Part shown: positions 1-64,000 of the stretch, piece by piece
Layout: every line of letters starts with the position of its first letter
Position numbering within the stretch: position 1 is the stretch's first letter
The notes under the pieces: generated by a model
Databases searched by the model: none
Seen by the model: the letters and a program-made list of their open reading frames with translations, nothing else
Told to the model about the DNA's origin: nothing
Program-made: the position numbers and the translations under genes
Assembly: GCA_964594455.1 (NCBI GenBank)
Contig: CAZQLY010000001.1
Coordinates: 69,989 to 133,988, forward strand
Direction of reading: 5' to 3'
Source of the DNA: an uncultured Gammaproteobacteria bacterium
GTDB lineage: Bacteria > Patescibacteriota > Patescibacteriia > JAHIZJ01
Length of the DNA stretch: 64,000 nt

Positions 1-406
1 ATATGTTGGCGATGAATATGAGGCTATGGCTGACCCTGAGGTATTTAATGCTTTGAAACAGGCGGCTGATGAATTAAGCTACAAATATTTTATCGGAACC
101 AATCGGACCCATGATTCTTTTTATGAACCGACGGGAAACTTTCTCAGATTAATGGATTTGCCGGCCTACAAAAAAGGTGAGTTAGTCAGCTCTGAGATGG
201 AGTGCTCGGCCGTGTTCACCGTGGCTAAATTACGAGAGGCAAAAGCCGCCACAGTTTTAGCCGTAAATACCACAGAGCCTTTGGAAGAAATAGCGGACAA
301 CCCTGATCTGGTTTATCAGCTGGAAGTTTCATCGGAAGCGGAGCAAGGTGTTGATGCAGCGATTTTGACTGCATTGCGGGCAGTAGAGATATTAAAGAAA
401 AAATAA
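1..406 (+). CDS. PNP/UDP-family nucleoside phosphorylase, C-terminal part (5' end lies outside the window)
   Basis: ORF 26..406 is only the C-terminal half; 'SSEMECSAVF' resembles the EMEx active-site region of DeoD/MTA-nucleosidase-type phosphorylases. The reading frame is open to position 1. Confidence 0.45.
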   Translation, partial: YVGDEYEAMADPEVFNALKQAADELSYKYFIGTNRTHDSFYEPTGNFLRLMDLPAYKKGELVSSEMECSAVFTVAKLREAKAATVLAVNTTEPLEEIADNPDLVYQLEVSSEAEQGVDAAILTALRAVEILKKK

Positions 407-407
407 A

Positions 408-1532
408 ATGGAAATGCAAGATAAAGACAAATTAATACAGGAAAAGTTTGATAACCTAATTCAACCGGAGAATTTAGTCCAGCTTTGGACTGAAGAAAAA
501 AAGAAACGCTATCAACTTCTTTCCATTAGCTCGCTGGTGATAAATGTATTGGGTAGAGATTTGCCTAGGATAGAGGAGTGGTGCTTGGAGCAAGGGTTCG
601 ACGGCATGGAAATAAGGATTCAGGATTTTGTTGGTTTCAAAGAGGGTTTTGATTCTAGCTTATTGGAAAAGTTTAAACCCCAAGGGATTATCACGGTTCA
701 CTTGTCAGATTGGAGCAGCTGGATACCTTTATATAGAAATGATTCAAAAGCATTGCTGAAAACATTTTATAGCTCAGCCAATGTAATTAAGTATTTTGGT
801 GGCGAAAATCCGGATATTATAATTGATCGCCTGGATCGGGAATTGGATATAGCTGGTCGCTTGGGCGTAAAAGCTGCTACCTGGCACGCCAATCAGATAG
901 ATTACGATGATATACTCTTCGGAGAGAAACAGTATTCTGATCAAGAAATTATCGAGATAGTTTCAGAGTTCTCAGAAAAGCTCATTGGCAGGAATTCAGG
1001 TTATTCTCAAATCCTATCTTTGGAAAACGGCAGTGCCATTGATCGCGGTGTCAGAAGATTTAAAGACTTCAAAGAACTTTTTACCAATCCAGCGTTATCT
1101 GAGGTTGGGATAACATTTGACACGGCCCACATGACAGCGGTGTTATCACAAGAAGTTGGGAGCAAGGATAAGCCCATTGATCAGCAGATTTTTGAAGAGT
1201 TGCAAAGCAATCCAGATGCGCTCAAAAAGATTCGGGCCGTACACTTGTCTGATTCCATGACTACTTCCAGTTTTATTAAAGAAGCTAGCCCGGAACAGTT
1301 GAAAAAAGCTAAAGAGGATTTTTGGTACAAAAGAGAATTGGTGCGCGATGTGGTTGTTGATGACCACATCCCTATTGGCTTTGTTTTTCAAGCAGCCAAG
1401 CAAGTTTTAGAATTAGTGAGTTCGAATACCAAAAATAAGTTGTCTGTGGTTTGGGAACTAAGACCAGGTGATTTCGCAAGCCTAAAAAAATCAATAGATA
1501 TTCAAAAAGTAAATATTTTATATGAACAATAA
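408..1532 (+). CDS. hypothetical protein, possibly a xylose-isomerase-like TIM-barrel (sugar phosphate isomerase/epimerase) fold
   Basis: 374-aa ORF with typical low-GC codon use. 'SLENGS' and 'ITFDTAHM' are weakly reminiscent of AP-endonuclease-2/xylose-isomerase-like barrels. Confidence 0.3.
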   Translation: MEMQDKDKLIQEKFDNLIQPENLVQLWTEEKKKRYQLLSISSLVINVLGRDLPRIEEWCLEQGFDGMEIRIQDFVGFKEGFDSSLLEKFKPQGIITVHLSDWSSWIPLYRNDSKALLKTFYSSANVIKYFGGENPDIIIDRLDRELDIAGRLGVKAATWHANQIDYDDILFGEKQYSDQEIIEIVSEFSEKLIGRNSGYSQILSLENGSAIDRGVRRFKDFKELFTNPALSEVGITFDTAHMTAVLSQEVGSKDKPIDQQIFEELQSNPDALKKIRAVHLSDSMTTSSFIKEASPEQLKKAKEDFWYKRELVRDVVVDDHIPIGFVFQAAKQVLELVSSNTKNKLSVVWELRPGDFASLKKSIDIQKVNILYEQ

Positions 1533-2274
1533 AATAATTAAAAAAGAAATTTTGTTTCTTGCGGCAACTCATGGTAATGAAAATTTTGCGATTAGTGTTT
1601 TAAAGAGAATAGATAAACAATCTAACATGATTGATTATGATTGGATTATTGTAAACGAAGAAGCATTAAAACAAAATAAGAGATTCGTTGAATCTGATAT
1701 GAACCGAATAGCCCCCGGAAACATCAAAGATATTAATTATGAAAATAGACGGGTTGCAGAAGTAATAAAGCTCAGTAAAAAATATAAATACACAATTGAT
1801 TTACATGGAACAGTTGCTAATACCGGTATTTTTATTATCATTACTAATCCTACACCTCAGAATATTGTCCTAGCCTTATCATTGCCGATCAAGCGTATTG
1901 TATTCTGGATTTCTGGCGATAAGAATGACCCAGGAGCAATCACTAAATTTGTAGACTGCGGTCTAGAGATTGAATGCGGACCTAAAGATTCGCCAGATAC
2001 AGCTGATAATTTACAATCTACTTTACAAGATATTATAAAAAGCAAATTAGAAATAATCCAGAAATCAATAAATTCAAAAGAATTCTTTCAGGTAACTGGC
2101 AAGCTAAAAAAAGAAGATATCGAGACAGAAGAGGTCGGGGAGTTACGAGAGTTTCAAAAGGTTGACATAAGTGGTGAATCGTTCTATCCTCTCTTGATTG
2201 GTCGATACGATGATCGTGTTTGTACCAAGCTGAAGCGTCTTGATTTCTGGGAACTATTCTCCTATAAATCGTAA
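1522..2274 (+). CDS. succinylglutamate desuccinylase/aspartoacylase (AstE/AspA) family zinc hydrolase
   Basis: N-terminal 'LAATHGNE' matches the HGNE zinc-binding motif of the AstE_AspA family, and 'DLHG' follows downstream. Confidence 0.4.
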   Translation: MNNKIIKKEILFLAATHGNENFAISVLKRIDKQSNMIDYDWIIVNEEALKQNKRFVESDMNRIAPGNIKDINYENRRVAEVIKLSKKYKYTIDLHGTVANTGIFIIITNPTPQNIVLALSLPIKRIVFWISGDKNDPGAITKFVDCGLEIECGPKDSPDTADNLQSTLQDIIKSKLEIIQKSINSKEFFQVTGKLKKEDIETEEVGELREFQKVDISGESFYPLLIGRYDDRVCTKLKRLDFWELFSYKS

Positions 2275-2315
2275 GCCATTAGTTGATATAGGTTCTTTAA
2301 AATAGGAGGCCGAAA

Positions 2316-2870
2316 ATGGTCATTCGCAACCATGCTCCAAGTGAGGCAGAGTCTATTTGTCTGATATTCCAAAGTGCCTTTTCTGGACCGCCATGGAATG
2401 AGAGATTTTCTATGGCCGTTCTTCTAAAGCAATGGGCCGATCATTCACAGAAGCCAGGATTTAGATGCCTAGTTGCTGAGAATGAAGGCGAGTTGATTGG
2501 TGCAACATGGTGGGACACTCCCACTCTGGCACAACTGGAAACTGAGAGGGGCAAGGCTTTAGCGGCAATGAGTGCGGGGATGAACCCTGGAACTATTGTC
2601 TGGCTACGCGAGACTTGTGTTGACAGAAGCTTTCACAGAAGAGGTGTTGCCAGGAGACTCAAACAAGAGTCTTTGCGCGCCATTTCATGTTATCCCAAAC
2701 CCGTTCTTCTGTTGACCAGGATGAGAGACGATAATGCGGGAATTGTCCGGATCAACTCATCCATGGGTCTTAAGAGGACGAATATCACCACTCCTAGTAA
2801 GACATTTCCGGGAGTGGTACACGAGTATTGGTATCGTCTATTAGACGATGATGTCAGTAAAGGGGGTTGA
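2316..2870 (+). CDS. GNAT-family N-acetyltransferase, lying in a GC-rich islet
   Basis: 'HRRGVARRL' matches GNAT motif A (R/Q-x-x-G-x-A/G). AGGAGG ribosome-binding site upstream. Local GC is clearly higher than in flanking genes. Confidence 0.45.
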   Translation: MVIRNHAPSEAESICLIFQSAFSGPPWNERFSMAVLLKQWADHSQKPGFRCLVAENEGELIGATWWDTPTLAQLETERGKALAAMSAGMNPGTIVWLRETCVDRSFHRRGVARRLKQESLRAISCYPKPVLLLTRMRDDNAGIVRINSSMGLKRTNITTPSKTFPGVVHEYWYRLLDDDVSKGG

Positions 2871-3796
2871 AAATGAGGCCATACGTTGTCACGGAGGATG
2901 TGGAGTTCCTGATGCAGTGCTGGGCCCGTGAGATGAACTTTCGTTGTCCTGAGAGTGCTTTTTTCCAAGCGCTCCAGAGTGAACTGTTCGATCATCTGCG
3001 GTCCATATTTCCAGAAGTCGTGAGTATCAGCCATGGAGACATGACTGAACAGCTGAGGCAAGCGATCGCTCGGGCTGAAAGCGGAATTGTTGTTTCGATT
3101 GACCGAGTCTACAATCAGGCGACGCACCGTCTCCAGAGTAATCGGATTGCTGATCTTAACAGCACGAACGTTATCGGTGAGGCGCCGCGTCCCGGTCATC
3201 CTTCACTGCAGGAGCAGATTAGCCTTTTACCGGCCGGCCCCTTAACCTTGGTGGATGACGGTTGCTTCTCTGGGGTAACCCTGAACAAGATTCACGATCT
3301 GCTAGTGACCGATGGGCACAGAGTGTGTTCAGTCATCGTGGGCGTGTTGATCGATCGTTCCAATAATGAGTTCTTGGCCAAACATCCGGACGTGAAGCTG
3401 ATCGCGCTTCAGGAATTTCCTGAGGCGATCGATTGGATCTGCGAGCGCGATTTCTTCATTGGTGTTCCCCTGTCTGGCCGGACCGGTGGGTATCGGGAAG
3501 GAAACGTGGTTACTGCCTGTGATCCTGAGGTAGCTTTGCCATACTGCATACCGTTCGGCGACCCAGTCAGCGGTGCGTCGATTCCGGCAGACCAGGCAAT
3601 CACTTTTTCCAAGAGGGTACTACAGCTCAGCCGACGGCTTTGGGAGGAAGTCGGCCGCGTGTCTGATCGGCCAGTGTTGTGTCGAGACATCCCGCGCCTG
3701 CCGCGTGGTGTATCTCGGGGCGATGAACCGTTTATTGATGCCCTGGACCAGGCTCTGCAGAAGTTGCGGACCAATGGTTCTGAGGCTAGGATGTGA
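2867..3796 (+). CDS. phosphoribosyltransferase-domain protein, lying in a GC-rich islet
   Basis: 'LTLVDDGCFSGVTL' matches the type-I PRTase PRPP-binding motif (hydrophobic x4, DD, xx, S/T-G-x-T). ATGA overlap with the GNAT gene suggests translational coupling. Confidence 0.35.
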   Translation: MKMRPYVVTEDVEFLMQCWAREMNFRCPESAFFQALQSELFDHLRSIFPEVVSISHGDMTEQLRQAIARAESGIVVSIDRVYNQATHRLQSNRIADLNSTNVIGEAPRPGHPSLQEQISLLPAGPLTLVDDGCFSGVTLNKIHDLLVTDGHRVCSVIVGVLIDRSNNEFLAKHPDVKLIALQEFPEAIDWICERDFFIGVPLSGRTGGYREGNVVTACDPEVALPYCIPFGDPVSGASIPADQAITFSKRVLQLSRRLWEEVGRVSDRPVLCRDIPRLPRGVSRGDEPFIDALDQALQKLRTNGSEARM

Positions 3797-3881
3797 GATT
3801 AATTCTTGCATCCTTTTTTTATTTGCTTTTTGGGCTGATAATAGATATAATTATCTTGATTTCATTATTGATATTAAACAC

Positions 3882-4382
3882 ATGAAAAAAACTTTATTTA
3901 TTACGCTGGGGTTGTTGTTAGTGGTCGTAATGGTTGGAGCTAGTTGCGGCCAAAAAGCGGCTGAAGAAAAGATTGAAAATGATATTGAGAGCGCAACCAA
4001 CGGTGACGCCGAAGTAGATTTGGATGATAACAGTGTCAAAGTAAACACCAACGAAGCGACTTTTGAGGCTGGCGAAAGCGTTGATTTGCCAGAAGATTTT
4101 CCATCAGATGTGTTTGTGATTGATGGCACTATCATCGCTGCAGTGACTGTTGAAGAGGGTGATTCCTATTCATTGAACATTCAAACTTCCAAATCAGTCT
4201 CTGACGCCAAAGCTGAATATGAAGAAGAACTAGAAGCTGACGGTTGGGATATAAATGTCTCGATGGATTTAGGCGGCAGTTCTACTATGTCGGCTGAAAA
4301 AGATGATCGGTTGACTACAATCACAATTAGCGAGGTGGATAGTGTCACCACAGTAATTCAGACGACCACTAAGAACGAATAA
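3882..4382 (+). CDS. acidic lipoprotein, hypothetical
   Basis: The true start is the internal Met at 3882: MKKTLFITLGLLLVVVMVGASCGQ is a signal peptide plus lipobox (GASC). The longer ORF beginning at 3573 overlaps the upstream gene and has a different composition. Confidence 0.5.
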   Translation: MKKTLFITLGLLLVVVMVGASCGQKAAEEKIENDIESATNGDAEVDLDDNSVKVNTNEATFEAGESVDLPEDFPSDVFVIDGTIIAAVTVEEGDSYSLNIQTSKSVSDAKAEYEEELEADGWDINVSMDLGGSSTMSAEKDDRLTTITISEVDSVTTVIQTTTKNE

Positions 4383-4390
4383 CATAGTTA

Positions 4391-4852
4391 ATGAGTCAAT
4401 CAGAGGCAACATTGTATCGATCGCGCACCGACCGCATGGTGGGGGGAGTCTGCGGGGGTTTATCCAAATATTATAGCTTGGACCCGATTGTTACCAGACT
4501 GATTTTTGTGGTTCTGGCGTTGGTTGATGGAGTGGGTATACTTTTGTATTTGATTCTACTAGTCATAATCAAGGAAGAACCGGGTGAAAAAGTAGATGTC
4601 GACACAGGTGCAAAAACCAAAGAGTTTATTAATGAAGCTGGTAAAAGATCGCAAGAGGTGGCAAAAAACATAAAAACTAACCAATCTTGGATTGGAGATA
4701 AGCGAAATTTAATAGCCTTGTTGATAATCGTAGTCGGCATAGCCTTGCTATTGAAACAGCTATTTCCAGAAAGACTGGTGCATTGGGAATACGTTTGGCC
4801 CGGCATCTTAATAGTTTTTGGTTTTTATCTAATCACTCGTCATAATAAATAA
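4391..4852 (+). CDS. PspC-domain membrane protein
   Basis: 'LYRSRTDRMVGGVCGGLSKYYSLDPIVTRLIFVVLAL' is the classic PspC N-terminal domain. A C-terminal TM segment follows. Confidence 0.7.
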   Translation: MSQSEATLYRSRTDRMVGGVCGGLSKYYSLDPIVTRLIFVVLALVDGVGILLYLILLVIIKEEPGEKVDVDTGAKTKEFINEAGKRSQEVAKNIKTNQSWIGDKRNLIALLIIVVGIALLLKQLFPERLVHWEYVWPGILIVFGFYLITRHNK

Positions 4853-4857
4853 TCCAC

Positions 4858-5877
4858 ATGGAAGAAGAAAAGAACCAAAGTACAGATAACACAAAAGATA
4901 TCCCCGAGGAACCGGAAGTTGTTGATTCACCGGAAAAGAAAGCAGAGCCCGAGGTTAAAGAAATCCACCATCATCACTACAAAGAAAAATCCGGTATTAG
5001 CTGGGGCCGAGTTTATCTGGGTATAATAATTATTCTCATCGGAGTATTCTATTTAGCCCAATCGATCGGCTGGCTAGAGAATGTGAGTTTTGACATCTGG
5101 CAGTTGTGGCCATTACTGATTGTAATAGTTGGGCTATCTATGTTGACGGGACGGGGTTGGGTTTCGGGTATAATTAGTTTAGTGGTTTTACTGGTGATAT
5201 TAGGAATTGTCGGACTGTTATTTATAACCAATTCGAATGTCGCTACTACGGAAACCCAGCTTAGTTTTGACATACAAGAAGGCGCTGAGTCGGCTGTATT
5301 AAAAATTGCTACCGGAGGAGGTGAGATAAATTTACAAGCTGGCTCAGAAGACATGACTAAATTAATCACGGGTCAGTCTGTGGCCTCATTTTTGGAACTG
5401 ACTCAAGATGATGATTTAGACGGCAGCGTGCAAACAATTTCTTTGACTGGTCAGACTAGGTGGGATGTGTTTGACTGGGGTAAGAATAACGAGCTGAATC
5501 TGGATCTAAATCGTAATTTGCCAATGAACATTGATATTGATAGCGGTGCTGTTAGTATGGACGTTGATTTAACCCAGGTTCAAGCTGAGAAAGTTGATAT
5601 TGATACGGGAGCCTCTTCGGTTGATTTAGCTATTGGCGATTTATCCGAAAACGTTTCGGTTAATATCGATGCTGGAGTTAGTTCAGTGGATATTACTCTA
5701 CCTGAGGGTTTCGCAGCGCGGATGGATGTCGATTCAGGATTAACCTCAAAGAATTTGGAAGGATTTAAAAAGGCGGATGATGATACCTACCAGACAGATA
5801 ATTATGGTGAAGCGGAAAAGAAAATAGAACTGGATCTTAGTTTAGGAGTAAGCAGTTTAAATATAGATTGGAAATAA
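4858..5877 (+). CDS. membrane protein with a C-terminal DUF4097/LiaF-like repeat domain
   Basis: N-terminal TM helices, then repeated 'DID(S/T)GA(V/S)SVD' beta-repeat units. Sits directly downstream of the PspC gene. Confidence 0.4.
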   Translation: MEEEKNQSTDNTKDIPEEPEVVDSPEKKAEPEVKEIHHHHYKEKSGISWGRVYLGIIIILIGVFYLAQSIGWLENVSFDIWQLWPLLIVIVGLSMLTGRGWVSGIISLVVLLVILGIVGLLFITNSNVATTETQLSFDIQEGAESAVLKIATGGGEINLQAGSEDMTKLITGQSVASFLELTQDDDLDGSVQTISLTGQTRWDVFDWGKNNELNLDLNRNLPMNIDIDSGAVSMDVDLTQVQAEKVDIDTGASSVDLAIGDLSENVSVNIDAGVSSVDITLPEGFAARMDVDSGLTSKNLEGFKKADDDTYQTDNYGEAEKKIELDLSLGVSSLNIDWK

Positions 5878-5912
5878 TTTCGTTTGAACAGTCTGCTGAA
5901 AATTAAGCCGAT

Positions 5913-6557
5913 TTGGAGTTGGTTATGATAAAAAACGTAATCTTTGATTGGTCCGGAGTTTTGGATGATAATTTAATGACTCAGTATTGTGCCAGTATGG
6001 AAGTACTTAAGTCATGTGGTGTTAAGCGTATTTCTTTAAAAGAATATCGTGAAGAGTTTGATTTACCTTACATGGTGTTTTATCGAAAATATAGTCCTGG
6101 TATTACCAAGAAGCATCAGGATGAAGTCTTTAAAAAGGCCTTTCCTAAATGCCCAAAATCAAAATTATATCCTGGAATGAAAGCCCTTCTTAAGAGGTGT
6201 GAGAGTTCGGATAAAAAAATATATTTGGTTACATCGGATCATAAAGTGTATCTAGATAATCTTTTAAAGAAATACGGTATCAGCCGAATGTTTGCAGATA
6301 TTAAGTACAGCGTTCACAATAAATATAGCTGTATAAATAATATAATAAAAAAGGAAAAGCTGAATAAAACGCAAACAATATTTATTGGTGATACCCTAAA
6401 TGAGGTTGCTGTCAGTAAAAAACTTAGTATTAAATCAGCTGGCGTGACTTGGGGCATTTGCAGCTATCGTAAACTCAGACAAGCTAAACCGGATTATATT
6501 TTTCAAAACATAAAAAATATGAATAAAGTAATTTTTTCTGAAAATGAGCCCAAATGA
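5913..6557 (+). CDS. HAD-superfamily hydrolase
   Basis: HAD motif I 'IFDWSGVLDD' (DxD) and motif IV 'FIGDTLNE'. Confidence 0.6.
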   Translation: MELVMIKNVIFDWSGVLDDNLMTQYCASMEVLKSCGVKRISLKEYREEFDLPYMVFYRKYSPGITKKHQDEVFKKAFPKCPKSKLYPGMKALLKRCESSDKKIYLVTSDHKVYLDNLLKKYGISRMFADIKYSVHNKYSCINNIIKKEKLNKTQTIFIGDTLNEVAVSKKLSIKSAGVTWGICSYRKLRQAKPDYIFQNIKNMNKVIFSENEPK

Positions 6558-7554
6558 ATATCTAGCCGATCGGCTAAAAAAAAGTGCTCAGACAATAGAC
6601 AGCAAAAAAGTTCTGAAGAATGAAGAATTAAAGGAGTTCATTTTTAAGACCTTAATGTCCAAGAAATTCCGCAAGTGGGGCGTTGGTGATGAATATACCC
6701 AAGAAGTCAAAGACTCTGCTAAATATGTAGTGGAGAAAGACATACCACTTAACACTACTTGGTTTTTTGGCGGTTACAAGCTCTGGAGTCTGCCTAGTAG
6801 TCCCGAAGCAGATTGGGCGGAGTTTTTTGCAATTAGCTATCTGCTCAGATATATTGCTCCGATTGCCCAGGCCCATCAGCCTGGAGTGGCGATGACGTTT
6901 TGGGCGGCCCATCCTTCGATTATGAAACGCCAGAGCAATATTCCTGAAGAAGAGTGCCGAACTTATCATGAGTCATTTAGAAAGTTAATTGCTGAGTTTC
7001 AGCCTCATCTTCCAGCCAATATTAAATTAGAGTTGAGAGGTTTTGATGAGCTTTATCCGGACGAAAAAGAGTATACCGACGAGCTGGAACCTTTAATAAA
7101 AGAGGTGGAAAAAGAATATGAAGCCTGGCCTCAGGACCGAAAGGATAAAAAAAGAGCCACTTCAGTGTTAAATATTCAGTGGAACGGAGCAGAAGATTTG
7201 GAAAAACTCTCAGTATCTGAAAAAGAAGCAAGAATAAAAAACGGTCCAATAGTGCACGATGGATATTGCCGTCTTTCTAAAATCAACCAGGTCATCCGCG
7301 GTTTGGGAAAGATAGATTTAACAGCTACACCTTTACCAAAAAGAAATTCCATTACCGTTGGTACAACTTCCTCATCCGTTGCTAAATTCTGGGCTGGTGT
7401 TGGTGTTTTGGAAAGAAAAGGCGATTCATTCTCAGATCGTATCTTGTCGCCTAAGCAATTTCAGCAAAAAAAAGATGCACAGCATGAGGTTGTACCATCA
7501 AATTTGATCAAACAAAAAAACTTCCAAAAAATCTGGATATTCCCCGAGTCTTAA
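6544..7554 (+). CDS. hypothetical protein
   Basis: 336-aa ORF with good coding composition and no recognised motif. Confidence 0.3.
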   Translation: MSPNEYLADRLKKSAQTIDSKKVLKNEELKEFIFKTLMSKKFRKWGVGDEYTQEVKDSAKYVVEKDIPLNTTWFFGGYKLWSLPSSPEADWAEFFAISYLLRYIAPIAQAHQPGVAMTFWAAHPSIMKRQSNIPEEECRTYHESFRKLIAEFQPHLPANIKLELRGFDELYPDEKEYTDELEPLIKEVEKEYEAWPQDRKDKKRATSVLNIQWNGAEDLEKLSVSEKEARIKNGPIVHDGYCRLSKINQVIRGLGKIDLTATPLPKRNSITVGTTSSSVAKFWAGVGVLERKGDSFSDRILSPKQFQQKKDAQHEVVPSNLIKQKNFQKIWIFPES

Positions 7555-7560
7555 GATAAA

Positions 7561-8847
7561 CTAGTTTTCTCTCAGATAACCCCAAGTGTGAAGCTTATCG
7601 CTGTCTTCATACCAGCGATCACCAATATCTTTGCGGTAGTACATATTGGGTATTAAAACGTTTTCTATTCTATGGTAGACTTGTTGCTGAGCCTGTTTTA
7701 GCGTTGGTCCTGTGCCGACCACAGCTAAGGCTAAACCAGCCGTACCGGTTACAATCCATTGTTCGTTTATTCTTTTAACATCATGTATGTGTACGCCCTC
7801 GATGCTTTTAGGGTTTTTGAAAACAATGGTGGCGCCTTTGGAGTAGGAATCAAAAGTCTTTTTATCTCGGAAGGGGTAGGGCGGAACTACCAGACGAACT
7901 CCAACCTGAAAACCTTTTTTGACTTTCAATTGGGGATCTCGTCCGTTTGCTAAATCATAGAGAAATTTGCCAATCGGTGTAATCATGCCTTCTTGCTGTA
8001 TGCTTATAGTCGGATAGCCAAAGCGGGCTGTAAATTCCAAGGGATATATGCCATTTCCGTTAACAATACAGTTCAGATCCATATAGCCGACGTAATTGTT
8101 GTCAGCCAATGTCGTTTCCAGCTTCTTCAGTGTTTGATTGAAAAGTCGGTTGGGGCTGCTCCAAAACATGCTAGTACCCATTTCACCGGTAGCCGGCCCG
8201 AGGTTGCCTGGAAAAAGCTTCTTATGCTCGAAGTTAATGTTAATCGGATATATAAAACTATGACCATTAAAGAAAGCCCCAACTGCTACTTCAACACCGC
8301 TTACCTTTTTTTGTAATTGGAATACTTTTAGTTGTTTATACCAAACCCGCTTATAGGCTTCGAGTACCCTTATTACATCGCTTCCGTCATCCTCCATACC
8401 TACGAAGAGTAAACGCTTGATGTTCTGAGCCTCACCGCTGGGCTTGATAACGTATTTATTAGGATTAGTTTTGACGTGATTCATGGCCGCGTCAAAATCT
8501 GTGAAGGTGTTGTAGGATAATATAGGAATGCCGTGTTTTTTCAACTCCTCCTGGCCAAACCCTCGATCATCTTCCAGCATATCTGTATATGACGATCCGC
8601 CGATTACGCTTTTTCCCATTTTTCTCAAAGATTCGGCTTTTTTGCCTTGCCCGAGTACATCATCAAATACAACCACATCAGCCCATTTAACAGACTTCTT
8701 CCAATTTTTAACTTTGGGCACAAAACCGTCGGCTATATCTGGCTCGTGTTTATTTTCGACACAATAACGAACCTCATGGCCTTCTTTATGAGTTTGCCAC
8801 GCAATGTCGCTGATCAGCCCGTCGGCTGATACAAAGAGAAATTTCAT
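7561..8847 (-). CDS. ATP-grasp enzyme, phosphoribosylamine--glycine ligase (PurD)-like
   Basis: Probable start 'MKFLFVSADGLISDIAWQ' parallels the PurD N-terminus. 'VIKPSGEAQ' is an ATP-grasp motif. 'FEHKKLFPGNLGPATGEMGTSMF' resembles the PurD 'QDHKR..DGD.GPNTGGMG' motif. Confidence 0.45.
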   Translation of the reverse strand: MKFLFVSADGLISDIAWQTHKEGHEVRYCVENKHEPDIADGFVPKVKNWKKSVKWADVVVFDDVLGQGKKAESLRKMGKSVIGGSSYTDMLEDDRGFGQEELKKHGIPILSYNTFTDFDAAMNHVKTNPNKYVIKPSGEAQNIKRLLFVGMEDDGSDVIRVLEAYKRVWYKQLKVFQLQKKVSGVEVAVGAFFNGHSFIYPININFEHKKLFPGNLGPATGEMGTSMFWSSPNRLFNQTLKKLETTLADNNYVGYMDLNCIVNGNGIYPLEFTARFGYPTISIQQEGMITPIGKFLYDLANGRDPQLKVKKGFQVGVRLVVPPYPFRDKKTFDSYSKGATIVFKNPKSIEGVHIHDVKRINEQWIVTGTAGLALAVVGTGPTLKQAQQQVYHRIENVLIPNMYYRKDIGDRWYEDSDKLHTWGYLREN

Positions 8848-8949
8848 TTTTAGGATATGTGAATAATGATAGTTGTGAGAAAAGTATAGCACTAGTAGAT
8901 GTTTTTAGATAGTGTACGTTGAGCCAGTACGTTTTTTATATAAAAAAAC

Positions 8950-8985
8950 CTCCCCAGAAAAATCAGGGAGGGAGTGGTGATCTTT
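8950..8985 (-). terminator. rho-independent terminator downstream of the RidA-like gene
   Basis: CTCCC....GGGAG hairpin followed by a T-run on the minus strand. Confidence 0.4.
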
Positions 8986-9424
8986 ACTTGCTTGCCAGGG
9001 CAAAGATCTCGACCAGAGCGCCCTTGGGCAGGCCCTTGACCTGGAAGGCGATACGGCAGGTTTCGGGCCGTTCACCCATCAAGCCGGACCAGACGGTGTT
9101 GATGGCAGCGTAGTTGCTCCGCCCCTCTTCGGTGTCATCGACCGGTTCGGTGGTCAGAATCAATGCCAGGGCTGTATCGCTGGTCTCATGGTCGCACTTG
9201 ATCAGGTGGCCGAGCGCGTTGGAAAGAGCTTCGTGGAACTGAGCGGGCAGGTCGCCGGGAGAAGCAATTTTTCCATCCTCGGTCAGATTGGGCAAGGTGC
9301 CTGAAGTGATGGAAAGGCCGTTCAGCTTCAACGCAGCCGAGAAGAGGCCAGCCAGAGGAAAATCACGCAGAGCTTCGGGGACTTGCTTGGACATTGGAAC
9401 CTCCATTGCTTCGTTTCCATACAA
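8984..9424 (-). CDS. ridA: RidA/YjgF/endoribonuclease L-PSP family protein, lying in a GC-rich islet
   Basis: C-terminal 'LPKGALVEIFALA' and overall pattern match the RidA family. Local GC is markedly above the surrounding genome. Confidence 0.65.
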   Translation of the reverse strand: MYGNEAMEVPMSKQVPEALRDFPLAGLFSAALKLNGLSITSGTLPNLTEDGKIASPGDLPAQFHEALSNALGHLIKCDHETSDTALALILTTEPVDDTEEGRSNYAAINTVWSGLMGERPETCRIAFQVKGLPKGALVEIFALASK

Positions 9425-9476
9425 CTATCAAAAAACCACTTTGGAAATCTTATAGCCAGGATGGTTATATGTCAAG

Positions 9477-10280
9477 CTATTTTCTAAACTTTTGGAATAT
9501 CAAAACTGAAATAAACAACAGGGTTGATGTTAGCACTATGGTCGGACCGGTTGGTAGGTCTAAATAGTATGAAAGAATAATACCGGCCACCATTGTGATT
9601 TCAGCCAGTAATAAGGTAATGTACTCCAGGCTTTTGAGTGATTTAGCCAGTAGTTTGCCGGTAGAAGGCGGGATGATCAATAAGGCGCTGACTAAAATTA
9701 TTCCCAGCACTTTAACGCCCAGCACCACTGAAACGGACAAGGCAATATAAAGAGTTATTTCCAATAAGGTAACATTGATCCCGGCTAAGTAAGCGCTTTC
9801 CCGGTCAAATATCATCAGGGCAATCTTATTCTTCTTGGCGATATGCAACAAGATCAAAAGTGCCGCCACCACGCCAAAATATATTAATTCCGTGGTCTTG
9901 ATCGCCAGAATATTTCCGAATAAAAAGCTGATCAATTCAGGCTGATACCCCGATTGCAGACTGATCAACAAAACTCCCAGCGACATGCTGGCCGTAAAAA
10001 TAATTCCGATAATGGTGTCTGAAGACAGGACTGTTTTATTTTCTAGATAGTAAATAATAATTGCCAAGATAATGCCAAAGATAACCGCTACTGGCAGGGG
10101 GCTGACTCCAGTTATGATCCCGATAGCTATCCCGGCCAGTGAAGCGTGAGCAATCCCATCTCCAAAGAAAGCCATTTTTCTCAGCATGACAAAGATTCCC
10201 AAATAGGCCAGCAGTCCGGCTAATATCACGCCGGCTATTAGAGCTCGCTGAATAAATGGATATTGAAGCAACTCAATCAT
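9477..10280 (-). CDS. znuB: metal (zinc/manganese) ABC transporter permease, ABC-3 family
   Basis: Multi-TM protein containing 'FFGDGIAHASLAGIAIG' and following the typical ZnuB/TroC pattern. Lies in an operon with the ATPase and substrate-binding-protein genes. Confidence 0.7.
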   Translation of the reverse strand: MIELLQYPFIQRALIAGVILAGLLAYLGIFVMLRKMAFFGDGIAHASLAGIAIGIITGVSPLPVAVIFGIILAIIIYYLENKTVLSSDTIIGIIFTASMSLGVLLISLQSGYQPELISFLFGNILAIKTTELIYFGVVAALLILLHIAKKNKIALMIFDRESAYLAGINVTLLEITLYIALSVSVVLGVKVLGIILVSALLIIPPSTGKLLAKSLKSLEYITLLLAEITMVAGIILSYYLDLPTGPTIVLTSTLLFISVLIFQKFRK

Positions 10281-10989
10281 GTTTGGGATATTTATGTTGA
10301 TAGAGCGCTACATCTTGGCTATAAAGTGATTTCAACGTGTTTTCGTTGATTACATTTTCCGGTTTACCCGTGCATATAAGTTTACGATTCAAACAGATTA
10401 CCTGAGAAGCGTATTGGAAAACTATGTCGATTTCATGAGAAACCAGCACAACCGTAACATCGTGTTCGGTATTAAGATGTTTAATCAGATCATAGAAATT
10501 TTTCTCTCCCGTGATATCAATGCCGGAGACCGGCTCGTCAAAGAAAATTATCTTTGGCTCATTTACCAGCGCTCGGGCAATTAACACCCTTTGTATTTGA
10601 CCGCCTGATAATTTGCCAAGAATGAGATCTTGTTTCCCAGACAGGCCAACTTCTTTTAATGGGATATTAGTATCAGAATTTCTGTGTTTATCGTCTAGCG
10701 ACAATTTTAAAAATTCCCCAACTGTGATTGGGTAGGTTTTATCAAAGCTGAATCTTTGAGGGACGTAGGCAATATCTTGTCTAGCTAATGAAGGTTTTTT
10801 GTCCAGAATTGAGATTTCTCCATCTGATGGTATTAATCCGAGTAAAGCTTTTAATAATGTTGTCTTGCCAGAGCCATTGGGTCCAATCACTGCACAAATA
10901 GATTTTTCTTCCACTGTAAAATTAAGTCTTTCTAAGACAGTAAGATTGCCGTATTTGACTGTCAGGTTTTTTACTTGGACAGCTAGCAT
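10273..10989 (-). CDS. znuC: metal ABC transporter ATP-binding protein
   Basis: Walker A 'GPNGSGKTT', ABC signature 'LSGGQIQRVLIARAL', Walker B 'IIFFDEP'. Confidence 0.8.
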   Translation of the reverse strand: MLAVQVKNLTVKYGNLTVLERLNFTVEEKSICAVIGPNGSGKTTLLKALLGLIPSDGEISILDKKPSLARQDIAYVPQRFSFDKTYPITVGEFLKLSLDDKHRNSDTNIPLKEVGLSGKQDLILGKLSGGQIQRVLIARALVNEPKIIFFDEPVSGIDITGEKNFYDLIKHLNTEHDVTVVLVSHEIDIVFQYASQVICLNRKLICTGKPENVINENTLKSLYSQDVALYQHKYPKHD

Positions 10990-11934
10990 TTATTTTAGCG
11001 AGCTGATAATAATATCTGTATTATATTTTATCAGTTCAATATAACTTTGTCGATTATCTAAGCCTCCGAGGGGATCAAGGATCGCTAAACTGAGATCCAA
11101 GTCATTAGCAAAAGGCTGCAAGGTTTCATTAGATAGTTGTGGTTCGGAAAAAACAACTTTAATATCATGTTCGGTAATTTCTTCCTGGAACTTAACTAAA
11201 TATTGAGGGCTGGGTTCTTGACCAGGAAAAGGCTCAAAAGTGGTCACAATTTCTAAACCCATTTCATCAGCGAAATATTGCCAGGCATCATGAAAAGTAG
11301 CCATTTTTTTGTTAGTCAGTGAACTGAAGCGGTTGAGGGATTCATCTTTCAGATCATTCAGCGAATCAAAGTAGGTGTTTAAGTTTTCTTCAAAATATTC
11401 TTTGAACTCAGGAAATTTTGCTTCTAAACTAGACGTAATATTGGCGGCGATAGTTCTTGCATTGTCAAGCGACAACCAGTAGTGCGGATCGGTTGCATCA
11501 GTCTGTTCCTGATCTTCTTCATGCTCTTCCTCTTCTTCCCCGTCTTCATGTTCGTGAATGTGACCCGATTCTTTCAAGACAATATTTTCACTTACTATGG
11601 ATATTTCTATGTTTGGCCAGGTGTCGACCATATCCTCAACCCAATCATCGAGACCATATCCAATACCAAACACTATTTCTGATTGACTCAATTCTTTTAC
11701 TTTAGCCGGAGTGAGTTCAAAAGTATGAGGGCTGCTGCCTGAGGGGAGTATTTGAATGACGTCGATTTTGTCACCAGCAATGTTGGAAGTTATGTCAGCC
11801 AACGGAAAAATAGTAGCGGCGACAGTTGGTTGATCAGTTTCATCATCGGTTTTGCTGACAGTTAGAATAATTACTAATACCGCGATTATCAAAAGAACAA
11901 CCAGAATGATTTTTTGTATGAGATTGTTTTTCAT
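10990..11934 (-). CDS. znuA: metal ABC transporter substrate-binding protein (ZnuA/TroA family) with a His/acidic-rich loop
   Basis: Signal peptide followed by 'HIHEHEDGEEEEEHEEDQEQ', the His/Glu-rich flexible loop typical of ZnuA. Confidence 0.7.
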   Translation of the reverse strand: MKNNLIQKIILVVLLIIAVLVIILTVSKTDDETDQPTVAATIFPLADITSNIAGDKIDVIQILPSGSSPHTFELTPAKVKELSQSEIVFGIGYGLDDWVEDMVDTWPNIEISIVSENIVLKESGHIHEHEDGEEEEEHEEDQEQTDATDPHYWLSLDNARTIAANITSSLEAKFPEFKEYFEENLNTYFDSLNDLKDESLNRFSSLTNKKMATFHDAWQYFADEMGLEIVTTFEPFPGQEPSPQYLVKFQEEITEHDIKVVFSEPQLSNETLQPFANDLDLSLAILDPLGGLDNRQSYIELIKYNTDIIISSLK

Positions 11935-11939
11935 AGTGG

Positions 11940-12356
11940 TTATTTACATTTAGGACAAAGCCCAAAGAATTCCAGCGAATGCGAAGAGAGCTCAAATTCT
12001 TTTGACTTTAATTTGCTTATTATTAGATTAACTTCGCTGGCACAGTCGAACTCTTCGGTTCGACCGCATTTTTGACAAACAATATGATGATGGTGTTCTT
12101 TGGCAATTTCGTAGAGCTTGTGCTTGTCATTGTAGCCAAGTTCATCAATGATTCCTAGATCGCGCAAGAAATATAACTCGCGGTAAACAGTCGTTTTGTT
12201 TAATATAATATTCCTGGCTGACAACTGTTTTAAGATTTCTGATGCTGACAAATGCGCATCACTTTTTAATAGCAAGGATACTATAGCTTGCCTGGATTTG
12301 GTTATCCTATAGCCCAGATCTTTTATCTTATTTAATGGGGGAGAACTATTATTCAT
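11940..12356 (-). CDS. zur: Fur-family transcriptional regulator, probably Zur
   Basis: The real start is the internal Met (MNNSSPPLNKIK...). Contains 'HHHIVCQKCG' and C-terminal 'CPKC' metal sites of the Fur family. Lies directly upstream of znuACB. Confidence 0.7.
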   Translation of the reverse strand: MNNSSPPLNKIKDLGYRITKSRQAIVSLLLKSDAHLSASEILKQLSARNIILNKTTVYRELYFLRDLGIIDELGYNDKHKLYEIAKEHHHHIVCQKCGRTEEFDCASEVNLIISKLKSKEFELSSHSLEFFGLCPKCK

Positions 12357-12368
12357 ATATATACATAA

Positions 12369-12387
12369 TAATGCAACTCGGTTGCAT
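12369..12387. promoter_or_regulatory. perfect inverted repeat AATGCAAC-tcg-GTTGCATT, 13 nt upstream of the zur start
   Basis: 8-3-8 palindrome read directly from the sequence. Candidate operator. Confidence 0.3.
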
Positions 12388-12451
12388 TTGTCAAATATAA
12401 AAATTAACATGATATTGGCTAAAAACAAAAAGTATGATACTATCATACAAG

Positions 12452-12468
12452 GAGTAAGTTCTTTTGTT
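12452..12468. promoter_or_regulatory. Fur/Zur-box-like palindrome GTATGATA-c-TATCATAC
   Basis: 8-1-8 perfect palindrome with TGATA/TATCA half-sites typical of Fur-family operators. Lies in the divergent zur / 12490-ORF intergenic region, 22 nt upstream of the + strand ORF. Confidence 0.4.
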
Positions 12469-12489
12469 AATTGCCAAGGAGGATGGGGT

Positions 12490-12993
12490 ATGGAGCAAGG
12501 AACTCTAAATAGGGAGTTTGCTGGTTGTGATGATCTCTGTCGCACGGTTGTTGATAGAACAGTCCCGGTGCCTGAGCTGATTGCCCAATCGGGTTGCAGC
12601 TGGGAATCCCAAGGCCTGGATCTGGAGCAATTTCCAGCCTTAGAAGAGACGTCTGAATCAGTGCTCAAAGTGTGTATCACCAATGAATCTCTTCCTCACT
12701 GGAAAGTCTGCGAGCTAATCCAGCAAACGGGGCTTTACATTACGGCAGACCTTTGGGACCTGATAGCTTTTTGGAAAGCCTATCAGGCTCAGGAAGTAAC
12801 CCTTGGACCCGAACTGCCCCTAGGTTGGCTTTGGGCCTTGGGACCACCTTGGCTCTATTTTCCCGATCGGAGAAACTACTTCTTCAAGCTTGACCTAAAT
12901 AATGGTCAGCTGGTGGCGGCACCTTTAACTCTCCAAGGATTGAGTTTTGAATCCGGTACCCTCTTTCTGATTCGTCGTTGTCGAGACGAATAG
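12490..12993 (+). CDS. hypothetical protein, lying in a GC-rich islet
   Basis: AGGAGG ribosome-binding site 6 nt upstream of the ATG (MEQGTLNREF...). About 55% GC versus ~38% background. No recognisable motif. Confidence 0.35.
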   Translation: MEQGTLNREFAGCDDLCRTVVDRTVPVPELIAQSGCSWESQGLDLEQFPALEETSESVLKVCITNESLPHWKVCELIQQTGLYITADLWDLIAFWKAYQAQEVTLGPELPLGWLWALGPPWLYFPDRRNYFFKLDLNNGQLVAAPLTLQGLSFESGTLFLIRRCRDE

Positions 12994-13042
12994 ATCCGTG
13001 GCGTAAACGCGCTCGGATTTTTTTTGAAAAATATCATCCGAT

Positions 13043-13738
13043 ATGGTATTATTTAGGCATAAAAATATGGCAGAGTCTATTTTTTCTGTAAAAAAACTAT
13101 CCAAAACATATAAATTGGGTGATATAAGAGTAAAGGCGCTACGCGCGGTTTCTTTTGATATCCAGAGAGGTGAATTTTTAATTATTACCGGTAGAAATGG
13201 TTCGGGTAAGTCTACGCTCTTACATCAATTGGGCTTGCTGGATTTTCCAGATGGTGGAGAAATTTATTTCGAGAATAAGGAGGTAGTTGGGATGAAAGAA
13301 AAATATAGACGGATGTTGAGGCTAAACGATATTGGATATATTTTTCAGAATTATGCCTTAATAGCAGAATTGACAGCACTGGAGAATGTTATGCTGCCAG
13401 CCATGATGATCAAAGATCTAAAAACCTGCCGGCAGAATGCCGAAAAATTGTTGGTAAAAGTTGGATTGGGCAAAAGGTTAAAACATCTGACGAAACAATT
13501 ATCTGGCGGAGAGCAGCAGAAAGTGGCGATTGCCCGGGCTTTGATCAATAATCCTAAAGTGATATTTGCTGACGAGCCAACAGCTAATTTGGATACTACG
13601 GCCGCCAAAGACGTTATGCAGATATTCCAGAAATTAAATAAAGATGAAGGACATACGATCATTATGGTAACCCATGAACCGGAAGAGACTATATATGCCA
13701 GCAAACAGATTAAATTATCAGATGGAAAAATATTATGA
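13043..13738 (+). CDS. ABC transporter ATP-binding protein (LolD/MacB/FtsE-like)
   Basis: Walker A 'GRNGSGKST', signature 'LSGGEQQKVAIARAL', Walker B 'IFADEPT'. Confidence 0.8.
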   Translation: MVLFRHKNMAESIFSVKKLSKTYKLGDIRVKALRAVSFDIQRGEFLIITGRNGSGKSTLLHQLGLLDFPDGGEIYFENKEVVGMKEKYRRMLRLNDIGYIFQNYALIAELTALENVMLPAMMIKDLKTCRQNAEKLLVKVGLGKRLKHLTKQLSGGEQQKVAIARALINNPKVIFADEPTANLDTTAAKDVMQIFQKLNKDEGHTIIMVTHEPEETIYASKQIKLSDGKIL

Positions 13739-14934
13739 AGGGTGAGTCAAAAATTGCATTTTATTTAGCCTGGAGATTTCTTCAACGAGGCAATAAATGG
13801 ACTCTGCTGCTAATAATATTTTTAATGGCGATTGCATTTGTAAATTTAGTATTCGTGACTTCACTTTTTGACGGTATTGTAAAAGGGGCCAATGAACAGC
13901 TGATAAATACCTATACCGGCAATATATCAATGGTGCCATTGGAAGGTAATGAAGTAATAAATGATGTGGAAGATGTTCTAGAAAAAATTAGGAAAACTGA
14001 GGGAGTGAAAGCTGCTAGCTCCCAGTCATTTGTCCCCGCTTCATTAAAATATAAAAGTATTAGCGGTAATTGGCAGGTATTGGCTGTAGATCCTGAAGAC
14101 AAAAAAGAAGTACTAAACATATCGCAAAAAATGATTTCCGGGGAATATTTGGATGATTCGCCTGATGAAATTGTTATAGGAAGGCAAATCGCTGGCGGCG
14201 AGGGTGTGGAAATGGACGCTTTTTCTTTCAAAGATGCGCAAGTAGGTGATAAAGTCAGGCTTTCGTTTGACAGCGTTTCAAAAGAACTAACGATAAAGGG
14301 AATATTTTACACGAAATTTATAGATACTGATCAAAGAGCCTTTATCAATAAAAAAACACTAGTCGATCTGGTTCCGGGAATAGAAGATACCGCTACCAAT
14401 ATAATCATTCGCATAAATGAATCAGAAACAGAAAAAAATGTGATTGAACGTTTGGAAGATGAGAATCTTAATGGAAGATTCTTCAGCTGGGATGAAGTTT
14501 CGGGGTTGATGGATACAGTAACCGATAGCTTTTTGTTCGTAAACGCTTTATTGACTACGGTTGGCATATTGATAGCCGCCGTCACTATTTTTATAGTTAT
14601 CTATATTGATATTTTTTCAAAAAAACAGCAGATTGGAGTCTTACGAGCCATCGGTATTAAATCATATTTGATCCGTTCCGCTTATGTTATATTAACGGCT
14701 ATTTATTCAGTTTTAGGAGTCGCCTTGGGGCTAGCTATTTTGTTTGGAATTCTGATACCTTATTTTAAAGCTTATCCGTTTGAACTACCTATCGGAGACT
14801 CGACCTTGGCGGTTAATACTGTAGATTTGATATTTCGAGCCGAGCTGATTATCTGGGTGGCGATTGGTTCGGGGCTAATTCCAGCTTTAATAATAACAAG
14901 GGTAAAAATACTCAACGCTATCTTTAATAAATAG
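13735..14934 (+). CDS. ABC transporter permease, FtsX/MacB-like
   Basis: N-terminal TM, large periplasmic domain and three C-terminal TM helices, the FtsX-like permease architecture. ATGA overlap with the upstream ATPase gene. Confidence 0.7.
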   Translation: MKGESKIAFYLAWRFLQRGNKWTLLLIIFLMAIAFVNLVFVTSLFDGIVKGANEQLINTYTGNISMVPLEGNEVINDVEDVLEKIRKTEGVKAASSQSFVPASLKYKSISGNWQVLAVDPEDKKEVLNISQKMISGEYLDDSPDEIVIGRQIAGGEGVEMDAFSFKDAQVGDKVRLSFDSVSKELTIKGIFYTKFIDTDQRAFINKKTLVDLVPGIEDTATNIIIRINESETEKNVIERLEDENLNGRFFSWDEVSGLMDTVTDSFLFVNALLTTVGILIAAVTIFIVIYIDIFSKKQQIGVLRAIGIKSYLIRSAYVILTAIYSVLGVALGLAILFGILIPYFKAYPFELPIGDSTLAVNTVDLIFRAELIIWVAIGSGLIPALIITRVKILNAIFNK

Positions 14935-14985
14935 TCCAATAAAAAACATCAGCCTCTTTAAGACCGATGTTTTTTTATATTGCTA

Positions 14986-15327
14986 CTATTTTACTTCTTT
15001 GACGATAGCTTCAAATATATTGGAATGATTCATGGCTAGCTCAGCTAGAACTTTGCGATCTAGTTCAATCTTGTTCTTTTTTAAAGCGTTCATAAAGACC
15101 GAATAGCTCATCCCGTGCTGGCGGACAGTGGCATTGATCCGAACCTGCCAGAGGTTGCGAAAAGCTCTCTTTTTCACCCGGCGGTCGCGATAGGCTTGGG
15201 ACCCAGCTTTGGTAACGGCTACTTTGGCCAGCTTAGGCTTGCTCTTGCGGCCCCAGCGATATCCTTTAGCTTTCTTTAGAAGATTGCGTCGTCTTTTGGT
15301 ATGGGTTGTTCCACGTTTTACTCGCAT
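14986..15327 (-). CDS. rplT: 50S ribosomal protein L20
   Basis: '[28 protein letters not shown]' is the classic L20 N-terminus. Confidence 0.9.
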
Positions 15328-15332
15328 ACAGT

Positions 15333-15410
15333 TAATGAAGAATTAAGAATTACGAATTAATAATGAAGAATTAGGGTTTATAAACATTTTTAATTCTTCA
15401 TTTTTCATTT
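15333..15410. repeat. AT-rich palindromic intergenic element containing AATGAAGAATTAAGAATTA
   Basis: 19-mer identical to 39274-39292. The inverted partner TAATTCTTCATT follows downstream. Confidence 0.45.
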
Positions 15411-15415
15411 TTTTA

Positions 15416-15613
15416 TTATTTATAAGGCATTAACCGCCTAAGGCTGCGGGTATTGCTTTTGGCAGACACTTTATCGCGTCTTTTGTTGCGGGTAGTTGAT
15501 CCGCGTTCTCGAGAATTAAAATGATCCTGGCCAGCTTGGCGCTGAAGAATCTTTTTTTTGGATGTAACCTTGAAACGTTTGCTAGTTCCTTTATGGGTTT
15601 TCAGTTTCGGCAT
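15416..15613 (-). CDS. rpmI: 50S ribosomal protein L35
   Basis: 'MPKLKTHKGTSKRFKVT' is the classic L35 N-terminus. Confidence 0.9.
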   Translation of the reverse strand: MPKLKTHKGTSKRFKVTSKKKILQRQAGQDHFNSRERGSTTRNKRRDKVSAKSNTRSLRRLMPYK

Positions 15614-16116
15614 TATTTTCCTATTAACATTGTGAATCTTTTTCCCTGGCGAGTTAATGGCTGTTCGACCTTGGCGTTTCCAACCGCCTGGAGAAATTCG
15701 TTGATTTTTTGCTTAGCCCTGTCTACGTGCTGCATTTCACGTCCGCGAAGTATCATCTCGATGCGCACCTTATCTCCCGCTTCTAGAAACTTGATCGCTT
15801 GATTGATGCGGTGTTCAAAGTCGTGCTGGCCGATTTTCAGAGATATACGGATACCTTTGACATCAATCTTTCTCTGTTTGGCTTTTGATTTACGCTCGGC
15901 TTTTTCCTGACGATATTTGAAGGCGCCGAAGTTATCAAGTTTGCAGACCGGAGGATCGGCCTGAGGAGCTATTTCGACTAAATCAAAACCGCGTTCTTGC
16001 GCCAAGCGCAAGGCCTCATCAGTACGAAGAACCCCGAGCTGTACTCCATTTTCATCGATCACTCGTACCTGAGGTACGCGGATGTATTGATTAATCCGTG
16101 TTCTGTTCTTGCTAAT
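15613..16116 (-). CDS. infC: translation initiation factor IF-3, with a probable non-canonical AUU start
   Basis: The table ORF begins with GTG, but the frame stays open upstream as ISKNRTRINQYIRVPQVRV(IDENG...), matching the IF-3 N-terminus. The first in-frame codon after the stop is ATT at 16114-16116. Canonical infC-rpmI-rplT gene order. Confidence 0.75.
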   Translation of the reverse strand: MSKNRTRINQYIRVPQVRVIDENGVQLGVLRTDEALRLAQERGFDLVEIAPQADPPVCKLDNFGAFKYRQEKAERKSKAKQRKIDVKGIRISLKIGQHDFEHRINQAIKFLEAGDKVRIEMILRGREMQHVDRAKQKINEFLQAVGNAKVEQPLTRQGKRFTMLIGK

Positions 16117-16245
16117 TGTCTAGAAACTTAATTGTTATATTTGGCTGTGCCATCCGAAGCGCACTGTATTTGTGCATGTTTTACGGCACAATTGTTGCTC
16201 TCCTGCGCTGAAGCTACGGAGAGTATCCTTCGCTTATGCGAAGGA

Positions 16246-16635
16246 TGGTGGAGATGAGGGGAATTTCACCCCTGTCTGGAAAGGTCTCCAAAAACCTTCT
16301 ACCAACATAGTCTGTTTATAAGGATTCGAGCAACAAGGTCGAAACAGACAAAAAACTTGTTACTCTAGTCTCAGTTGCCCAGAACGATCTGCTGAAACAC
16401 CTAGATCGTTAGCCCTGATAAATGACACCCGGGTTTCTCCTATCAGGAGTCAGAGAATCGGATGGTCGCTGGTTATTTAAGCAGCGACAGGAGCTAAGCT
16501 AAATGATGCGAAAGCATTCTTTAGTTTAGCCAATTTTGACTTGGCATTTGTCTTGTGACCAGTTTTTTTACAGAGATCTGAGACTCTGATTGGCCGGTGT
16601 TTGAATGTGCTTTCCGTCGATTATTAAACATCCCC
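16246..16635 (-). ncRNA. ssrA: tmRNA (SsrA)
   Basis: Minus-strand 5' end GGGGAUGUUUAAUAAUCGACGGAAAGCAC parallels the canonical GGGG...AUUCGACGG start. The 3' end GGGGUGAAAUUCCCCUCAUCUCCACCA is a T-arm plus acceptor stem ending in CCA, with G3:U70 pairing. An internal reading frame ends ...SFSLAPVAA followed by UAA. smpB lies immediately adjacent. Confidence 0.65.
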
Positions 16636-16753
16636 GGAATATTGCTCTCAGAATTCGACACATTTCATCGTTGACAGTTTCGGTGCTCATTATTACGGCT
16701 TATTCCGCTCCTCACTGTCGCCTCGATCTGTATCAAATTCTGAGAGCATGCTA

Positions 16754-17200
16754 CTACCTTTTTAAAGCTCGGCGAATGCGTCGATCGGTTTCGCGTTTCT
16801 TTATTGTTTCACGCTTATCTGACTTCTTTTTTCCGCGTCCGATTCCGCCCTTGAGCTTAATCAGGCTGCCTCTAGTATATAGAGACAAGGGCATTAATGT
16901 CAAGCCTTGAGAGGCTCCTTTCCCGATCAGGCTTTTTATCTCACTTTTTTTCAAAAGAAGCTGGCGTTCGCGAGTGGGTTTATACTTTCTCTGGACGCTT
17001 TTGGCGTATTTATAAGGTGAGATATGACAATTGACCAGAATCGGAACATTATTCCTGATAGATATGTAGCTCCCTTTGAGTTGTACTTGTCCGCTTTTCA
17101 CAGATTTCACCTCGGGTCCAGTCAATACAATACCGGCCTCGAATTCGTCTTGAATATCGTAGCTGTACCGAGCGTATTTATTTGTGGCTAAAGTTGGCAT
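16754..17200 (-). CDS. smpB: SsrA-binding protein SmpB
   Basis: 'YDIQDEFEAGIVLTGPEVKSVKSGQVQLKGSYI' and a basic C-terminal tail, as expected for the SmpB family. Confidence 0.85.
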   Translation of the reverse strand: MPTLATNKYARYSYDIQDEFEAGIVLTGPEVKSVKSGQVQLKGSYISIRNNVPILVNCHISPYKYAKSVQRKYKPTRERQLLLKKSEIKSLIGKGASQGLTLMPLSLYTRGSLIKLKGGIGRGKKKSDKRETIKKRETDRRIRRALKR

Positions 17201-17299
17201 CGCATTTGTAGTTTATCACGTTAGTAAGGGATGTAAACAGTCATTTGACGATCAAGTCATAATATTGTTTTATATAGAAAAATTGGTTATAATAGCCGC

Positions 17300-18955
17300 A
17301 TGCTTAGAGACGATATCGCCAAACAATTACAGCGTGTTTGTTTTGAACTCTGGCCGCATTTGAAAGAAGAGGTTGGGGAAGATTTTTTTGTTAAAACTAT
17401 CGAGCTAACTAAAGATGAAAAGTATGGTGATGTTTCTTCCACCATTGCCATGCAGCTGGCCAAAAAGGTGTCAGCCAATCCTTTGGAGCTAGCCGAAAAG
17501 ATAATAGGATCAACTAGTCAGAATTTCCAGAAACAGTTCAATCGGATCGAGGTAGCGGTTCCGGGTTTTATTAATTTTACTTTGAGCAAAGCCTGGCTGA
17601 ATCAGCAGGTCAGCCAAATTATTGAACAGGGCACTACTTTTGGAAAAAGTGATTTAGGCCAGGGGCAAAAGGTGCAAGTGGAATTCATCTCCGCCAATCC
17701 GACCGGCCCGCTCCACTTAGGCAATGGCCGAGGAGCGTTTATGGGAGATGTTTTGTCCAGCATATTGTCCAGCCAGGGCTATACTGTTCGCAGAGAATAT
17801 TATGTTAACGATATAGGCAATCAGGTGGAGGTATTGGCCGAATCAGTCATCCGCCGGTATCTGCAGCAGACAGAACTGAAAGTCGATTACCCGGCGCGCT
17901 GCTATCAGGGTAATTATGTTATTGACCTGGCCAACAAGCTAAAGCTCCAAGAAGCTAAGCTCAACGATATCAACCGGACCAAGAAAAGGATCAAAGAAAA
18001 GGTTCTGAAGATGATGATTTCTCAGATCCAAAAAGTGGTCGAGAAAAAATTGGATATAAAATTTCATCAGTGGTTTTACGAAAGTGATTTGTACAAAAAA
18101 GGGATTGTCAAAGAAGTTCTGGCTCGGTTGAAAGAAAAAGACCTGATTTATAAATCCGAGGGCGCTACCTGGCTGAAAACCAGCCAATTTGGTGATGAAA
18201 AAGACCGAGTGCTTATCAAAGCCAATCGTGAATATACTTATTTCATTTCCGATATCGCTTATCACTGGAACAAGTTCGTCCAGCGGAAGTTTGATCGGGT
18301 GATTGATTTCTGGGGGGCTGATCATCAAGGCCACGTTATTAGAATGCACGCCATGAAAAAGGCTTTGGACATGCCGGGCCGCCTGGACCTGATAGTTTTT
18401 CAGTTGGTTCGCTTGATATCCCAGAATCAGGAAGTAAAAATGTCCAAGCGCAGCGGCACGTTTGTCACGTTGGAAGAATTAGTGGACGAAGTAGGCCTGG
18501 ACGTAGCCAGGTTTTTCTTTCTCATGCGTTCGGCTGATACTCATATGGATTTTGATCTGGATCTGGCCAAGGAACGCTCAGAAAAAAACCCCGTCTACTA
18601 TGTCCAATATGCGCACGCTCGGATATGTAGTATAATGAAACAAAAGGAACTGAGGCGAGCGCCCAAAGGCAAGAAACAGCTGGGTCAATATGACCATAAA
18701 GCCGAGGTGGATTTGATAAAAGAGCTAGTGCGTTTCCCGGATCTTTTGGCTGATATCAGCGATAGCTATGAAATACAGAGATTGCCTTTTTATTCAGTCC
18801 GGCTGGCGGAATTGTTCCATAACTTCTATACTCAATGTCGGGTGATCGATGATGGAAAGGTGAATTGGGACCGGGTCGCGCTGATAAAAGCCACGCGAGT
18901 AGTATTGCGCAACAGCTTGAAAATAATGAAGGTGTCCGCGCCAGTAAAGATGTAA
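17300..18955 (+). CDS. argS: arginine--tRNA ligase
   Basis: 'SANPTGPLHLGNGRGA' (HIGH-type motif), 'KMSKRSG' (KMSKS), and 'YVQYAHARICSI' typical of ArgS. Confidence 0.9.
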   Translation: MLRDDIAKQLQRVCFELWPHLKEEVGEDFFVKTIELTKDEKYGDVSSTIAMQLAKKVSANPLELAEKIIGSTSQNFQKQFNRIEVAVPGFINFTLSKAWLNQQVSQIIEQGTTFGKSDLGQGQKVQVEFISANPTGPLHLGNGRGAFMGDVLSSILSSQGYTVRREYYVNDIGNQVEVLAESVIRRYLQQTELKVDYPARCYQGNYVIDLANKLKLQEAKLNDINRTKKRIKEKVLKMMISQIQKVVEKKLDIKFHQWFYESDLYKKGIVKEVLARLKEKDLIYKSEGATWLKTSQFGDEKDRVLIKANREYTYFISDIAYHWNKFVQRKFDRVIDFWGADHQGHVIRMHAMKKALDMPGRLDLIVFQLVRLISQNQEVKMSKRSGTFVTLEELVDEVGLDVARFFFLMRSADTHMDFDLDLAKERSEKNPVYYVQYAHARICSIMKQKELRRAPKGKKQLGQYDHKAEVDLIKELVRFPDLLADISDSYEIQRLPFYSVRLAELFHNFYTQCRVIDDGKVNWDRVALIKATRVVLRNSLKIMKVSAPVKM

Positions 18956-18974
18956 GTAACAATTCAAAATGAAA

Positions 18975-19070
18975 AATTAAAAATGAAGAATTGTTGCAGA
19001 TACTCTTTAATAAAAAAGAATAATAAGAACTTTCCTTAATTATTCATTCTTAATTCTTAATTATTAATTT
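18975..19070. repeat. AT-rich palindromic intergenic element of the same family, in inverted orientation
   Basis: AATGAAGAATTG...TTCATTCTTAATTCTTAATTATTAATTT. Confidence 0.4.
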
Positions 19071-19075
19071 CCTCC

Positions 19076-20254
19076 ATGAGGATAGGAATAGATTGTCGAA
19101 CAATATTAAATCCCAAGAGGGGCGAACGCGCTGGAGTCGGCCACTACTCTTACTATTTGATAAAAAACATTTTAGCTCAGGACAAGAAAAACGAATACGT
19201 TTTGTTTTTTGATTATCGTTTTCAAAATACCAATGAATTTCGACAGAAGAACGTCACGATAAGGTATTTCCCGTTTTCCCAATACAAGAAGTTTCTGCCT
19301 TTTAGCTATTCCCATATGTTAATTGCCGCTTTCCTGAGCCGTGAAAATCTGGATCTCTATCATTCTCCGGCCAATGTCATTCCCTACGGCTACCGCCAGC
19401 CCTCTATCGTTACAGTCCATGATCTGGCTATCTATAAACATCCGGAATGGTTCCCGCGCGGCCAGAAATTCAGCATCTCAATTTTAGTGCCCAGAAGTTT
19501 AAATCGAGCCTGGAGGATTATCGCCGTCTCCGAAGCAACGAGAAAAGACATCATCAAGACGTTTAATATCTCCCAGGACAAGATAAAGGTTATTTATGAG
19601 GGCATGGTAGATGCCAAGACGGCTGTAGACGCCGAAGCCATGAAGAAAAAATATAAGATTCCCGGGAAATACCTACTTTATGTAGGAACATTAGAACCAC
19701 GAAAAAACCTTGTAGAATTAGTCTCGGCTTATCATCAGCTGATCGAAAAGAATAAATCGCTGTCCAAATACACTTTAGTCTTAGCCGGCCACAGAGGCTG
19801 GAAGAGCGGGGGGATATTCAAGAAGATCAAAAAATTAAAGCTCGGAGACAAGGTTCACTACGTGGATTATGTGCCGCACGCTGACAAGCTGGGCTTGATC
19901 AAAGAAGCCACCGCCTTTGTCTTCCCTTCACTGTATGAAGGTTTTGGTTTGCCGGTGCTGGAAGCAATGAGCCTGGGAACGCCGGTCATCACTTCAAACA
20001 TTTCTTCACTGCCCGAAGTGGCTGGCCAAGCTGCAATATTAGTGAACCCCAAAAATGAAAAGTCCTTAGTTGACGCCATGAAGAAAGTCTTGACCTCAGC
20101 GCCCACTCGCAAGAGATTAAGCACCGCCGGGATAGAGCAATCCAAGAAATTCAGCTGGCGCAAATGCGCTCAAGAAACTATCAAGGTTTATCGAGAAGAA
20201 TACCAGAAGATCCAGAAGATAAAAAAAGCCGCTCAGAAGAAGCGCAAGAAATAA
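19076..20254 (+). CDS. glycosyltransferase, family 4 (GT-B fold)
   Basis: 'FVFPSLYEGFGLPVLEAMSLGTPVITSNISSLPEV' is the Glycos_transf_1 signature. Confidence 0.75.
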   Translation: MRIGIDCRTILNPKRGERAGVGHYSYYLIKNILAQDKKNEYVLFFDYRFQNTNEFRQKNVTIRYFPFSQYKKFLPFSYSHMLIAAFLSRENLDLYHSPANVIPYGYRQPSIVTVHDLAIYKHPEWFPRGQKFSISILVPRSLNRAWRIIAVSEATRKDIIKTFNISQDKIKVIYEGMVDAKTAVDAEAMKKKYKIPGKYLLYVGTLEPRKNLVELVSAYHQLIEKNKSLSKYTLVLAGHRGWKSGGIFKKIKKLKLGDKVHYVDYVPHADKLGLIKEATAFVFPSLYEGFGLPVLEAMSLGTPVITSNISSLPEVAGQAAILVNPKNEKSLVDAMKKVLTSAPTRKRLSTAGIEQSKKFSWRKCAQETIKVYREEYQKIQKIKKAAQKKRKK

Positions 20255-20507
20255 TATTTTTTGCAATATAATATATAAAAAAAAGAGGTCCGTTGATTGA
20301 AGCGGTACCTCGTTTGGCTGTCAGCAGATAGCCCACTGCCCAGAACAAGACCGGGTTCAGTCCCGGGGGGATGAAGTGGCTCTGGATCAAGTGCTGGATA
20401 GCGCTGAGTACAGCCACCCAGGCGATGAACGGCGGACTGATCCACCCAATGAACAAACAAGCGAACGAGACCAGCAGAATGCAGAAAATGGCTTCGGAAC
20501 GCGGCAT
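20181..20507 (-). CDS. small multi-TM membrane protein, hypothetical
   Basis: GGAGG ribosome-binding site 7 nt upstream of the ATG (MPRSEAIFCILLVSF...). About three hydrophobic helices. Elevated GC. Overlaps the glycosyltransferase 3' end convergently by ~74 nt, so it is uncertain. Confidence 0.3.
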   Translation of the reverse strand: MPRSEAIFCILLVSFACLFIGWISPPFIAWVAVLSAIQHLIQSHFIPPGLNPVLFWAVGYLLTAKRGTASINGPLFFIYYIAKNIISCASSERLFLSSGSSGILLDKP

Positions 20508-21125
20508 ATCCATCCCTCCTTTCAGATATGGCCATAAGCGCTTTTTCACCATAATCAAACTAGCATTTGTGCGTATAATGTGCAATAAAGCTGTATTATG
20601 TATATTTTCCCTTCAAGGTCCCTAGTTTTTTAATAATTTATATGGTTTACAATATCTATAAAAATGGTTTTTTGGGGTGATTTTATGATATTAACCTATG
20701 AATACATATGATTTTTTTCAATTAATGCTTGACAGGGTTTCACCATTCGTGGTAACCTATGAAATGGTATGAAAAATAACAGTTTCAGAAGGCGCCTTCA
20801 TTAACCTATTAAGAAAAGCTATTAAGGGCTCGCACCCCGATCTGGCCAAAAATACACCAGCAAACAGCAGGCCGAGCAGACTGCATTAAGCAGCTGGTGG
20901 GCAAAGTCGAGCCCATTATTAAGTACTAAAGCGTACCATTATGGCAAAGACAAAAACTTCAGCCTATGGCAAGCAGAAACAGAAAATCGTTCCTGTTCGC
21001 TCATATAAAAGGAACGGCAAACGGATAAAACCGCATCGCCGCTCCACCCGGAATAAAATAGGTTGTGAGTCAATCGGGGTGTGGACTTTTGATAAATCCT
21101 ACTAAATAAATTATACATCACTACC

Positions 21126-22838
21126 GTGGTAAATAAAACATCAAGCGAAAAGAAATTATTATCAATCAGCCAAGTGTCGAAAATCTTTGGTATCCACCAA
21201 GATACACTTCGTAATTGGGAGAAAAAAGGACTCATTACTCCTCTCCGGGTGGGTCCTCGTAAGGACAGAAAATATCGCCCTCAAGATATTGAAAGAATCG
21301 CCAACGATAAAAGTCTCGTAGATGAATTTATTTCTCCGGTGGCTGATGAGCGAGGGAAAATGAATCTCACCCAGTTAAAGCAGTTTCTCTGGAGAAGCGC
21401 TGATATATTACGTGGAAAAATCGATAGTTCCGATTACAAAAAGTATATTTTTGGACTTCTTTTTTATAAGCGCATTAGTGATGTGTGGGATGAAGAATAT
21501 AAAAAAGTTTTGGAAGAGTTTCACAATGAAGATTTAGCACGCAGTGATCACAATCACCGCTTTCAGGTTCCAAAAGATTGTCAGTGGTCAGAGATTCAAA
21601 AACAGGCAGAAGGAATCGGGCATAAGCTCAACGAAATTTTTGATAAACTTACCAACGCAAACAACCCGAAGCTGGATAAGATATTTGATGATCTTGATTT
21701 TGCGAATAAGGACAAATTTCCTAATGAGACACTCCAGCGTCTGGTCAATCATTTTTCTCAATTCAATTTTGGCGATAATTATATCAGTTCCGATCTTTTG
21801 GGTGACGCATACGAATACCTTATTGAGCAGTTCGCGGCGGATGCTGGAAAAAAAGGTGGGGAGTTCTACACACCCCGTGAAGTAGAGCGTGTAATTATTA
21901 ATATTTTGAAACCGCACGAAAAAGACCACATCTATGACATGGCGGCTGGTTCGGGCGGGTTCTTACTCGAGGCATATCATTATCTTAAAAGTCAGGCAAG
22001 CGAAAAAAAAGCTCGCTCACTGTATCTCTATGGCCAAGAAATAAATATTGGCACATACGCGATTGCAAAGATTAATATGTTTCTGCACGGACTTGATGGT
22101 GCGGACATTCAGCGCGGTGACACGCTAGCGGATCCGAAATTTCTCAATCCCGATGGCTCACTTAAAACATTCGACATTTGCGTGGCAAATCCACCATATT
22201 CTGTAAAAGAATGGGAAACTGAAACATTTAGAGCCGACAAATACGGTCGGATTACTGACTATGAAATGCCCCCGACCAAAAAAGCCGATTATGCCTTTGT
22301 TTTACACATGGTGAAGTCAATGAATGAAAATGGTCGTGCCGGAATTGTACTTCCCCATGGCGTGCTTTTCCGTGGTGGTGCAGAGGGTCGTATCCGCGAA
22401 AAACTCATCAAAGATGATCTCATTGAAGCAATTATTGCTTTACCGCCTAAACTATTTTATGGCACAGGGATACCTGCAGCGATCGTAATATTTAATAAGA
22501 ATAAACCAGAGGAACATAAGAATAAAATTCTCATCATTGACGCTGAAAAGGATTTCGAGGAGGGGAAAAATCAAAATCGCCTTCGCAAGAAAGATATTGA
22601 GAAAATCGTTTTAGCCTTTGATGGGTATCGGGATATAGAAAAATATGCCCGTGTAGTAGATATTAAAGAATTAGAAGAAAACGAATTTAATCTAAATGTT
22701 CGTAGATATATTGAGAATGGTGAGGATGAGGAAGTGGTGGATGTCAAAACAGTATGGAGCGAGTTAAAGGATATTGAAAAAGAGCGCGAGGTGGTTGATA
22801 AAAAAGTCGAGGGGTATTTAAAGGAGTTGGAGTATTAA
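21126..22838 (+). CDS. hsdM: Type I restriction-modification system methyltransferase HsdM, with an in-frame N-terminal HTH (excisionase/MerR-like) extension
   Basis: 'NPPYS' N6-adenine methyltransferase motif. HsdM N-domain 'LWRSADILRGKIDSSDYKKYIFGLLFYKRISD'. The first ~78 residues ('ISQVSKIFGIHQDTLRNWEKKGLITPLRVGPRKDRKYRPQDIERI') look like an HTH_17/Xis-type DNA-binding domain. The ORF begins at GTG 21126. An internal ATG at 21360 (MNLTQLKQFLW...) matches canonical HsdM starts. Confidence 0.85.
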   Translation: MVNKTSSEKKLLSISQVSKIFGIHQDTLRNWEKKGLITPLRVGPRKDRKYRPQDIERIANDKSLVDEFISPVADERGKMNLTQLKQFLWRSADILRGKIDSSDYKKYIFGLLFYKRISDVWDEEYKKVLEEFHNEDLARSDHNHRFQVPKDCQWSEIQKQAEGIGHKLNEIFDKLTNANNPKLDKIFDDLDFANKDKFPNETLQRLVNHFSQFNFGDNYISSDLLGDAYEYLIEQFAADAGKKGGEFYTPREVERVIINILKPHEKDHIYDMAAGSGGFLLEAYHYLKSQASEKKARSLYLYGQEINIGTYAIAKINMFLHGLDGADIQRGDTLADPKFLNPDGSLKTFDICVANPPYSVKEWETETFRADKYGRITDYEMPPTKKADYAFVLHMVKSMNENGRAGIVLPHGVLFRGGAEGRIREKLIKDDLIEAIIALPPKLFYGTGIPAAIVIFNKNKPEEHKNKILIIDAEKDFEEGKNQNRLRKKDIEKIVLAFDGYRDIEKYARVVDIKELEENEFNLNVRRYIENGEDEEVVDVKTVWSELKDIEKEREVVDKKVEGYLKELEY

Positions 22839-22841
22839 ATA

Positions 22842-24293
22842 ATGAAAACAGAGATTTCTAACAATAGGATGATAAATGGGCAAACGAAAAATTTGCAAAT
22901 TAAACATTTAAGCAAAGTAAATGTTATTTTTGGCAAAAATGGAACTGGTAAAAGTAGTTTCTTAAGAAATCTCTATCAATCAGATTCAGAGAATTTTCAC
23001 TTAATTGTACCTGAGAGAGGTGGTGCAGAAATGCGGCAAAATTCTGGGATATTAGATCAGGAAAATAATCCTCAACAAAAGAAGGCAGTTAGAAGATGGA
23101 ACTTCGATTCAGAATATCGAAGCAGAGCAATTTCTAGAGCAACTAACATTCTCACTTCACTGGGATACAATACGGCCCATAACATTCAATCCAAAGAGGT
23201 GTCAGCTGAGGAATTAACTACACTATTTAGGGTTTTCTTGCCGGAGTTTAAAGTAATATTTAACTCTAGCGCCCCGTTTAATCTTGAAATTTTCCGTGAG
23301 ATTAATGGAAATGAAGAAAAAATAACAGATGCAAAGCAGTTATCTTCTGGGCAAGTTGAAGCATTATCACTAGCCGCAGATATCATTACTCAAGCCATTT
23401 TGTGGGACGCGACAGAAAAAACTCTCTTAATTGATGAACCCGATGTTCACCTTCATACTGATTTAGAAAACAGATTTGCAATTTTTATTAATGAGATAGC
23501 CAAAAGATTTGGCGTACAAGTTATTATTGCCACCCATTCTTCCGGCCTAATCGCAAGCTTACTGAGTTTAATAAAAGAAGTTGGAATTTTATGCTTTGAT
23601 AAAAATAGTGAAGAGATTTCTGCTATACAGAAGGATCAGGCATCTATTTTTACAAATTTATTGAGCATTGAGTTGTCCTTGGCGGTCGTTTTGAATAGGA
23701 AAATAGTCATTGTTGAAGGCAATGATGATTTTCTGGTTTGGAATCAGGCAACACGTTCGCAGCAATTTGACGATATTGCATTAATACAGGCGAATGGTAG
23801 CGATATATTAAAATACAAAAATAATGCGGAGAAAATTTTAGAAGCTGTTCTTGATAGAAATTGTCAACTTGGTGTTACTTTACTTGATGGTGATAACAAA
23901 CAAAAGTTTACTAATCAACAAAATGATAAACTACCTTGCGAAAGATTAAATTGTTATAGCTTAGAAAACTTATTGTTAACCAACGAAGTTCTACAAATAA
24001 TCAAACCTGACATTGATCTGAACAACGAACTTAAAGTTCTTAAAGGTGAAGATAATATTACCGATGATGAAAAAAATATTCTTGATGGGGTTATTAAGGA
24101 CAAACAACACACAAAAATACCCAAGGAACTGATAAAAAAAATTCATTCATATATTGACGAACACTCATCGTCACGCGATTGGAGAATTATTATTGGTAAA
24201 AGTCTGGGTATAAATATGCCCTCTGGGGAATTAGCGTCTTTTTTAGGGGGAGACATTGTGAAATATATTTGGAATGAGAATAAAGAAATATGA
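22842..24293 (+). CDS. ABC-type ATPase fused to a Toprim-like domain (OLD-family / PARIS AriA-AriB-like / GajA-like nuclease)
   Basis: Walker A 'GKNGTGKSS', ABC signature-like 'QLSSGQVEALSLA', Walker B 'LLIDEPDVHLH', H-loop 'ATHSS'. C-terminal 'KIVIVEGNDDF' ... 'LLDGDNK' resembles the Toprim/DUF4435 E and DxD motifs. Sits directly after the hsdM stop. Confidence 0.55.
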   Translation: MKTEISNNRMINGQTKNLQIKHLSKVNVIFGKNGTGKSSFLRNLYQSDSENFHLIVPERGGAEMRQNSGILDQENNPQQKKAVRRWNFDSEYRSRAISRATNILTSLGYNTAHNIQSKEVSAEELTTLFRVFLPEFKVIFNSSAPFNLEIFREINGNEEKITDAKQLSSGQVEALSLAADIITQAILWDATEKTLLIDEPDVHLHTDLENRFAIFINEIAKRFGVQVIIATHSSGLIASLLSLIKEVGILCFDKNSEEISAIQKDQASIFTNLLSIELSLAVVLNRKIVIVEGNDDFLVWNQATRSQQFDDIALIQANGSDILKYKNNAEKILEAVLDRNCQLGVTLLDGDNKQKFTNQQNDKLPCERLNCYSLENLLLTNEVLQIIKPDIDLNNELKVLKGEDNITDDEKNILDGVIKDKQHTKIPKELIKKIHSYIDEHSSSRDWRIIIGKSLGINMPSGELASFLGGDIVKYIWNENKEI

Positions 24294-24682
24294 CAGAAGT
24301 TGAAAAATTACAAATCTCAATTAGTCGAGAGCACTCTGATGTTAAGGGTGAAATCAGTGAAATTTTTAAAGATCTAAATGCTAGTGTTAAGGCAGACTAC
24401 GTGCGCCTTTCTGAAAGCGAGCTAGCGATGCAGGTGATTATTTTTTTAACAACTGCTTTTGCGGGTGGAGCACTGTGGGATGTACTAAAGTGGTCGATAA
24501 AAGAGCTGTATAAAAAACACCCTAAAGCGATGGTTGAAATTCGTGATTCGGATTCTATTATGTACGCGGTTAAAGGAGACTTAAGTATTACGGTGATAGT
24601 TGCCCCAGATAGGGCAAAAGAGTTTGAACACATAAACACGCTCGACGATTTACGGAAGCATTTAGAGTCGACTAAAAGATGA
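24290..24682 (+). CDS. hypothetical small protein, translationally coupled partner of the ATPase-Toprim gene
   Basis: ATGA overlap with the upstream gene. 130 aa with no recognised motif. Confidence 0.4.
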   Translation: MTEVEKLQISISREHSDVKGEISEIFKDLNASVKADYVRLSESELAMQVIIFLTTAFAGGALWDVLKWSIKELYKKHPKAMVEIRDSDSIMYAVKGDLSITVIVAPDRAKEFEHINTLDDLRKHLESTKR

Positions 24683-24837
24683 AAAATAATACAACACAAA
24701 AGAATATTCCGAGCGGGTGGAAACTAAAAAAATTGAGTAATGTTTTGGATTATGAACGACCAGATGCCTATATTGAAAAAAAGCGCGGGATTGTTGACAA
24801 AAAAGTTGGAGGGTATTTAAAGGAATTAAAATATTAA
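24679..24837 (+). pseudogene. chimeric remnant ORF: hsdS 5' fragment (~33 codons) fused in frame to the hsdM 3' end (~19 codons)
   Basis: Nucleotides 24679-24778 are ~90% identical to the hsdS start at 25722-25820. Nucleotides 24781-24837 are ~80% identical to the hsdM 3' end at 22782-22838. The joint lies at the shared microhomology ATATTG(A/T)AAAAAG. Translation gives MKNNTTQKNIPSGWKLKKLSNVLDYERPDAYIEKKRGIVDKKVGGYLKELKY*. Confidence 0.6.
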
Positions 24838-24840
24838 TTT

Positions 24841-25239
24841 ATGAACGAGAAAAGACTAAAACATTTGGAGTTAATTCAAGGGGTCGTCACCAGAATGGGC
24901 TCAAATCTCTTTACATTAAGAGGTTGGATGATAACGCTTGTCGTCGGTCTGTCTGTTGCTTTTTTGGAGGTTGGGCGTAATGAATTGCAAATTATACTAG
25001 TATTCGTTGTTTTAATATTTTGGATCCACGATGCGTACTTCCTTTCTTTGGAGCGAAGCTACCGATGCATGTACGACAAAGTTAGGAAATTAACAGAGGA
25101 TGAGATTGATTTTTCAATGGATATTTCGGAATTTAATAAGTTAAGGGCGACATCCATTTGGTACTGCATGATATCCGGTACTCTGGCGTATTTTTATATA
25201 CCGACTCTCGTATTGATAGGAATAATAAGTATATTTTAA
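24841..25239 (+). CDS. small three-TM membrane protein (SLATT-like / TM effector candidate)
   Basis: 132 aa with three predicted hydrophobic helices (WMITLVVGLSVAFLEV; IILVFVVLIFWI; IWYCMISGTLAYFYIPTLVLIGIISIF). Starts 3 nt after the chimeric scar and ends 2 nt before the TIR gene. Confidence 0.5.
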   Translation: MNEKRLKHLELIQGVVTRMGSNLFTLRGWMITLVVGLSVAFLEVGRNELQIILVFVVLIFWIHDAYFLSLERSYRCMYDKVRKLTEDEIDFSMDISEFNKLRATSIWYCMISGTLAYFYIPTLVLIGIISIF

Positions 25240-25241
25240 TT

Positions 25242-25721
25242 ATGACAAGAAAAATATTTTACAGTTTTCGTTTTGATGACGACGTAATGAGGGTTCAGCA
25301 AATCCGAAATATAGGAGTTATCGAAGACAACAAGCCTGTTACGGCTAACAAATGGGAAGAAATTAAAAGTGGCGGTGATTCTGCGATTCAAAAATGGATT
25401 GATGCTAGCATTGCCCGATCTGAATGCGTCGTTGTGTTAATTGGAAAAAATACTTCACAAAGTCGTTGGGTTGATTACGAAATCAGAAAAGCTTGGAACG
25501 ATGGTAAGGGCTTAGTGGGTATCTACATTCACAATTTAAAAGACCCAAGGTATGGAACCTCTGATAAAGGCACCAATCCTTTTGAACAGATAGGATTAAA
25601 AAATGGAAAAAAATTATCTGAATATGTTTCTGTTTATAACCCAGACACAGATGCCTACAACTATATAGCTAAATACATAGATCAAATTGTCGAGAAAGGA
25701 ATCGATTCGCGGAATAAATAA
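25242..25721 (+). CDS. TIR-domain protein, ThsB-like (DUF1863-type)
   Basis: 'KIFYSFRFDDD' (TIR βA FxSY..D start), 'VVVLIGKNTSQSRWVDYEIRKAW' with a conserved Glu near residue 80, and 'GLVGIYIHN'. This pattern resembles Thoeris ThsB-type TIR proteins as recalled from memory. Confidence 0.55.
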   Translation: MTRKIFYSFRFDDDVMRVQQIRNIGVIEDNKPVTANKWEEIKSGGDSAIQKWIDASIARSECVVVLIGKNTSQSRWVDYEIRKAWNDGKGLVGIYIHNLKDPRYGTSDKGTNPFEQIGLKNGKKLSEYVSVYNPDTDAYNYIAKYIDQIVEKGIDSRNK

Positions 25722-26882
25722 ATGAAAACTGACACAATACAACAAAATACTCCGAGTGGATGGAAACTCAAAAAATTGAGTGATGTTTTGGATTATGAAC
25801 GACCAGATGCCTATATTGTAAAAAGTACAAGCTACAACGACAAAGCAAAGACCCCAGTGCTTACCGCAAACAAATCCTTTATCTTGGGATATACAGATGA
25901 GGATTTCGGAATTTATAAAAATGTTCCTGCAATAATTTTTGATGATTTTACCACTGACAGCAAGTTTGTAGATTTTCCGTTTAAGGTTAAGTCTTCAGCG
26001 ATTAAAATCTTAAAAGAAAAAAATAAAGAGATAGATCTGCGATTTGTATTTGAAAAAATGAAGTCAGTGAATTTCCCTACAGGAAGTCATAAGCGTTTCT
26101 ATATTTCGCAGTATCAAAATTTAGACATAACAGTTCCCCCGATCAAAGAACAGCAAAAGATTGCAGAGATATTGGGAGGAGTTGATGAGGATATTGCGAA
26201 GACGCAGGAAGTGATTGAGGCGACCGAGAAGCTCAAGCGCGGATTGATGCAACAGCTTTTTACTCGCGGGATTGGGCATACAAAGTTCAAAGATACAGAG
26301 ATTGGAGAGATTCCAGTAGAATGGAAGTTGGAACAATTAAGAGATGTGGCTGATTTTATAAACGGAAAAGCACACGAAAGAGATATTACTGAATATGGTC
26401 ATTATGTTGTTATCAACTCAAAATTTATTTCTACAAATGGAGAGGTTGCAAAACGTTCAGATAAAAATTTGATCCCATTAAGTATTGGGGATATTGCAAT
26501 GGTAATGAGCGATGTCCCTAATGGCAAGGCGATTGCAAAATGTTTTTATGTTTTAGAAAATAATAAGTATACCCTGAATCAGAGAATCTGCTCACTTCGT
26601 GCAAAAAATATCTATAGTAGATTTTTGTATTATGTCGTAAACAGAAATCAATATTTTCTTAAACATGACGACGGAGTTGGACAAACAAATTTAAGAAAAG
26701 ATGAAGTGTTAAACTGCCCCGTCCAAGTTCCGCCAATTAAAGAACAGAAAAAGATCGTCAGAATTATTGAAGCTGTCGATGAAAAGATTTTGATTAATAA
26801 GAAATTAAAAGAAAAACTTACCCAACTCAAAAAAGGCCTGATGCAGGATCTTTTAAGTGGGATGAAGAGAGTAAAAATATGA
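25722..26882 (+). CDS. hsdS: Type I restriction-modification system specificity subunit HsdS
   Basis: Two target-recognition-domain halves, each followed by a conserved 'PPIKEQ(Q/K)KI..IL..VDE.I' repeat (residues ~139 and ~334). Gene position between hsdM and hsdR. Confidence 0.85.
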   Translation: MKTDTIQQNTPSGWKLKKLSDVLDYERPDAYIVKSTSYNDKAKTPVLTANKSFILGYTDEDFGIYKNVPAIIFDDFTTDSKFVDFPFKVKSSAIKILKEKNKEIDLRFVFEKMKSVNFPTGSHKRFYISQYQNLDITVPPIKEQQKIAEILGGVDEDIAKTQEVIEATEKLKRGLMQQLFTRGIGHTKFKDTEIGEIPVEWKLEQLRDVADFINGKAHERDITEYGHYVVINSKFISTNGEVAKRSDKNLIPLSIGDIAMVMSDVPNGKAIAKCFYVLENNKYTLNQRICSLRAKNIYSRFLYYVVNRNQYFLKHDDGVGQTNLRKDEVLNCPVQVPPIKEQKKIVRIIEAVDEKILINKKLKEKLTQLKKGLMQDLLSGMKRVKI

Positions 26883-27562
26883 AAGATGATATGGAGAAAA
26901 AATGGGAACAAAATCATTTGACTCTTTGGCAGGATGATTCCTCACGAATAGAAGAATTCTTCAAACGATTTGGTGTAGAAATGTCGCAATCCTATAATAA
27001 TCTTTTCAATCTGGATTATGATTTCATCCAGCCAGCTATTTATCTAATTGGGAAAATTGAGAAGGTCATAGAGGTATGCGATTTTTTGAACTCTCTTGCG
27101 AAAAATAATCATGATGACGTTGATAAGATTAAAATATTTTATTTAGTTTCACATGCCGAAATTATTATCAATACTTTTACCGCAAATTCGGCCGGTATGA
27201 ATAAAAGTGATTTAGTTGATTCCTTTTTTGAGCCCGTTAAGGATAAATTACAGTATACCTTGCAGCTCACGAGTGAGGATACGAATAAATTAAGCAAAAT
27301 GAATCAACAAATTACTCCAAGCAGGATATTGTACAAATTGCGCAACGAATATGCTCATCAGGGTAATTTTACGGGTAAGATTTTTAAATTGCTCACAGAT
27401 GAAGAAAAGGTATCCAACCTATTTTCGTTCGATTGGGATATCCCGAAAGCACAACCGCTTGATGTTTGTGGTCTAACAAGATTAACATACGATCAGTTTC
27501 TTCATATATATTTTTCAGCTTTTAAGTGGCATTTTGAAGACTATATAAAAAAACATTCATGA
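26879..27562 (+). CDS. hypothetical protein with a HEPN-like R-x4-H motif, embedded between hsdS and hsdR
   Basis: 'KLRNEYAHQG' fits the Rx4-6H HEPN signature. ATGA overlaps with both hsdS and hsdR. Otherwise no recognised motif. Confidence 0.3.
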   Translation: MKDDMEKKWEQNHLTLWQDDSSRIEEFFKRFGVEMSQSYNNLFNLDYDFIQPAIYLIGKIEKVIEVCDFLNSLAKNNHDDVDKIKIFYLVSHAEIIINTFTANSAGMNKSDLVDSFFEPVKDKLQYTLQLTSEDTNKLSKMNQQITPSRILYKLRNEYAHQGNFTGKIFKLLTDEEKVSNLFSFDWDIPKAQPLDVCGLTRLTYDQFLHIYFSAFKWHFEDYIKKHS

Positions 27563-30477
27563 AATTTAACGAACAGGTAACAGTAGAAAATTATATTATC
27601 AAGTTTATTCAAAATAAGCTTGGTTATGAATACGTTAAGCCAGAGGAATTTGCTAAATACCGTGATCTTGAGAGTGAATATATTATCACCCCACTTTTAG
27701 AGAATGCTATTAAGAACCTCAATCAAGATATTACAGAAAATGAAATTAAAAATGTCATTCGCGAAGTCAAAAAGATTGATACAAATCAAGGTTTCCTAGA
27801 GGCCTTGAGAAACGGAGTTAACTTAAAAAATCCCAAGACAGGCAAGAAGCACGATTATAAATTACTTGATTTTGAGAATCCTGAGAATAATCAATTTGTC
27901 GTTACCAATCAATTTTATTTCGAGGGCGACAGTGAGAATATTCGACCTGATGTTATGATTTTTGTTAACGGATTGCCACTTGTGGATATTGAAGCAAAGA
28001 GCCCGACTGCCTCAGAGGGTGTCAGCTTTGAGAATGGAATGGATCAGATTAAGCGATACGAAAAGGTAGCCCGAAAATTATTCATTCCAAATTGTTTTAA
28101 TATTGCTAGTGACGGACTTAAAACGGTATATGGCGCGACTGGCGCACCGAAACAGTACTTTTTTCAATGGCGCGATGAGGATAAAGAAAAAGAGATGGGT
28201 GGCGAACTTGAGATGACCTTGTTTGCACTTTTAGCAAAGGAAAATTTCTTGGATATTGTGCAGAATTTTATACTGTTCGAAAAAGAGAAAGAAATGCTCG
28301 TGAAGAAAATTACTCGATATCAACAAATGCGTGCGACGAATAAGATTGTCGAGCGAGTGGTGAATAAGGAAAAGCGACAAGGTTTAATTTGGCACACACA
28401 AGGTTCAGGTAAGACATTAACCATGTTTTTCACTGCGTGGAAATTACGCTTTAATAAATTGTTGAATAATCCAAAGGTTTTTATTTTGGTTGACCGAGTT
28501 GATTTAGATGATCAGATATTTGAAACGTTTACTAACGCCGGGGGTAAAAATGTCATTCGTGTTATTTCCCGAAAAGATTTAGAAGAGAAGATTCAGTCCC
28601 CAATGAGTGGTATATTTATCACTACCATTCAAAAATTTTCAGAACTCGGTAGCAAGGTAGAAAATTTAGAAGAGAATGTGATTATTCTTTCTGATGAAGC
28701 ACACCGCGGTGATGAGGGAGTGTCAGGTATTAATATGCGTAACGCATTTAAAAAAGCGTTTTTCTTCGGGTTTACTGGTACGCCAATCGATAAAACGCAT
28801 ACAAATACATTTCGCAATTACGAAGGTGAGGGTAAGCGCTATCTTGATTATTATTCCATTCAGCAGGCAATTGATGATGGCGCGACCATTCCCGTTACCT
28901 ATGAAGCGCGGTTGTCTAAGTTTTCTATTGATGAGGAAAAGTTAGATCAGCAGTTTGATGAGATTGCTGGTGATCTTTCAGATAAGCACAAAACTGAATT
29001 GGTAAAGAAATATGGAAAGAAGGCAGCACTTGTGAAACTACCAAAACGTATGGAGGCAATAGCACGTGATATAGTGGAGCATTATAAACTATATATAGAA
29101 CCGAATGGCTTTAAGGCGCAAGTTGTGGCTTACGATCGTGAAGCTGTTGCTGGGTATAAAAAGTTACTTGATGAATTAGTGCCAGCTGAATGGTCTGCCG
29201 TGGTGTATTCGCCCGGTGATCCCAACAGTGATGCCGATGATCTGAAGGCGTATAACACGAGCAAAAACGAGAGAGAGAAGATTATTGAACGATTTAAAGA
29301 TCCGAAATCTCCTCTTAAATTTCTTTTAGTCTGTGATATGTTGCTGACTGGTTTTGATGCACCTGTTGAACAAGTAATGTACCTGGATAAACCACTCCGC
29401 GATCATAATTTATTGCAAGCGATCGCGCGAACGAACAGGGTTTACAATAAAAAAAAGGAAGCGGGAAAAATCATTGATTATTATGGGATAACTAGGAACT
29501 TATACGATGCGCTTGATTTTGATGAGGATATAGTCGATTCCGCGATGATTGATATAGATAGAGTCAAGCAAAGGTTCACTGATGTGTTGGATGATGTCAT
29601 GAAGATTTTCACTGGGGTCAATATTGAGGACCCTTCAATGGATAATTTGCGGCGTTGTTTAAAAATTTTCATTGATAATCAAGATAAGCAAAAATATTTT
29701 GTCGAAAAATATACGAAACTTAAGAGCTTATTTGAATTTTTATCGCCAGATCCATTCTTGAAACAGTATGTCCGCAAGTTTGAATGGCTCACCAGTTTTT
29801 ATCTAGCTTTTTTGAAAGAATATCGTAGTGAAGAGGATAGATATTTACTGGAAGAATATGGTGAAAAAGTAAAAGAACTGATTCAAAAGAGTGATATTAT
29901 TGACTACGAAGGTATAACTAAGAATTTTCGGGAGCTCAAGGTCAATGAATTGTATACCCTTGAACGTCTCAAAGGCATGGACGACGAGGAAAAGGCGCTC
30001 AATTTGGAGAAAATGCTTAAGCAGGAAATTTCTATTAAACTTGATGAAGATCCTGCCTTCCAAAAGTTTAGCGAGCGCCTCACGGCAATACGGCGAGAGT
30101 TCGAACAAAATCAAATTGATCTTGCTGAGAGGATTCGCAGATATGAGGAATTAATGAAAGATATTAAATCTAAAGGTGATGAAGCCAAGGAGCTAGGGCT
30201 TGATCTAAAAGAATATGCACTATATGTGATCTCTCAGGAGTTTGCTAGTGATAAAGAGGTGGATGTTATTAAAGAGTTCGTTAGAGAGTTACGCGTTCGT
30301 ATTGAGGATGATCTAGACGCTGGTTGGCAAGATTCTTCAAAACGCGACGTATTTATTAAGGATATCAAACAAACCTTGCAAGAATTGATTTTAAAAGACT
30401 ATAAAGGCCGACTGAAGGTTAAAGATTTTCCAAAATTCATGAATAGACTTGTAGATATCATTATCAAGAAATTCTAA
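27559..30477 (+). CDS. hsdR: Type I restriction enzyme endonuclease/helicase subunit HsdR
   Basis: SF2 helicase motif I 'TQGSGKTLTMFF' and motif II 'LSDEAHRG'. 972 aa. Gene position after hsdS. Confidence 0.9.
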   Translation: MKFNEQVTVENYIIKFIQNKLGYEYVKPEEFAKYRDLESEYIITPLLENAIKNLNQDITENEIKNVIREVKKIDTNQGFLEALRNGVNLKNPKTGKKHDYKLLDFENPENNQFVVTNQFYFEGDSENIRPDVMIFVNGLPLVDIEAKSPTASEGVSFENGMDQIKRYEKVARKLFIPNCFNIASDGLKTVYGATGAPKQYFFQWRDEDKEKEMGGELEMTLFALLAKENFLDIVQNFILFEKEKEMLVKKITRYQQMRATNKIVERVVNKEKRQGLIWHTQGSGKTLTMFFTAWKLRFNKLLNNPKVFILVDRVDLDDQIFETFTNAGGKNVIRVISRKDLEEKIQSPMSGIFITTIQKFSELGSKVENLEENVIILSDEAHRGDEGVSGINMRNAFKKAFFFGFTGTPIDKTHTNTFRNYEGEGKRYLDYYSIQQAIDDGATIPVTYEARLSKFSIDEEKLDQQFDEIAGDLSDKHKTELVKKYGKKAALVKLPKRMEAIARDIVEHYKLYIEPNGFKAQVVAYDREAVAGYKKLLDELVPAEWSAVVYSPGDPNSDADDLKAYNTSKNEREKIIERFKDPKSPLKFLLVCDMLLTGFDAPVEQVMYLDKPLRDHNLLQAIARTNRVYNKKKEAGKIIDYYGITRNLYDALDFDEDIVDSAMIDIDRVKQRFTDVLDDVMKIFTGVNIEDPSMDNLRRCLKIFIDNQDKQKYFVEKYTKLKSLFEFLSPDPFLKQYVRKFEWLTSFYLAFLKEYRSEEDRYLLEEYGEKVKELIQKSDIIDYEGITKNFRELKVNELYTLERLKGMDDEEKALNLEKMLKQEISIKLDEDPAFQKFSERLTAIRREFEQNQIDLAERIRRYEELMKDIKSKGDEAKELGLDLKEYALYVISQEFASDKEVDVIKEFVRELRVRIEDDLDAGWQDSSKRDVFIKDIKQTLQELILKDYKGRLKVKDFPKFMNRLVDIIIKKF

Positions 30478-30481
30478 TACA

Positions 30482-31021
30482 ATGACTAATCGCATTACCT
30501 ATACCGTAAAAAGAAGCAAGCGAGCAAAACTAATGCGTCTCGCGGTGTATTGTGATGGTCGGGTTGTAGTAACTGCCCCTATAAATATTCAGGAGTCAAT
30601 AATTCAAAAAATCGTACGGGAGAAGAGTCAATGGTTAGTCCAAAAGATAGATTTTTTTGCACAATTTAAAAATCAACCGATAGCTCGATATAGTAGAAAT
30701 CATTTTCTACAACACAAGGAGAGTGCTCACGAGTTTGTGTCATCGCGCCTAGCCAATCTAAACAAAAAATATGGTTATAATTATAATCAAATTAACATAA
30801 AAAATCAGAAAACTCGCTGGGGTAGTTGTTCAAAAAAAGGAAATTTGAATTTTAATTATAAAATAAAGTTTTTACCAACAAAATTGGCCGACTATATTAT
30901 TGTGCATGAGCTTTGTCATTTGAAAGAGTTTAACCATTCGCGTAAATTTTGGAACCTAGTTGGTAGAACTTTTGCAAATTATAAGGACATCAGAAAGGAA
31001 ATGGTCGCATGGAGAGTGTAA
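30482..31021 (+). CDS. DUF45/YgjP-like (M48-related) zinc metallopeptidase
   Basis: 'IIVHELCHLKEFNHSRKFWNL' is the HExxH...NHS..FW signature of DUF45. The family is frequently hsdR-linked. Confidence 0.75.
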   Translation: MTNRITYTVKRSKRAKLMRLAVYCDGRVVVTAPINIQESIIQKIVREKSQWLVQKIDFFAQFKNQPIARYSRNHFLQHKESAHEFVSSRLANLNKKYGYNYNQINIKNQKTRWGSCSKKGNLNFNYKIKFLPTKLADYIIVHELCHLKEFNHSRKFWNLVGRTFANYKDIRKEMVAWRV

Positions 31022-31383
31022 ATATAATTAATATTATATTTAATGGAATTAATGAGGGCAAAAAAGAAGCGGCCCAGATTTTGTGGGATATACTTATATC
31101 ATTTTTTCACCAGTACATATTATTCTTTTTAGCGATTGTAATTAGTCTATTGATTTTTTCTTTTACCAAAGCCGTACTCGGTAGGTGGGGCATGCTCGGA
31201 AGTGTGCTTTATAATATATTGTATTTTGGGATTTTATTTATTGTGGGTTCAATTTGGGGACCCAGTATATTTGTAAGCAATTATTTTCATCTTGCTTGCA
31301 CAGTAGTATTGTATCCTATTTGTTATCAGATAGTGGGTTTTATTCTAAATACAACAGGACTTCGGAGAAGCTATGCTCAATAA
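31009..31383 (+). CDS. hypothetical membrane protein
   Basis: 124-aa ORF with 3-4 hydrophobic helices. Confidence 0.3.
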   Translation: MESVNIINIIFNGINEGKKEAAQILWDILISFFHQYILFFLAIVISLLIFSFTKAVLGRWGMLGSVLYNILYFGILFIVGSIWGPSIFVSNYFHLACTVVLYPICYQIVGFILNTTGLRRSYAQ

Positions 31384-31519
31384 TTATTCATCTTATTTTA
31401 ACCATTGGAGCGGAAGCTGTCCGTAGCGATGCATCGCAGACGACGCTCTGGTAAAACTATGTTGCCAGAGCACTTTTAAAGAAAAAGATCAGTTAATATT
31501 AATTTATTAATTAAAACCT

Positions 31520-32038
31520 ATGGAACAACTTGCTACTAACACCACTACTTGGTATGTCATTTTGCCAATCATGCTTATCATGCTGGCAGGAATTATTTGG
31601 TTTATCATTGGGTTGAAGACAGTCATTTGGAAAAAGGTTGTTATGATATTATTGGGATTTTTTTCTTTTATTGGATTCTCGGCAGTTTTATTGAGTGTTT
31701 ATTATCAGACCAGCACTGTTTTTTCCGGATCATTTGATTTATACGCTTATTCAGTCTTTGCTCCTGAGCGGGATCCTTTTGATATTCCTGAAGGGGATTA
31801 TGATACTGTCTTGGCTACCTTTGGAGTGTATAAGGAAAATGGAGAATTAAAAGTTATGCGTGTGCCAAATTCTTCTACTCAGTATGGAGCCTATCTATTT
31901 AGTCCTGGCAAATGGATGGTGGTTGATGTAAATGATGATGTTATTACTCTCTCGGAATCCGAGCCAAATATAACTGAGATGTCTTTTTGGTGGGCAATGA
32001 CTAAAGATTTGTACAACCTTAAAGTGTCAGTAGAGTAG
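31520..32038 (+). CDS. hypothetical membrane-anchored protein
   Basis: Two N-terminal TM helices followed by a soluble domain. Followed by a terminator. Confidence 0.35.
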   Translation: MEQLATNTTTWYVILPIMLIMLAGIIWFIIGLKTVIWKKVVMILLGFFSFIGFSAVLLSVYYQTSTVFSGSFDLYAYSVFAPERDPFDIPEGDYDTVLATFGVYKENGELKVMRVPNSSTQYGAYLFSPGKWMVVDVNDDVITLSESEPNITEMSFWWAMTKDLYNLKVSVE

Positions 32039-32055
32039 TTAAGTTATTATTTAAT

Positions 32056-32092
32056 AAAAAAAGCCCATCTGAAGAAATGATGGGTCTTTTTG
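32056..32092 (+). terminator. rho-independent terminator
   Basis: AAAAAGCCCATC-tgaagaaat-GATGGGTCTTTTT hairpin followed by a T-run. Confidence 0.55.
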
Positions 32093-32172
32093 AGCTGAGC
32101 TAAAGATTCTGGAAGTTTCAGGAATGAAAAGTCTTGTAACTAATAATGGTTATAATGTGGTATCATTTAAAT

Positions 32173-32406
32173 ATGAATATGTCAATACCAAAAGAGCTAG
32201 AAATAAAGGTAATAACGAATGCCAAAGCAGTGTCGGTTGAAGAGAAAGACGGGATTTATATAGTCCGTCTAACCAGCCAGCCGGAAAAAGGCCAAGCCAA
32301 CAAGCAGCTGATAAAAGTGATGTCAGACCATCTAAGAATCCCTAAGTCTAGGATAAAAATTAAATCAGGCCAGACCAGCCGGCGCAAGAAGCTGCTTGTA
32401 TTTTGA
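32173..32406 (+). CDS. DUF167 (YggU-like) protein
   Basis: 'GQANKQLIKVMSDHLRIPKSRIKIKSGQTSRRKKLLV' matches the DUF167 family pattern. The start could instead be 32146. Confidence 0.5.
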   Translation: MNMSIPKELEIKVITNAKAVSVEEKDGIYIVRLTSQPEKGQANKQLIKVMSDHLRIPKSRIKIKSGQTSRRKKLLVF

Positions 32407-32457
32407 TTTACGAGCCTATTTATGCTATTCTATCTTTAGATTATTAAGCCCAAAAAC

Positions 32458-32829
32458 ATGGCTGATACCAAGAAAATTTTATTTATCGAGGACGAAAAAG
32501 AGGTAGTAGAGGCTTTTGCTGAGCGGTTTAAACAGCACAATGTTGAAGTTATCTCAGCCGGAGATGGCCAGGAGGGGCTCAAGCTGGCTGAAGAACAAAA
32601 ACCGGATCTTATCCTGCTGGATTTGATCTTGCCCAAGATGCATGGTTTTGAATTTTTGGAAAAGTTGCGATCAGACGAAAGTTTAAAAGATACTCCGGTC
32701 ATTGTCTTGTCCAATTTGGGAGGAGAGCTGAATGTGACCAAGGCCAAAGACTTGGGTGTCAAAGATTATTTAGTTAAGACCGAAACAAAAGTTGACCAGA
32801 CGGTTGAGAAAATAGTTAATCAATTATAA
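32458..32829 (+). CDS. single-domain response regulator (CheY-like receiver)
   Basis: 'KILFIEDEKEV', phospho-acceptor 'DLILLDLILPKMHG', 'VIVLSNLG'. Confidence 0.75.
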   Translation: MADTKKILFIEDEKEVVEAFAERFKQHNVEVISAGDGQEGLKLAEEQKPDLILLDLILPKMHGFEFLEKLRSDESLKDTPVIVLSNLGGELNVTKAKDLGVKDYLVKTETKVDQTVEKIVNQL

Positions 32830-32847
32830 CCAAAAAAAGTATTCTTT

Positions 32848-33228
32848 ATGTCGAAGGCGAAGAAAAAAAAGATATTGATCATTGAAGACGAGCAAACTTT
32901 GGCCAAATCGCTCAGCGACAAGCTGACGCGCGAAGGCTATGAAGTTATCGCGGAGATTGATGGAGCCATGGGCCTGAAAAGAGTGATTGAGGAAATGCCG
33001 GATCTTGTTATCCTGGACATCATTTTGCCGGGCTTGAACGGATTGGAAGTATTGAAATCGCTAAAAGGGAGGGATAAGACAAAGAATGTTCCGGTTATTT
33101 TGGTCAGCAATGTCGATGATATGAAGAGCACTCGAGACGCCAAGAAGCTGGGTGCGGCCAATTACTTGCTCAAGTCAAATGTCACCCTGGCTAATATCAT
33201 TGAGGAGATAAAAAAACATATTAAATAA
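32848..33228 (+). CDS. single-domain response regulator (CheY-like receiver)
   Basis: 'KKILIIEDEQTLAKSL', 'DLVILDIILPGLNG', 'VILVSNVDD'. Confidence 0.75.
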   Translation: MSKAKKKKILIIEDEQTLAKSLSDKLTREGYEVIAEIDGAMGLKRVIEEMPDLVILDIILPGLNGLEVLKSLKGRDKTKNVPVILVSNVDDMKSTRDAKKLGAANYLLKSNVTLANIIEEIKKHIK

Positions 33229-33232
33229 TATC

Positions 33233-33261
33233 TTGCTAAGTGGCGTGTAATCTACTATAAT
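33233..33261 (+). promoter_or_regulatory. sigma70-like promoter upstream of ileS
   Basis: TTGCTA, 17-nt spacer, TATAAT, located 45 nt upstream of the ileS ATG. Confidence 0.4.
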
Positions 33262-33306
33262 AGTTGCACACGCTTGTTTGTTTTATTGCGTAATTATTGA
33301 TAAATA

Positions 33307-36222
33307 ATGTTGCCCAAGTTTCCTGAGCTGGAAGAAAAAGTACTGGCTCACTGGAAAAAGAATAAAATATTCGACAAAACCTTAGAGCAGACTGCCAAAG
33401 GAAAGCGGTTTGTCTTTTTTGAGGGCCCGCCGACCGCTAACGGCAAGCCGGGCATCCACCATGTGCTAGCTCGAGTCTTCAAGGATCTGATCCCGCGCTT
33501 CAAGACCATGCAGGGGTATTTTGTGGAACGCAAAGCCGGCTGGGACACCCAGGGCTTGCCAGTGGAATTAGAAGTCGAGAAGCGGATCGGCGTCTCGGGC
33601 AAACAGGATATAGAAAAATACGGCATAGAAAAATTTAATGCCGCCTGTCGAGATAGTGTTTGGAAGTATCAAAAAGAATGGCAAGAATTAACTGAGCGGA
33701 TCGGTTTCTGGCTGGATTTGGAACATCCTTATATCACTTATCACAATTCCTATATTGAAACGCTCTGGTGGATATTTAAGCAGATTTGGGACAAGGGCTT
33801 GCTGGTCCAGGGCCACAAAGTAGTGCCGCAATGTCCGAGTTGCGGTACGGCTTTGTCATCCCATGAAGTAGCTCAAGGTTATGAGAAAATAAAAGAACCA
33901 TCAGTTTATGTAAAATTAGAATTGGTTGACGAACCAAAGACTTATGTTCTGGCTTGGACAACCACTCCCTGGACTTTACCGGGCAATGTAGCTCTGGCTG
34001 TAGGAAAAAAAATCGATTATATTATTACCCAACCCAATGATAAGGGAGAAAGATTTATTTTAGCCAGCGAATTGGCTGGTAAGGTTTTAGGAGAGGAATT
34101 TGATATTAGTGGAGCAGAAAAAATCAAAGGCGATAAACTAATTGGCAAGAAGTATCAGCCACTGTTTGAGATTGAAGCGTTTAAAGATAGCGATACAGCC
34201 TATAAGATTTATGAAGCGGATTTCGTTTCTACTGCGGACGGTACTGGAGTGGTTCACACCGCAGTAATGTACGGTGAAGACGATTATCAATTGGGCAAAA
34301 AAGTCGGATTGCCCAAACAGCATACGGTCAATGAAGATGGCAAATTCAACGAGCTGGTTCCCCAGTGGCAAGGCAAGTTTGTTAAAGATGTTGATAATGA
34401 AATCATTGAAGATTTGAAGTCGCGTAGCTTATGGTTTAAGACTGAAGATTATGAGCATGATTATCCGTTTTGCTGGCGCTGCCACGGACCGCTAGTCTAT
34501 TACGCTAAGGATTCCTGGTTTATAAAGATGTCGGAATTGCGCGAAGAGCTGATCAAGAACAACGAGCAGATAAATTGGGTGCCGGAGCATTTCCAGCGCG
34601 GACGGTTCGGCGAATGGCTGAACGAAGTAAAAGACTGGGCTATTTCCCGCGAACGTTATTGGGGTACGCCCATACCGGTTTGGATTTGCGATAAATGCGG
34701 GGAGCAAGAATGTATTGGCAGCTTTGAAGAGCTGGCAGAAAAGACTGGTGATAAGAAGGTTTTGTCAGAAGAATTCGATCCGCACCGGCCGTTTATTGAT
34801 CGGGTAACTTTTAAATGTCAATGCGGCGGCGAGATGAAACGCATTCCTGAAGTGGCCGATACCTGGTTTGATTCCGGGTCCATGCCTTTTGCTCAGTGGC
34901 ATTATCCTTTTGAGAATAAAGAACGGATAGACAAAGGAATTAGCTTCCCGGCTGATTATATTGCTGAGGCGATCGACCAGACTCGAGGCTGGTTCTATAC
35001 TTTGCTGGCCATTTCTACTGCCTTGGGCCAAAAAGTTCCTCCTTATAAAAATGTCATTTGCCTGGGCCACATCCTGGATGTTGACGGCCAAAAGATGAGC
35101 AAGCATATTGGCAATGTGATCAACCCCTGGGAAGTGATAGACGAATTTGGCATTGATGCGGTGCGCTGGTATCTCTATACCTTGAACCAGCCCGGCGAGT
35201 ATAAACGTTTTGATAAAGAAGGCGTTCGGGAAGTGGTGAAGAAGAATTTCCTGATTCTCTGGAACGTTTTGAGTTTTTACCAGCTCTACCAGGAAAAAGG
35301 CCGGCCAGTTCCAGACCAACCCAATGCTAAGCACATCATGGATCGCTGGATTCTGGCCAAACTGCATGAACTGGTCAGCGAGGTTACGAAATATTTGGAA
35401 AACTATCAGATCATAGAGGCTGGCCGGGCGATCAGTATTTTTATCAATGAATTATCAACTTGGTATTTGCGAAGAAGCCGGGAGCGGTTTAAGAGCGATG
35501 AAGCGGAAGTAAAGCAGTCGGCGGTTCAAACCCTAGGCTACACCTTGGGCGAGGTGACTAAATTGTTAGCTCCGTTTACGCCTTTTGTAGCCGAAGGCTT
35601 GTATCAGGAGTTAGGCGGGCAAAAAGACAGCGTGCACCTGGAGGCCTGGCCCAAACCAGCCAAAGACTTAAAAGACGAGAAGCTGATCCGAGAGATGGAT
35701 AAGCTGCGCCAGATCGTAGAATTAGTCCACTCAGCTCGGGCCGAGAAGGGGATCAAAGTAAGACAACCATTATCCCAGCTTATAGTTAAAGGTCCTGAGC
35801 TGCGCACGGACTTGGTTGATATTTTGAAGGCTGAAGTAAATATCCAGGATATATTTTTTCGCGATGAGCTACCACCTTCAGCCGACTGGCACAAGAAAGA
35901 AGGCGGCAGCTTGGCCGTGGCTATCGATACCACTATTACTAAGGAGCTTTATTATCAAGGATTTATTAGAGAAGTTATTCGAAATGTAAACAGCTTGCGC
36001 AAACAGGCCGGTTTAACCATTGATGATCAGGTAGCCTTAATATTTGATACGCCAGCTGATGATTTGAAGATGGCCCTGGAGAATTCAGCCGATTTGGTCC
36101 AGCGGGAAACTTTGTCAGTCGAAATAATCAAATCGAAGATTGACCCCGAGGCAGTAGTGGCGCACAAAGAATTCAAACAGGATAAGAAATCCATTACCTT
36201 TGGTATAAAAAAACTAGGATAA
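33307..36222 (+). CDS. ileS: isoleucine--tRNA ligase
   Basis: 'PPTANGKPGIHHVLARVF' (HIGH region), 'GWDTQGLPVE', editing-domain 'CPSCGTALSSHEVAQGY', 'WAISRERYWGTPIP', 'KMSKHIGN' (KMSKS). 971 aa. Confidence 0.8.
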   Translation: MLPKFPELEEKVLAHWKKNKIFDKTLEQTAKGKRFVFFEGPPTANGKPGIHHVLARVFKDLIPRFKTMQGYFVERKAGWDTQGLPVELEVEKRIGVSGKQDIEKYGIEKFNAACRDSVWKYQKEWQELTERIGFWLDLEHPYITYHNSYIETLWWIFKQIWDKGLLVQGHKVVPQCPSCGTALSSHEVAQGYEKIKEPSVYVKLELVDEPKTYVLAWTTTPWTLPGNVALAVGKKIDYIITQPNDKGERFILASELAGKVLGEEFDISGAEKIKGDKLIGKKYQPLFEIEAFKDSDTAYKIYEADFVSTADGTGVVHTAVMYGEDDYQLGKKVGLPKQHTVNEDGKFNELVPQWQGKFVKDVDNEIIEDLKSRSLWFKTEDYEHDYPFCWRCHGPLVYYAKDSWFIKMSELREELIKNNEQINWVPEHFQRGRFGEWLNEVKDWAISRERYWGTPIPVWICDKCGEQECIGSFEELAEKTGDKKVLSEEFDPHRPFIDRVTFKCQCGGEMKRIPEVADTWFDSGSMPFAQWHYPFENKERIDKGISFPADYIAEAIDQTRGWFYTLLAISTALGQKVPPYKNVICLGHILDVDGQKMSKHIGNVINPWEVIDEFGIDAVRWYLYTLNQPGEYKRFDKEGVREVVKKNFLILWNVLSFYQLYQEKGRPVPDQPNAKHIMDRWILAKLHELVSEVTKYLENYQIIEAGRAISIFINELSTWYLRRSRERFKSDEAEVKQSAVQTLGYTLGEVTKLLAPFTPFVAEGLYQELGGQKDSVHLEAWPKPAKDLKDEKLIREMDKLRQIVELVHSARAEKGIKVRQPLSQLIVKGPELRTDLVDILKAEVNIQDIFFRDELPPSADWHKKEGGSLAVAIDTTITKELYYQGFIREVIRNVNSLRKQAGLTIDDQVALIFDTPADDLKMALENSADLVQRETLSVEIIKSKIDPEAVVAHKEFKQDKKSITFGIKKLG

Positions 36223-37020
36223 ATGCCCAGTACTTATAAAACCGACGGGCTGGTGATACGCCGACAACCGCTGCGCGAAACAGATCGGCTGATTGTGGTG
36301 CTCACGCCGGATCGAGGCAAGCTGGAATTAGTAGCCCGAGGCGCTTCCAAAATAAAAAGCAAATTGGCAGCTCATCTGGAACCATATACCTACAGTCGCT
36401 TGATGATCGCCCAAGGCCGGTCGCGCGATACAATAGCCGCCAGTCAGACGCTCATGCGTTTTAATAGTTTTACCCAATCTATAATAAAGAAGGCCTGGGT
36501 TGATTATACGGCTGAGATTGTGGACCGTCTGGTCCATACCAATGAGCCGGAACCGCATATTTTCAGATTGGTTTTTGCCACTTGGGAAATGCTGGACCAG
36601 CAGCCGGTACGCTCACCCCAGGAGTATGCCAACGGCTTTATCTTGGTGGCCGGCTTCATAATAAAACTATTCAGTGAGTTGGGTTATAGACCAGAATTAA
36701 GGTATTGCAGCAATTGCGGACAAAGATTGACGCGGGATGGCAATGTCTATGATTTTTCTCAGGGCGGGATTGTTTGTTCGCACTGCCAGGAGGAAAAAGT
36801 TGACCCTAGCCAAAAATTAGCTTTGACTATTCCAACCATAAAGTTATTAAGATTTTTGCAACAAGCCGATTACGAACATATCCAGAAATTATCAGTGTCG
36901 AGTGCAAAACTCAAAGACCTCAAGAATGTTATCGAGAGATTTTTAGGATATTATATTGATTCAGATCTGCGGACAGTGGAGTTTCTGCACACTCTCAGCA
37001 ATCATAAAGCCTTGGCCTGA
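36223..37020 (+). CDS. recO: DNA repair protein RecO
   Basis: N-terminal OB-fold 'TDGLVIRRQPLRETDRLIVVLTPDRGKLELVARGASK' and a C-terminal Cys4 zinc motif (CSNCGQ...CSHC). Confidence 0.7.
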   Translation: MPSTYKTDGLVIRRQPLRETDRLIVVLTPDRGKLELVARGASKIKSKLAAHLEPYTYSRLMIAQGRSRDTIAASQTLMRFNSFTQSIIKKAWVDYTAEIVDRLVHTNEPEPHIFRLVFATWEMLDQQPVRSPQEYANGFILVAGFIIKLFSELGYRPELRYCSNCGQRLTRDGNVYDFSQGGIVCSHCQEEKVDPSQKLALTIPTIKLLRFLQQADYEHIQKLSVSSAKLKDLKNVIERFLGYYIDSDLRTVEFLHTLSNHKALA

Positions 37021-37090
37021 AAAGTTTGACAAAATAGTTTCAATAATATAAATTGCTTTGGTGTAGCGGACACTGAACAAGGAGGTGGGC

Positions 37091-37249
37091 ATGAGTCAGA
37101 GGCATAAAAACTATGTCCCGAATCACGAGGCTCCGACCAATCCAGACGTTCGTCGTCAGCGCAGACTGATGCTGGTGTTCGGTATTCTCGTGGCTATCAT
37201 CACTGTTGGCGCCATTGTCGGCTCTCTGCTGTCTGGCGGCGCTCAGTGA
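37091..37249 (+). CDS. small (52 aa) GC-rich single-TM protein
   Basis: AAGGAGGTG ribosome-binding site 5 nt upstream of the ATG. Sequence MSQRHKNYVPNHEAPTNPDVRRQRRLMLVFGILVAIITVGAIVGSLLSGGAQ*. TTGACA/TATAAT-like promoter at ~37026-37060. Followed by a strong terminator. ~58% GC. Confidence 0.4.
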   Translation: MSQRHKNYVPNHEAPTNPDVRRQRRLMLVFGILVAIITVGAIVGSLLSGGAQ

Positions 37250-37251
37250 TC

Positions 37252-37284
37252 AGGTGATCTCAATCGGATCACCTTTTTTTATTG
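37252..37284 (+). terminator. rho-independent terminator
   Basis: AGGTGATC-tcaatcg-GATCACCT followed by TTTTTTT. Confidence 0.6.
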
Positions 37285-37319
37285 CCAAAATAGAGAAATA
37301 ATGCTATAATGCCAAAACT

Positions 37320-39263
37320 ATGGCAAAAGATAAACGAAAACAGACAGCATTTCAAAAGAAGGAAAAATATAATTTTAACTCAGGTGTTGATAAGAGCACG
37401 CATGGCTTGATGAAAGAGATTTTTCAAGGTGATGAGGCTGAAGAAAAGACTGATATGACGAAAATGGAAAGAAAAACCCGTAATTGGAAAAAGATTACAC
37501 TAATCAGTGCAATTGTTTTTTTGGTATTGGCTTTGGGTGCGGCGGTTCTTGGTTTTTTCGTTTTTAATAAAGAAAGCACTTTCAAGGATGAAGGCATTAG
37601 CCTGGATTATACCGGCAAAGCCCAAGCGATATCCGGCGAAGATTTTGTGTTGAGCATCACCTTCCGTAACCGTGAAAATACTTCTTTGACTGACCAAATT
37701 ATCGAAGTTCAATATCCAGCCGGTTTTACTTACCAATCATCAAATTACGGACCAAGCGGGCAATATAACAACCAGTGGTCGCTGCCTACTTTGGCGGCCG
37801 GACAGGAGTCAACCCTGGAAATAACCGGTCAGATTGTCGGAGATATTGGTACCAGCCGGAATTTTTCCGCTGTCTGGACCTATCAGCCGCTAAACTTCAG
37901 CTCGGAATTTCGCAAGACTCTGGATTGGGAAGTGGTGGTAGCATCATCCACTTTGGAATTAGAACTTGATGGATCGCGCGAGGTAATCTCTGATCAAGAA
38001 ACAGCCTATACTTTGAAGCTGAAAAATACATCGACTCGTGATCTGCAGCGCGTCAAGGTGACCGCCGAATGGCCCAGTGGTTTTGAGCTGAAATCATCTG
38101 AACCATCAATAGACGGTGATGGTTGGCTGTATTCAGAATTATCAGCCGGTGATGAAGAGGAAATTGCGATTAGAGGAATATTTACCGGCTCGCCCGGCGA
38201 TTCCAAAGAATTATTATTTAAGGTGGGTTTAGTCCAGTCGGATGGTTCCACCAACAGCCAATTGGACGAATCGTTTATTATTCTTTTGATTGAACCGCAG
38301 TTACAGATCCAGTTGAGTTTAAATAGTGAAGCCACCTCTGACGCAGTAGAGTGGGGTGATACTCTGGTTTATGACGTAGAGTTGAATAATGCCGGTGATG
38401 TTAAGCTTGATGACGGTCAGGTAACCTTAGTATTTTATGTCTTGTCTGAAGAAGTAGAGACAGAGGCAGAGCTTTTGGATTGGTCTACATTGATAAATCC
38501 TCAAGAGGCGGAACGAGACAATGAAACCTTGGTTTGGACTGCCGATGAGGTATCGGGATTGGAATCGTTTAAACCGGGCAATACCTTAAGCCTGAAAGCT
38601 GAAGTGAACTTGATCTCTCAGCCACCCAGCGAGCTGGTGGAAAAATCAAATATTGCCCTGCAGGCCAAAGTGGATTATTCAGCCCAGCGGACAAGCTCCA
38701 ATGAATCTAATAATTTATCTTATACAACTTCCAGCCAACCGGTTTTGGCAAATATCCTGTCCGAGCCAACCCTGTCGGTGGAAGCTAGATATTATGACGA
38801 TTCCGGAGAAGTGGTCGGGCTAGGAGCCTTGCCGCCGGTTGTGGGAGAAACAACGGTATTCAAAATCTATTGGACTATCAAGAATACTACCAATGACCTT
38901 ACCCAGGCAACAGTAACAGCCACCTTGCCCGACTCGGCTAAATGGATCGGACAGGGGACAGTCAATGCCGGACAGCCATTATCTTTTGATCAATCATCCA
39001 GAAAAATAACTTGGGAAATAAACAAGGTGCCTGCCTTTGCCGGTACTTTTATATCTGATTTGACGGCTGAGTTTAGCGTTAGCATCACCCCTGCCCAGAG
39101 CCAGATAGGCGAGTACGTTTTATTGTTGGATAAGACAGTATTCAGGGCTACGGATGGTTTTGCCGATGAAACAATAGTTTTGTCACGCGATAGCCAGAGC
39201 ACCAGCCTGACTGCTGACGCTTTGGCCAGAGAAAAAGGCAGGGTTATTGGTCGAGGGGATTAG
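37320..39263 (+). CDS. membrane-anchored extracellular repeat protein (DUF11/Ig-like-like)
   Basis: N-terminal TM (ITLISAIVFLVLALGAAVLGFFVF) followed by a long Ser/Thr-rich, beta-rich domain. No catalytic motifs. Confidence 0.35.
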   Translation: MAKDKRKQTAFQKKEKYNFNSGVDKSTHGLMKEIFQGDEAEEKTDMTKMERKTRNWKKITLISAIVFLVLALGAAVLGFFVFNKESTFKDEGISLDYTGKAQAISGEDFVLSITFRNRENTSLTDQIIEVQYPAGFTYQSSNYGPSGQYNNQWSLPTLAAGQESTLEITGQIVGDIGTSRNFSAVWTYQPLNFSSEFRKTLDWEVVVASSTLELELDGSREVISDQETAYTLKLKNTSTRDLQRVKVTAEWPSGFELKSSEPSIDGDGWLYSELSAGDEEEIAIRGIFTGSPGDSKELLFKVGLVQSDGSTNSQLDESFIILLIEPQLQIQLSLNSEATSDAVEWGDTLVYDVELNNAGDVKLDDGQVTLVFYVLSEEVETEAELLDWSTLINPQEAERDNETLVWTADEVSGLESFKPGNTLSLKAEVNLISQPPSELVEKSNIALQAKVDYSAQRTSSNESNNLSYTTSSQPVLANILSEPTLSVEARYYDDSGEVVGLGALPPVVGETTVFKIYWTIKNTTNDLTQATVTATLPDSAKWIGQGTVNAGQPLSFDQSSRKITWEINKVPAFAGTFISDLTAEFSVSITPAQSQIGEYVLLLDKTVFRATDGFADETIVLSRDSQSTSLTADALAREKGRVIGRGD

Positions 39264-39266
39264 GTT

Positions 39267-39335
39267 TAATGAATAATGAAGAATTAAGAATTAATAATTT
39301 TGGTTCTTCTTTTTCATTTTTTATTATTCATTTTT
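39267..39335. repeat. AT-rich palindromic intergenic element of the same family
   Basis: AATGAATAATGAAGAATTAAGAATTAATAATTTT...TTCTTCTTTTTCATT. Confidence 0.45.
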
Positions 39336-39346
39336 AATTAATATCA

Positions 39347-40438
39347 ATGTTCCAGGTTCTGAAAAAATCTAGAAATTCATCGGCTCGTCTAGGGTTATTA
39401 AAAACCTCTCATGGTGTAATTGAGACGCCTTTTTTTATGCCGATTGCCACCCGGGGCTCGGTCAAAGCCGTTACCCCAGACGAGCTGGAAAACATTGGCG
39501 CCCAAATAATACTGTCAAATACCTACCACCTTTATCTTAAACCCGGATTAAAAGTAATAAAGAAGGCCGGGGGATTGCACAAGCTGATGAATTGGCCGGG
39601 GCCGATTCTGACTGACTCGGGCGGTTTTCAGGTATTCAGCTTGGCCCACGCGCGCAAGATCACTGATTCTGGAGTGGAATTCAAAGATGATGTTTCCGGC
39701 CAGAAACATAAGCTGACTCCGGCAAAAGCCATGGAAATTCAAAAGGTTCTTGGCTCAGATATTCGAATGGTGCTGGATGAGTGCTCGGGTTATCCTGTAA
39801 CAAAGGCTAAGTCTTTAGTAGCAGTCAAAAGAACCACCAACTGGGCAAAAAAATCTTTGCCGTATCGTAATAAAAAGCAGTTAACTTTTGGCATAGTCCA
39901 AGGAGCCACTTATAACGATTTACGAAAAAAGAGTTTAGAAGAAATAACCAGTTTGCCTTTTGACGGCTTTGCTCTAGGCGGATTGGCGGTGGGTGAGCCA
40001 GAAACAAAAATGTGGCCGATAGTAAAAAAGTTTACCCCCAGGCTACCGGCTAATAAACCCAGATATTTAATGGGATTTGGTAAACCAGACCAGATAGTCC
40101 GAGCGGTCCAGGCGGGAATTGATATGTTTGATTGCGTTATCCCAACCCGCAATGCTCGGCACGGCCAAATATTCATCTGGAAGAAACCCTATAATATTTC
40201 CAAACCGGCTTTTTACCAGGAGATCAGAATAAAGAATTCACGCTTTGCTAATGATCAGAAACCATTGGATCAACACTGCCAATGCTATACCTGCAAAAAC
40301 TTTTCTCGGGCTTACCTCAGGCATTTGTTTATGGCTAGCGAACCCTTAGCTCTTCGACTGGCCACCCTACACAATTTGAGTTTTTATATTACTTTGACCA
40401 AGAAGATACGTTCCACTATAAAAAGGGGCCAGTTGTGA
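39347..40438 (+). CDS. tgt: queuine tRNA-ribosyltransferase
   Basis: 'ETPFFMPIATRGSVK', 'LTDSGGFQVFSL', 'VLDECS', and zinc site 'CQCYTCKNFSRAYLRHL'. Confidence 0.85.
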   Translation: MFQVLKKSRNSSARLGLLKTSHGVIETPFFMPIATRGSVKAVTPDELENIGAQIILSNTYHLYLKPGLKVIKKAGGLHKLMNWPGPILTDSGGFQVFSLAHARKITDSGVEFKDDVSGQKHKLTPAKAMEIQKVLGSDIRMVLDECSGYPVTKAKSLVAVKRTTNWAKKSLPYRNKKQLTFGIVQGATYNDLRKKSLEEITSLPFDGFALGGLAVGEPETKMWPIVKKFTPRLPANKPRYLMGFGKPDQIVRAVQAGIDMFDCVIPTRNARHGQIFIWKKPYNISKPAFYQEIRIKNSRFANDQKPLDQHCQCYTCKNFSRAYLRHLFMASEPLALRLATLHNLSFYITLTKKIRSTIKRGQL

Positions 40439-40529
40439 TTTGACCAGCTGCCTCTATTGTCCTAAGATACGAAGCCGTACATTCGCAATCAAAAAACCAA
40501 ACCTAAACCGGGGAGGAGGGGTCGCATTG

Positions 40530-40784
40530 ATGAGATACCTGTCAGTACCGTTCTCAGCGATTCTACTAATCTGGGTCGCATTCAATCTGTGTTTGATCAT
40601 AGCCTTTCCCATCAACGCTGTACTGAATCTGATTGGCTTCAGTAGCTGGTCAGTATTCGGACCACTATCGCTTCTGTGGTCCTCATACTGGAGGTTCGCT
40701 ATTTACACAACAGTTTACCTGATAGCTGCGATGGTGATTGAAGGCATTGGATCAAGGAGGGGTAACCCATGCCGGAATCCGTGA
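40530..40784 (+). CDS. small hydrophobic protein in a GC-rich islet
   Basis: GGAGGAGG ribosome-binding site upstream of the ATG at 40530. 2-3 TM helices. Confidence 0.3.
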   Translation: MRYLSVPFSAILLIWVAFNLCLIIAFPINAVLNLIGFSSWSVFGPLSLLWSSYWRFAIYTTVYLIAAMVIEGIGSRRGNPCRNP

Positions 40785-40987
40785 AGTGGCTCAATGCGGT
40801 CTGGTTCATACTGAACCTTATCGCTAGTCTTATAGCGTTGGCACTACGTCTTGGGCATTCGCAATTCACAGACAGTTGCTGGCTATTCGTCAGGATGTCG
40901 TGGCTAGTTTGGCTCCTCTTTTTCTTTTCACTGGTGTTTGGTTACCACGCAGTGCAACGGCGCAAAAGAAAACGTGCCGCACAGTAA
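40769..40987 (+). CDS. small hydrophobic protein in a GC-rich islet
   Basis: AGGAGG ribosome-binding site 6 nt upstream. Two TM helices and a basic C-terminal tail (RRKRKRAAQ). Followed by a terminator-like hairpin at ~40990-41025. Confidence 0.3.
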   Translation: MPESVKWLNAVWFILNLIASLIALALRLGHSQFTDSCWLFVRMSWLVWLLFFFSLVFGYHAVQRRKRKRAAQ

Positions 40988-41073
40988 TACCCCCATCTTT
41001 ATTATAAGGTGGGTCTTTTTTGATTTTTTATTAAAAAAATGCTATAATTAAAGAAACAAAAGTTAAATATAAT

Positions 41074-41436
41074 ATGAGTTTTATCTTAACTTCATTAAAG
41101 CTGGTTGTCGTTGATATCCTTGGGAGTATCGGCCATTTTCCATTTTGGTGGTACACCAAGGGCTTTAAAATGGCAACTATTTTTGTATTCGGAAAAATAT
41201 CTGATGCGGAGAAAGCCTTAGCTATCAGAATCCAGCTGCGCTATTTATTTAAACCAATGTACGCTGATTATACCAAGAGCGGCCGGGCTATTAGTGTTGT
41301 TATGAGGTTAATTGTCTTAGGGTTCAAGTCTGTCATAATGGCAGTTGCCTTAGTATTTTGGCTAATTGTTTTGGTGATCTGGATAACCCTCCCGCCAACC
41401 GCGATATATTTTATAGTTATTAACCTGACTGCTTAA
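41074..41436 (+). CDS. hypothetical membrane protein
   Basis: 120 aa with 3 TM helices. Its stop codon abuts the start of the Clp ATPase gene. Confidence 0.35.
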   Translation: MSFILTSLKLVVVDILGSIGHFPFWWYTKGFKMATIFVFGKISDAEKALAIRIQLRYLFKPMYADYTKSGRAISVVMRLIVLGFKSVIMAVALVFWLIVLVIWITLPPTAIYFIVINLTA

Positions 41437-44163
41437 ATGCCCGAGGTAAAAGCGACAATTCCACCTCTGCAATACTTTCCCTGGCCTGGCAAAAATAAAC
41501 CCCATGAAATTGTGGGTTGGTTTAACGGCCGCATAAGATATTGGAATAAGGCGGTGGATGAAATAAGTATTTGGTCCACTCGCCTGACAGAGATCAGCCG
41601 GACAATTTATACTATGATATTGATGCTGTTCGGTGTTTTTGGCTTGGGCGTGGGTATTTTCAAAGTTGCTGATATCTTGAATGATGATTTATCTTTTCAA
41701 TTGCTCTGGGAAGCTCGGGAACCTGAATTTATTATCTTTTGGGTTTCGGTGTTAGTTGATTGTTATATTTTTTATCGATTTGCCTGGCTGCAGCAGCACC
41801 GTAAAAAAATTGAGATGGAAGCTCCGGCTCCACTGGAATTTCATCACGCTGAGTATGCTACTATTGCCAAATTGCCGCCAAAGACCTGGATGGAAATATC
41901 AGCCTATTTTTCACCTGAGGCAAATAAAGCTGTGGAGAGGGCTGTAAGCTTTGCGGCTTCTTTGAAACATGATCAGGTCGACCCGATCCATTTGTTAATG
42001 GTCATTGCCAAAGAAAAACAGGTAGCTGTTATGTTTGCCCGACTTGGCATTCCTCCCAAAATACTTATGGATCATATCAATAAATCATTACGTAAGATCA
42101 AGAAAAGCAATTCAGCATCGCCTGATCTCTCGCAAAGTTTTCACCAGCTCTTACTGGGAGCTTATGAAGAGGCCTATCGTCGGAGAGGTAACCAGGTTGA
42201 AATTCCAGATTTGTTCACTGCCATTATGAAAACCGGAAAAGTAGCACAGGCTATTTTGTACGATTTAGATGTGGAAGCGGACGAATTGCGCAACGTAGTT
42301 ATTTGGTCGATGATCCAGGCGGATCTGCGCAAACAGATGAGACGCTATCGTGCTCGGGCCCGCTTCAAACCAAAAAATACAATGAATCGGGCAATGACCG
42401 CTGTGGCCACGCCGTTTCTGGATAAATTTAGCCAGGATTATACTTTGATGGCCAAAGCTGGCGCCCTGGATTATTGTGTTGATCGGAACGACGAGATAGA
42501 AAGTATTTTCCGAGCTGTTGAAGCCGGCAATAACGGCATCGTATTGGTCGGTAATCCCGGAGTAGGTCGTAAAACCATCGTGGCCGGTTTGGCTGAGAGA
42601 ATGGTGACTGAAGACGTTCCGCCGGTTTTTGAAGACAAACGCCTGGTTAGTTTGAGTATTAGCGCCTTGGTAGCGGGTGCCTCAGCGCCGGGGCAGTTGG
42701 AAGAAAGGCTTTTAGGAATAATGGCTGAAGCTGGCCGTTCCGGCAACATAGTTTTCTTTATCGAAGACATCCATAATATGATCGGTGTTAACACTGAAGG
42801 CGGCCAGGGCTTGGACCTCTCTGAAGTATTTGCCGAGTTTATTCAGAAACAGGCTTTTATTGTAATAACCAGTACCAATCCAACAGAATACCGCCGCTAT
42901 GTGGAACGCAGCAGTATCGGTGAAATATTGCATAAAGTAAATGTTGATGAGATGGACGAAACTCAAACCATCCATGTCTTAGAAGCCAAATCAGGATACA
43001 TTGAGTATCAGCAAAAAGTGTTTTTCTCGTATGAATCAATCGCCGCTATCGTACGGCTCGCAAAACGATATGTCTACGAGAAATTTTTCCCGGAAAAAGC
43101 TATTCAATTGATGGAAGAAGTTGCCTCCTATGTAAGACGAACCAAGGGAGTAAAGAATATAGTAACAGCCGAGGATGTGGCTCAGGTTATCTCTGCGAGA
43201 GTCAAAGTTCCTGTTACAAAAGTTACCCAAAAAGAGAGTGTTAAGCTGCTTCAACTAGAACAAAGAATTCATCAGCGCCTAGTTGATCAAGAAGAAGCCG
43301 TCAATATGGTAGCGGCGGCTTTGCGGAGAGCCCGAGCAGAATTAAGAGACCTGAAGAGACCAATTGTTAATTTGCTGTTTTTGGGCCCGACCGGTGTCGG
43401 AAAAACCGAATTGTCAAAAACTGTGGCCGAGGCCTACTTTGGCAGTGAAGATTCAATGATCCGTATAGATATGTCTGAATATCAAACCAAAGAAAGTATT
43501 AAGCGTTTGATTGGGGCGTCACCCGGTATGGCCAAGGGCGAAGAAGGAGGTTATCTGACTGAAGCAGTTCGTCGGACACCTTTTTCTCTATTACTGCTTG
43601 ATGAAATTGAAAAAGCCCATCCAGATATATTAAATTTGTTTTTACAAGTTTTTGATGATGGGCGCTTAACAGATTCTCAGGGCCGAACCATTGATTTCAC
43701 TAACACTATTATTATTGCTACTTCCAATGCTGGAACCCCGTTGATACAGAAAATGGTCAAAGAAGGCGTTCCGGTTGAGAAAATAAGAGACGAGCTGATT
43801 GATAAGGAATTATCAAAATATTACCGGCCAGAGTTTCTTAACCGGTTTGATGGTATTATGGTTTTCAAGCCCTTGTCACCAGAAGATTTGTATAAAATTG
43901 CTGAATTACTTCTGATCAAAGTGGCGCGTCGTTTGGAAGATAAAGGAATTATGCTGCAGGCCACAGCAGAAGCGATCAAGGAATTGGTTAAAGAGGGCTA
44001 TGATCCGGCCTTTGGAGCCCGACCGTTGCGCAGAGTTATTCAGAATAAAGTTGACAATGCTCTGGCTAATTTTTTGCTTCAAGGAAAATTGACCCGGAGA
44101 GATATTGCAATTCTAGAACCAGGCGGTGTTATCCGAGTAGAAAAGGCGGAATCATTTAAATAG
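41437..44163 (+). CDS. Clp/Hsp100-family AAA+ ATPase (ClpC-like) with an N-terminal two-TM membrane anchor and a degenerate D1 module
   Basis: Two Clp_N repeats. D1 carries 'GNPGVGRKT' (one-residue insertion breaking GxxxxGK[ST]) and 'FFIEDIH' (E-D in place of the D-E Walker B). D2 is intact: 'GPTGVGKT', 'LLLDEIEKAH', 'RIDMSEY', 'GARPLRR'. Residues ~50-110 contain two TM helices. Confidence 0.7.
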   Translation: MPEVKATIPPLQYFPWPGKNKPHEIVGWFNGRIRYWNKAVDEISIWSTRLTEISRTIYTMILMLFGVFGLGVGIFKVADILNDDLSFQLLWEAREPEFIIFWVSVLVDCYIFYRFAWLQQHRKKIEMEAPAPLEFHHAEYATIAKLPPKTWMEISAYFSPEANKAVERAVSFAASLKHDQVDPIHLLMVIAKEKQVAVMFARLGIPPKILMDHINKSLRKIKKSNSASPDLSQSFHQLLLGAYEEAYRRRGNQVEIPDLFTAIMKTGKVAQAILYDLDVEADELRNVVIWSMIQADLRKQMRRYRARARFKPKNTMNRAMTAVATPFLDKFSQDYTLMAKAGALDYCVDRNDEIESIFRAVEAGNNGIVLVGNPGVGRKTIVAGLAERMVTEDVPPVFEDKRLVSLSISALVAGASAPGQLEERLLGIMAEAGRSGNIVFFIEDIHNMIGVNTEGGQGLDLSEVFAEFIQKQAFIVITSTNPTEYRRYVERSSIGEILHKVNVDEMDETQTIHVLEAKSGYIEYQQKVFFSYESIAAIVRLAKRYVYEKFFPEKAIQLMEEVASYVRRTKGVKNIVTAEDVAQVISARVKVPVTKVTQKESVKLLQLEQRIHQRLVDQEEAVNMVAAALRRARAELRDLKRPIVNLLFLGPTGVGKTELSKTVAEAYFGSEDSMIRIDMSEYQTKESIKRLIGASPGMAKGEEGGYLTEAVRRTPFSLLLLDEIEKAHPDILNLFLQVFDDGRLTDSQGRTIDFTNTIIIATSNAGTPLIQKMVKEGVPVEKIRDELIDKELSKYYRPEFLNRFDGIMVFKPLSPEDLYKIAELLLIKVARRLEDKGIMLQATAEAIKELVKEGYDPAFGARPLRRVIQNKVDNALANFLLQGKLTRRDIAILEPGGVIRVEKAESFK

Positions 44164-44206
44164 TATAAAAAAGAACAGTCAAAAGGTACTGGAGGCTGTT
44201 TTTTTG

Positions 44207-44235
44207 TTTACACATTATACAATTAATGTTATAAT
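44207..44235 (+). promoter_or_regulatory. sigma70-like promoter for glyQS
   Basis: TTTACA, 17-nt spacer, TATAAT. Predicts a ~160-nt leader. Confidence 0.45.
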
Positions 44236-44250
44236 TTTTGGGAAAGAAAC

Positions 44251-44370
44251 AAAAAAAGACCCAGACACGCGGGTCGGAGGGGTGCCTACAAGAGACAGTA
44301 TAACCTTTGTGTCTGGGCTTCCGGCTGATGACCCCCCGGTGCGAAAGCGTGTAGTTCCTAAAGATCTATA
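44251..44370 (+). other. GC-rich structured 5' leader of glyQS (candidate cis-regulatory RNA)
   Basis: ACCCAGACAC (44261-70) pairs with GTGTCTGGG (44313-21). Several other GC stems sit in an otherwise AT-rich intergenic region. Confidence 0.25.
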
Positions 44371-44400
44371 GCTGGTAATAATATATTTTTTTAAGTTAAT

Positions 44401-45723
44401 ATGTCAAGAGACAATATGGCAATGGAAAAGTTAGTTTCGCTCGCCAAAAGGCGGGGTTTTATTTTTCCTAGCGCTGAGAAATATGGCGGGTTAGCCGGTT
44501 TTTGGGATTGGGGCCCGCTAGGAGTTGAATTGAAAAATAATATTAAAAAGCTGTGGTGGAAACGCTTTGTCCAAGAAAGACGGGACGTGGTGGGTCTCGA
44601 CAGTGCGATTATAACCAACCCAATGGTCTGGGAAAAAAGCGGCCACGCCCAGGGCTTTGCTGATAAACTATTAGAATGTAAGGAATGCCATCAAAGGTTT
44701 AGAGAAGAAGACATCACCATAGACAGAAAATGCCCCAATTGCGGCCAAAGCAATTTCGGGGCAGCCAGGGATTTTAATCTGATGTTACAAACCAATGTCG
44801 GCCCGGCCACCGATTCTGCATCGACTGCCTATTTGAGACCGGAAACTGCTCAAAATATTTTTGTAAACTTTGATACCGTTGTTCAAACTTGTCGTAAGAA
44901 GATACCTTTTGGAATCGCTCAGATTGGAAAAGCCTTTCGCAACGAGATCACACCGGGTAATTTCATATTCCGATCTAGAGAATTTGAACAGATGGAGTTG
45001 GAATTTTTTGTCAGCCCGAAGGAAGATAAAAAGTGGTTTGACTACTGGGTTGATATGTCACTGCGATGGTTTTTGGAATTGGGGATTAAGGAGACGAATA
45101 TTAAGAAGCGAGTTCAGAAAAAAGACGAGCTGGCTCATTATGCCAAACAAACAATTGATATCGAGTATAAATGGCCGTTCGATAAAGGCTGGGGTGAGCT
45201 GATTGGCATAGCTAACCGTACCGATTATGATACCAAGGCCCATCAAATAGAATACCGTGATGAGTCAGAGAAATTTCATCCCCATGTTATCGAGCCTTCC
45301 TTTGGCGTTGAGCGGCCAGCGCTGGCATTCTTACTGGACGCATTTGAAGAGGTTAAAGGCGGACGGACTACGACTACCAAGAGTACCAAAGAAGCAGAAA
45401 CAGTTTTACGCCTGCATAAGAGCCTGGCGCCAATTAAAATTGCTGTTCTACCTCTGTCAAAGAAAGAACCCTTGGCTAAACTGGCCCAAAATATTTTTGA
45501 TTCACTCAAATTTAAATATTTCTGCGATTATGATGATGTGGCCTCGATTGGTCGCCGTTATCGCCGCCAGGATGAGGTCGGAACCCCATACTGTTTAACT
45601 GTAGACTTTGAATCTTTGGAAGACAAAAAAGTCACTGTACGTGATCGCGATACCATGGAGCAGGAACGAATAGCTATAGAATCATTGATAGACTACTTTG
45701 CTGAAAAATTCAATGAAATATAA
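44401..45723 (+). CDS. glyQS: glycine--tRNA ligase (class II, alpha2 type)
   Basis: 'LAKRRGFIFPSAEKYGGLAGFWDWGPLGVELKNNIKKLWW' and 'FRNEITPGNFIFRSREFEQMELEFF' (class II motif 2 region). Confidence 0.85.
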   Translation: MSRDNMAMEKLVSLAKRRGFIFPSAEKYGGLAGFWDWGPLGVELKNNIKKLWWKRFVQERRDVVGLDSAIITNPMVWEKSGHAQGFADKLLECKECHQRFREEDITIDRKCPNCGQSNFGAARDFNLMLQTNVGPATDSASTAYLRPETAQNIFVNFDTVVQTCRKKIPFGIAQIGKAFRNEITPGNFIFRSREFEQMELEFFVSPKEDKKWFDYWVDMSLRWFLELGIKETNIKKRVQKKDELAHYAKQTIDIEYKWPFDKGWGELIGIANRTDYDTKAHQIEYRDESEKFHPHVIEPSFGVERPALAFLLDAFEEVKGGRTTTTKSTKEAETVLRLHKSLAPIKIAVLPLSKKEPLAKLAQNIFDSLKFKYFCDYDDVASIGRRYRRQDEVGTPYCLTVDFESLEDKKVTVRDRDTMEQERIAIESLIDYFAEKFNEI

Positions 45724-46981
45724 TAAAACCGTTAATGCCAACGGACTAAGGGTTATTACAGTACCGCGTTCAGATTCCAAAGCGGTAACTATTATGGTTG
45801 TAGTGAAAGTTGGCTCCAGGCATGAAACTGCTAAGATTAATGGTATCTCTCATTTTGTTGAACACATGATGTTCAAGGGGACAGCCAAAAGACCGACTAC
45901 TTTAGAAATTTCAAAAGCCTTAGATTCAGTCGGTGCTGAATATAATGCTTTTACTGCCAAGGACCATACTGGCTATTATATAAAAGTTGATCGAAGACAT
46001 ATCAATCTTGCTTTGGATATTATTTCAGATATGTTAATTAATTCGAAATTTGATTCTGTCGAGCTGGAACGAGAAAAGGGAGTTATCGTCGAGGAGATTA
46101 ATATGTATGAAGACAATCCACTAATGTATGTTGAAGAGCTACTGGAACAGTTAGTCTATGGCAAGAACGATAAGCTGGGCCGATTAATATCTGGATCAAG
46201 ACAAACGGTGCGGGGATTAACCCGAGCCGATCTGGTGGACTATGTCGATAAATACTATTCCTCGGACCGAACTGTTGTAGTGGCGGCGGGTGCCGTTGAT
46301 GATAAGGTGCAAGCCAAGATATCAAAATTGTTTTCTAACTATCACAGAAGCTCCCAGCCGGAAAAATTTAGTCGGAGAAAAATCACTCAAACCAAACCCA
46401 GGGTCTCAATTTTAAAGAAGAAGACAGAGCAAATCCAGCTGGGCTTGGGATTTCCTGGGGTGGCCTACAATGATTCGCGCCGTTATGCTGTAGCCTTGCT
46501 CAGGATAATAATGGGCGGCAATATGAGTTCACGCTTGTTTATTTCCATACGGGAACGGCAAGGACTAGCCTATTATATAAAGGCTGATCACGGTTTTTTT
46601 GAGGATACTGGATTGTTTTATGTCCAAGCTGGCTTAGATAAATCGAGACTGGAACTGGCTATCGCCGCTATATTAAAGGAAATCAATGAAGTAAAGAAAA
46701 AAGGAGTCAACCTGGCAGAAGTCAAAAAAGCCAAAGATTTTCTGCAAGGCAAAATAGTTTTGGATTTGGATGATTCCAGTAATATTGCATCCTGGTTTGC
46801 GCGGCAGGAGGCGGTCGAAGGCAAATCATTGTCTCCGGAAGAGCATTTTGCGTTTATTAATAAGGTAAAACCCAAGGATATCCAGAAAGCTGCCCAACAG
46901 CTGTTTATCAAGAATAAATTGAACCTTGCCTTGATTGGTCCTGTCTCTTCTACCCAGTCAATAAAAAAAGTTATTCAATAA
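45698..46981 (+). CDS. M16-family zinc peptidase (insulinase-like)
   Basis: 'HFVEHMMFKGT' is the inverted HxxEH zinc-binding motif of the M16 family. Confidence 0.75.
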   Translation: MLKNSMKYNKTVNANGLRVITVPRSDSKAVTIMVVVKVGSRHETAKINGISHFVEHMMFKGTAKRPTTLEISKALDSVGAEYNAFTAKDHTGYYIKVDRRHINLALDIISDMLINSKFDSVELEREKGVIVEEINMYEDNPLMYVEELLEQLVYGKNDKLGRLISGSRQTVRGLTRADLVDYVDKYYSSDRTVVVAAGAVDDKVQAKISKLFSNYHRSSQPEKFSRRKITQTKPRVSILKKKTEQIQLGLGFPGVAYNDSRRYAVALLRIIMGGNMSSRLFISIRERQGLAYYIKADHGFFEDTGLFYVQAGLDKSRLELAIAAILKEINEVKKKGVNLAEVKKAKDFLQGKIVLDLDDSSNIASWFARQEAVEGKSLSPEEHFAFINKVKPKDIQKAAQQLFIKNKLNLALIGPVSSTQSIKKVIQ

Positions 46982-47027
46982 TTTTGCAGGATTGGCGATT
47001 TTTCGGTATAATTAAAAGTGCGTGTAA

Positions 47028-48098
47028 TTGACAAAAATGGCTGACAAAAACAACTCAAATGTAACTATTTCAACCGGGACGATATTCAAAGTCATATTGA
47101 TTTTATTGGCTTTATGGTTTGTTTACCAGATACGCAGCATTATCGGAATCTTGTTTGTTTCTATAATATTTACGGCTGGCATCATCCCTTGGGTTGATTG
47201 GCTGGAAAACAAAAAAATACCCAGGGTTTTAGGCACTTCCGTCATTTACGCGGTTGTACTAGGTATTTTTAGTTTGATTGTTGTTTTAATAATTCCACCA
47301 TTATCTGATCAAGTTGGTCAGATAGTATCGGCTTTTCCTGAGTATTACGAAAAAATAGTGAAAGGGTTTGAGACTCTAGAATCATCCAACGATAGTGCCA
47401 TCGCTTCCAGCATCCAGGGTGGGCTCGAAAGCATTAATGAAGCCTTGCGCAATGCTGCCTCGGGTATTTTATCCAGTTTGGTTTCGGTGTTTGGTGGATT
47501 TGCTTCCTTCCTCAGCGTAGTAGTGATTACCTTCTATTTAGTTTTGGAACGCAATGGATTTAAGAAAATTATTCATTCCATCTCGCCAGTCCAATATCAG
47601 CCTTATCTGATTCAGTTGAGCAATCGCATCACCACTAAGCTTGGTTCCTGGCTGAGGGGGCAGCTGCTTCTCAGTTTGATTATCTTCCTGATGTCGTATA
47701 TCGGCCTTTTGTTGTTGAATGTTAAATACGCTCTGGTTTTGGCTTTGATTGCTGGCTTATTTGAATTTATACCTATTATTGGACCAATCATCGGTGCTAT
47801 ACCGGCCCTGTTCCTCAGTTTTGCTGAATCACCAGGTAAGGCCCTGATGGTTTTGATTCTCTATATCGTTATCCAGCAGCTGGAAAACCAGATTGTCGTT
47901 CCAAAAGTCATGCAAAAGTCAGTGGGCCTGAATCCGGTCATTGTAATTATTGCTATGCTCATCGGGGGGCAGCTAGGGGGCATGTTGGGAATAATATTAG
48001 CAATTCCTGTAGCCGCAATTATCCAAGTATTCAGCAGCGATTTTTTTGGACAGCGTCGAGCTAAAGATAACGAGCTGGAAGAAAGCGAATCTACGTAA
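47028..48098 (+). CDS. AI-2E family transporter (PerM/UPF0118)
   Basis: ~8 TM helices with an organisation typical of the AI-2E family. Confidence 0.5.
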   Translation: MTKMADKNNSNVTISTGTIFKVILILLALWFVYQIRSIIGILFVSIIFTAGIIPWVDWLENKKIPRVLGTSVIYAVVLGIFSLIVVLIIPPLSDQVGQIVSAFPEYYEKIVKGFETLESSNDSAIASSIQGGLESINEALRNAASGILSSLVSVFGGFASFLSVVVITFYLVLERNGFKKIIHSISPVQYQPYLIQLSNRITTKLGSWLRGQLLLSLIIFLMSYIGLLLLNVKYALVLALIAGLFEFIPIIGPIIGAIPALFLSFAESPGKALMVLILYIVIQQLENQIVVPKVMQKSVGLNPVIVIIAMLIGGQLGGMLGIILAIPVAAIIQVFSSDFFGQRRAKDNELEESEST

Positions 48099-48100
48099 AC

Positions 48101-48790
48101 ATGGGCATCCTGTATGTGGTGGCGACACCGATCGGCAATCTAGAGGACATGACACTGAGAGCCATGCGGATTTTGCGTGAAGTGGATTTGATTTTATGCG
48201 AAGATACTCGAGTATCCCAGAAGCTATTACAGCATTTTGAAATAAAAAAACCTCTGCTAAGTTACCACCAGCACAGCCGGTTACAGCGCATTGACGAAGT
48301 CATTAAAAAAATAAATGACGGTCAAAACATCGCCCTGGTGACAGATGCCGGCACTCCCGGCGTTTCTGATCCGGGAAATGTCTTGGTTAGAGAGGTAATA
48401 GAGCGGTGCGGTCCGGAGGCAGAAATCATTTCTATCCCGGGCGTATCTGCAGTAACCAGTGCGGCCAGCATTGCCGGATTGCCGAGTGATCGGTTTTTGT
48501 TTTTAGGGTTTTTACCCCACAAGAAAGGCAAGGAAACATTACTTAAGAGGATTGCTGAGAGTACTGAAACCGTGATATTTTATGAATCGCCCCACAGAAT
48601 ATTAAAAACTCTTCAGAAGTTGAATGCCATAGTCAGTCCGGATAGAAAAGTCGTAGTCTTGCGCGAATTGACTAAGAAGTTTGAACAGCGTGTCGGAGAA
48701 ACTATTGAAGAGTGTCTGGATTATTTTGAAAAGCATCAAGATAAAATAAAAGGAGAATTCGCCGTTGTGGTCGGAGGAAAAAAACAATGA
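48101..48790 (+). CDS. rsmI: 16S rRNA (cytidine1402-2'-O)-methyltransferase
   Basis: 'LYVVATPIGNLEDMTLRA...ILCEDTRVSQKLL', tetrapyrrole-methylase fold, RsmI pattern. Confidence 0.8.
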   Translation: MGILYVVATPIGNLEDMTLRAMRILREVDLILCEDTRVSQKLLQHFEIKKPLLSYHQHSRLQRIDEVIKKINDGQNIALVTDAGTPGVSDPGNVLVREVIERCGPEAEIISIPGVSAVTSAASIAGLPSDRFLFLGFLPHKKGKETLLKRIAESTETVIFYESPHRILKTLQKLNAIVSPDRKVVVLRELTKKFEQRVGETIEECLDYFEKHQDKIKGEFAVVVGGKKQ

Positions 48791-50220
48791 AGTATTACAT
48801 CACCACGCCAATTTATTACGTAAATGATAAACCCCACCTCGGGCATGCTTATACTACGGTGGCTGCGGATGTATTGGCGCGTTTCCATCGCCGACAAGGG
48901 GATAATGTTTTCTTCCTGACTGGCACTGATGAGCATGGAGCTAAAGTAGCTGAGAGTGCCGAGCAAGCCGGACAAAACCCCCAAGATTATGTTAACGAAG
49001 TGGTTGAACTGTTTGACTTAGCTTGGAAGAATCTTAACATAAAATACGACCATTTCATCCGAACAACTGACCAGCAGCACATAGAAGCGGTTGAAGGGTT
49101 TATGAAAACGCTTAAGGCTAACGATGCATTGTATGAAGGAAAATATGAGGGCCTCTACTGCATTGGCTGCGAGAAATTTATTACTGAGAAAGAATTAGTT
49201 GACGGTAAATGCCCCGATCATAATAAGAAGCCTAAAAAGATAAAAGAGAAAAATTTTTTCTTTAAACTATCGGATTACCTTGATCAAGTCAGGGAAATGA
49301 TTGAGAAAGATGAGATCCGCATCTTGCCAAAGGAGAGAAAAAGCGAAGTGATAGGATTATTTAAACAGGGGCTGGATGATTTCTCGGTTTCTCGAGAAAA
49401 AGTCAAATGGGGGATACCATTGCCTTTTGACAACAAGCAGGTGATTTACGTTTGGGTGGAGGCTTTACAAAACTACATCTCTGCCATTGGCTATGGGAAA
49501 GACTCCAATCAATTCAAAACTTGGTGGCCGGCTGACTGCCACTTGATGGCCAAGGATATTTTGAAATTCCATGCTATATATTGGCCAGCTATGTTGCTGG
49601 CAGTTGGGGAAAAGCCCCCGCACGAGCTTTTTGTCCATGGCTTCTTTACTATCAACGGTCAGAAGATGAGCAAGTCGCTGGGCAATGTCATCAATCCAAA
49701 CGAGCTGGCGGATAAATATGGGTCTGATGCCGCCCGATACTTATTGCTCAGCCAATTCCCGTTTGGGCAAGATGGAGATGTCAAGGAATCTTTGTTCACC
49801 GAGAAATACAATGCTGATCTAGCAAACGGATTGGGCAACTTGGTCAGCCGCACTGCAAATTTGATGGAAAAGTATGAGGTAAAGGTTGGAACTAATGCTA
49901 AGCCTGCCAATAAAGAAAGTGAAATAAAGTTTAAAAATATTAGTGAAGCAGTAGAAAACTATAAGTTTGATCAAGCCCTGAAGGGCATATTTCAGATTAT
50001 AGATCATGCTAATAAAGTTTTAGATACTAGTGCCCCCTGGAAGATGGCTGATTCACAGGCAGTCGAACGGACTGAGGTATTACAGGCGGTGGCTAGTTTG
50101 ATAAAGATTATCGCCCAACAAATTTATCCTTTTATGCCGATTGCTAGTCGTAAGATAGAAAAACAGTTTTCAGCCGATAAAGTTAAGAAAGAAGAAAGCC
50201 TTTTCCCGCGCATTAAATAG
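48787..50220 (+). CDS. metG: methionine--tRNA ligase
   Basis: 'YITTPIYYVNDKPHLGHAYTTVAADV' (HIGH) and 'KMSKSLGN'. Confidence 0.9.
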   Translation: MKYYITTPIYYVNDKPHLGHAYTTVAADVLARFHRRQGDNVFFLTGTDEHGAKVAESAEQAGQNPQDYVNEVVELFDLAWKNLNIKYDHFIRTTDQQHIEAVEGFMKTLKANDALYEGKYEGLYCIGCEKFITEKELVDGKCPDHNKKPKKIKEKNFFFKLSDYLDQVREMIEKDEIRILPKERKSEVIGLFKQGLDDFSVSREKVKWGIPLPFDNKQVIYVWVEALQNYISAIGYGKDSNQFKTWWPADCHLMAKDILKFHAIYWPAMLLAVGEKPPHELFVHGFFTINGQKMSKSLGNVINPNELADKYGSDAARYLLLSQFPFGQDGDVKESLFTEKYNADLANGLGNLVSRTANLMEKYEVKVGTNAKPANKESEIKFKNISEAVENYKFDQALKGIFQIIDHANKVLDTSAPWKMADSQAVERTEVLQAVASLIKIIAQQIYPFMPIASRKIEKQFSADKVKKEESLFPRIK

Positions 50221-50228
50221 TCATTATT

Positions 50229-50741
50229 ATGGCAACCATTGATTTAGTGTTACTAATAATTCTCGGTGGCTTCATAGTCATGGGTTTTATGACTGGTTTA
50301 TTTCAAGCCCTGGGGGCAGTAGTTGGGATAATCTTTGGGTATTTCATGGCCAGCCAGTTTTATGAACCGCTGGGTAATTTGATATCACCCATGGTGATGG
50401 GCAACGAAGGGTTGAGTAATGTTATAGCCTTTACCTTAATTTTTCTTATTATCAATCATTTGGTTGGTATTGTTGTTTGGTTTTTGGCTAAGACGTTTCA
50501 ATTTCTCAAGCTGGTACCGTTTTATTCGATCCTGAACAGATTTGTCGGATCAGTATTGGGTTTCATAGAAGGGCTGTTTGTAATCGGGGTGGTTTTGAAC
50601 ATCATTGATGTTTTCTTGCGTCAGCCGCAGCTCAGTGAACAAATTGCCAGATCAGATCTGGCTCAGCTGATGTTGGGTACGGCCAAATTATTGGATTACA
50701 TTTTACCCTCAGCTTATCAAGCTCTAAATTCGATGATGTGA
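50229..50741 (+). CDS. cvpA: CvpA-family membrane protein
   Basis: 'IDLVLLIILGGFIVMGFMTGLFQALGAVVG' is typical of the colicin V production protein family. Confidence 0.55.
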   Translation: MATIDLVLLIILGGFIVMGFMTGLFQALGAVVGIIFGYFMASQFYEPLGNLISPMVMGNEGLSNVIAFTLIFLIINHLVGIVVWFLAKTFQFLKLVPFYSILNRFVGSVLGFIEGLFVIGVVLNIIDVFLRQPQLSEQIARSDLAQLMLGTAKLLDYILPSAYQALNSMM

Positions 50742-51532
50742 TGTTAGTTGACTCGCACGCCCATCTGAACTTCAAGGCTTATAACAAAGATCGCTCGGAT
50801 GTGATAACGAGATGCCTTCAGAATAATATGAAGGTTATTAATGTTGGTTCCCAGCTTCCGACAAGCCAAAAAGCGGTTGAGCTGGCCTTGCAAAATCCCG
50901 ACGCGATGTATGCGGCGGTGGGTTTTCATCCGGTGCATTCAGAAAAGATTGAGTACGATTTGGCTGCCTTTCGTGATTTGATTGAAAAAAATAGGAAGGC
51001 AATCGTGGCAGTAGGCGAGATAGGCTTGGACTATTATCGGCTGGAGGCTAACACAGAAGAAGATGAGCAGAAGATAAAAGAAGATCAAAAAGAGCTGTTT
51101 AAGATCCAGTACCAATTAGCCCAAGATAATAATTTACCGGTAATAGTTCATTGCCGAGATGCTTACGACGATCTGATTAATTTATGCCAAGAAATATCAG
51201 ATCAACATATCGGTGTGGTCCATTGTTTTTTGGGAGATGTTGCTATAGCTGATAAATTCTTACAACAGGGATTCTTATTGGGATTTACCGGTATAATAAC
51301 TTTTGGAGATGATGAAAAGTTAAAAGAAGTAATTGAACATGTTCCTCTAAAAAAAATGTTGATCGAGACTGATGCCCCATATTTATCCCCAGTTCCTTTT
51401 CGTGGGAAGCGCAATGAACCTCTTTTTGTTCAATACGTGGCAGAAAAAATTGCCGAGATAAAAGGAATATCAAAAGATAAGGTGGTAGAACAGACGGCTG
51501 GTAATGCTAGTCAGCTTTTTCAATTAGGTTAA
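50738..51532 (+). CDS. tatD: TatD-family metal-dependent DNase/hydrolase
   Basis: 'LVDSHAHLNF', 'GEIGLDY', 'VIVHCRDA', 'LIETDAPYL'. Confidence 0.85.
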   Translation: MMLVDSHAHLNFKAYNKDRSDVITRCLQNNMKVINVGSQLPTSQKAVELALQNPDAMYAAVGFHPVHSEKIEYDLAAFRDLIEKNRKAIVAVGEIGLDYYRLEANTEEDEQKIKEDQKELFKIQYQLAQDNNLPVIVHCRDAYDDLINLCQEISDQHIGVVHCFLGDVAIADKFLQQGFLLGFTGIITFGDDEKLKEVIEHVPLKKMLIETDAPYLSPVPFRGKRNEPLFVQYVAEKIAEIKGISKDKVVEQTAGNASQLFQLG

Positions 51533-51589
51533 GTAACCCGCTTCCGGTTAGTAAGAGTAGCGCCCTGGGTACGGTATTGGTCCTGCGGC

Positions 51590-51810
51590 CGAATTATTTA
51601 CTGCATATTGTCATGCTGAATTTATTTCAGCATCTCCACCATCATGCTAAAGTTGTTTAGTAGTCTATACCCGCCTGCGCCTCAAAAGATTAATTCTAAT
51701 AGGTATAGTAGTGGGCTACGGCGGGTTATTTACAGCCCGCCTCGCTGAAGACAAGCATCAGCGAGTCGAGGCGGGTGGCTATAAGATAACACATGGTGGT
51801 TATTATCTAT
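51590..51810. other. GC-rich structured noncoding region (candidate small RNA)
   Basis: Perfect hairpins ATGCTGAA/TTCAGCAT, CTATACC/GGTATAG, GGCGGG/CCCGCC and GCCCGCCTCGCTGA...TCAGCGAG..GAGGCGGG. Lies between convergent tatD and a minus-strand gene, distal to that gene's terminator. Confidence 0.2.
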
Positions 51811-51882
51811 ATCCCTTACTCTCTGTCTAATAATACCTCTAGGTAAATAAAAAACCCGTCCGGTTGCCCAGACGGGAAGTCG

Positions 51883-52221
51883 CTAGGGAGTGTTCTGGCG
51901 ACAGTCGAACAAAATACCAGGTTCAGATAGAACCTTACGTTTCAGCTTAGGATCAAGAGAAAAGGTCGACACAAGCTCCAGGGTTTCGTCACGGTCTAGA
52001 TAGATCCGACGAGGTTTCAAATTTCTTTTCTCGAGATACTTAGCTGCATGTTGCATATCTGAATAGATACTCTGTTCCGTACTTTCTAGCCAGAGAATCC
52101 CATCGTTGAGAATAACGAAGTCCGGCAGATGATCCTGTTCAGACATGATGCTGAATAGCCCGACACCCGCAAGGCAGAGGACCACCGTGCCAAAGATGCT
52201 CGGTATCAACCCCCTTTGCAT
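51883..52221 (-). CDS. hypothetical membrane-anchored protein
   Basis: N-terminal TM. A minus-strand CCCGTC...GACGGG terminator with a T-run lies immediately downstream (51850-51880). Confidence 0.35.
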   Translation of the reverse strand: MQRGLIPSIFGTVVLCLAGVGLFSIMSEQDHLPDFVILNDGILWLESTEQSIYSDMQHAAKYLEKRNLKPRRIYLDRDETLELVSTFSLDPKLKRKVLSEPGILFDCRQNTP

Positions 52222-52384
52222 TACTCTGCCCCCGTTGGAAAAGAGCCGTTGTTCTTCCTTATGACTCCTTCATAAGGAAGTTTTTATCTTACAATAAAGC
52301 AAAATGGAGTGCAAGATGACCATTTTTGGCCTTGTGGATAAGCTGTAAATCAATTATTATTAACGTAGACTATTAAATGAACTC

Positions 52385-53419
52385 ATGAACACACCCTGGA
52401 TAATAACAATTTTTGTACTAATGCTGCTAGGTTTTGCCGTAGTGGTTTTGGTTATTATCTGGCAGTTTAGGAAGATTCAGGCCAATCAGCTAAAAGACTC
52501 CGAGTCTAAAAAAGATCCCTTGATAATGCTAAAGCAGGACATAGAAAGCGTCCGGCGTGATATCCAGAACCAACAATCAGGCAGCTTAAAAGTGGTAAGG
52601 GAAGTGACTGAAAAATTAACCCGCCTGGATGAAACAAATAAGCAGGTAGTTGGTTTCACTGATCAGCTACAACAACTCCAAGATATCTTAAAAAATCCGA
52701 AACAGAGAGGAGTTTTAGGGGAGTATTATTTGGAAACAGTATTGAAGAATGTTTTACCGCCCAAGAATTACCAGTTGCAATATCCATTTAAAAATAATGA
52801 CAAAGTTGACGCGGTAATATTTATTGGGGAAAAGATAATTCCCATTGATTCAAAATTTTCATTGGAAAATTATAATCGAATATCAGTTGAACGAGATCCG
52901 ACTGAACGCGAACGTTTGGAAAAATTATTTAAACAAGACCTTAAAAACAGGATTGACGAAACAGCCAAGTATATTCGTCCCAGTGAAAAAACTATGGATT
53001 TTGCTTTTATGTTTATTCCAGCTGAGGCTATTTATTATGATTTGTTAGTTAACCAAATTGGCACCGTTAAGTTGAACACTCGTGATTTGATAGAATACGC
53101 TTTCAAAGACAAACACGTGATAATAGTTTCTCCGACTTCCTTCTTTGCCTATTTGCAAACGGTTTTACAGGGATTAAGAGCGCTACAGATAGAGGAGTCG
53201 GCTAAGGAGATTAGGAAAAATGTTGAGCAGCTGGCTAGGCACTTGTTAAGTTACGAAGCACATTTCGGCAGATTAGGGAATCAATTACAAACTACTGTCA
53301 AAACTTACAACACTACGTCAAAGGAGTTTAGTAAAATCAACAAGGATGTCTATCGTATAACTGGCCAGGAAAAAAAGACCAGCCAAAAGGTTTTTGATAT
53401 ACCAGATCAAGAGGAATAA
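52385..53419 (+). CDS. rmuC: DNA recombination protein RmuC
   Basis: N-terminal TM, long coiled coil, and a C-terminal 'FAFMFIPAEAIYYDLL' core of the RmuC family. Confidence 0.65.
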   Translation: MNTPWIITIFVLMLLGFAVVVLVIIWQFRKIQANQLKDSESKKDPLIMLKQDIESVRRDIQNQQSGSLKVVREVTEKLTRLDETNKQVVGFTDQLQQLQDILKNPKQRGVLGEYYLETVLKNVLPPKNYQLQYPFKNNDKVDAVIFIGEKIIPIDSKFSLENYNRISVERDPTERERLEKLFKQDLKNRIDETAKYIRPSEKTMDFAFMFIPAEAIYYDLLVNQIGTVKLNTRDLIEYAFKDKHVIIVSPTSFFAYLQTVLQGLRALQIEESAKEIRKNVEQLARHLLSYEAHFGRLGNQLQTTVKTYNTTSKEFSKINKDVYRITGQEKKTSQKVFDIPDQEE

Positions 53420-53872
53420 GTAAAATAAAAAAGGCTGATTGCTATGATTTAGCCTTTTTGTTTATTTAATTTCGTTTTTTAATCTGCGGCTAGCTTCACG
53501 GAATTTGCGAAATGCAATTTTGAGTTCTAGGAGTGACTGGAGACTATCTCTTCTAGTTTTATCATATCTCTTGTTGGTTTCCGGTCTCACTTTTGTAATT
53601 ATCCTTTAAATTTTATTTTTGTTTTAAAAAAATTGTGTGCAATAGTATTAATATTAGCGTAAAAAAATACAATTGTCAATGATAAAAGTCTCGACCCCAA
53701 TATATTGCTATAAAGTTTTTTATTTTGTCCAAGAGATAGTTTAACTATTTCGTATTGTGAAAAAAGTTATCAATTTGCGGTTGGGGAAATCCAAAAAAAT
53801 TAAAAATGTTGAAATATTATTTAATAGGTATTTAATATTTTTGGCTAATATTAGAGATATAAATGTTTACCC

Positions 53873-53906
53873 CTTGATTATTTGCCTTAGGTTGGGTAGA
53901 ATACCG
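53873..53906 (+). promoter_or_regulatory. candidate promoter of the A/V-ATPase operon
   Basis: TTGATT, 17-nt spacer, TAGAAT within a 550-nt AT-rich leader. Other candidate promoters exist in the same leader. Confidence 0.25.
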
Positions 53907-53968
53907 TCGAATAGTAGTGGATAACTCACATATTCTTTAATTTTGATATTAATAAAAATTATACGGCG

Positions 53969-54286
53969 ATGAACGACAATCCATTAAAAACAATTCAAAA
54001 AACCGAATCTGAGTTGAAGCAAAAAATTCAGAATAAAAAAACGGAGTCTGAAAATAAGATTGCCGATTTTAAACGTGAACAAGAAAAAGCTTTATCTGAG
54101 CAGTTTCAGGCTCTGGCTCCGGAATTGAAAAAGATAAAAGCCCAGGTTTTGAGCGATTCTAAGAAAAAAATAACTGTCCAGCAAAAAAACTATCAATCGG
54201 AAATAGATGAGTTGGAAAAGATAAACAAAAAATTATTAGATCAATTGGCTGATAAAATAGTATCAAAGGTAGCCGAGGTGTATTAA
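53969..54286 (+). CDS. atpH: A/V-type ATPase peripheral-stalk subunit (H/G-like)
   Basis: 105-aa coiled-coil protein at the head of the operon. Confidence 0.5.
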   Translation: MNDNPLKTIQKTESELKQKIQNKKTESENKIADFKREQEKALSEQFQALAPELKKIKAQVLSDSKKKITVQQKNYQSEIDELEKINKKLLDQLADKIVSKVAEVY

Positions 54287-54287
54287 A

Positions 54288-56267
54288 ATGGCAATTGCAG
54301 AAGTTAAAAAAATAGGATTAATCGGATTAAAGCGGGACCAAGGAGCTGTCATTGATGCTTTGTATGATTTTAGCCAGCTGCAGATAATCGGAGTCAATCA
54401 AGAGGGTGCGCTGAGCAACGATGCGATAAGTGAGTTGGATTACCGGCTGGCTCAGTTAAAATTTGCTCTGGAGTTCGTTGAGCGTTACGCTGAACCAGAA
54501 AAAATTAGCTTGAAGCAAAAGCTGGAAAAAATGGCTAGCCGAGGACTTCATGTTTCAAAGAAAAAAATAGATCAGCTAGTCACAGATTTTGATTATAAAA
54601 AAGTCATTGCCGAGGCTGAGAGGCTAGAGGAAAATATTAATAACAAGCAAACCCTGGTCACAAATATTCAGTCAGAAATAAATGAGCTGGAACCTTGGGT
54701 TGATTTGAAATTTAATTACCAAGAAAAGGCTACAGACAAAGCTTCAGCCAGTATCGGGACGATCAGCGATCTGGGTTATGCCGGCTTGATCAAAGATTTT
54801 GAGGACAAGAAGGTTCCTTGCGAAGTTCAAATTATCGGCCAGAAGGAGAAAGAGGTTAAAGTCTTAGTGGTGTATTTGAATCAGGTTAGCGTTCAAGTGC
54901 GGGAAATATTAAGCCAAAATGATTTCAGAGAAGTTCTCTTGCCGGAAATTACAGCTGCGCCTCAAACCGCTATTGCTGAAAAGAAAAAAGCTATTGACCA
55001 ACTAAACGCAGAAATTGATAAATTAACCCAAGCCGCCAAGAATCTTTCTCTTCACCGAGAAAATCTTCAGATTTTATTTGATTACACAACTTGGCAGCGT
55101 GATAAAACAGCCGCTTCATTCCAGGCTTTGTCCCAAGATAAAACATTTTATATAACTGGCTATGTTGCCAAAGATCGCTTATCAGAATTAGAAAAACGCA
55201 TTGGCAAAGTCACCAGCGATTACTATATAAGTGAACTGCCTATAGAGAAAGATGAAGATCTACCGGTGATTCTACGGAACAATCGATCCATCTTCCCATT
55301 TGAGACGGTAACCAACGTCTACGGTGCGCCCAAGCCAAATGAAATAGATCCCACGCCATTTTTGGCTCCATTTTTTATATTATTTTTCGGCATCTGCTTG
55401 TCTGATGCTGGATACGGATTATTACTGGGCGGTATGGCTTTTTTAGCAATTAAGATTTTTAAACTGCCGCCTAACAAACAAGGATTTTTTAGACTATTTG
55501 TTTATGCTGGCATAGTAACGTTTATTATCGGTGCTTTGTTTGGTGGCTGGTTCGGTGTAGCGTTGGAAGATTTGCCTGATAGTGCCATCAAGAGCGCCTT
55601 ACTGTCGGTTAAGATAATCGATCCGGTAACCAATCCTTTGACCATGTTAGTCTTTTCTATGATTCTGGGTGTGATTCAAGTGGTAACCGGCATCGTGGTA
55701 AATTTCTATTACCAGATCAAGCAAAAAGATTGGGGCAAGGCTTTTGACGCCGGGGCTTGGATATTTCTTTTGCTGGGTGTTATTTTCTGGCTGGTGGCTG
55801 GGCAAGTCGTTAAAAATGCCGGTCTGCAGCAAATCGGCCAGTATTGGATATATGCCGGAGTGGCCGTATTGGTTTTGACCCAAGGCCGCCGGCAAAAGAG
55901 TATCATTATGAAAATACCAGCCGGCATTTTGAGCTTATATGACCTGGTTGGATATTTTTCCGATGTTATGTCATATTCACGCCTCCTGGCTCTGGGGCTA
56001 TCTACTGGAATTATCGCTTTTGTAATCAATATGGTAGCCATGTTGTTTAAAGATATGATTCCATTTATCGGTTGGCCCGTGGCTATAGGCATACTGATTG
56101 GAGGACACTTGTTTAACTTAGCCATCAATGCCTTAGGCTCGTTCATCCATTCTGGACGTCTGCAGTATGTGGAGTTTTTCCCGAAATTCATGGAAGGTGG
56201 CGGCAGTAGGTTTCAGCCCTTGGCTAAGCAAGCAAAGTACGTAAACATTGATAAAGAAGATAATTAA
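54288..56267 (+). CDS. atpI: A/V-type ATPase subunit I (a-subunit)
   Basis: 659 aa with a soluble N-terminal half and a C-terminal multi-TM domain. Gene position in the operon. Confidence 0.75.
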   Translation: MAIAEVKKIGLIGLKRDQGAVIDALYDFSQLQIIGVNQEGALSNDAISELDYRLAQLKFALEFVERYAEPEKISLKQKLEKMASRGLHVSKKKIDQLVTDFDYKKVIAEAERLEENINNKQTLVTNIQSEINELEPWVDLKFNYQEKATDKASASIGTISDLGYAGLIKDFEDKKVPCEVQIIGQKEKEVKVLVVYLNQVSVQVREILSQNDFREVLLPEITAAPQTAIAEKKKAIDQLNAEIDKLTQAAKNLSLHRENLQILFDYTTWQRDKTAASFQALSQDKTFYITGYVAKDRLSELEKRIGKVTSDYYISELPIEKDEDLPVILRNNRSIFPFETVTNVYGAPKPNEIDPTPFLAPFFILFFGICLSDAGYGLLLGGMAFLAIKIFKLPPNKQGFFRLFVYAGIVTFIIGALFGGWFGVALEDLPDSAIKSALLSVKIIDPVTNPLTMLVFSMILGVIQVVTGIVVNFYYQIKQKDWGKAFDAGAWIFLLLGVIFWLVAGQVVKNAGLQQIGQYWIYAGVAVLVLTQGRRQKSIIMKIPAGILSLYDLVGYFSDVMSYSRLLALGLSTGIIAFVINMVAMLFKDMIPFIGWPVAIGILIGGHLFNLAINALGSFIHSGRLQYVEFFPKFMEGGGSRFQPLAKQAKYVNIDKEDN

Positions 56268-56317
56268 AATAATTAATTTAAGTGCTGGATAAGCACTAAG
56301 TAAGAAAGGATAAAAAA

Positions 56318-56788
56318 ATGGGTTTAGCATTAGCAATCGCAGGAGCAACCACAGCCGTTATATTGGCTGGTATTGGTTCTGTGCTCGGTACTGGCACAGC
56401 CGGCCGTGCAGCCTCAGGACTAGTGTCTGTTGCTCCTGAACAATTCGGTAAAGTACTGCTTTTGCAGGCATTACCCGGAACTCAGGGTATTTATGGATTT
56501 TTGGGAGCGATTATGGCTCTGCAAAAGATTGGTTTATTGGGCGGTGAATCTGTTGAGTTGTCCATGGCTCTGGGTTGGCAAGTATTCTTTGCTTGTTTGC
56601 CAATAGCTTTGACTGGTTTATTCTCAGGTTGGTTCCAGGGCAAAGTATCAGCCGCTGCTGTCGGCATTGTCGGCAAGAAACCGACTGAAGTTGGTAAAGG
56701 TATTATCTTAGCCGCCGTTGTAGAAACCTATGCCGTACTCGGCTTGCTGGCTACAATTCTTTTGCTTAACGGCATTAATGTTGCCTAA
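56318..56788 (+). CDS. atpK: A/V-type ATPase subunit K (proteolipid c)
   Basis: 'AIAGATTAVILAGIGSVLGTGTAGRAASG' proteolipid helices. 156 aa. Confidence 0.8.
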   Translation: MGLALAIAGATTAVILAGIGSVLGTGTAGRAASGLVSVAPEQFGKVLLLQALPGTQGIYGFLGAIMALQKIGLLGGESVELSMALGWQVFFACLPIALTGLFSGWFQGKVSAAAVGIVGKKPTEVGKGIILAAVVETYAVLGLLATILLLNGINVA

Positions 56789-56790
56789 AA

Positions 56791-57360
56791 ATGAGTCTGA
56801 ATAACATTATCAAAACATTAGAAACCGAGACGCAAAAAGAGATTGAAGCAATAGAACAAAGTACTCAGGAATCTCTGGCTAAGTTAGCCAAAGAATATGA
56901 GCAGAAACTGACTAATTCCAAAGATGAGATCCTCACCCAGGCCAATTCCGAAGCCCAGAGAACAGCTGATTTGCACCTGTTTGCCGAACAGACAGAATTG
57001 AAGAAACAGGTTCTGCAGAAAAAAAGAAGCTTGATCGATAATATCTATCAGCAAGCTATTGGAAAACTTAGTAAGCTGCCTGATTCGGAATACCAAAAGA
57101 TGATAGTGACTCTATTGAAGCAACTACCAGTACAGAGTGGGTCAATTATTCCGGCCCAGGGTCGGGAGAAAGTTACTCGGGAAGCTGTTAAAAAATCAAA
57201 AGGCCAGTTTCAAGTTTCTTCCGAGACGGTAGATTCGGCTGGCGGATTTATCTGGTATTCGGAAAAGATGAATATCGACAACACCTTTGAACAGTTAGTT
57301 AGAAACGCCAGAGAAGAAACTGAGATAGAAATCGCTCAAGAATTATTTAAGAACAAATGA
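56791..57360 (+). CDS. atpE: A/V-type ATPase subunit E
   Basis: 189-aa coiled-coil protein with a C-terminal globular part, at the canonical operon position. Confidence 0.65.
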   Translation: MSLNNIIKTLETETQKEIEAIEQSTQESLAKLAKEYEQKLTNSKDEILTQANSEAQRTADLHLFAEQTELKKQVLQKKRSLIDNIYQQAIGKLSKLPDSEYQKMIVTLLKQLPVQSGSIIPAQGREKVTREAVKKSKGQFQVSSETVDSAGGFIWYSEKMNIDNTFEQLVRNAREETEIEIAQELFKNK

Positions 57361-58352
57361 GTCGAGATGGATATCTCTATGCGGCCGGAGTAATCAGGCA
57401 CTTAGAGACAAAATTATTAGATCCTACTGATTTGGAGAGAATGGTTGACTCTGAGGATCTCAAGGCTGCTTTTAAAGTGTTTCATGACACCGACTTCTTT
57501 GATAATGTCCTGGATGTTTCACCTAGAGAATACTTAAAGGCCCTGGATGCCGATTTGCTCCAAGCCAAACAGAACTTAGCAGAAATGCTCCCGGACGAGA
57601 AAATGCTTAAGCTGTTATTTTTGAGATTTGATTTTCATAATCTCAAACTGCTCTTGAAGGCAAAGTACAGCCAGAGCAATTTTGATAGTCAGGCTTCGGA
57701 CTTAGGTTTGGTTGGATACGATGTTTTGAAAGAGGCGATCAAAGAAAACCGCCCGGAAGATTTGGATGACGACTACAAAAACGTTCTTATTAAATTCAAT
57801 GAAGAGATTGGTGATACTGAGCCAGCACCATCGTTAATCGACAGGATTATCGATCGTGAGTACTTCAAGCTCTATTACCAAACAGCAAAAGCAGTCAAAA
57901 GCAAATTCGTGCTCGAGTTTGCGAAGCTGCAGTTTGATATTGCCAATATAAAGATATTTATCCGTTCCAAGATTCTAGGACTACCAGCAGAAGAATGGTT
58001 GGCTGATATGATTGATAATGGCAATCTGGCTACGGACGAGTATACCAATATTGCCGAGAAGTCGGTAGATGAAGCTTTGGGCCAGTTGGCACAATTATTG
58101 CAGTTTGGAACTGACGAGGCGGTCAGTGATTATCTTCAGCATAAGTCGTTGGCTAAGCTGGAACAGGCGCTGGAAGAAGTAGAAATGGATTATTTGCGCC
58201 AGGCTAAATATATTGATTACGGTCCGGAAATGATTTTAGCTTATTTTTATGCTAAAAAGAGTGCCATCCGGAATGTCAGACTAATCATGACTGCCAAACT
58301 AAATGATCTACCAGCTAGTGAAATAAAAACTAAGACCAGAGAACTTTATTAA
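57357..58352 (+). CDS. atpC: A/V-type ATPase subunit C (d)
   Basis: 331 aa at the canonical operon position. ATGA overlap with the upstream gene. Confidence 0.6.
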   Translation: MSRDGYLYAAGVIRHLETKLLDPTDLERMVDSEDLKAAFKVFHDTDFFDNVLDVSPREYLKALDADLLQAKQNLAEMLPDEKMLKLLFLRFDFHNLKLLLKAKYSQSNFDSQASDLGLVGYDVLKEAIKENRPEDLDDDYKNVLIKFNEEIGDTEPAPSLIDRIIDREYFKLYYQTAKAVKSKFVLEFAKLQFDIANIKIFIRSKILGLPAEEWLADMIDNGNLATDEYTNIAEKSVDEALGQLAQLLQFGTDEAVSDYLQHKSLAKLEQALEEVEMDYLRQAKYIDYGPEMILAYFYAKKSAIRNVRLIMTAKLNDLPASEIKTKTRELY

Positions 58353-58357
58353 AAATA

Positions 58358-58693
58358 ATGGATCAACAAGATTTACAATACACGATAGCGATAATCGGAT
58401 CACCCAATGCTATCTTAGGTTTTAAGGCCTTGGGAGTAACCGCTTTTCCAGTAGCCACCAAAGAAGAGGGGCAGCAAGTTTTGGAAAAAATAAAAGAGGG
58501 AAGATATGCTATTTTACTAGTTACGGAAGATTGGGCTAGAGAGCTTCAAACCGAGTTGGATGAAATAAGACAAATGACTTTACCAGCGGTTTCAGTTTTG
58601 CCTTCGCAATCAGGCAGTCAAGGGCTGGGTGAACAAGAATTGAGAAGAACAGTAGAGCAGGCTGTCGGCAGCGACATTTTATTTAAAGAATAA
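58358..58693 (+). CDS. atpF: A/V-type ATPase subunit F
   Basis: 111 aa at the canonical operon position. Confidence 0.55.
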   Translation: MDQQDLQYTIAIIGSPNAILGFKALGVTAFPVATKEEGQQVLEKIKEGRYAILLVTEDWARELQTELDEIRQMTLPAVSVLPSQSGSQGLGEQELRRTVEQAVGSDILFKE

Positions 58694-58718
58694 TTATAAA
58701 TAAATTAATCGAATATTT

Positions 58719-60464
58719 ATGAAAACTCAGACAGGTAAAATTATCAAAGTATCAGGACCGCTCGTAGTCGCTTCAGGAATGAGTGGCGCTAAGATGTATG
58801 AAGTGGTGAAGGTTTCTGATAAGAAATTGATCGGTGAGATTATCCGATTGGATGGCGATATGGCCTTTATCCAGGTTTACGAAGATACAGCCGGATTGGG
58901 GCCGGATGAACCGGTATTCCGAACCGAAATGCCCCTGACCGTTACCTTGGGGCCAGGCCTGTTAACCTCTTTTTATGACGGTATCCAGCGCCCGTTGGTT
59001 TCACTTCAGAAAAAGGCTGGTGCTTATATAACCAGAGGCATTGAAGTGCCTGCTTTGGATGAAGAGAAGAAATGGGATTTTAAAGCTATCGTCAAAAAGG
59101 GTGACAAAGTTGTAGCCGGTGATGTATTAGGCGAAGTTGCGGAAACTAGTTTAATTACACACAAGGTATTAGTACCGCCCCAGATCAAAGTGGGTACTGT
59201 CAAAAACATTTCTTCGGGTAAGTTTACCGTCAGAGAAGTAGTAGCTGAGGTGGACAACCAAAAAGTTACCATGGCTCAAGAATGGCCGATTCGCGACCCC
59301 AGACCCTCTAAGCAGAAAATCGCTCCCGATATTCCTTTGATTACCGGACAGAGAATTATCGATACTTTTTTTCCGATAGCCAAAGGTGGAGCGGGTTGTA
59401 TTCCTGGACCCTTTGGCGCCGGTAAAACTGTTATTCAGCATCAATTGGCTAAATGGGCCGATGCTGACGTTATTATCTTTATCGGTTGCGGTGAGCGCGG
59501 CAATGAGATGACTGATGTGCTAATGGAATTTCCTGAGCTGAAGGATCCGAAGAGTGGCCAGCCTTTAATGGAACGAACCGTGTTAATCGCAAACACTTCC
59601 AATATGCCGGTAGCAGCCCGAGAAGCCTCGGTCTATACTGGCATTACCATCGCGGAATATTTCCGGGATATGGGCTATCACGTAGCCTTAATGGCTGATT
59701 CCACTTCACGCTGGGCTGAGGCTCTGCGTGAGATTTCCGGTCGTTTGGAAGAAATGCCTGGTGAAGAAGGCTACCCAGCCTATTTAGGTTCCCGGACCGC
59801 AGCATTTTACGAACGAGCTGGTATTGTGGAAACATTGGGTTCAGAACGGCGTCAGGGTTCGCTCACAGTTGTCGGAGCAGTATCGCCTCCAGGAGGTGAC
59901 TTGTCTGAGCCAGTTACTCAGAACACCTTACGTGTAACCAAGGTTTTTTGGTCATTGGAAGCACAATTAGCCTATCGTAGACATTTCCCTTCGATTAACT
60001 GGTTGACCAGCTATTCGTTATATACCGATGATTTAAGCGCCTATTTCAAAAAAGTAGCCGCTGACGACTTCTTTGACTTGAGAATTGAAGCCATGTCATT
60101 GCTACAAAAAGAAGCCGAACTGGAAGATATTGTGAGATTAGTTGGTTTGGACGCGCTTTCACACAAAGAACAGTTGGTACTAGAAACCGCCCGATCGCTG
60201 CGTGAAGATTTCTTGATGCAGAACGCTTTTGATGATGTCGACACTTACACCTCGATGAAAAAACAATACTACATGCTGAAAAGCATTTTGACTTTTCATC
60301 AGAGCGCTAACGAAGCCCTAGAACGGGGAGTCAAACTGGATGCTATCAAGGGACTGACAATCCGCGAAAAAATTGGTCGCAGCAAGATGACCGACCCTGA
60401 TAAAATCAGTGAACTGGAGAATTTGGTAACTGAAGTTAAAAACTCGATTGAAGCTCTTAAATAA
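58719..60464 (+). CDS. atpA: A/V-type ATPase catalytic subunit A
   Basis: Walker A 'GPFGAGKTV' and the non-homologous insert typical of A subunits. 581 aa. Confidence 0.9.
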
Positions 60465-60485
60465 TTAACCAATAATCACATACTT

Positions 60486-61922
60486 ATGCAGAAAGAATAT
60501 AAAACAATCAAAGAAGTTGCCGGACCGCTCTTGATAGTTGAAGGGATTGAGGGAGTGACTTATGAAGAGCTAGTCGACGTTGAGCTGCCAGACAAGACCA
60601 TCCGGCGCGGTCGCGTCTTGGAAATTTCCAAAGATCGGGCGGTAGTTCAGATGTTTGAAGATACTCGCGGCATCAGCATGCAAGATTCCAAAGTCAGATT
60701 TTTGGGCCGCACCATGGAAGTGCCTGTTTCCACGGACATGTTAGGCAGAATTTTTGATGGAGCTGGAAATCCCAAAGATGGCGGTGGTGAAATTATTGCT
60801 GAGAAAAAGCTCAGTATCTCCGGTAACCCAATCAATCCTTATTCCCGCGACTATCCTAATGACTTTATTCAAACTGGAATTTCCACTATCGATGGCTTGA
60901 ACACCTTAGTACGTGGTCAGAAACTACCGATATTTTCCGGGGCTGGCTTACCGCACAACTACATGGCCGCTCAGATTGCTCGACAAGCCAAAGTGGTACA
61001 GGTATCGCCAGACGGAAAGGTAAAAGCTGACGAGTCAAAATTTGCTGTGGTTTTTGGAGCGATGGGTATTACCTTTGAAGAAGCCGAATATTTCTCCAAT
61101 GAATTTCATCAAACCGGCGCTATCGAAAGAGCAGTCATGTATATTAACCTGGCTAATGATCCAGTAGTGGAACGTATCACCCTGCCTCGTTTGGCTCTGA
61201 CTACGGCTGAGTATTTGGCTTTTGAAAAAGGAATGCACGTCTTGGTTATATTAACTGACATGACTAACTACTGCGAGGCTCTGCGTGAAGTTTCTGCTGC
61301 TAGAAAAGAAGTTCCCGGCCGCCGTGGTTATCCAGGTTATCTCTATACTGACTTGTCTACAATATACGAGCGCGCTGGGCGCATCAAAGGTAAAAAGGGT
61401 TCAATTACCCAGATTCCGATTTTAACCATGCCTGAAGATGACAAAACTCACCCCATTCCTGACTTGACCGGATATATTACTGAGGGCCAGATCATGCTTT
61501 CTCGCTCACTCTACAAACAAGGTATTATGCCTCCGGTGGACGTGCTGCCTTGTCTGTCTCGTTTGATGCCTAAGGGCATTGGTGAGGGCAAAACCCGAGA
61601 AGATCACTCAGGCGTTTTCAACCAGCTCTATGCTGCTTATGCCCGCGGAAAAGAAGCTAAAGAATTAGCAGTTATTTTGGGTGAAGCCGCCCTATCTGAT
61701 GTCGATAAGAAATATGTAGAATTTTCTGATAACTTTGAGAAACGCTACATCACTCAGGGTGAAGATGAAGATCGTGATATTCTCTATACTCTGAATTTGG
61801 GCTGGGAGCTATTCTCGATCCTGCCAAAATCAGAGCTGAAACGTGTTAAAGAAGAACAGATTGAAAAATATTTACCCCAGAAAGAAACCGAGCCGGAGAA
61901 AGAAGCTCAACTAGCAAATTAA
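60486..61922 (+). CDS. atpB: A/V-type ATPase subunit B
   Basis: 478 aa with A/V-type B subunit homology; e.g. '[20 protein letters not shown]'. Confidence 0.9.
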
Positions 61923-62003
61923 GTAACAAATAACGAGTAATAGTTAACAAACAAATATCAAGTCAGTTTATTACTTCTTAATTATTAATTCTGAATTAAA
62001 CAC

Positions 62004-62618
62004 GTGGCGCAAAAAATAAATCCAACTCGAATGGAGCTGATCCGCCTGAAAGCCAGGTTAAAGGTGGCTTTGCGCGGGCATTCTCTTTTGGAAGAGAAAC
62101 GCGATGGTCTGATGAAAGAGTTTATGACCACTATCAAAGAAGCGCGTGATTTGCGAGCCAAGGTGGAGTCAAAAATGGCCGACGGTTTCAAAGCCTTTGT
62201 TTTTGCTGCTGCAGACATGCGTCCTGAGGTAACGGAAGAGGCTTTGGTAGTTCCAGCTAAAAAGACCAAGTTGGAAGTTGATACCCGAAACGTGATGAGT
62301 GTCATGGTACCGTTGTTTCAATATAAGGAAGAGGGGGACTATATCAGCTATTCTCTAGCGACCACTTCATCGGGATTGGACACTTCGTTGAAAATATTTG
62401 CTGATGCCTTACCGAATATTGTTAAGCTGGCTCAAATAGAGCACTCAGCCAGACTTTTAGCAGTTGAAATCGAGAAAACCCGACGCCGAGTCAACGCTTT
62501 GGAATATGTGTTTATTCCAGACATGGAGCATAACATCAAATATATATCCAGCAAACTTGATGAACAAGAACGAGGCACGTTGACGAGCTTGATGCGCATC
62601 AAAGAAACAATGGTGTAA
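62004..62618 (+). CDS. atpD: A/V-type ATPase subunit D
   Basis: 'INPTRMELIRLKARLKVALRGHSLLEEKRDGLMKEF' is the classic subunit D N-terminus. Confidence 0.85.
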   Translation: MAQKINPTRMELIRLKARLKVALRGHSLLEEKRDGLMKEFMTTIKEARDLRAKVESKMADGFKAFVFAAADMRPEVTEEALVVPAKKTKLEVDTRNVMSVMVPLFQYKEEGDYISYSLATTSSGLDTSLKIFADALPNIVKLAQIEHSARLLAVEIEKTRRRVNALEYVFIPDMEHNIKYISSKLDEQERGTLTSLMRIKETMV

Positions 62619-62659
62619 ATTTGTAATACTTATATAAAAAAGAACAGGTTATCATGACC

Positions 62660-63535
62660 CGTTTTTTTAATAAAGAAAAAGGGGCGGAGACTCTTCCGGA
62701 TGTAGCAAGCTACAGCCGTGTGAGTCTTTACCGCCCCGGGCATTCGGACCGGGAAATGAAGACGCGGAGTGCGTCATCGGGGGTTGCTGTCGGCCCGTCA
62801 GTTGACGCACCTGAGCACAGACTTATCACCCCGAACCGGAGTAACTTGCCCCGAGAAATGATGGCCCGAATGTGTTGAGTGGCGAGGGGGCGGGCCGGCA
62901 AGAATGGCCCCATGGCCGGCTTTCGAAAGATGGTCGCCCCCTCGCACACTCGATGTCTTCTTTTTTCAAAATATCGGTTTCTACGCCCCCTCTTGACCGA
63001 ACCACATCGTTGGAACGGTTATAAGGCGGCGTACCTCTCTCAGCGCCATGATCCTGGATCGACCAGGCGGTGAAGCCGAGAAAGCACAGATAGACACTAG
63101 CCGCGCGGATTTATGTCCATTTGCGACCCCCAAGGATTTCGGAGGATTACGCCTTCGTAGCCCAGGCGCAGGGGGACATAGAGTTTAGAGGAATTTTTAG
63201 GGCCCCCCAGCGGTTTGTCCAGTTTACCGACTGGCCCAAGTACTGTAGTTTCTGGTCAGCATCGGAGTATCTCCGTACCACACGCGTGTGTGGCATAGGC
63301 CGTTGCACGGCGGATCGGGACGGCAGTCCCATGTCAGCCGCTGGTTTCAGGTGACGGGATACAACGGGTAGCTTGAACGAATCGAGTTGACCGCGTAATA
63401 CCTGCTACCTGTCCAATGGACCTTACCTCCTCTCTTGAGAGTCTAGAGTTAAGCCAGAATAGATGGGTGGACCGGAAGATCCAACCGCCAACCATGCTGG
63501 CATTGGCAACAAAAACAACAACTTTGGTATTATAC
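62660..63535. other. ~870-nt GC-rich (~58%) ORF-less element with long perfect stems (candidate large structured ncRNA or degenerate foreign DNA)
   Basis: No ORF longer than 77 aa in any frame. GGGGCGGAGACTC...GAGTCTTTACCGCCCC hairpin at the 5' edge. GAGTGGCGAGGGGGCG...CGCCCCCTCGCACACTC is a ~17-bp stem enclosing GCCGGC...GCCGGC. A sharp compositional boundary on both sides. Confidence 0.3.
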
Positions 63536-63622
63536 ATTATCCACCTTTCTTGTCAATAGACCTGGATAAAATAAGCTTAAAATGTTATTAATAAATAGTA
63601 GACTAAACATTAAAATATATAT

Positions 63623-64000
63623 ATGAGTAAAAATATTTACAACATATTGATGGTGCTTGGTTCTATTAGATCTAACAGAAAAGGGATTATGGTTGCTCGC
63701 TGGCTCGAAAAGGAAATAAAGAAAAAGGGTCATAATATAGAATTTGTTGATCTAAAAGAAAAAGATTTACCTATAATGGATAAAAGATTCCAAGATTATG
63801 ATGCTGGCCAGGCACCAAAATTTTTGACTGATTTACACAAAAAGATGGAGCAAGCCGATGGATTTATTTTTATAACTCCTGAGTATAACCATGCTATATC
63901 TTCAGCCTTGAAGAATTTTTTGGATTATTTTTTTCGTGAATATTTTTTCAAACCAGCTGCTCTATCCAGCTATTCCACTGGGGCAACTGCTGGGATCAGG
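63623..64000 (+). CDS. NAD(P)H-dependent FMN reductase (flavodoxin-like), 3' end lies outside the window
   Basis: 'LMVLGSIRSNRKG' and 'FIFITPEYNHAISSALKNFLDY' match the NADPH-dependent FMN reductase family. The ORF runs off the window end. Confidence 0.55.
   Translation, partial: MSKNIYNILMVLGSIRSNRKGIMVARWLEKEIKKKGHNIEFVDLKEKDLPIMDKRFQDYDAGQAPKFLTDLHKKMEQADGFIFITPEYNHAISSALKNFLDYFFREYFFKPAALSSYSTGATAGIR

Follow-up and report, generated by a model that had tools for sequence, protein, structure and literature searches.

Homology assigns a thsF-thsB pair, embedded in a type I restriction-modification operon of a Patescibacteria-like genome, to type V Thoeris

Two small genes, one coding for a TIR-domain protein and the other for a membrane protein, lie inside a type I restriction-modification (R-M) operon in the window analysed here, a 64-kb stretch of DNA from a Patescibacteria-like genome (Table 1). 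What kind of system do they form, and has it been described before? A preliminary description had regarded them as a Thoeris-like signalling module of possibly undescribed architecture, in which a ThsB-type TIR would be accompanied by a SLATT-like membrane protein. The answer reached here, to which we give a probability of about 0.82, is that they make up a type V Thoeris system, thsF-thsB, set between hsdM and hsdS, in which ThsB would signal to ThsF.

Table 1. Features of the locus (window coordinates) and positions of the CAP12/PCTIR-type genes found beside ThsF relatives in other loci (coordinates of those loci)
Feature	Position	Strand	Description
hsdM	21126..22838	+	type I R-M methyltransferase; marks the upstream limit of the embedding operon; ORF
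483-aa ATPase	22842-24293		ABC/OLD-like; between hsdM and the 130-aa protein
130-aa protein	24290-24682		overlaps the upstream ATPase
Recombination scar	24674..24845	+	copy of hsdS 5' end joined to copy of hsdM 3' end; direct repeats
52-aa chimeric ORF	24679-24837	+	directly upstream of thsF
thsF	24841..25239	+	132-aa membrane effector, three predicted transmembrane helices; type V Thoeris effector family by homology; PADLOC PDC-M50A
thsB	25242..25721	+	159-aa TIR-domain protein; predicted phage sensor and signal synthase
Glu80 codon	25479..25481	+	predicted catalytic glutamate of ThsB
hsdS	25722..26882	+	type I R-M specificity subunit; Pfam Methylase_S, E 1.8e-33
227-aa protein	26879-27562		between hsdS and hsdR
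hsdR	27559..30477	+	type I R-M restriction subunit; same operon, downstream part; ORF, phmmer
YgjP-like peptidase	30482-31021		last in gene order, after hsdR
CAP12/PCTIR-type neighbours of ThsF	about 5494-6501		loci L088, L089, L096, L097 and L105
CAP12/PCTIR-type neighbour of ThsF	3538-4656		locus L102

The pair lies inside a type I R-M operon, as the preliminary description had it; hsdM is upstream and hsdS and hsdR are downstream. Both ORFs are intact and co-oriented on the + strand; only 2 bases separate the thsF stop codon from the thsB start codon, an ATG that stands one base ahead of where a simple reading would put it, and hsdS starts one base past the thsB stop codon. From hsdM to the peptidase gene the junctions are of 0-4 bases or overlapping, and no terminator-like site was found on the + strand between 21000 and 31185. 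We read hsdM to hsdR as one operon on the basis of these tight junctions and of the lack of such a site until after 31185, and thsF-thsB is probably co-transcribed with it. A promoter scan gave 38 candidates where 39.6 were expected, a chance level that makes it uninformative on an internal promoter. The hsdM homologues in loci L007 and L001 carry HsdM_N and N6_Mtase domains, and the window hsdR was matched by HsdR ORFs in 18 related loci (phmmer).

Two other products of this operon deserve a mention. The 227-aa protein, whose gene overlaps both hsdS and hsdR, gave no significant match in Pfam, PADLOC or NCBIfam, and a close homologue (E 1e-123) is found at the same position in locus L041. The N-terminal extension of HsdM (window 21126-21300) resembles a MerR-type helix-turn-helix (ISQVSKIFGIHQDTLRNWEKKGLITPLRVG), and the HsdM homologue of L007 has a Pfam MerR domain in addition to HsdM_N and N6_Mtase; a DNA-binding domain fused to the methylase may act as a regulator of the whole operon, including the embedded cassettes.

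We looked at the TIR protein in the light of known ThsB proteins. It matched Pfam PF08937 (ThsB_TIR) with an E-value of 3.2e-26 and 92 bits, for a cut-off of 21.2, as well as the PADLOC models ThsB1 (E 2e-65) and PDC-M50B (E 3.2e-56); among solved structures, it matched PDB 8wcf_A (E 2.4e-44, ~60% identical) and the B. cereus ThsB structures 6lhy/9b7d (E 4e-18). Judged by these matches, the 159-aa protein is a ThsB-family TIR, an assignment far above chance. The motifs that had been quoted in favour of this family are all present: KIFYSFRFDDD at residues 4-14, LIGKNTSQSRWVDYEIRKAW, which contains Glu80, and GLVGIYIHN. The Glu near position 80, proposed earlier as the catalytic-type residue, lies within WVDYEI, is aligned with the Glu of WVRYEI in ThsB of B. 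cereus MSX-D12 and is conserved in all 181 of the 181 aligned relatives. Genes for relatives with 58-62% identity to the window ThsB adjoin a SIR2-STALD ThsA, in type I Thoeris operons, or a SLOG-patatin gene. The solved structure 8wcf_A, a protein of 160 aa, bears the name 'Molecular chaperone Tir', and a search of the literature library found no paper on 8WCF; it would be a ready template for the ThsB clade of the window.

The partner protein of 132 aa had been taken for a small protein with three transmembrane segments, and both hydropathy and modelling bear this out. Three hydrophobic segments were found (~28-46, 51-69 and 108-132), and the AlphaFold2 monomer model (pLDDT 85.9) contains three long helices (3-44, 48-83 and 113-131), so that ThsF is predicted to have three membrane helices. 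Lysines and arginines are concentrated in residues 1-27 (5) and 70-107 (7) and absent from the short 47-50 loop (0); on hydropathy, charge and the positive-inside rule we therefore infer that the N-terminus and the 70-107 loop, both of them conserved polar regions, are cytoplasmic. The conserved polar residues are K7, H8, R18, R27, D64, E71, R72, R75, R82 and D90-F-S-M. Six of these, K7, R18, R27, R72, R75 and R82, would lie on the predicted cytoplasmic side, which is consistent with the basic pockets of the ring oligomer predicted for type V effectors (see below).

The identity of this membrane protein could not be read from Pfam. The SLATT/DUF4231 identity suggested at first was rejected, as no such model matched at E ≤ 1 and none was among the top families of 148 relatives. 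The sole Pfam match of the window ThsF was a sub-threshold one, to DUF3278. PF10028 (DUF2270), the label given to type V effectors, did not match it in HMMER at E < 1, and it did not match the validated ThsF either (P0392, see below), meaning that the missing match is not evidence against membership of the window protein. Among the 148 family representatives, 16 matched DUF2270 at E ≤ 0.1 (best 1.4e-5) and 47 touched DUF3278; the published DUF2270 label evidently rests on a more sensitive method than HMMER. Direct Pfam DUF2270 membership of the window ThsF is thus unsupported by HMMER, and we used homology to the validated protein instead. A sequence profile search of the PDB for a solved ThsF structure gave nothing below E 0.1, and Foldseek of the model against the PDB gave nothing below E 1, the best being 4dci, a helical hairpin (TM 0.60). 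The family is large, since a ThsF profile search retrieved at least 4788 clusters at 50% identity (E < 1e-3). Two relatives are fusion proteins: P0358 joins a SLOG domain (LD_cluster2/STALD) to ThsF, and P0348 joins an 8xMP 'octameric membrane protein' domain to ThsF. The weak family matches to 8xMP, DUF3278 and DUF2270 suggest, at the level of sequence, that these may form one superfamily of ring-forming small membrane proteins.

The assignment of the pair comes from a comparison with validated systems. Thoeris types V to XI were defined by Yirmiya et al. (bioRxiv 10.64898/2025.12.03.692087, Dec 2025), and type V consists of ThsB and ThsF, a three-membrane-helix protein labelled DUF2270. Two type V systems, from B. 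thuringiensis DAR 81934 and Bacillus sp. 1NLA3E, were validated in that work and protected B. subtilis from phage. Infection led their TIRs, which belong to two different clusters, to make 3'cADPR in both cases; when 3'cADPR was supplied, it proved toxic only in the presence of a type V system, one of the two systems being unresponsive to it, and type V defence was blocked by Tad1. The AlphaFold3 prediction given there for ThsF is a heptameric channel with basic pockets between subunits. In our set, locus L106 encodes a protein identical at 251 of 251 residues to the validated ThsB of B. thuringiensis DAR 81934 (Tables S1/S2 of Yirmiya et al.), and the gene directly downstream codes for P0392 (141 aa). 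Since this is the next gene after the ThsB match and since ThsB and its effector bear consecutive gene IDs in Table S2 (2624526259 and 2624526260), P0392 is ThsF, the effector responding to 3'cADPR. Over 128 aa, the window protein and P0392 share 44% identity (E 1e-34). By this homology the window pair is a type V Thoeris system, and hence a new example of an already described kind of system.

The same comparison links two names. PDC-M50 is one of 145 'phage defence candidates' proposed computationally by Payne et al. (bioRxiv 10.1101/2024.01.29.577857), where the criterion for a candidate was 'guilt by embedding' in loci of type I R-M, BREX or DISARM; it has been listed in PADLOC since 2023-24, and a literature search on the name 'PDC-M50' found no papers. 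Both the window ThsF (PDC-M50A, PDLC04686, E 5.5e-39) and the validated ThsF P0392 (E 1.8e-48) match the model PDC-M50A. To judge by these matches, PDC-M50 and type V Thoeris are one system under two names. The architecture, which the preliminary description took to be possibly undescribed, had therefore already been catalogued as PDC-M50 and then described as type V Thoeris.

We then asked how general the association of ThsF with a TIR is. A genome scan with the ThsF alignment, using one genome per GTDB species, gave 363 relatives, and the best 80 of these 363 loci were examined. A TIR gene adjoins the ThsF gene in 77 of these best 80 loci, in both gene orders. The neighbour is a ThsB of the window's clade in 59 loci, again in both orders, a divergent ThsB of 204-231 aa in 9, a CAP12/PCTIR-type TIR in 6 and a TIR_2 protein in 3; a TIR neighbour is absent in the 3 others (L083, L091 and L098). 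With a TIR that Table S1 of Yirmiya et al. lists as 'DUF2270 - Type V', the divergent ThsB shares 42% identity (E 4e-55). Metagenomic loci give the same linkage picture. TIR similarity, a retained Glu80 and co-occurrence of the two genes, the points on which the preliminary description had made its proposal depend beforehand, were all found. Embedding in a type I R-M operon, between hsdM and hsdS/hsdR, was observed in about a quarter of the loci (~18 of 80), and these include almost all the sampled relatives nearest to the window ThsF (~54% identity or more). The pair stands outside type I R-M operons in the ~60 other loci, and also on plasmids beside type II R-M genes, plasmid-borne ThsF-ThsB pairs being present in Ligilactobacillus salivarius and Terribacillus. 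A B. cereus plasmid locus, L012, was picked because it might supply a ThsF, but no ORF follows its TIR gene.

Some neighbours of ThsF are of another kind. Five Neobacillus species and one Bacillus MAG have ThsF beside a CAP12/PCTIR-type TIR protein of 335-372 aa (E ~1e-23; Table 1); TIRs of this type are effectors in CBASS and Pycsar, not signal generators, and this pairing is outside the tested Thoeris types. In L083 (3585-5405), one of the loci lacking a TIR neighbour, the gene before ThsF codes for a KwaB-like (Kiwa) protein, possibly an alternative partner for the ThsF module.

How would the pair act? By analogy with the validated systems, infection would activate the TIR of ThsB, whose Glu80 would serve to turn NAD+ into an isomer of cyclic ADP-ribose, 3'cADPR being the likeliest. 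This signal is expected to bind the cytoplasmic face of ThsF, made up of the N-terminal helix, with its conserved basic and polar residues, and the loop that follows membrane helix 2. ThsF would be a ring-forming oligomer of three-helix subunits that breaches the membrane upon binding, leading to growth arrest or cell death before phage release. The phage defence, the 3'cADPR and the heptameric channel of this scheme are carried over from the literature on homologues, and the binding site and topology from the conserved and charged regions of ThsF. A TIR signal gating the membrane protein, one of the two mechanisms put forward in the preliminary description, is the best reading. In agreement with the earlier description, the 64-kb window contains no SIR2, SLOG, Macro or patatin ThsA-like gene, and no second TIR or ThsF gene; here all window ORFs were searched by phmmer with three ThsA/SIR2 queries, one Macro query and one SLOG-patatin query, with no match at E < 0.01.

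The most debatable part of this mechanism is the nature of the signal. We favour 3'cADPR as the most likely signal for the window ThsF, by analogy, because both validated ThsF-linked TIRs make it and because the nearest relatives of the window TIR feed ThsA. We infer this identity indirectly for the window's clade, since the validated TIRs are in other clusters: the window ThsB resembles clusters 2661146773 and 2612507145 of Table S1 (Yirmiya et al.), not those of the validated type V ThsBs. The TIRs of cluster 2661146773, the most similar to the window ThsB, gave no known signal in the context of type XI, which has a HIT hydrolase (Yirmiya et al.), and a type XI TIR of this cluster is 42% identical to the window protein. 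The same Thoeris logic might then operate with another molecule, the clade making 2'cADPR, canonical cADPR or another ADPR derivative and the ThsF subfamily being tuned accordingly. The silence of the type XI TIRs towards the known molecules, the type V system that did not respond to added 3'cADPR and the pairing of ThsF relatives with at least four TIR clades all speak for such a change of signal. It is nevertheless unlikely, as the two ThsF-linked TIRs that made 3'cADPR come from different clusters and the closest relatives of the window TIR (58-62%) partner SIR2-SLOG ThsA, for which 3'cADPR is the established activator (Yirmiya et al.).

The roles of the two proteins could also be reversed, the TIR being a toxic effector that depletes NAD+, as the preliminary description had allowed, and the membrane protein a sensor, anchor or regulator that would, for example, sense a perturbation of the membrane by the phage. 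Many bacterial TIRs are indeed NADase effectors, the authors of the Thoeris survey allow such roles for unverified configurations, and the CAP12/PCTIR-type TIRs beside ThsF in Neobacillus belong to a type that acts as effector in CBASS and Pycsar. We nonetheless consider this reversal very improbable and favour ThsB as a signal generator acting on ThsF. Homologous systems show a growth arrest on 3'cADPR supply that depends on ThsF, and near relatives of the window TIR, 58-62% identical to it, serve as signal generators for separate SIR2-SLOG ThsA effectors. Moreover, the fusion of SLOG to ThsF in P0358 is the architecture of an output module, or effector, and not of a sensor, and the pairing of ThsF with several unrelated TIR clades is what is expected of a shared output module. 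Finally, the pair might not be an autonomous defence module at all: it could serve the type I R-M system as an accessory, or be a decaying remnant that recombination has carried along. Its embedding in hsdMSR, with apparent co-transcription, and the recombination scar just upstream of thsF might inspire this view. To it we attach hardly any probability: both ORFs are intact and full length with respect to their homologues, most pairs (~60 of 80 loci, plus those on plasmids near type II R-M) lie outside type I R-M operons, and homologues cloned without R-M genes defend on their own (10.64898/2025.12.03.692087).

Looking at the sequences upstream of thsF, we found what look like the traces of a recombination event. 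Positions 24674-24781 are a direct repeat of the hsdS 5' end (87% with 25717-25824), and positions 24770-24845 a direct repeat of the hsdM 3' end (82% with 22771-22846). The 52-aa ORF that spans them is an in-frame chimera, whose N-terminal part resembles hsdS and whose C-terminal part resembles hsdM, and has no Pfam match. The two end copies overlap by ~12 bases at 24770-24781 (ATATTGAAAAAA), which may be the crossover point. As a result of these internal copies, each of the two embedded cassettes has an hsdM 3' end at its left border and an hsdS 5' end at its right border. From 24772 to 25763, a segment that comprises the remnant and thsF-thsB, the identity with loci L026 and L027 is 87%, when that of hsdM itself is only 78% at the DNA level; both of these loci have the cassette right behind an intact hsdM. 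The scar looks as if recombination between two R-M operons had stacked the cassettes.

A similar duplication is present in L030, a Moraniibacteriota contig, where two copies of the hsdM 3' end (224-340 and 1284-1377) flank an ORF of 309 aa (346-1275); this 309-aa cassette stands between hsdM and thsF, immediately upstream of the latter. Its pattern suggests that the window scar is not a one-off. We tentatively propose, as a possibility that we hold to be less probable than its contrary, that in these small-genome bacteria type I R-M operons serve as docking platforms for cassettes that move together with a copied hsdM 3' end, in some cases also a copied hsdS 5' end, and are exchanged or stacked by recombination across those conserved ends. 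If this were true, a stacked cassette would come under R-M transcription, restriction and abortive infection would be expressed together as layers of a single unit, and the 52-aa hsdS'-'hsdM chimera would be the scar of such an event.

The second cassette of the window (22842-24682), upstream of the Thoeris pair, encodes a 483-aa ABC-type ATPase and an overlapping 130-aa protein. The ATPase, which resembles the retron Eco8 effector, matched Pfam AAA_21/AAA_15 and the AriAB, NsnB and ATPase-Toprim models of PADLOC (best E 1.7e-18); the 130-aa protein gave no family match. This cassette is probably a separate, OLD/PARIS-like defence candidate.

These observations have consequences for annotation, since the PADLOC candidate PDC-M50 and type V Thoeris can now be linked. 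The ThsF family, large as it is, is missed by HMMER with Pfam DUF2270, and because such searches fail to capture it, standard pipelines leave its genes as 'hypothetical'. With this pair, TIR signalling through a minimal membrane effector would also reach Patescibacteria-like genomes. It poses no mechanistic question beyond two that the 2025 preprint had already raised, namely how a sensor-less protein of 130 aa can read a nucleotide signal and which molecule each ThsB clade makes as its signal.

Compared with known systems, the window pair is closest to type V Thoeris, with which it shares adjacent co-oriented genes, a ThsB-family TIR with its catalytic Glu, a homologous three-helix effector of ~135 aa and the absence of a SIR2/SLOG ThsA. 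It differs in that its ThsB belongs to another TIR clade than both validated ones, in its gene order (thsF-thsB, versus thsB-thsF in the validated system) and in its setting, a Patescibacteria-like genome and a type I R-M operon. With PDC-M50 it has in common that both proteins match the A and B models and that embedding in a type I R-M operon is among the defining contexts of the candidate; PDC-M50 came without a proposed mechanism, whereas the present analysis ties PDC-M50A to a validated ThsF. Type I Thoeris, made of ThsB and a SIR2-SLOG ThsA, uses the same ThsB family, its operons containing TIRs that are 58-62% identical to that of the window, and the signal is probably shared, namely 3'cADPR; its effector is a soluble SIR2-SLOG NADase, in contrast to the small membrane protein of the window, which has no ThsA. 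Type VII (ThsB and the SLATT protein ThsH) and type II (ThsB and the Macro-TM protein ThsC) would follow the same principle, a TIR signal acting on a membrane-spanning effector that kills or arrests the cell. Unlike them, the window pair has no SLATT or Macro domain and its ThsF no separate sensor domain, and the signals of these two types are canonical cADPR and His-ADPR, respectively.
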